Assembly (NCBI GenBank): GCA_037444665.1 | Contig: JBBILZ010000040.1 | Coordinates: 1 to 22,451, forward strand | Reading direction: 5' to 3' | Origin: a candidate division WOR-3 bacterium | Lineage (GTDB): Bacteria; Hydrothermota; Tepidihabitantia; SM23-42; JAOAFX01 | Length of the DNA: 22,451 nt | Shown: positions 1-22,451 of the stretch, piece after piece | How the letters are laid out: each line of letters begins with the position of its first letter | How positions within the stretch are numbered: position 1 is the first letter of the stretch | Program-made: the position numbers and the translations under genes | Notes under the pieces: generated by a model | What the model was told of the DNA's origin: nothing | The model's database searches: none | What the model saw: only the letters and a program-made list of their open reading frames with translations

Positions 1-259
1 TCCTTGTTCGGTTTTCTGCCTTCATCTCTTTTTCCATATCAATCTGCCTGAGCTCTATTTGAGACCTGAGCGGAATAATAGTCTTTCTTGTATTTATGTT
101 TATATCCTCAATCTTTGCCTTCTGCTCCGGCGTCAAACCAATGTCTTCATGGCACATCATTTCAAACTCTTTTTCTTCACACATTGGTCCCATCTTCTGG
201 GCATAACCCATAGACCCAACCATCATAATTATGGTTAGACCGAGTATTGCTAATTTCAT
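1..259 (-). CDS. Spy/CpxP/ZraP-like periplasmic protein (LTxxQ motif), truncated by the window edge
   Basis: Not in ORF track; translated by hand from ATG at 259: MKLAILGLTIIMMVGSMGYAQKMGPMCEEKEFEMMCHEDIGLTPEQKAKIEDININTRKTIIPLRSQIELRQIDMEKEMKAE... Shows a signal peptide, Met-rich N-terminus, LTPEQ motif and coiled helix; SD AAGGAGG at 270-264. Confidence 0.75.
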   Translation of the reverse strand, partial: MKLAILGLTIIMMVGSMGYAQKMGPMCEEKEFEMMCHEDIGLTPEQKAKIEDININTRKTIIPLRSQIELRQIDMEKEMKAENRTR

Positions 260-328
260 ACAACCTCCTTCTAACTATTTTGACTGCAAATTATTACCAA
301 TGGTTTAAAATCAACTTGATTTAATATT

Positions 329-1456
329 TTAATGGACCGTAGACAACGCTAACTTTTGCCAATAAAATTCCTCAACCCTTTTTGCCACACTCTCCCAGGA
401 ATAACCTTTAACAAATTCTTTCGCATTATTTATCAGACGATTTTTTAGTGCACTATTTTTTAACACAAGAATAATTTTCTGAGCAATCTCTTCTGGATTT
501 CGGGGGTCAAAGAATAGACCATTATACCCATCAGTGATGACACGGTCATAACCCGGAATCCTTGAAGCCAGGACCGGCTTACCTATTGCCATTGCCTCTA
601 ATAAGACAATGCCAAAAGATTCACCACCCAGTGCTGGTGAACAATAGACATCACAGGAAGCATAATAAGAAGGAATTGCATCGCTCTCTGCATAACCCTT
701 GAATATCACCGCATCTGAAAGTCCCAATTCTTTTACTAATTTTCTGCAATCATTCTCAAGCGGTCCTTTACCCACAACAATCAGCAGTGCATCTTTTATT
801 TCCATCTTCACAATCTTCAAGGCATGCAATAACTCAATCAATCCTTTTCGACGGTCAAGCCTGCCCAGGTATAAAATACGATTCTGCTTGCCTTTAAATT
901 CCTCAAGCATTGGCACATCAGGGTGGAATTTCTCCAGGTCAACACCACTGGGGATTATAGCATATTCTCCTGGAATATAAGGCAAAAATGTATCACGCGC
1001 AGTCTCAGAAATCGCAATCAAACCATGGAGTTTTGCTGAGTATCTTTTAAATATCTTTCTAAAAAGATATGAGCCAAAACGGTAATTTTTAAACCCGGTT
1101 GAGTGGAAAGTTGTCACATTTAAAGAATGTGAATAGTGCAGGGCAAAAAATGAGATGCTGGGTGGAAATGGTCCCATAGTATGAATAACATCAAATCTTT
1201 CTTCGTTTAAAAATGCCTTGACCTCAAGTGGAATCTTCCAGCCTACAGATAATGTGGCAAAGGATTTATTCATAGGAATATAGAAAACTCTACCAATACG
1301 AACCACATCCTGCTCTGCCTTCTCTCCTCTATAATGGGTCGTCAGTATCTTTACATAATGTCCAAGCCTTCTTAAATATTTTGCCAGATAATGGGTATAT
1401 TCAGAAACCCCTGATGGATAAGGATAATAAGGGTCAGAAACAAGCCAGATTTTCAT
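329..1456 (-). CDS. GT4 family glycosyltransferase (PimA-like)
   Basis: 375 aa; N-terminal PYYPYPSGV..H, YLGRLDRRKG, and GGESFGIVLLEAMA (ExFGxxxxEA GT4 signature, close to the PimA form). Confidence 0.9.
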   Translation of the reverse strand: MKIWLVSDPYYPYPSGVSEYTHYLAKYLRRLGHYVKILTTHYRGEKAEQDVVRIGRVFYIPMNKSFATLSVGWKIPLEVKAFLNEERFDVIHTMGPFPPSISFFALHYSHSLNVTTFHSTGFKNYRFGSYLFRKIFKRYSAKLHGLIAISETARDTFLPYIPGEYAIIPSGVDLEKFHPDVPMLEEFKGKQNRILYLGRLDRRKGLIELLHALKIVKMEIKDALLIVVGKGPLENDCRKLVKELGLSDAVIFKGYAESDAIPSYYASCDVYCSPALGGESFGIVLLEAMAIGKPVLASRIPGYDRVITDGYNGLFFDPRNPEEIAQKIILVLKNSALKNRLINNAKEFVKGYSWESVAKRVEEFYWQKLALSTVH

Positions 1457-1518
1457 AGGCAGACTATCTAATGTGAATTCTTGCTTTTCAAACGGAGGAC
1501 TGACAATTAAAAAAATCG

Positions 1519-2070
1519 TTACTTTTCTTCAATCCAGACCTTTTCCATTATCACATCATTTAAGGGACGGTCAAAAGGAGGGCCTGAAGTAGGCACACTG
1601 CCGATTTTTTCTACAACATCCATACCACTCACCACTTCTCCAATTATAGTATACTTTCCATCCAGCCTGGGCTGAGGTTCAAGACAAATATAGAACTGTG
1701 AACCATTTGTATTGGGTCCACGATTTGCCATTGCTACTGTTCCCTTGAGATGTTTTAATTTGGGTGAAATCTCATCCTGGATTTCATATCCCGGGTCTCC
1801 GGTTCCATCACCGACCGGGCATCCGCCCTGAATTACAAACCCCTTAATTATCCTGTGAAATTTAAGCCCATTATAAAAACCTTTATTTGTTAACTCTATG
1901 ATATTTTTCACATTCTTTGGTGCTTCTTCTGGATACAATTTGATTACAATATTTCCATAATCCTTCACACTAATGTTCATATAAGGATATTTTTTTATTT
2001 CAACATTTTTATTTGTTTTCTGCCCACCGCATGCCAGAAACAATAATCCAATCATCAATATCATTTTCAT
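1519..2070 (-). CDS. Cyclophilin-type peptidyl-prolyl cis-trans isomerase, predicted lipoprotein
   Basis: FYNGLKFHRIIKGFVIQGG, GTVAMAN.GPNTNGSQFYI, LDGKYTIIGEV; signal peptide ending in FLAC-G lipobox. Confidence 0.93.
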   Translation of the reverse strand: MKMILMIGLLFLACGGQKTNKNVEIKKYPYMNISVKDYGNIVIKLYPEEAPKNVKNIIELTNKGFYNGLKFHRIIKGFVIQGGCPVGDGTGDPGYEIQDEISPKLKHLKGTVAMANRGPNTNGSQFYICLEPQPRLDGKYTIIGEVVSGMDVVEKIGSVPTSGPPFDRPLNDVIMEKVWIEEK

Positions 2071-2088
2071 AAAAACCCCCTTTTAGAA

Positions 2089-2116
2089 ATTATAATCAAG
2101 AAATGGAAAAAGTAAA
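2089..2116 (-). promoter_or_regulatory. sigma70-like promoter for the cyclophilin gene
   Basis: Minus strand TTTACT (2116-2111), 16-bp spacer, TATAAT (2094-2089); G-rich SD (AAGGGGG) before ATG at 2070. Confidence 0.6.
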
Positions 2117-2175
2117 TAGTATTATAAAAAATTACATCAAGTAGCTGAGATTATCCCTGATTTGCAAACACCGCA

Positions 2176-2203
2176 TTGACAAACCGCAAAAAAAGAATAT
2201 AAT
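2176..2203 (+). promoter_or_regulatory. sigma70 promoter of rpsA operon
   Basis: Perfect TTGACA (2176-2181), 16-bp spacer, TATAAT (2198-2203); SD GGAGG at 2231-2235. Confidence 0.85.
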
Positions 2204-2247
2204 AGGTCTGGAATGGCAAAAACATTCCAGGGAGGTTTTTATTAATA

Positions 2248-3918
2248 ATGAACGGTCATTCTAATGAAGAAATAAGCAAATTATTAGAAAAAAGTTATGT
2301 TACCCATAAAGAGGGTGACATAATAAAGGCGATGATTATAAAGCGCACAAAAAATGGTGTGCTCTTAAATCTGGGATTAAAGGCTGAGGGTTTTTTACCC
2401 TATGAGGAATTTTCTGAACCCGAAGAAGCAGCAGAAGGTAAAGAAATTTATGTGTTTCTTGAGGCATTTGAGAACCGTGAAGGTTTTCCAGTAATTTCAA
2501 AAAAGAAAGCAGATTTTCAATTAGCCTGGGATAAAATTAAACACCTTTACGAAAACGGCGAAATTGCCCAGGCAATAATTCGCAAACGGATAAAGGGTGG
2601 GTTTACAATAGACCTTATGGGTGTTGAGGCTTTTTTACCCAGTTCGCAGATAGACTTTAAACCACAGACAAACCCTGATTCATTGATTGGACAGAAGATT
2701 GGCGTAAAGATTGTAAAGATAAATATGCTGCGCAAGAATATTGTTGTTTCAAGAAAACTCGCAGCTGAAGCAGAGCAGGAAGAGTTTCGTAAACGGATAT
2801 TTGCCAAACTCAAGGTGAATGATATTATTGAAGGGACAGTTCGTAATATTACAGATTATGGTGCATTTATTGACATTGGTGGAGCAGATGCATTACTGCA
2901 CATAAGCGATATGTCCTGGACAAAGTTGACACACCCCGGAGAAGCAGTAAAATTGAACGAAAAAATAAAAGTAAAGATCCTTTCAATGGATAAAACTACC
3001 GGGAGAATTTCTGTAGGTTTAAAACAATTGACCCCGCACCCATATGAGGCGATAGAGAAAAAATATCCATCCGGTACTCTAATTAAAGGGAAGATAGTAA
3101 ATATTGTTGAATACGGCGCATTCGTTGAGCTGGAAAAAGATATACAGGGCTTTGTTCATATCTCTGATATGTCCTGGTCAAAAGACATAAAAGACCCCAA
3201 TGCGTTATTTAAAGTAGGTGATATTGTTGAGGTAGTTGTCCTTTCTGTGGACCGCGACGAGCGTAAAATCTATCTGGGTATGAAACAGGCACAACCAGAC
3301 CCCTGGTCAGTCGTTGATGAAAAATATCAGATTGGTCAGAAGGTTACTGTAAAAATAACAAATCTAAAAGATTTTGGTGCCTTTGTCAGATTGCCCGATG
3401 GCATTGATGGACTGATTCACATCAACGATTTCTTCTGGGATAAAAAAGTTACCAAGGCATCAGACTATCTTAAAAAAGGACAGAAGATTGATGCAGTTAT
3501 CCGCTCAATTGACCGCAAGAACAGAAAAATTTCATTGAGCATAAAGCATCTTCAGGAAGACCCTTTTGTTAAATTAATGGAAAAATACCCGGAAAATTCA
3601 GAGATAACAGGCAAGGTCAGTGATATTCTGCCGCGTGGCTTACGGGTTATGCTGGAAGGAAATTTTGAAGAGTTTATTCCCACAAAATATCTGGATAGCA
3701 AAAGCAAAAAACTAAAGGATATATACAAAATTGATGATGAACTGGAATTGGTAATAAAAAAATATAGAACAAAATTACGTCGCATTATCCTTACAGAAAA
3801 AGGATTAAGCAAACCAGCTCCCAAAAAGAAAGAAGAAGTTAAACCTGCGCCAGACAAATTTACGCTTGGCGATATTATTGGCACCCAGACAAAAGATATT
3901 ATAAAAAATAAAGAATAA
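2248..3918 (+). CDS. rpsA: 30S ribosomal protein S1
   Basis: 556 aa with repeated S1 domains (AFLPSSQID, ITDYGAFIDIGGADALLHISDMSW, YGAFVELEKDIQGFVHISDMSW, FGAFVRLPDGIDGLIHI); sixth repeat degenerate; C-terminal FTLGD motif. Confidence 0.95.
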   Translation: MNGHSNEEISKLLEKSYVTHKEGDIIKAMIIKRTKNGVLLNLGLKAEGFLPYEEFSEPEEAAEGKEIYVFLEAFENREGFPVISKKKADFQLAWDKIKHLYENGEIAQAIIRKRIKGGFTIDLMGVEAFLPSSQIDFKPQTNPDSLIGQKIGVKIVKINMLRKNIVVSRKLAAEAEQEEFRKRIFAKLKVNDIIEGTVRNITDYGAFIDIGGADALLHISDMSWTKLTHPGEAVKLNEKIKVKILSMDKTTGRISVGLKQLTPHPYEAIEKKYPSGTLIKGKIVNIVEYGAFVELEKDIQGFVHISDMSWSKDIKDPNALFKVGDIVEVVVLSVDRDERKIYLGMKQAQPDPWSVVDEKYQIGQKVTVKITNLKDFGAFVRLPDGIDGLIHINDFFWDKKVTKASDYLKKGQKIDAVIRSIDRKNRKISLSIKHLQEDPFVKLMEKYPENSEITGKVSDILPRGLRVMLEGNFEEFIPTKYLDSKSKKLKDIYKIDDELELVIKKYRTKLRRIILTEKGLSKPAPKKKEEVKPAPDKFTLGDIIGTQTKDIIKNKE

Positions 3919-3937
3919 CTTTTAGCAGGCAAAAAGG

Positions 3938-5089
3938 TTGTCAATCCTCTGCAACATTGGTTGTAAGTTAAATCAGTACGAAGGCTACTGTTTGCATGAA
4001 AAACTTCGCACAGAAAGCAGGGTAGTAATTGTCAATACCTGTTGTGTAACGCACGAAGCTGAAGTCAAATCATTAAAAAAATTTCGGCAGGCAAAAAATT
4101 TATACCCCGGTCACAAAATCATTGTCACCGGATGCCTTGCCCAGTTAAAACCCGAACTTTTTAATAAGTATCAGGTCATTCGTCTTGAGGAACGCAATGA
4201 AATAATAAGAGAAACCTTCCCCTTACCTGATAAATCAAGATACTTTCTTAAAATTGAAGATGGGTGTAACCAACCCTGCACTTTCTGCGTTGTTTCCAGA
4301 TTACGGAAAAATATTGTGAGTAAACCTGTGGAAAAAATCAAACAGGAAATCATCTGGGCGTATGATAATAGATTCAAAGAGATTGTTCTTGTTGGTGCTA
4401 ATATTGGTTTATACGGACTTGACCTTGACATATCACTTATTCAATTAATCAAGGTTATTTCAAAAATGGAAAACCTGCCACGAATCAGGTTATCTTCTTT
4501 AGAGCCGAAATTTATAAACTCTGAATTGATTGCCGCACTCAAAGACCTGCCGTTTTGCCGACACTTCCATATACCAATCCAGAGCAGCGACGACAAAATT
4601 ATTCAACTTATGGGGCGTTCTTACCGGCGACAAGATTTGATAAACATTTTTGAACTCATCATAAAAAATTTCTATGATGTTGCAATTGGTGCTGATGTTA
4701 TTGTTGGATTTCCTGAAGAGACTGAGTTTGAATTTAATAATACTTATGATTTAATAAAATCATCTCCACTCACCCATTTACACATTTTCCCATATTCACC
4801 AAGACCCATAACCCCGATCTACAGACTGGGTGACACAGTCCCTTTAACTGAAAAAAAGAGAAGATTGTGGACTTTAAAACAGCTGATTGCAGAAAAAAAT
4901 TATCTGTTCAGATGCAGTCAGAAAAATAAAATTGTCAAGGTGATAATTGAGAAAAAAAATAATATAGTTACAGGCTTGACCGATAACTACCTCCGTGTGA
5001 ATATAGATGGGCAATATTCGGAAAAAGAATTGTTAAATGTAAAAATTGTAAAAGTTACACAAAAAGAAGTTTTCGGTATGGTCGTATAG
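3938..5089 (+). CDS. mtaB: tRNA methylthiotransferase, MtaB-like (radical SAM)
   Basis: UPF0004 cysteines (GCKLNQYE, NTCCVT, TGC), radical SAM CNQPCTFC, RIRLSSLEP, HLHIFPYSPR, TRAM-like end (GLTDNYLRV). TTG start, with an in-frame TAG at 3923 just upstream. Confidence 0.82.
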   Translation: MSILCNIGCKLNQYEGYCLHEKLRTESRVVIVNTCCVTHEAEVKSLKKFRQAKNLYPGHKIIVTGCLAQLKPELFNKYQVIRLEERNEIIRETFPLPDKSRYFLKIEDGCNQPCTFCVVSRLRKNIVSKPVEKIKQEIIWAYDNRFKEIVLVGANIGLYGLDLDISLIQLIKVISKMENLPRIRLSSLEPKFINSELIAALKDLPFCRHFHIPIQSSDDKIIQLMGRSYRRQDLINIFELIIKNFYDVAIGADVIVGFPEETEFEFNNTYDLIKSSPLTHLHIFPYSPRPITPIYRLGDTVPLTEKKRRLWTLKQLIAEKNYLFRCSQKNKIVKVIIEKKNNIVTGLTDNYLRVNIDGQYSEKELLNVKIVKVTQKEVFGMVV

Positions 5090-5092
5090 AAT

Positions 5093-6370
5093 ATGTACAG
5101 ATTCTATATCAAAACCTTCGGTTGTCAAATGAACAAAAATGATTCCGATTTGATACAAGCAATACTACTTGAGGAAAACTATATTCCTGTAAAAAATACT
5201 AAAGAGGCAGACATAGTCTTAATCAATACCTGCTCTGTAAGGGAGCATGCTGAACAAAGGGCACTCGGTTATATTTCAACTTTAAAAAAATGGCGTATGC
5301 AAAATGGAATAGCACTCGGTGTGATTGGATGTATGGCAAAACATCTTGAAAATAAAATTATTAATAAATTTCCATTTGTTGATTTTATTCTCGGGCCTGA
5401 TTCATATCGTAAAATACCTGAATATCTTAAATTAATTACGCATCAAAGAACAAAGGTCATTGATACAACTGTGGGCACAGAATTATACGAAGGTATCTGC
5501 AGAAATTCAAATAAGGTAGCAGATTTTGTTTCAATAACCCGTGGTTGTAGTAATTACTGTTCGTATTGCATAGTCCCTTTTGTGCGTGGCGAATTGCGTT
5601 CAAGACCGGTTGAAGATATTTTAAATGAAGTGGCACACCTTGTAGGTTCAGGTGTGAAAGATATCACCCTTTTAGGTCAGAATGTGAATGAATATTCTTA
5701 TAAAGGAATAAATTTCCCTGAACTTCTAAAACTCATTGCCCAAAAGAGCGGCGTGTTCAGATTGAGATTTCTCACTTCACATCCCAAGGACTTTGATGAA
5801 GAAACAATAAATGTAGTAAAAGAGAACAAAAACATCTGTGAGTGGTTTCACCTACCTTTGCAATCAGGAAATAATAGAATATTGAAATTAATGAACAGAA
5901 AATATACAAAGGAAAGTTACATAGAACTCATAGAAAAAATTAGAAAATATATTCCTTTTGCAACTGTCACAACAGACATAATCGCTGGTTTTCCAACTGA
6001 AACTGAACAAGAATTTTGTGAAACGATTGAAGTCGTGAAAAAAATTGAATTTGATGATGCCTATATGTATCGTTATTCAATCCGTCCCGGGACAAAGGCA
6101 AGCGAATTCCAGCCGCTGACCGAAAAAATCATAAAAGAGCGGCTAAGAATCCTCATTGATATTCAGAACCAGATTGTCATAAAAAAAACAGAACAGATGA
6201 TTGGTAAGACTTACGAGGTTCTGTTTGAAGGAGAGGCAGAAAATGGTACAAGAGGCAAGACCCGGGGAAACAAGGATGTCATTGTAGAAAATGCGATTCC
6301 ATCTGGTTCAGTAAAGAATATTTTAATAACAAAGGTGCGGGGCAGGACCCCCATCGGTAAAATAGTTTGA
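5093..6370 (+). CDS. miaB: tRNA (i6A37) methylthiotransferase MiaB
   Basis: TFGCQMN..DS, NTCSVREHAE, GCSNYCSYCIVPFVRGE.RSR, LLGQNVN, RLRFLTSHP, C-terminal TRAM domain. Confidence 0.93.
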   Translation: MYRFYIKTFGCQMNKNDSDLIQAILLEENYIPVKNTKEADIVLINTCSVREHAEQRALGYISTLKKWRMQNGIALGVIGCMAKHLENKIINKFPFVDFILGPDSYRKIPEYLKLITHQRTKVIDTTVGTELYEGICRNSNKVADFVSITRGCSNYCSYCIVPFVRGELRSRPVEDILNEVAHLVGSGVKDITLLGQNVNEYSYKGINFPELLKLIAQKSGVFRLRFLTSHPKDFDEETINVVKENKNICEWFHLPLQSGNNRILKLMNRKYTKESYIELIEKIRKYIPFATVTTDIIAGFPTETEQEFCETIEVVKKIEFDDAYMYRYSIRPGTKASEFQPLTEKIIKERLRILIDIQNQIVIKKTEQMIGKTYEVLFEGEAENGTRGKTRGNKDVIVENAIPSGSVKNILITKVRGRTPIGKIV

Positions 6371-6393
6371 AAAATATGGAACCTATCGCTGTC

Positions 6394-6421
6394 TTGACTT
6401 TTCTTTTATTTTCATTATTCT
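6394..6421 (+). promoter_or_regulatory. sigma70-like promoter of pcm (predicted leaderless transcript)
   Basis: TTGACT (6394-6399), 16 bp, TATTCT (6416-6421); GTG start follows 6 nt later with no SD. Confidence 0.65.
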
Positions 6422-6427
6422 ATTTAA

Positions 6428-7093
6428 GTGATTGAGGTTAAAGAATGGCGTCTGGAAAGGGAGCGAATGGTTCAGGAACAAATCATTGCACGGGGCATTA
6501 AAGACGAGCGGGTGATTGATGCAATGTTGCGTGTGCCAAGACATCTATTTGTTGATAAAACTTATTATCATCAGGCATATAATGATTACCCACTGCCGAT
6601 TGGCTGCAGCCAGACAATATCCCAGCCCTATATGGTAGCAGTGATGACCGAATTGCTTGAATTAAAGGGGAATGAATCGGTTCTTGAAATCGGCACTGGT
6701 TCAGGTTATCAGGCAGCAGTCCTTGCCCTGCTCTGTGCCAGGGTCTTTACAATTGAGAGAATTTCTGAACTGAGTTTCCGTGCACGAAAAATTCTTTCTG
6801 AGCTTGGTTTTAACAACATAAATTTTCTGGTCGGTGATGGAAGTCTTGGCTGGCCTGAGTTCGCACCCTATGATGGTATCATTGTAACTGCTGGTGCACC
6901 AGAAATGCCCAGACAATTGGTTAACCAATTAACAGATAAAGGGAAAATGGTGATACCGATTGGCGGTGAATATTTTCAGACTTTGAATGTTATTAAAAAA
7001 CACAGGGGTTCTATTCTGCGTAAGCAACTTTTTGATTGCTCATTCGTGCCTCTGCTTGGTAAAGAAGGCTGGAATAATAATTCTGGAGTATGA
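6428..7093 (+). CDS. pcm: Protein-L-isoaspartate(D-aspartate) O-methyltransferase
   Basis: VPRHLFV, QTISQPYMVA, VLEIGTGSGYQAAVLA, GDGSLGWPEFAPYD.IIVTA, FVPL.G. Confidence 0.95.
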   Translation: MIEVKEWRLERERMVQEQIIARGIKDERVIDAMLRVPRHLFVDKTYYHQAYNDYPLPIGCSQTISQPYMVAVMTELLELKGNESVLEIGTGSGYQAAVLALLCARVFTIERISELSFRARKILSELGFNNINFLVGDGSLGWPEFAPYDGIIVTAGAPEMPRQLVNQLTDKGKMVIPIGGEYFQTLNVIKKHRGSILRKQLFDCSFVPLLGKEGWNNNSGV

Positions 7094-7150
7094 TAGTTTA
7101 TATTATCGTGAAAGTGGATGCGGAATTTAATCTGATAAGGCAAAACCTTG

Positions 7151-7224
7151 CGGGGTGTAGCGCAGTGGTTCAGCGCGCATGGTTCGGGACCATGAGGTCG
7201 TGGGTTCAAATCCCACCGCCCCGA
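7151..7224 (+). tRNA. tRNA-Pro (anticodon CGG), CCA not encoded
   Basis: Acceptor stem CGGGGTG/CGCCCCG, D stem GCGC/GCGC, anticodon stem CATGG/CCATG with loop TTCGGGA (CGG at 7185-7187), T stem GTGGG/CCCAC with loop TTCAAAT, discriminator A. Confidence 0.95.
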
Positions 7225-7236
7225 AATAAATAAGGA

Positions 7237-7352
7237 AGGTCGTGGGTTTTCCGTTTCTATCATTAAAAAATACTATTATATTTTTAAGGAAACGGAATCC
7301 TCGTTCCGCTCACAACAGGAGCGGAACGGGACAAATCCCACCGCCCCGAAAT
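7237..7352 (+). repeat. Duplicated 3' portion of tRNA-Pro interrupted by an 83-bp palindromic insert
   Basis: 7237-7248 is identical to 7195-7206 (AGGTCGTGGGTT) and 7332-7352 is identical to 7207-7227 (CAAATCCCACCGCCCCGAAAT). The intervening 7249-7331 forms two hairpins. Confidence 0.85.
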
Positions 7353-7358
7353 TAAAAG

Positions 7359-7820
7359 ATGATAAATAAAACAATTATTGCAGTAATTGGTGGAGCAGAA
7401 ACAACTCAAAAAAACCTCAACATTGCCGAAGAAGTTGGTGCCTTACTTGCAAATAATGGCGCAATTGTAATAACCGGTGGTCTTGGTGGCGTAATGGAAG
7501 CAGCATCAAGAGGTGCAAAGCAAGCAGGTGGACTTGTAATCGGTATCTTGCCCGGTACTGATAAGCGTATGGCAAACGAATATGTTGATATTCCCATTGT
7601 TACGGGTATGAACCAGGCACGCAACATTATCATTGCCCGCACTTGTGATTGTGCCATTGCAATTGATGGAAAATACGGAACACTCTCAGAAATCGCATAC
7701 TGTTTAATGTTCAATGTTCCAGTGATTGGTATCAACACCTGGGATATTGATGCACCAATAATCAAGGCAAAATCGGCAAAAGAAGCAGTGGCAAAGGCAT
7801 TTGAGGTAATTGAGCATTGA
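7359..7820 (+). CDS. TIGR00725/LOG-SLOG family Rossmann-fold protein
   Basis: IAVIGG, ITGGLGGVMEAASRGA, IGILPG, TGMNQARNIII, GKYGTLSEI. Confidence 0.88.
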   Translation: MINKTIIAVIGGAETTQKNLNIAEEVGALLANNGAIVITGGLGGVMEAASRGAKQAGGLVIGILPGTDKRMANEYVDIPIVTGMNQARNIIIARTCDCAIAIDGKYGTLSEIAYCLMFNVPVIGINTWDIDAPIIKAKSAKEAVAKAFEVIEH

Positions 7821-7835
7821 AAACGGAGCAATTGT

Positions 7836-8105
7836 ATGCATGCTGAAATCATAGTCCAGGGCGTGGTGCAGGGAGTGGGTTATAGATATTTTGCTATGCA
7901 CAAGGCAAAGGAATATGGCATCACTGGTTATGTTCAGAATCTTCCTGATGGAAATGTATTGGTGGTTGCCGAAGGTGAAAAAGGTGTACTCAATGATTTT
8001 ATAAAAGAATTGAAAATAGGACCCGCCTCAGCCCATGTTACAAAGATTGACATTGAATTTTCAGAAAATATGACAGGATACAAAAATTTCAGTGTCAAAT
8101 TTTAG
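7836..8105 (+). CDS. acyP: Acylphosphatase
   Basis: 89 aa; VQGVVQGVGYR, GYVQNLPDGNV..VAEG, GP..A.V. Confidence 0.93.
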   Translation: MHAEIIVQGVVQGVGYRYFAMHKAKEYGITGYVQNLPDGNVLVVAEGEKGVLNDFIKELKIGPASAHVTKIDIEFSENMTGYKNFSVKF

Positions 8106-8142
8106 TATTAAAATAATGGTCAAAATCCCTTAAGGAGGAAAC

Positions 8143-8952
8143 ATGGATGACATATCGTCAATCATTGAGTCAGTAAAGGCATCAATCGTGGTCATAAGGT
8201 TGCCCAATGAAGGTAGGGGCAGCGGATTCTTTGTAAATGATAAAGGACTATTTATTACAAATAAACACACTGTTGCGCTGGATACCTTTATCACAACAAA
8301 ACTTTATAATAATCAAGAAGTTGAATCAATTGTAGTCTATGCAGATAATGATGTTGACTTTGCATTTTGTCTGGCAAGTGTCAATGAATCCACTCCAATC
8401 CCTCTTGCTAACAGTGATTCAGTTAAAGAAGGTGAACCTGTTGTAGCAATTGGCCATCCGTATGGATATGACTTTACTGTGTCTAAGGGAATTATCAGTT
8501 GTAAAAAGCGCGCGGTTAAGGGCATTAACTATATCCAGACCGATGTTCCGATAAACCCGGGTAATAGTGGTGGGCCATTGATCGATATGCAGGGCAAAGC
8601 CATCGGTATAAACACCTGGGTTGTTGGTGAAGCGGATAATATGAGTTTTGCAATTCCTGTCAATGCAATAAAAGATATATTGAATTACTTAAACAGCGTC
8701 CATAACCAGCTCCCAACAATGTATTATTGTCCAATCTGTGGTTATCTCAGCGATAAATTCATTAATACATCCAAGGCTGAATACTGTATAAATTGCGGGA
8801 CACAGAGGATAGAAAAGAAAAAGCAATCTGTAGAACAACCAACAGATACACCGGTCCAAAAAGTCAAAGTAGCAATGAAGGTCTGCCCCAAGTGCAAAGC
8901 ATCAAACGATGCTTCGGCGAATTTCTGTAAAAATTGCGGATCTAAATTTTAG
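8143..8952 (+). CDS. Trypsin-like (S1C-type) serine protease with two C-terminal zinc ribbons; no signal peptide, no PDZ
   Basis: GSGFFV, TNKHTV (His), DVDFA (Asp), IQTDVPINPGNSGGPL (Ser); CxxC pairs CPIC/CINC and CPKC/CKNC; SD AAGGAGG upstream. Confidence 0.9.
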   Translation: MDDISSIIESVKASIVVIRLPNEGRGSGFFVNDKGLFITNKHTVALDTFITTKLYNNQEVESIVVYADNDVDFAFCLASVNESTPIPLANSDSVKEGEPVVAIGHPYGYDFTVSKGIISCKKRAVKGINYIQTDVPINPGNSGGPLIDMQGKAIGINTWVVGEADNMSFAIPVNAIKDILNYLNSVHNQLPTMYYCPICGYLSDKFINTSKAEYCINCGTQRIEKKKQSVEQPTDTPVQKVKVAMKVCPKCKASNDASANFCKNCGSKF

Positions 8953-8960
8953 GAGGAAAA

Positions 8961-9416
8961 ATGTTTAGCAAAAAACAAACACCTGAAAAACAGAATGGAG
9001 AGGTAGATATTGCCTATTACGAGAAGATGGTCAATGACCTACTCACAAGTTTCGGTCTTGACCCTGAAAAATGCCGGCATAGACCAAAAACATTGTGGTC
9101 TGCGTATCGTGGCTCAGCCTTAATCTATACTGAAATCTTCAAATTGGACAATATAGATTATATTGAAATCTCCTGTCCGATAATGCTTTTGCCATCCCGG
9201 AATCTTTTACCATTCTACAGAAGATTACTTGAGATAAATTTTCAATTGATGGGTATTAAATTCTTTGTGCGCGACCAGTGGGTCTATATTGCTGAAAATA
9301 GAGAATTGAAGGGATTGAATTTTGAAGAACTCAAGGCAATGGAAGAACGAGTGAGTTATCATGCTGACCGTCTGGATGAACAACTAATTGAAGAATTCAA
9401 AAGCAGAACTGACTGA
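8961..9416 (+). CDS. YbjN/type III secretion chaperone-like domain protein
   Basis: 151 aa, acidic; W...RGSA.I, 'FYRRLLEINF', C-terminal helix 'ADRLDEQLIEEF', a pattern typical of the YbjN/CesT fold. SD AGGAGG (8951-8956) overlaps the protease stop. Confidence 0.7.
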   Translation: MFSKKQTPEKQNGEVDIAYYEKMVNDLLTSFGLDPEKCRHRPKTLWSAYRGSALIYTEIFKLDNIDYIEISCPIMLLPSRNLLPFYRRLLEINFQLMGIKFFVRDQWVYIAENRELKGLNFEELKAMEERVSYHADRLDEQLIEEFKSRTD

Positions 9417-9425
9417 GTAATATAT

Positions 9426-10379
9426 ATGAAGATTAGCCTTAAAATTATTCCTGCTACACTCGCAATTTTATTCTTTTTGCAAACAAATTTTGCCCAGGAA
9501 CAGGAGCCAAAAATAGTATACACGGGTATTTATTTGAACCAGATTACCAGTCTGAGTCTGAAAGACAATCAATATACTGCTGATTTTTACATCTGGTTTC
9601 GCTGGAAAGACAAAAATATAAACCCATTGGAAAGTTTTGATGTAGTAAATGGACATATAGAATCAAAAGAAGGGATATACGAGGATATTGTCCAGGGTTC
9701 TAACTATGGAGTCTGTCGTGTTGTCGCAACAATAAAAAAATTCTGGAATATTTCACGGTTTCCCCTGGATAACCATACATTAACGATTGAAATAGAAGAC
9801 AATGATAATGAAGAATCTAAATTAAAATATGCACCTGATACTGAAAATAGTGGAGTAGATCTTCAGGTGCAGGTACCAGGGTGGAAAATAGACACTGTCA
9901 ATGTAAATGTTGTAAGTCATACATATAAGACAAATTACGGTGATATTTCGCTGCCGACAAATAATGAATCAATATATTCACGGTTTGTCTTTTCACTGAA
10001 TATTGTTCGCCCCGGCTACGGCTATTTCTTCAAATTATTCTTCACTGTGTTTGTTGCCGCAATTGTTGCATTGATAGCATTATTCATAAAACCAACAGAC
10101 CTTGACCCGAGATTTGGACTTGGTGCAGGAGCATTATTTGCTGCGGTTGCGAGTGAAGTTGTCATTGCCTCTTTACTTCCTGATACAAACATTATTACAC
10201 TCACGGACAAACTCCACATTCTATCTATCTTCTTCATTTTCTTATCAATCGGAGAATCTATCATTTCATTAAGACTATTTACAAGTGGAAAAGAGAAAAC
10301 CTCACAAAATCTTGATAGAATTTGTTTCTTTATATTTATAGTAGCCTATTTTATCCTGAACCTTATTTTTCTGCTTTAA
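9426..10379 (+). CDS. Prokaryotic pentameric ligand-gated ion channel (GLIC/ELIC-like Pro-loop receptor)
   Basis: Signal peptide, beta-rich ECD (YTADFYIWFRWKD, FPLDNHTLTIEIE Pro-loop, GWKI), pre-M1 Arg (IVRP), four TM helices with M2 PRFGLGAGALFAAVA, LP loop and M3 TLTDK. Confidence 0.85.
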   Translation: MKISLKIIPATLAILFFLQTNFAQEQEPKIVYTGIYLNQITSLSLKDNQYTADFYIWFRWKDKNINPLESFDVVNGHIESKEGIYEDIVQGSNYGVCRVVATIKKFWNISRFPLDNHTLTIEIEDNDNEESKLKYAPDTENSGVDLQVQVPGWKIDTVNVNVVSHTYKTNYGDISLPTNNESIYSRFVFSLNIVRPGYGYFFKLFFTVFVAAIVALIALFIKPTDLDPRFGLGAGALFAAVASEVVIASLLPDTNIITLTDKLHILSIFFIFLSIGESIISLRLFTSGKEKTSQNLDRICFFIFIVAYFILNLIFLL

Positions 10380-10390
10380 AGGAGGCTTTG

Positions 10391-10903
10391 ATGGATTTGA
10401 AAGAATTTGTCAGGGATATTCCTGATTTTCCCCAAAAAGGGGTGATGTTCAGGGATATTACAACCCTTATAAAAGAACCAGCAGCATTTAAATATGTTAT
10501 TGATAGCATCGTGAACAGATACCGCAATGCAAAGATTGATAAGGTGGTATCAATTGAGGCGCGCGGTTATATCTTTGGTGGCGCCATTGCTTATAATCTA
10601 AATTGTGGCATTGTGCCGGTCAGAAAACTTGGCAAACTACCTGCCGAAACAGTAAGAATGGAATACGACCTTGAATACGGTAAGAGTATTATTGAAATTC
10701 ATAAAGACGCTATAGAAAAAGGTGAGAATGTTTTATTATTTGATGATGTCCTGGCAACTGGTGGAACAATGCTCGCCGCCTGCAAACTTGTTGAGATGCT
10801 CGGTGGCAATGTCATCGCCTGCGCTTTTGTTGCAAATCTAACGTATCTATCTGGTAGCCAAAAACTAAAAGGATACGAGATATACTCGCTGATTGATTAT
10901 TAA
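10391..10903 (+). CDS. apt: Adenine phosphoribosyltransferase
   Basis: Start moved to ATG 10391 after SD AAGGAGG (170 aa); RDIPDFPQKGVMFRDITTL, EARGY, RKLGKLP, YDLEYG, PRPP motif VLLFDDVLATGGT. Confidence 0.95.
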   Translation: MDLKEFVRDIPDFPQKGVMFRDITTLIKEPAAFKYVIDSIVNRYRNAKIDKVVSIEARGYIFGGAIAYNLNCGIVPVRKLGKLPAETVRMEYDLEYGKSIIEIHKDAIEKGENVLLFDDVLATGGTMLAACKLVEMLGGNVIACAFVANLTYLSGSQKLKGYEIYSLIDY

Positions 10904-10930
10904 TTAAAATTAAGTAAATAATTGTTTAAT

Positions 10931-11944
10931 TTATTTGATAAGAATATAAAAATAAGTGATAAAAAGGAATATGATTAAAATTAAAAGAATAATTAATAGA
11001 AAATATATTCCTGTATTACTCTTTTTTTTCTTTTTCTTTTTGGCTGTTCCTTTAACAACAGTTGTCACTTCTCTCTGTTCTTCTATCTGATTTAATAACT
11101 TTTCAATATTATCCTCAACCATTGCCTGACCCTTCCAGCCAAGAAAATTGTTCAATGCTCTGAGCATTTCCTCTGCAGATTTGTAGCGACTCTTGGGATT
11201 CCTTTTCATCGCCCGATTGATTATCCTGCTCAGACGCCAGCTATGGTGGGGGTCAAGCCAGAATGGTGACCTGTATTGCCCACGGCAAATCTTTGTTATG
11301 ATACCTTGATTCTCTTCTGCAACAAAAGGCTTCTTGCTGGTAACCATCTCATAAAGAACCACGCCTAAGGAAAAAATATCGGTCTGAAAACCAACCTTAC
11401 CACCACCTGCCTGTTCAGGTGACATATAAAAAGGCGTGCCAATAATTGCACCGGTCGTTGTCAAATCCGGTGCATCAATATCCCGTGCTACACCAAAATC
11501 GGTCAATTTCACAATCCCTTCTTTAGAAATCAGGATATTTTTAGGTTTTATATCACGATGGATAATTCCATTCTTATGAGCACAGACCAGTGCCTTACAT
11601 ACTTCACGGGCAATAGAAGCAGCAATTATAGGATGCAATGGTGCCTGTTTCTCTATCACATCAGCAAGGTTCAGCCCTTCAATATACTCCATTACCAGAT
11701 AATGTCCACCACCCTCACGAAAATAATCATAAATTTCAACAATGTTTCGGTGGTGAAGATTGGCACATATCTTTGCTTCCCTTTTGAATCTTGTCTGAGC
11801 TTCACCATCAAGATTCTTCATCATCTGTTTTATTACTACAATGCGGTCAAGCGAACCCTGTATTGCAGTATAAATGTGCGCCATACCACCCTTACCAATG
11901 GGTTTGAGAATCTTATAATTACCAATGGTTGAATTCTTATTCAT
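10931..11944 (-). CDS. Hanks-type Ser/Thr protein kinase with C-terminal membrane anchor
   Basis: GKGGMA, VVIK, HRDIKPKN, DFG, activation loop DLTTTG..IGTPFYMSPEQ; poly-Lys then one hydrophobic helix at the extreme C-terminus; no extracellular PASTA or sensor domain. Confidence 0.93.
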   Translation of the reverse strand: MNKNSTIGNYKILKPIGKGGMAHIYTAIQGSLDRIVVIKQMMKNLDGEAQTRFKREAKICANLHHRNIVEIYDYFREGGGHYLVMEYIEGLNLADVIEKQAPLHPIIAASIAREVCKALVCAHKNGIIHRDIKPKNILISKEGIVKLTDFGVARDIDAPDLTTTGAIIGTPFYMSPEQAGGGKVGFQTDIFSLGVVLYEMVTSKKPFVAEENQGIITKICRGQYRSPFWLDPHHSWRLSRIINRAMKRNPKSRYKSAEEMLRALNNFLGWKGQAMVEDNIEKLLNQIEEQREVTTVVKGTAKKKKKKKSNTGIYFLLIILLILIIFLFITYFYILIK

Positions 11945-12899
11945 TTGCTATCACCACACAATTTCTTCCCCGTGCTTTTGCCTGGTAAAGTGCCTGGTCT
12001 GCCCTTTTTATCAATTCCTGCGTATTTATAAACTCATTTACATCGGTCGCCACACCAATACTTACTGTCACCTTTATGCCGATAATCTGTTTAGATTTTT
12101 CTTCAATAATCTTGCGAATCGTCTCAGCAATCATTTTTGCATTATAAACATCCATATTAGGAAAAATGATAACAAATTCCTCACCACCGTATCGTGCAAC
12201 AATATCGTCCTTTCTACATAAGGCGCGAATAATATGTGCCACCCCCCTTAAAACTTCATCACCTTTATCATGGCCCAATGTATCATTCACTTTTTTGAAA
12301 TGGTCAATATCAACAAAGAGTAATGATAGCGGATAATGCTTGCGATGTGCCTCAAGAAATTTCTCCTCAAAAACTTTATCAAAATAGCGCCGATTATAAA
12401 GGTCAGTCAACCGGTCAAAATTTGCTTGCTTTGTCAATTTTTTTCTACTCTTGAGCACCTTTTCGTGGTACTTTTTTAAACTTAAGGCAATATCCCTTTC
12501 TCTTATCTTCTCGGCAAGTGATTTATATTCCGCAATTAAACGCTGGGTTTCATTACCACCTGATTCAGCCTGTGTTTCATCATAAATACCTTCAATCCCT
12601 CTGCCATCATCAAAAATAATTGTAAAATTTCCAATATTGATTTCATCGCCGTGTCGCAATTCTATTGTATCTATTCTTTTGCCATTTACGAATGTGCCAT
12701 TAGTGCTCTTCAAGTCTTCAATTATAAATTTACCATCTTTATAATAGACCCGTGCATGCTTGCGTGAAACTTCTTTGCCATCAATTAAAAAATCACATTC
12801 ATTTGCTCTGCCAATGATATATTCCTGTCTTTCAATGGGTAGACTCTTTAACAGGATTCGCTCATCAATCAAAACAAGGGATGGTTTACCATCAGCCAT
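11937..12899 (-). CDS. FHA domain-GGDEF diguanylate cyclase
   Basis: Start moved to ATG 12899 (MADGKP..., 320 aa) because the longer ORF overlaps rpsT and spans two promoters. FHA motifs IIGR, VSRKHA, DLKSTNGTFVNG; coiled coil; DRLTDLYNRR, DIDHFKKVNDTLGH..GD, RKDD I-site and RYGGEEF. Confidence 0.9.
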   Translation of the reverse strand: MADGKPSLVLIDERILLKSLPIERQEYIIGRANECDFLIDGKEVSRKHARVYYKDGKFIIEDLKSTNGTFVNGKRIDTIELRHGDEINIGNFTIIFDDGRGIEGIYDETQAESGGNETQRLIAEYKSLAEKIRERDIALSLKKYHEKVLKSRKKLTKQANFDRLTDLYNRRYFDKVFEEKFLEAHRKHYPLSLLFVDIDHFKKVNDTLGHDKGDEVLRGVAHIIRALCRKDDIVARYGGEEFVIIFPNMDVYNAKMIAETIRKIIEEKSKQIIGIKVTVSIGVATDVNEFINTQELIKRADQALYQAKARGRNCVVIANE

Positions 12900-12906
12900 T
12901 AACTCA

Positions 12907-12934
12907 AGTATAACAATATTTATTTCAAAGTCAA
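12907..12934 (-). promoter_or_regulatory. sigma70-like promoter of FHA-GGDEF/kinase operon (leaderless or near-leaderless)
   Basis: Minus strand TTGACT (12934-12929), 16 bp, extended TGn-TATACT (12912-12907); ATG follows after 7 nt with no SD. Confidence 0.75.
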
Positions 12935-12963
12935 GCCAGAAACGATTGCCTGCAACAAAGTAG

Positions 12964-12991
12964 TTGACTTTTTTTATTTTTTTTATATAAT
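12964..12991 (+). promoter_or_regulatory. sigma70-like promoter of rpsT (predicted leaderless)
   Basis: TTGACT (12964-12969), 16 bp, TATAAT (12986-12991); ATG 12997 follows after 5 nt with no SD. Confidence 0.78.
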
Positions 12992-12996
12992 TGACC

Positions 12997-13263
12997 ATGC
13001 CAATTAAGAAAAGGTCAAGAACGGTTCTTAAGAACATTCGCAAATCGCGACGGCGCTATTTGATGAATCTTAAAAAGAAAAAAGAGTTGAAATCTGCAAT
13101 CAAAAAGATAAGGAAAGCAGAGTCAAAAAAAGAGGCGCTGAAGCTTCATCCTGGGGTTCAGGCAGTAATTGATAAATCGGTTCAGGATGGTATTATTAAA
13201 AAGAATACTGCTGCCCGCTACAAGTCAAGATTAGCGAAGTTCATAGCAACCAGACTCAAATAA
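12997..13263 (+). CDS. rpsT: 30S ribosomal protein S20
   Basis: 88 aa, very basic; MPIKKRS..., N...K..LKSAIKK, IDKSVQDGIIKKNTAARYKSRL. The track's TTG at 12991 overlaps the -10 box, so ATG 12997 is preferred. Confidence 0.92.
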   Translation: MPIKKRSRTVLKNIRKSRRRYLMNLKKKKELKSAIKKIRKAESKKEALKLHPGVQAVIDKSVQDGIIKKNTAARYKSRLAKFIATRLK

Positions 13264-13265
13264 TT

Positions 13266-14480
13266 CTGAAAAGATACATTCTTTATTTAGGCATCCGTAT
13301 CCTTGCAATATTAATCATTGGTAATTTTTATAATCCCCGTGATTATGAGTATGGTGAAATTGCCCGTAATATAATCACTGGCAATGGATTCAGCAGGATT
13401 ACAATTTCTGGTGAAAATCCTGTGCCTACTTCTTCCCATGCCCCATTATACCCATATTTTCTTGCCTTTTTTTATCAATGGGGCACAAAACCTTTTAATT
13501 ATTTTCTGATTTATATAATACAGGCATTATTTTCTATTTTCACCATCTATTTTGTATTTAAAACTGCCCGACTTATTTTTAATGATTCTGTTGCCCGCAA
13601 GGCTGAATTCCTGATTGCACTTTATCCACCATTCATCTATTATATTACCAAATTCGTTCCCACGACAATATTTTTGTTTTTAATCGCACTGGTAGCATAT
13701 TTATTCATAAATAGTAAGGCCAAAAACTTTTTATACTATCTGTTATGCGGAATAATCCTGGGGATAACAATCTTATGTGAGCCCGTGGCATTTGTTTTAT
13801 ACCCTGTCATACTTGTCTGGTTCTTCTTTGAAAAACGCATCAACTTTTTTCAGGTATGTCTGATTATATTTATCTCTATTCTCGTCCTTCTGCCCTGGAC
13901 ATTCAGAAACTATAAAGTTCATCAGACATTTGTTCCAGTAACAACCCAGTTCGGTGTCAACTTATGGATTGGCAATAATCCTAATGCCACAGGAACAGAT
14001 TTTTATAAGATAACATCCATCCAGACCGATGAATATATATTAATGACACAGACCCTGCCCGCCAATATTCAGGATAGTTTGAACAGAATACCTGAAATTG
14101 AAAGAGCAAGATTTTACCTGCAACAGGGAAAAGACTTTGCATTGCATAATCCATTTAAATTTTTAAGATTGTTAATAAAAAAATTTTTTTATTATTGGTG
14201 GTTTGCACCATCAAGTGAATACACATCTAAAGACTTACAAAAATACAGAATTCTCATATATATATTTTATGTTCCTGTGCTCATACTGGGATGGCTCGGG
14301 TTATTGTTATCAATCAAAAACCATAAACCAGTCCTTTTTATATTTTTATCAATTATTTTTACTTCTGCATTATATATCTTTACCCATGTTGGCTTAATAA
14401 GATACCGTATGCCAGTAGAATTATTTCTGTTGATGTTCAGTGCATATGCTATTCCACCTTTCAAAAATGAAAATACCTGA
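13266..14480 (+). CDS. GT-C (ArnT/PMT-like, GT39/GT83-type) polytopic membrane glycosyltransferase
   Basis: Multiple TM helices, HAPLYPYFLA, LPWTFRNY, GVNLWIGNNP, RYRMP. The frame is open upstream of GTG 13422 and encodes a typical first TM plus DYEYGEIARNIITGNGFS, implying a start near CTG 13266 (404 aa). Confidence 0.8.
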   Translation: MKRYILYLGIRILAILIIGNFYNPRDYEYGEIARNIITGNGFSRITISGENPVPTSSHAPLYPYFLAFFYQWGTKPFNYFLIYIIQALFSIFTIYFVFKTARLIFNDSVARKAEFLIALYPPFIYYITKFVPTTIFLFLIALVAYLFINSKAKNFLYYLLCGIILGITILCEPVAFVLYPVILVWFFFEKRINFFQVCLIIFISILVLLPWTFRNYKVHQTFVPVTTQFGVNLWIGNNPNATGTDFYKITSIQTDEYILMTQTLPANIQDSLNRIPEIERARFYLQQGKDFALHNPFKFLRLLIKKFFYYWWFAPSSEYTSKDLQKYRILIYIFYVPVLILGWLGLLLSIKNHKPVLFIFLSIIFTSALYIFTHVGLIRYRMPVELFLLMFSAYAIPPFKNENT

Positions 14481-15594
14481 AGAAGTTGAACATAAAATTC
14501 TTTCTGAATTGGGGATTACTGATATATATAATAACCCAAAACTCTTTTCTGAAAAAATAGACATCTTAAGAAAACAGATGGCTTATCTTTCACAGGATTT
14601 TGCAAAACTCAAGCCTACTGAATCACAGTATCAAGATGCCTATTTTGCCTTCAATTTTCCTCAAAATTTTGTTAAGGCAATGCTGGTTATTAATAAAACA
14701 TACAACCTTTATAAAATCCCATTATTAAATGACAAAATCAAAATCCTTGACCTTGGTTGTGGTGAAGGTGCTGCAATGTTTGGTCTGTATTATGGATTAA
14801 AAAATATTAAACCTGACATGAGCATATATTTCACAGGGGTAGATATAGAAAATAATCTGCTCAATAGATGCGGACTGCTCTTAGAATGGTTGCAACATTT
14901 ATATGGTAATATCCGTTTTGATACATTAAAAAAGTCTGCCCTGGATTTTATCATTGATTGTTCAGGCGAATACGATATCATTATTATTTCAAATGTGCTT
15001 GTAGAAATCTTTTCTGAAAATAATATTCCAATAAATGTTATGAAAAAAATTATTCGCCTCTTGCAAAGTAATGGTATAATTGTAATAATTGAACCCGCAT
15101 TAAAACCCCTGACCCGTCGTCTGATGGAATTTGCTGACTGGCTAAAGAAAGAAAGTATCGGTTATATTCTTATCCCCTGCCTTCACCATAACTCCTGTCC
15201 CCTGCTCCAAAAGAAAAATGAATGGTGCCACCAGAGTATAAAGTGGACACCACCAGAATATATGAAAATCCTCAATCAACCCCTTTACCGTAAGATTGAA
15301 TATCTAAAATTTTCTTATCTGGTAATCTCCAAGCAGAATTATGGTTATATCAAGGATAATACATATGCTGTAATCAGCAGATTATTCAAAGAAAAAGGAA
15401 GGAAAAGGGCTCTGCTGTGTAGAAAAGATGGAGTGGTTGAACTCGTCAGGTTGGACCGTGATAAAGGTAAAAAAAATCAGGAATTTGATATTATTAGTAT
15501 GGGGGATATTGTGCAAATGGAAAAAGAAATAAGAACAAGAAAGTTATACTGGAAGATTGTTAAAGATACTGAAATAAAAAGGCTTGATTTTTGA
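14467..15594 (+). CDS. Rsm22/METTL17-like class I SAM-dependent methyltransferase
   Basis: Likely start ATG 14467, overlapping the upstream gene end. AYFAFNFP.N, ILDLGCGEG, IIEPA...TR.L, PCLHHNSCPL...WCH, KFSYLV, LLCRKDG. Confidence 0.75.
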   Translation: MKIPEEVEHKILSELGITDIYNNPKLFSEKIDILRKQMAYLSQDFAKLKPTESQYQDAYFAFNFPQNFVKAMLVINKTYNLYKIPLLNDKIKILDLGCGEGAAMFGLYYGLKNIKPDMSIYFTGVDIENNLLNRCGLLLEWLQHLYGNIRFDTLKKSALDFIIDCSGEYDIIIISNVLVEIFSENNIPINVMKKIIRLLQSNGIIVIIEPALKPLTRRLMEFADWLKKESIGYILIPCLHHNSCPLLQKKNEWCHQSIKWTPPEYMKILNQPLYRKIEYLKFSYLVISKQNYGYIKDNTYAVISRLFKEKGRKRALLCRKDGVVELVRLDRDKGKKNQEFDIISMGDIVQMEKEIRTRKLYWKIVKDTEIKRLDF

Positions 15595-15611
15595 TGAAAT
15601 TTATTTATAAT
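15584..15611 (+). promoter_or_regulatory. sigma70-like promoter of metK-ahcY
   Basis: TTGATT (15584-15589), 16 bp, TATAAT (15606-15611); SD GGGAGG before ATG 15648. Confidence 0.7.
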
Positions 15612-15647
15612 TAGAATTAAAAATAACCTTATGCAGAAGGGAGGCAA

Positions 15648-16790
15648 ATGGCTCGATATTTTATAACTTCGGAATCAGTTACTGAAGGTCATCCGGATAA
15701 AATCTGTGACCAGTCAGCAGATGCGATTCTGGATGCCATCCTTGAAAAAGACCCTTTTGGTCGGGTTGCCTGTGAAGTTTTGACAACAAGGGGGCTACTT
15801 TTTGTTGCCGGCGAGATAACAACCAATTGCTATGTTGATATACCTGATTTAATAAGGGATCTACTGATTGAAATTGGTTATACTGATACAGATATGGGAA
15901 TAGATGCTTATACCTGTGCAATCATTACTGCCATCCAAGAACAATCCAGTGATATCGCAATGGGAGTAAATATTGGTGGCGCTGGTGACCAGGGGATGAT
16001 GTTTGGATATGCCACAAAAGAAACAAAAGAATTAATGCCGATGCCAATAATCCTTGCCCACAAACTTGTGCGTCGGCTCACTGAGGTGCGCAAAACAAAC
16101 ATCCTGACCTATTTAAGGCCTGATGGCAAATCCCAGGTTACTGTGGAATACGACAATGACAAACCTGTTCGTATTGATACTATTATTCTTTCTGCACAGC
16201 ACCATCCTGATGTAAAGAATGAAAAATTGCATGCGGATTTGAAGAAGCATGTGGTTCAGGAGATTATTCCCAAAAAATTAATTGATGATAAGACAAAGAT
16301 TTTAATAAATCCTACGGGCAGGTTTGTTATTGGTGGACCACAGGGTGATACCGGTGTTACTGGTAGAAAGATTATGGTTGATACCTATGGTGGGATTGGA
16401 CACCACGGCGGTGGCTGTTTCTCTGGTAAAGACCCGACAAAGGTTGACCGCTCTGCTTCATATATGGCAAGGTATGTAGCAAAAAATCTTGTTTCCTCAG
16501 GAGTCTGTGATAAGGTTGAAATCTCTCTGGCTTATGCAATCGGCGTGGCTGAACCAGTGGCAATAAATGCGAATACATTCGGAACTTCAAAGATTGAAGA
16601 AGAAAGAGTCGTTAAAATATTAAAAAAACTATTTGACTTTACACCTCAGGGGATCATTGATAAATTGAACTTGCGCAGACCAATATTCAAAAAGACTGCC
16701 TGCTATGGCCATTTTGGACGCGAAGAAGAAGGGTTTCCCTGGGAAATATGTGATATGGCAGATGCCATAAAAAGAGAAGCCGGGATTTAG
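15648..16790 (+). CDS. metK: S-adenosylmethionine synthetase
   Basis: [69 protein letters not shown]. Confidence 0.97.
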
Positions 16791-16830
16791 TTAAGGTTTG
16801 TAAAGTCAGATAACCATAGAAAGGTATAAT

Positions 16831-18072
16831 ATGGAATATAACATTAAAAATATTAAGTTATTCAGTGAAGGGGAGAAAAGGATTGAGTGGGCAGAATCAA
16901 AGATGCCCGTTTTAAAAATGGTTCGTGAACGATTTTCCCGAGAAAAGCCGCTGAAAAATTTCCGTATCGGCTGTTGCCTCCATGTCACCACTGAAACCGC
17001 AAACCTTATCCGAACCCTTAAGGCAGGTGGTGCCCAGGTATTTTTGACTGCCTCAAATCCATTATCAACCCAGGATGATGTTGCTGCAGCCCTGGCAAAG
17101 GACGGCATCAATGTTTTCGCAATAAAAGGAGAATCCCGCAAAGAGTATTATCACAATATGAATCAAGTCTTGAATAAAAAACCACAGATCCTTATTGACG
17201 ATGGTGCAGATTTGATCTCCACTGTCCACAAGAAAAAGATTAAAGGCATTCTGGGTGGAACTGAAGAAACAACAACCGGAGTTATAAGATTAAAACAGAT
17301 GGCGCAGGACAATGTGCTCCAGTTTCCCATTATTGCAGTCAATGATTCTTTAACCAAACATCTTTTTGATAATCGCTATGGAACAGGACAATCAACTATT
17401 GATGGAATCTTAAGGGCAACAAATATCTTGATAAGCGGATGTAATTTTGTGGTGGCTGGCTATGGCTGGTGCGGCAGAGGATTGGCAATGCGTGCCCGAG
17501 GTTGTGGTGCAAATGTAATCGTTACTGAGGTTGACCCGGTCAAGGCACTTGAAGCAAGGATGGACGGCTATCAGGTTATGACCATGGCTCAAGCAGCACT
17601 GATTGGTGATGTATTTATCACAGTGACTGGAGACATAAATGTCATAAGAAAAGAACATATGCTCAAAATGAAAGATGGCGCAATCATTGGCAATTCCGGG
17701 CACTTTGATGTTGAAATTGATAAAAATGGCCTCAAAAAAATTACCAGGAAAAAAAGATTGATTAGAAATTTTTGTGAGGAATATACCATGAATAACAATA
17801 AAAAAATTTATCTTTTGGCAGAAGGAAGACTGGTCAATCTTGCAGCAGCAGAGGGCCATCCTGCAATGGTTATGGATATGTCATTTGCAAATCAGGCATT
17901 GGCTGTGGAGTATATCATAAATAATCCTGAATTAAAAAATCGCGTCTATTCATTACCGATTAATATTGATCAGGAGATTGCCCGATTAAAATTAAAATCA
18001 ATGGGCATTAAGATTGACCATCTGACTTTAGAACAAAAGCGATACCTCGCTTCCTGGGAAATGGGCACATAA
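16831..18072 (+). CDS. ahcY: S-adenosylhomocysteine hydrolase (short form, 413 aa)
   Basis: [72 protein letters not shown]. Confidence 0.97.
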
Positions 18073-18111
18073 CAAAAATATAAAGGATAAGATTATTTTA
18101 AAAAAAAAGCC

Positions 18112-18139
18112 TTGACTCTATAAGTAAATTAAATACAAT
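18112..18139 (+). promoter_or_regulatory. sigma70-like promoter
   Basis: TTGACT (18112-18117), 16 bp, TACAAT (18134-18139), preceded by an A-tract; SD AGGAGG at 18148-18153. Confidence 0.72.
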
Positions 18140-18158
18140 TTAATATCAGGAGGCGGCG

Positions 18159-18677
18159 ATGGAAAGAAGAAGGTTTTTAAAGATTTTAATGGCAGGTGGT
18201 ATTGGTGCATTAATTAATAGACCATTGAGCAATCCTTTAAAAACCCTCTTTACTAAATCAAGATACATTCCACCTCCCCAGGTAAATACATTCTCTTCAG
18301 AAATCATGCTCAATAGTAGACGCTCTTATCATAGCGGTTATACAAGCAGTCTTACTGACCAGATTCTTGCCAATATCCTATGGGCAGGTTCGCGTGCACC
18401 ATTGATTGGAGCAAATCGGATAATCTATGTTGCCCGAAGCGATAATGTATATCGTTATGACCCAAACCTGCATGATATCATTGTGCATCTCTCTGGAAAC
18501 CATAAATCAGAATCAAGTGCTGCCTTTGAAGTTGGTATTGCATCTGATATCCCTGAGGATGCCGGAACCGCAATCCAGTATGCATTACTTGCTGCCATCT
18601 CTTTCTGGACAACAAACACGAACCAACCGGCTTGCATTCCAAAAGAGAGTGCAAGAACCAATGCCCAGAATACCTGA
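18159..18677 (+). CDS. N-terminal part of a Tat-exported nitroreductase-like (SagB/ThcOx-type) protein; ends at an in-frame TGA
   Basis: MERRRFLK twin-arginine signal; RRSYH...LT...LANILWAG...IYV...VYRYDP nitroreductase-like pattern; same frame as 18699-19646. Confidence 0.65.
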   Translation: MERRRFLKILMAGGIGALINRPLSNPLKTLFTKSRYIPPPQVNTFSSEIMLNSRRSYHSGYTSSLTDQILANILWAGSRAPLIGANRIIYVARSDNVYRYDPNLHDIIVHLSGNHKSESSAAFEVGIASDIPEDAGTAIQYALLAAISFWTTNTNQPACIPKESARTNAQNT

Positions 18678-18698
18678 AATCCCGCACTCACGATTCAG

Positions 18699-19646
18699 AT
18701 GGTAAATGTCTATGGCTTAATGAGTTCTGTTAGTGGTATCACATCCCAGTGTGTTGCCCATTCCTCAAACGGAAGTCTACCCGACCCCATTACCAATGGT
18801 ACAGTTCTACTGGAAAACGCCCTTAACAATCTTAAATACGGAAGTCTATTCGCTGATACAGAATTAACACTCAGCCAGCTCTCCCAGATTGCCTGGGCAT
18901 CTTATGGTAATACTCCGCATACCACATCAAATAATCGGGCAGGGTTAACTGTTCCCTCAGCAGTTGCAAATTATTATTTGACGGGAATGATCTATATTGT
19001 CAGGTCTGCGGGTGTTGAAAGGTATCATATTCGTGATAATTCTGGACAACCAAATACAAGAGACCATCGTATTGAAATGGTCACTAATGGAGATATGAGA
19101 CCCCAGTTGAGAAGTGCTATTCCCCGTTTACCACAGATCGCACCAAACTATTTTGTCTATTGCGCTACGACCGCAAGCAGGTATCAATTACTTGAAGCAG
19201 GATTTGCTGGTGCCAGTGCACTTTTACAGACTACGTCCATAAATCTGCAAGGACATTTTACTGCAAACTTCTCTTCTGCTGAAAGAACTGCCATTATCAA
19301 TGCCCTGGGTATACCTGCAACTGACCTTCCATTATTAATATTCTCTGCAGGGCAGGAATTCGTCGGTATGGAAGAGCGCGAAGATAAATCTGTCAAAGCA
19401 ATTACGGTCTCACCAAATCCATTTCAGGATAGAACCACGATAAACTATACTTTAAGAAGACCAGAACGCGTGAACCTCTCTATCTATGATTCTGCAGGTT
19501 TACTCGTAAAAGTTATCCATGATGGCTTGCAGAATGCGGGAAATTATAAGATGGTCTGGAATGTTAAGAATGTTAGGCCAGGAACATACTTTATAATAAT
19601 AAAGATTGGTGCGCAACAGTATCAGGAAAAGTTGATAAAATTCTGA
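18699..19646 (+). CDS. C-terminal part: second nitroreductase-like domain plus T9SS type A/FlgD-Ig-like C-terminal sorting domain
   Basis: LTLSQLSQIAWASYG...TVPSA..YY...IYIV...GVERY, LEAG; CTD pattern PNPF..TTINYTL...VNLSIYD.AG.LVK.....AGNY..VWN...PGTYFI; no SD before ATG 18699. Confidence 0.7.
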   Translation: MVNVYGLMSSVSGITSQCVAHSSNGSLPDPITNGTVLLENALNNLKYGSLFADTELTLSQLSQIAWASYGNTPHTTSNNRAGLTVPSAVANYYLTGMIYIVRSAGVERYHIRDNSGQPNTRDHRIEMVTNGDMRPQLRSAIPRLPQIAPNYFVYCATTASRYQLLEAGFAGASALLQTTSINLQGHFTANFSSAERTAIINALGIPATDLPLLIFSAGQEFVGMEEREDKSVKAITVSPNPFQDRTTINYTLRRPERVNLSIYDSAGLLVKVIHDGLQNAGNYKMVWNVKNVRPGTYFIIIKIGAQQYQEKLIKF

Positions 19647-19661
19647 AAAAAATCTCTACAC

Positions 19662-19689
19662 TTGATTTTTCAATTTAATTGATTAAAAT
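19662..19689 (+). promoter_or_regulatory. sigma70-like promoter
   Basis: TTGATT (19662-19667), 16 bp, TAAAAT (19684-19689); SD AAGGAGG before ATG 19719. Confidence 0.62.
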
Positions 19690-19718
19690 TTAACACCAAC
19701 TTGCTCTAAGGAGGCAAA

Positions 19719-20516
19719 ATGAAAAAACTGATGCTCATCATCTGTACCCTTATTTTTTTGTGCCCTTTGATTCTTTATGGTGGTATTGAATGGCAGGCAC
19801 AGGTTTTAACAAAAACCAAAGACAAGGAATCAAAAATGGTTATGCACGGATATGCACAAAAAGGTATGGTGCGTGAGGAATATATTGAGGTCTCTGAGGG
19901 AATGAATCAATTAACTAAAAAAGGAATGTACTGGTTATACTTTAGCGATAAAAATGAAGTATACATCGTAGACCCTGAAGAAAAATCTTATTTTGTAATG
20001 AATATTGATTCATTATCCAAATTTATGAGTGCTCTGGGACAGTTCATTAAATTTACTATCTCTAATGCCAAAATAGAAGTAAAAGAACTCGCAACCGAAC
20101 AGGTGCTCGGAATTGATTGCAAACATCTTCAGTTAAATAGTTCATATGATATGGAAACAAAAATTATGATTATGAAGGTAAAATCGCATACTGAAGAAAC
20201 AAAAGAGATATGGGCAACAACCAGACACATTGAAGATATCTCACTCAATTTCTCAAAAAAATCATTCTCCACTGGTATTGCTGACCTTGATTCAATTATA
20301 CGCAAAGAAATAGAAGTTTATGGCAATATTGGATTCATCCTGAAATCAATTACGACAAATAAAACCACAGATGCAAAAGGTAAGGTCACTTCAGAAAGCA
20401 CTTCAGAAATGGTCATAGAAAATTTAACAGTCAAAGAACTGAGTGAAGACCTCTTCAAAATTCCCGCAGATTATAAACAGATTGAATTTAATATCAAACT
20501 GGAGGATGATAACTGA
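19719..20516 (+). CDS. Secreted DUF4412-like protein
   Basis: Signal peptide; beta-rich; YIVDPEEKSY, EQVLGIDCKH, EIWAT, and C-terminal DLFKIPADYK, patterns recalled for DUF4412/GLPGLI-like proteins. Confidence 0.6.
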   Translation: MKKLMLIICTLIFLCPLILYGGIEWQAQVLTKTKDKESKMVMHGYAQKGMVREEYIEVSEGMNQLTKKGMYWLYFSDKNEVYIVDPEEKSYFVMNIDSLSKFMSALGQFIKFTISNAKIEVKELATEQVLGIDCKHLQLNSSYDMETKIMIMKVKSHTEETKEIWATTRHIEDISLNFSKKSFSTGIADLDSIIRKEIEVYGNIGFILKSITTNKTTDAKGKVTSESTSEMVIENLTVKELSEDLFKIPADYKQIEFNIKLEDDN

Positions 20517-20532
20517 ATAAAAGCAATACATA

Positions 20533-20560
20533 TTGACTTAATATAAATTAAGAATATAAT
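20533..20560 (+). promoter_or_regulatory. sigma70-like promoter
   Basis: TTGACT (20533-20538), 16 bp, TATAAT (20555-20560); SD GAGGTG at 20568-20573. Confidence 0.78.
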
Positions 20561-20576
20561 TGTTGCTGAGGTGATT

Positions 20577-21176
20577 ATGAAAAAGATAATCTTTTTGTTG
20601 TTTGCCTTAACAATTATTCTTACCGGGCAGTGTCTAACACCTTTCAAGGCATATATTGGACCGCTTATAGGCCCTAATTATAGTAATTTTGACCCGAAAG
20701 ATAATGCAGGAACATTATCCGGTACTGGTTTCCAGATTGGTCTGGGTATGGGTGTAGAGTTATTCAATACCCTCGGAATACAAATGTCACCAATGTTTAA
20801 AACAACATCATTTAATAGAACAATCTTAAATGTTCCAACCGGTGCAAATTTTAATAATTTATACTTTCCTGTATCCTTACAATTAAAGGCAGGTGCTCTG
20901 CCACTGGTCAGCCCTTATTTTGGTCTTGGTCTTGCTGGCAACTTCCAGATGGACGGCACACTGTATGTTGGCGAATTGGAATCAAGTGTTGATGAACTTG
21001 AAAATGACCTTTATTTCTCACTTTCCCTGGGAACAGATATCAAATTGACTAAATTAAAAATAACACCGGAATTTGCCTTTAATTATAATTTGACTGCTGA
21101 TGACCCGGATACCCAGAACCGAACCGAAACAAATTATGAATTAAACTTCTCTGTTGGAATCTTTTTCACACCTTAA
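20577..21176 (+). CDS. Outer-membrane beta-barrel protein (about 8 strands; PorT/OmpA-TM-like)
   Basis: Start moved to ATG 20577 (the track's GTG lies inside the SD). Signal peptide, alternating amphipathic strands, PYFGLG, C-terminal FSVGIFF beta-signal. Confidence 0.75.
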   Translation: MKKIIFLLFALTIILTGQCLTPFKAYIGPLIGPNYSNFDPKDNAGTLSGTGFQIGLGMGVELFNTLGIQMSPMFKTTSFNRTILNVPTGANFNNLYFPVSLQLKAGALPLVSPYFGLGLAGNFQMDGTLYVGELESSVDELENDLYFSLSLGTDIKLTKLKITPEFAFNYNLTADDPDTQNRTETNYELNFSVGIFFTP

Positions 21177-22451
21177 ATGCATGAATATGGCATAGACATC
21201 GGCTCAGTAAGCATTAAGGTTGCCGAATTTTATCAGGGCAATCTTATCAGAACTGATTATATACTACACCAGGGTAGCCCTTATAATCTGCTGTTAAAAA
21301 TTATTAAAAATATAAAAAACCCGGAAAAGATTGTCATCACAGGCAATGCTCCTGCAGCAGTCATCGAAAGTTTAGGCATAATGCGCATAAATGAAGTTGA
21401 AGCCATTATTAAAGGAATTAGTCTATTCCACAAAGAAATAAAATCAATCATTGAGATTGGTGGAGTAAATTCAAAATTTATTATACTTAACAAGGGCTTA
21501 ACTGATTTCTCTTCTAATACATTATGCGCTGCAGGTGCGGGTATATTCCTTGACCAGCAGGCACAGAGATTATCCATCTCCATAGAGAATTTTGGTGATG
21601 TTGCCCTCAATTCTAAGAATCCAGTTCGTATTGCAGGCAGATGTTCAGTATTTGCCAAAAGTGATATGATTCACCTTCAACAAATAGGGACGCCGGTTGA
21701 GGACCTGGTTGCCGGGCTCTGTTATGCCCTGGCAAGAAATTTTAAGAGTGCCATAATTAAAGGCAGAACCGTAGAATCGCCTGTTGCATTTATTGGTGGA
21801 GTTGCAAGGAACAGAGGTATGTCACGGGCACTGAAAGAGATACTTGAACTGGGTGGTGATGAATTTATCATTCCCGAATATCATAACGCAATCAGCGCAA
21901 TCGGTGCGGTCATCTGTGCCCGGGAAGCAGGCTGGCACATTAGATTTAATGGTGTTGAAAATTTTGAAAAATGGTTAAGTAGCCCGGAAAAGATTAGCAG
22001 ACTACCACCCCTTGATGGAAGAAAATCCTGGCAACCAAATATTCGTGTCCAACCGCCCGTCACAAAGACAAAGGCATACTTAGGGATTGATGTCGGCTCA
22101 ATCTCAACCAATCTTGTCCTCATTGATGAGAATGGTAATGTCCTCTGCCGAAGATATTTGTGGACAAAAGGCAGACCTATTGATGTAGTAATTGAAGGGC
22201 TTGCCGAACTAAAAAATGAAGTCGGAGATAGAGTAGAAGTCATAGGCGCCGGCACTACTGGTTCAGGACGCTATTTAATCGGAGAGCTCATTGGTGCGGA
22301 TTTAATAAAAAATGAGATATCAGCACAGGCAAGGGCAGCCATTGAGATTGACCCGGATGTAGATACGATATTTGAAATAGGTGGCCAGGATTCAAAATAT
22401 ATTAGTATTGAAAATAAAACTATTGTTGACTTTGAAATGAATAAAGTCTGC
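21177..22451 (+). CDS. 2-hydroxyacyl-CoA dehydratase activase-like protein (tandem BadF/BadG/BcrA/BcrD ATPase domains), truncated by the window edge
   Basis: Not in ORF track; ATG directly follows the upstream TAA. MHEYGIDIGSVSIK, NEVEA, IEIGG.NSK, NTLCAAGAGIFLDQQA, AGRCSVFAKSDMIH, GGVARN; second domain LGIDVGSISTN, TGSGR, FEIGGQDSKY, MNKVC. Confidence 0.92.
   Translation, partial: MHEYGIDIGSVSIKVAEFYQGNLIRTDYILHQGSPYNLLLKIIKNIKNPEKIVITGNAPAAVIESLGIMRINEVEAIIKGISLFHKEIKSIIEIGGVNSKFIILNKGLTDFSSNTLCAAGAGIFLDQQAQRLSISIENFGDVALNSKNPVRIAGRCSVFAKSDMIHLQQIGTPVEDLVAGLCYALARNFKSAIIKGRTVESPVAFIGGVARNRGMSRALKEILELGGDEFIIPEYHNAISAIGAVICAREAGWHIRFNGVENFEKWLSSPEKISRLPPLDGRKSWQPNIRVQPPVTKTKAYLGIDVGSISTNLVLIDENGNVLCRRYLWTKGRPIDVVIEGLAELKNEVGDRVEVIGAGTTGSGRYLIGELIGADLIKNEISAQARAAIEIDPDVDTIFEIGGQDSKYISIENKTIVDFEMNKVC

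Follow-up and report, generated by a model that had tools for sequence, protein, structure and literature searches.

HtrA proteases are the textbook extracytoplasmic enzymes of protein quality control and signalling, acting under the control of PDZ domains. In DegS and DegP the PDZ domain is the peptide-binding module that controls a trypsin-fold protease, and the logic that we propose here for a bacterial gene pair is alike.

Partner binding has also been described for YbjN-like proteins, since DR1245, one of their number, has a dedicated protein partner, DdrB (available part of PMC3575483). A literature search for YbjN or TY-Chap proteins in combination with trypsin or HtrA found no paper on such a pairing. 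The protease-YbjN pair that we describe is real, conserved and unstudied.

Gene layout between acyP and apt

The stretch of DNA analyzed here, which we call the window, is the 22,451-nt contig JBBILZ010000040.1 (GCA_037444665.1) of a candidate division WOR-3 bacterium. Within it the gene for an HtrA-like serine protease (8143..8952; 269 aa) is followed by that for a YbjN/T3SS-chaperone-fold protein (8961..9416; 151 aa), and then by that for a GLIC-like pentameric ligand-gated ion channel (pLGIC; 9426..10379; 317 aa). These occupy a variable slot bordered on the left by acyP (7836..8105; acylphosphatase PF00708, E 1.9e-25) and on the right by an apt-like phosphoribosyltransferase gene (10391..10903; PF00156, E 8.1e-16, and synteny). 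All five genes lie on the forward strand, and the context is a housekeeping one. A preliminary description of this DNA had reported three co-oriented genes inserted between acyP and apt, and the ORF coordinates and the Pfam matches of the flanking genes agree with this.

The gap between the protease and YbjN genes is 8 nt, and that between the YbjN and pLGIC genes 9 nt. The protease gene begins 37 nt after acyP, and 11 nt separate the pLGIC gene from apt. Close spacing is not peculiar to the three genes, as those on either side are similarly tight. At the first junction the protease stop codon TAG overlaps the Shine-Dalgarno (SD) sequence TAGGAGGA of the YbjN gene (8950..8960, forward strand), as the preliminary description had it and as direct reading confirms; in other phyla the gap within the pair ranges from -4 to about 10 nt. 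As read from the sequence, the YbjN gene is translationally coupled to the protease gene. At the start codon of the pLGIC gene there is no SD-like sequence, whereas the neighboring genes have one. In a promoter and terminator scan of positions 6300-11100 the promoter-like sites were at chance level, and the gene junctions were uninformative.

The protease, the YbjN-like protein and their fused relatives

The protease matches Trypsin_2 in Pfam (E 4.9e-28), together with DZR and Zn_ribbon families, including Zn_ribbon_3 at residues 245-269 (E 5.9e-8). The NCBIfam model degP_htrA_DO covers the protease core only (E 4.3e-49); the TIGR02037 match occupies residues 23-184, and the score of 167.6 bits lies far under the cut-off of 416 bits for the full-length HtrA family. 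The best PDB matches are MucD, DegP, HtrA and HtrA2, with E values from 8e-30 to 1e-22. From the TIGR02037 match and the conservation of the triad we place the protease domain at residues about 23-185 (8209..8697, forward strand). The catalytic residues H42 (8266-8268), D72 (8356-8358) and S142 (8566-8568) are invariant in the alignment of 18 relatives from several phyla, as are all eight cysteines of the four CxxC pairs. The latter form two Cys4 zinc ribbons, one comprising C196/C199 and C215/C218 (8728..8796, forward strand) and the other C248/C251 and C262/C265 (8884..8937, forward strand), joined in the split protease by a low-complexity, lysine-rich linker. The intact His/Asp/Ser triad and the four CxxC pairs had been recognized previously, as had the lack of a signal peptide and of a PDZ domain, and all are upheld here. 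No PDZ family of Pfam was found on the protease at E<=0.01, the C-terminus being made up of the two ribbons, and the N-terminus leads directly into the catalytic core. There is neither a transmembrane (TM) segment nor a signal peptide, the highest hydropathy over 19 residues being 1.14 in a simple hydropathy test rather than a dedicated predictor. By hydropathy, hydrophobic segments are absent from the protease, the YbjN protein and the fused protein alike. As the protease has no PDZ domain, signal peptide or membrane anchor, it should therefore be cytoplasmic.

The second protein scores under the cut-off with Pfam TY-Chap1 (PF22551; E 0.0068, 16.5 bits against 27); among its 120 listed homologues PF22551 and/or PF10722 are present in 63, and the Atlas clusters closest to it are TY-Chap1/YbjN (score 0.95). 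Its assignment to the YbjN/T3SS-chaperone fold comes from the family profile, which matches PDB 2plg (E 4.7e-14), and from a structural model. The AF2 model (pLDDT 89.2) has an alpha-beta3-alpha-beta2-alpha topology, with helices at residues 17-30, 82-95 and 121-146 and strands at 45-50, 53-62, 65-76, 100-104 and 107-115. This agrees with the YbjN/T3SS-chaperone topology as it is described in the available part of PMC3575483. The top Foldseek matches of the model are 2plg, SpcU, ExsC, SycT, E. coli YbjN (6vu7) and CesT, and the fold assigned to this protein in the preliminary description is thus borne out. Conserved residues on its surface are W46, G51-S52-A53, N93 and D136.

The two proteins are also found as one. 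All 57 of the longer homologues found with the YbjN profile are trypsin-domain proteins, of 347-380 aa and mostly 360-368 aa (one is of 273 aa). We aligned 27 of the longer homologues with 12 fusions derived from loci, and each of the 39 rows contains a trypsin domain, a single Cys4 ribbon and a YbjN domain. The ribbon is the counterpart of zinc ribbon 1 of the window protease, and is invariant in 39/39. The YbjN domains of split and fused forms share the motifs W..GSA, LLxxN and ADxxD. An AF2 model of a fusion (363 residues; pLDDT 92.6, pTM 0.88) has a protease domain that matches AlgW, DegS, HtrA1/2, DegQ and DegP, and superposes on DegS, HtrA1 and AlgW with an rmsd of 2.3-3 Å.

Of the 251 Bacteroidota genomes sampled, 16 have a fusion, as does one WOR-3 relative (G017). 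A further protein, partner X (386-463 aa), with an N-terminal YbjN-like domain and a helical tail, is encoded ahead of the protease genes in G017 and at 13 of 17 Bacteroidota loci, 12 of them with a fusion and one, L149, with a split pair. On searching the genome of the window with an X profile, the sole match was the window YbjN gene. In a quick domain tree, where deep support is only 78 and deep nodes are unresolved, the split YbjN of WOR-3 is not placed with the fused clade; the fusion may therefore have arisen in parallel and not be directly related to the split form.

Distribution of the pair and the place of the ion channel

Among 61 related WOR-3 genomes the YbjN gene was matched in 14, comprising 12 with an adjacent pair, the fusion in G017 and one degenerate case. 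In all 12 intact cases the YbjN gene directly follows the protease gene, and they span three families and four flanking contexts within one order. Genome G010 has a degenerate second copy. In a wider set of 80 loci with homologues of the YbjN subfamily from other assemblies, 22 show a trypsin gene directly upstream of YbjN (in L081 with a transposase in between). Fifteen of the 22 are outside WOR-3, in Fischerbacteria, Anaerolineae, Binatia, Cytophagia, Desulfuromonadaceae, Pyrinomonadaceae, Gemmatimonadales and a Burkholderiales MAG. In Anaerolineae the proteins have diverged, and there the trypsin matches are weak and no ribbon was detected. At the other 58 loci no trypsin gene adjoins YbjN, nor was a recurrent neighbor found; the YbjN fold is therefore not tied to proteases.

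Close relatives differ in the presence of the pair. In G018 and G040 it stands between TMEM43 and an M23 gene, a site at which G021 is without it, and in G001 and G004 the acyP-apt slot holds other cargo and no pair. Gain and loss are cassette-like, and on these comparisons the pair is evidently a clean insertion or deletion.

Other neighbors were considered as partners and rejected. TMEM43 adjoins the pair in only three of the eight genomes that bear it; it occurs without the pair in four genomes and is unlinked to the fusion in G017, and adjacency is therefore lacking in five of the eight. TMEM43 was not found in the genome of the window, though the control genomes likewise gave no signal for this family. 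DUF445 upstream of the pair (two Binatia loci) and a convergent Ser/Thr kinase downstream of it (three Anaerolineae loci) are lineage-specific.

The last of the three genes encodes a channel of the pLGIC family, as had been recognized before. It matches Neur_chan_LBD (PF02931; E 1e-7, 32.1 bits against a cut-off of 26) and, over residues 105-315, GLIC (E 4e-9 to 1e-6), and there are four hydrophobic segments, at residues 203-221, 232-250, 256-281 and 299-317. The preliminary description had proposed that protease, YbjN adaptor and pLGIC form a sensor-adaptor-protease module in which ion flux or metal/redox state controls proteolysis. Such a trio would couple ion flux or the sensing of a ligand at the membrane to proteolysis. 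The genes are contiguous in this order in five genomes of the window's genus, the pair is present in 7 of 10 genomes that bear a pLGIC, and elsewhere it follows other membrane proteins, the TMEM43 and DUF445 proteins above. Yet these five, all of the one genus, are the only ones among the 12 WOR-3 genomes with an intact pair in which the pLGIC adjoins it. In G009 and G006, of the same genus, the pair is kept and the pLGIC is missing between YbjN and apt, although their YbjN proteins (92 and 90% identity) are closer to that of the window than are those of the pLGIC-bearing G011, G005 and G002. Genomes G012 and G046, from two other genera, hold both on different contigs among unrelated neighbors. 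Of the 12 genomes, the pLGIC is thus linked to the pair in five and unlinked in two, and in the other five, as in the 15 pair loci outside WOR-3 and the 17 fusion loci, none was found. The co-occurrence of pair and pLGIC is confounded by kinship, the neighborhood of the pLGIC gene is different in every genus examined, and its missing SD and the equally tight spacing of acyP and apt also speak against a module, as does the occurrence of TMEM43 without the pair. A functional trio, even one limited to the genus of the window, thus appears highly improbable to us, being largely refuted by the distribution. The family assignments and the coupling of protease to YbjN stand, and the three-part module does not. 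The channel gene looks like a separate arrival, in one genus, at the variable slot between acyP and apt, in keeping with the reservation made at the outset that it might be an unrelated neighbor, and we judge it to lie outside the module. A search of the literature on pLGIC gene neighborhoods found nothing relevant. The window locus adds no functional clue to the physiological role of pLGICs in bacteria.

Proposed function and comparison with known systems

We lean modestly toward a functional unit that is the two-gene protease-YbjN cassette, with the YbjN protein as a peptide-binding subunit that acts as substrate receptor or regulator. The first gene provides a soluble cytoplasmic serine protease with a catalytic domain of HtrA type (MEROPS S1C-like), which has lost its signal peptide and PDZ domain and carries two Cys4 zinc ribbons in their stead. 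The second provides a protein of YbjN/T3SS-chaperone fold, a fold that grips extended segments of polypeptide. Relatives fuse protease, one ribbon and YbjN in one chain, and we therefore infer a complex of the two window proteins; fusion and adjacency are what suggest that the YbjN protein binds a partner polypeptide. In the role of the PDZ domain the YbjN subunit would capture extended or unfolded stretches of clients and/or switch the protease on, with the zinc ribbons as docking elements. The outcome would be selective proteolysis in the cytoplasm, as quality control or regulated degradation. Physical binding, the adaptor or regulator role and the existence of such clients are thus predictions of the cassette model.

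The patchy spread and clean insertion or deletion of the pair are as compatible with an accessory or conflict cassette as with a factor in proteostasis. In such a conflict or defense system YbjN would be a chaperone or antitoxin restraining a latent zinc-ribbon protease, until infection or stress triggered the cleavage of host or invader proteins. The precise junctions that distinguish G021 from G018 and G040, and those in G001 and G004, would be expected of it, as would the four genomic contexts within one order and the degenerate copy in G010. In L068 a 996-aa trypsin protein and YbjN directly follow a SngB-like ATPase (E 3.6e-174), a TIR-HEAT protein lies downstream in L052, and the available part of PMC9503650 has TY-Chap1 first defined in ADP-ribose conflict systems. 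However, defense-like neighbors are found in these two of the 22 pair loci only, the window and most loci have a housekeeping context, and the fused form in Bacteroidota sits stably with partner X beside ordinary genes. The protease domain resembles RT-Protease_XI of PADLOC (E 1.2e-18), but this is generic domain similarity and the only PADLOC 2.0 match; that collection lacks models of the YbjN protein, of partner X and of the pair as a system, and neither the YbjN protein nor the pLGIC matched in it. With PHROGs, too, the three proteins gave nothing beyond generic protease-domain matches, and the YbjN protein has no match there. The possible defense role raised in the preliminary description thus finds no direct support, and we regard a conflict cassette as unlikely.

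The YbjN protein might instead be a folding or assembly chaperone of the protease, or its substrate, binding for example the lysine-rich linker between the ribbons. Each T3SS chaperone has a single dedicated partner, which it binds by way of an extended segment (available part of PMC3575483), and the low-complexity linker and translational coupling would suit such a relationship. One would hardly expect a substrate, or a helper needed only during folding, to be fused permanently and covalently to the protease, and with its pTM of 0.88 the fusion is predicted to be a single compact and confident body, making this a distinctly unlikely explanation. A more elaborate form of proteolysis can be imagined, in which trimeric HtrA cores are joined by dimeric YbjN modules into client-capturing cages, giving a cytoplasmic, ATP-independent, self-compartmentalizing protease. 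The modules would act in cis in Bacteroidota and here in trans via the second zinc ribbon, and the patchy spread would follow from service as an effector in stress or conflict; its dedicated targets might, in one genus, include cytoplasmic loops of the neighboring channel. The cages would resemble the 12- and 24-mers of DegP, except that a T3SS-chaperone fold would take the place of the PDZ domains. This is speculation, and quite improbable.

If the cassette model is correct, there is a widespread cytoplasmic branch of HtrA in which PDZ domains are exchanged for zinc ribbons and a domain like a secretion chaperone, either split or fused. That would be a second way of gating a trypsin-fold protease, and would give the large and functionally obscure YbjN family a biochemical role as adaptor or regulator of a protease. 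The split form in WOR-3 offers a handy two-protein test system.

Compared with the HtrA (S1C) proteases DegP, DegQ, DegS, AlgW, MucD and HtrA1/2, the window protease has the same chymotrypsin-fold catalytic domain with an intact triad. It differs in having no PDZ domain and no signal peptide or anchor, and in its two C-terminal Cys4 ribbons; the peptide-binding module would be of YbjN/T3SS-chaperone fold and come from a separate gene. The fused proteases are built from the same blocks (trypsin, zinc ribbon and YbjN), with common motifs and a cytoplasmic, PDZ-less core of HtrA type. In contrast to them, the window form is divided between two genes, carries a second zinc ribbon at the position taken by the YbjN domain in the fusion, and is without partner X. 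The pLGIC is ordinary among the prokaryotic channels GLIC, ELIC and sTeLIC in its LBD match, four TM helices and GLIC-like length. The YbjN protein shares fold and family with the YbjN proteins and class I T3SS chaperones (YbjN 6vu7, AmyR, Tll0839 2plg, DR1245, CesT and SycE; PF10722 and PF22551), whereas it scores under the Pfam cut-off, no secretion system takes part, and the presumed partner is a protease.

The three-gene locus

On the forward strand, three co-oriented genes are flanked on one side by an acylphosphatase gene (acyP, 7836-8105) and on the other by the gene for an apt-like phosphoribosyltransferase (10391-10903), both on the same strand. ORF1 (8143-8952, 269 aa) encodes a protease; ORF2 (8961-9416, 151 aa), starting 8 nt later, encodes a YbjN-like protein; and ORF3 (9426-10379, 317 aa), after a further 9 nt, encodes a pentameric ligand-gated ion channel (pLGIC). 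The flanking gaps are 37 nt (acyP-protease) and 11 nt (pLGIC-apt). Since the entire miaB-apt stretch is tightly packed, the short gaps do not single out the trio. The stop codon of the protease gene overlaps the Shine-Dalgarno (SD) sequence of ORF2. There are strong SD sequences at the protease, YbjN and apt genes, and the pLGIC start is without one.

ORF1 matches Trypsin_2 (E = 4.9e-28) and double zinc ribbon families in Pfam, with no PDZ domain among the matches. Only its core matches the NCBIfam DegP/HtrA model (E = 4.3e-49; it scores 167.6 bits, where the full-length cut-off is 416), and the nearest solved structures in the PDB are MucD, DegP, HtrA, HhoA and HtrA2. An alignment of 18 proteases from pair loci, where the genes for ORF1 and ORF2 relatives adjoin, shows no variation at H42, D72 and S142 or at any of the eight cysteines that make up the four CxxC pairs. 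The HtrA-type catalytic domain is thus intact. Hydropathy analysis found no hydrophobic segment in ORF1, and the absence of an export signal together with the presence of Cys4 ribbons places the predicted protein in the cytoplasm.

The match of ORF2 to Pfam TY-Chap1 is marginal (E = 0.0068), and its family profile matches 2plg (E = 4.7e-14), a YbjN homologue described as having the chaperone fold of type III secretion systems (T3SS) (PMC3575483). The AF2 model (pLDDT 89.2, pTM 0.81) has the alpha-beta3-alpha-beta2-alpha topology of T3SS chaperones, and its structural matches are 2plg, SpcU, ExsC, SycT, E. coli YbjN, AmyR, CesT and DR_1245. ORF2 has the YbjN/T3SS-chaperone fold. ORF3 matches Neur_chan_LBD above the Pfam cut-off, its residues 105-315 match GLIC, and four transmembrane segments are predicted. 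The preliminary description, made from sequence, had given this arrangement, the overlap of stop codon and SD, the three families, the YbjN/T3SS-chaperone fold and the intact protease lacking signal peptide and PDZ; as all were found, its observation is confirmed in every detail.

Other genes of the window can be noted here. Two tandem MiaB-like radical-SAM methylthiotransferase paralogues (3938-6370; 383 and 425 aa) remain in tandem in relatives. A tRNA-Pro(CGG) (7151-7224) lies between pcm and a SLOG cluster4 (LDcluster4) gene, and the cassette begins roughly 900 nt downstream of it; the SLOG gene (7359-7820) directly precedes acyP in all examined members of the genus. On the reverse strand (10931-13043) two genes overlap by 8 nt: one encodes a Ser/Thr kinase that is Lys-rich in one stretch and has a hydrophobic C-terminal tail, the other an FHA-GGDEF diguanylate cyclase. 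The two are syntenic in relatives G008 and G006, and are likely a phospho-Thr to c-di-GMP signalling pair.

Gain and loss of the pair in WOR-3

By the names that the sources give, the organism belongs to candidate division WOR-3. The YbjN gene was matched in 14 of 61 related genomes, a MAG-dominated sample of genomes that are not independent of one another. In 12 of these, including that of the window, it directly follows the protease gene, in G017 the two are joined in a single 363-aa ORF, and the fourteenth genome, G010, has a decayed copy, described below. The 12 genomes represent three families, and their pairs have four kinds of flank: acyP/apt for members of the window's genus; the gene of a TMEM43-like membrane protein upstream in three genomes belonging to another family; pyrimidine genes in G012; and an M1 peptidase gene in G019. 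Between acyP and apt, G001 and G004 (96 and 98% complete) have only T9SS-sorted BNR and FG-GAP proteins, so this interval is a variable slot.

TMEM43 was considered as a third partner and rejected, since it adjoins the pair in only three of the eight genomes, among the 61, that have it; the pair is absent from four, and unlinked in G017. G021 has the order 205-aa protein, TMEM43, M23, and in its congeners G018 and G040 the pair is inserted between TMEM43 and M23. Given this junction and the failure of TMEM43 linkage, the pair behaves, judged from gene order, as an autonomous two-gene cassette with clean gain and loss. A decayed, divergent second copy is found at a different locus of G010, in the window's genus (contig G010:C75, L026:4299-6255). 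In its protease an internal deletion brings AIT up against NPGSSGGP; next come a frameshifted ORF with three zinc ribbons, two HEAT-like ORFs and a 135-aa YbjN-like ORF.

In four assemblies a contig breaks off at a cassette border or no more than about 200 nt from it: L015 (end of G008:C15), L017 (start of G006:C13), L025 (start of G019:C4) and L163 (start of G003:C99). In one case the contig stops 10 nt upstream of the protease start, in another it begins within the protease, and in the other two it begins 190 nt before the protease and 106 nt before the pLGIC, respectively. Such breaks could reflect strain-level presence and absence of the cassette within the sampled populations.

The preliminary description proposed that the channel works with the protease and YbjN protein as one system, and here the neighborhood survey goes against it. 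Searched for directly, the pLGIC turned up in 10 of the 61 genomes; it comes straight after the pair in just five, which all belong to the window's genus. In G012 and G046 pair and channel are on separate contigs, and the channel's neighbors there are sugar-nucleotide genes, the genes of a ComB-like phosphatase and LysO, or a PNPOx gene. In the window's own genus, apt directly follows the pair in G009, and G006 has a BNR gene at the channel's place. Their YbjN proteins (92 and 90% identity to that of the window) are closer than those of the pLGIC-bearing G011, G005 and G002 (86, 83 and 81%), which points to loss of the channel with retention of the pair. Outside WOR-3 none of 15 pair loci has a pLGIC. 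We regard a functional trio as very improbable.

Homologues outside WOR-3 and the fused form

With one genome taken per species, a pattern scan gave 80 loci with relatives of the window YbjN; absences here and elsewhere refer to the genomes searched. In 22 of them the gene immediately upstream is trypsin-like, and 15 of these are outside WOR-3: five in Anaerolineae/Aggregatilineales, four in Binatia (one split by a transposase), and others in Fischerbacteria, Cytophagia, Desulfuromonadaceae, Pyrinomonadaceae, Gemmatimonadales and a Burkholderiales MAG. The remaining 58 have neither an adjoining trypsin gene nor a recurrent neighbor, so the fold is used beyond proteases. In two Binatia loci (L079:3337-4785 and L093:3284-4741) a co-oriented gene for a DUF445 membrane protein (~480 aa) precedes the pair, and in three Anaerolineae loci a convergent Ser/Thr kinase gene lies downstream. 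At the Burkholderiales locus (L068:1349-6339) the gene of a SngB-like (Shango) ATPase (E = 3.6e-174) comes first, next that of a 996-aa protein whose trypsin domain is C-terminal, and last the YbjN homologue; the locus is possibly a defence-linked variant of the pair.

The YbjN profile also matched 57 longer proteins, all with trypsin domains. Apart from one of 273 aa they measure 347-380 aa, with most at 360-368 aa. Aligning 27 of these with 12 locus-derived fusions (39 rows) revealed a trypsin domain, one invariant Cys4 ribbon and a C-terminal YbjN-like domain sharing W..GSA, P..Y..LL..N and AD..D..L with the window protein. The canonical NPGNSGGP around the catalytic serine is absent from six rows, at least four of which keep the aligned serine. 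Of 251 Bacteroidota genomes sampled, 16 carry the fusion. The AF2 model of the fused protein is confident throughout (pLDDT 92.6, pTM 0.88), and the protease domain superposes on DegS, HtrA1, AlgW and DegP. Deep nodes were weak in a quick tree of the YbjN domains.

Of 17 Bacteroidota loci, 13 have a partner gene, X (386-463 aa), upstream of the protease gene; these are split pair L149 and 12 fusions. X also precedes the G017 fusion. The window-family HMM matches the YbjN-like N-terminal domain in 11 of 14 X proteins. After this domain X (L133-L149; L027:6591-7892) has ~230 aa of uncharacterised helical tail that match no Pfam family; among the residues invariant in X are G79, S80, R110, P144, K146, D159, D162, D163 and G237. 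In one of the 17 loci recX lies directly downstream of the fused protease gene on the same strand (L133:2711-3178).

Proposed roles of the pair and comparison with HtrA proteases

Protease and YbjN genes are strictly adjacent with translational coupling, and their fusion is recurrent. We think it somewhat probable that the two proteins bind each other, with the YbjN subunit in the role of a PDZ domain, where it would recognise extended peptide segments and/or gate activity, and with the zinc ribbons serving as docking elements. The main rival reading is that of a conflict cassette, with YbjN holding a latent protease in check. The insertion and deletion of the pair and the decayed copy in G010 would fit this, as would two of the 22 pair loci, one with the SngB-like ATPase and one with a TIR-HEAT protein as neighbor, and the original description of TY-Chap1 within ADP-ribose conflict systems (PMC9503650). 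However, genomic contexts are mostly housekeeping and no defence model fits, and we consider a conflict role rather unlikely.

In the literature searched, no paper describes the pairing of YbjN with trypsin or HtrA, and public annotations are limited to 'trypsin-like peptidase domain-containing protein', 'serine protease Do' or 'YbjN domain-containing protein'. What the window adds is a split form with two ribbons, whose turnover is cassette-like. Compared with the HtrA/DegP family, its protease keeps the HtrA-type core and has zinc ribbons instead of PDZ; the pair is an HtrA-type protease with a non-PDZ, chaperone-fold module of putative control function. The fused trypsin-Zn-ribbon-YbjN system has one ribbon and, in most of the Bacteroidota loci, X, whereas in the window the genes are split. 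Since the only match of the X profile in the window's genome is the YbjN gene itself (E = 2.8e-6), the window system is a minimal version, consisting of a protease with a second ribbon and one free YbjN.
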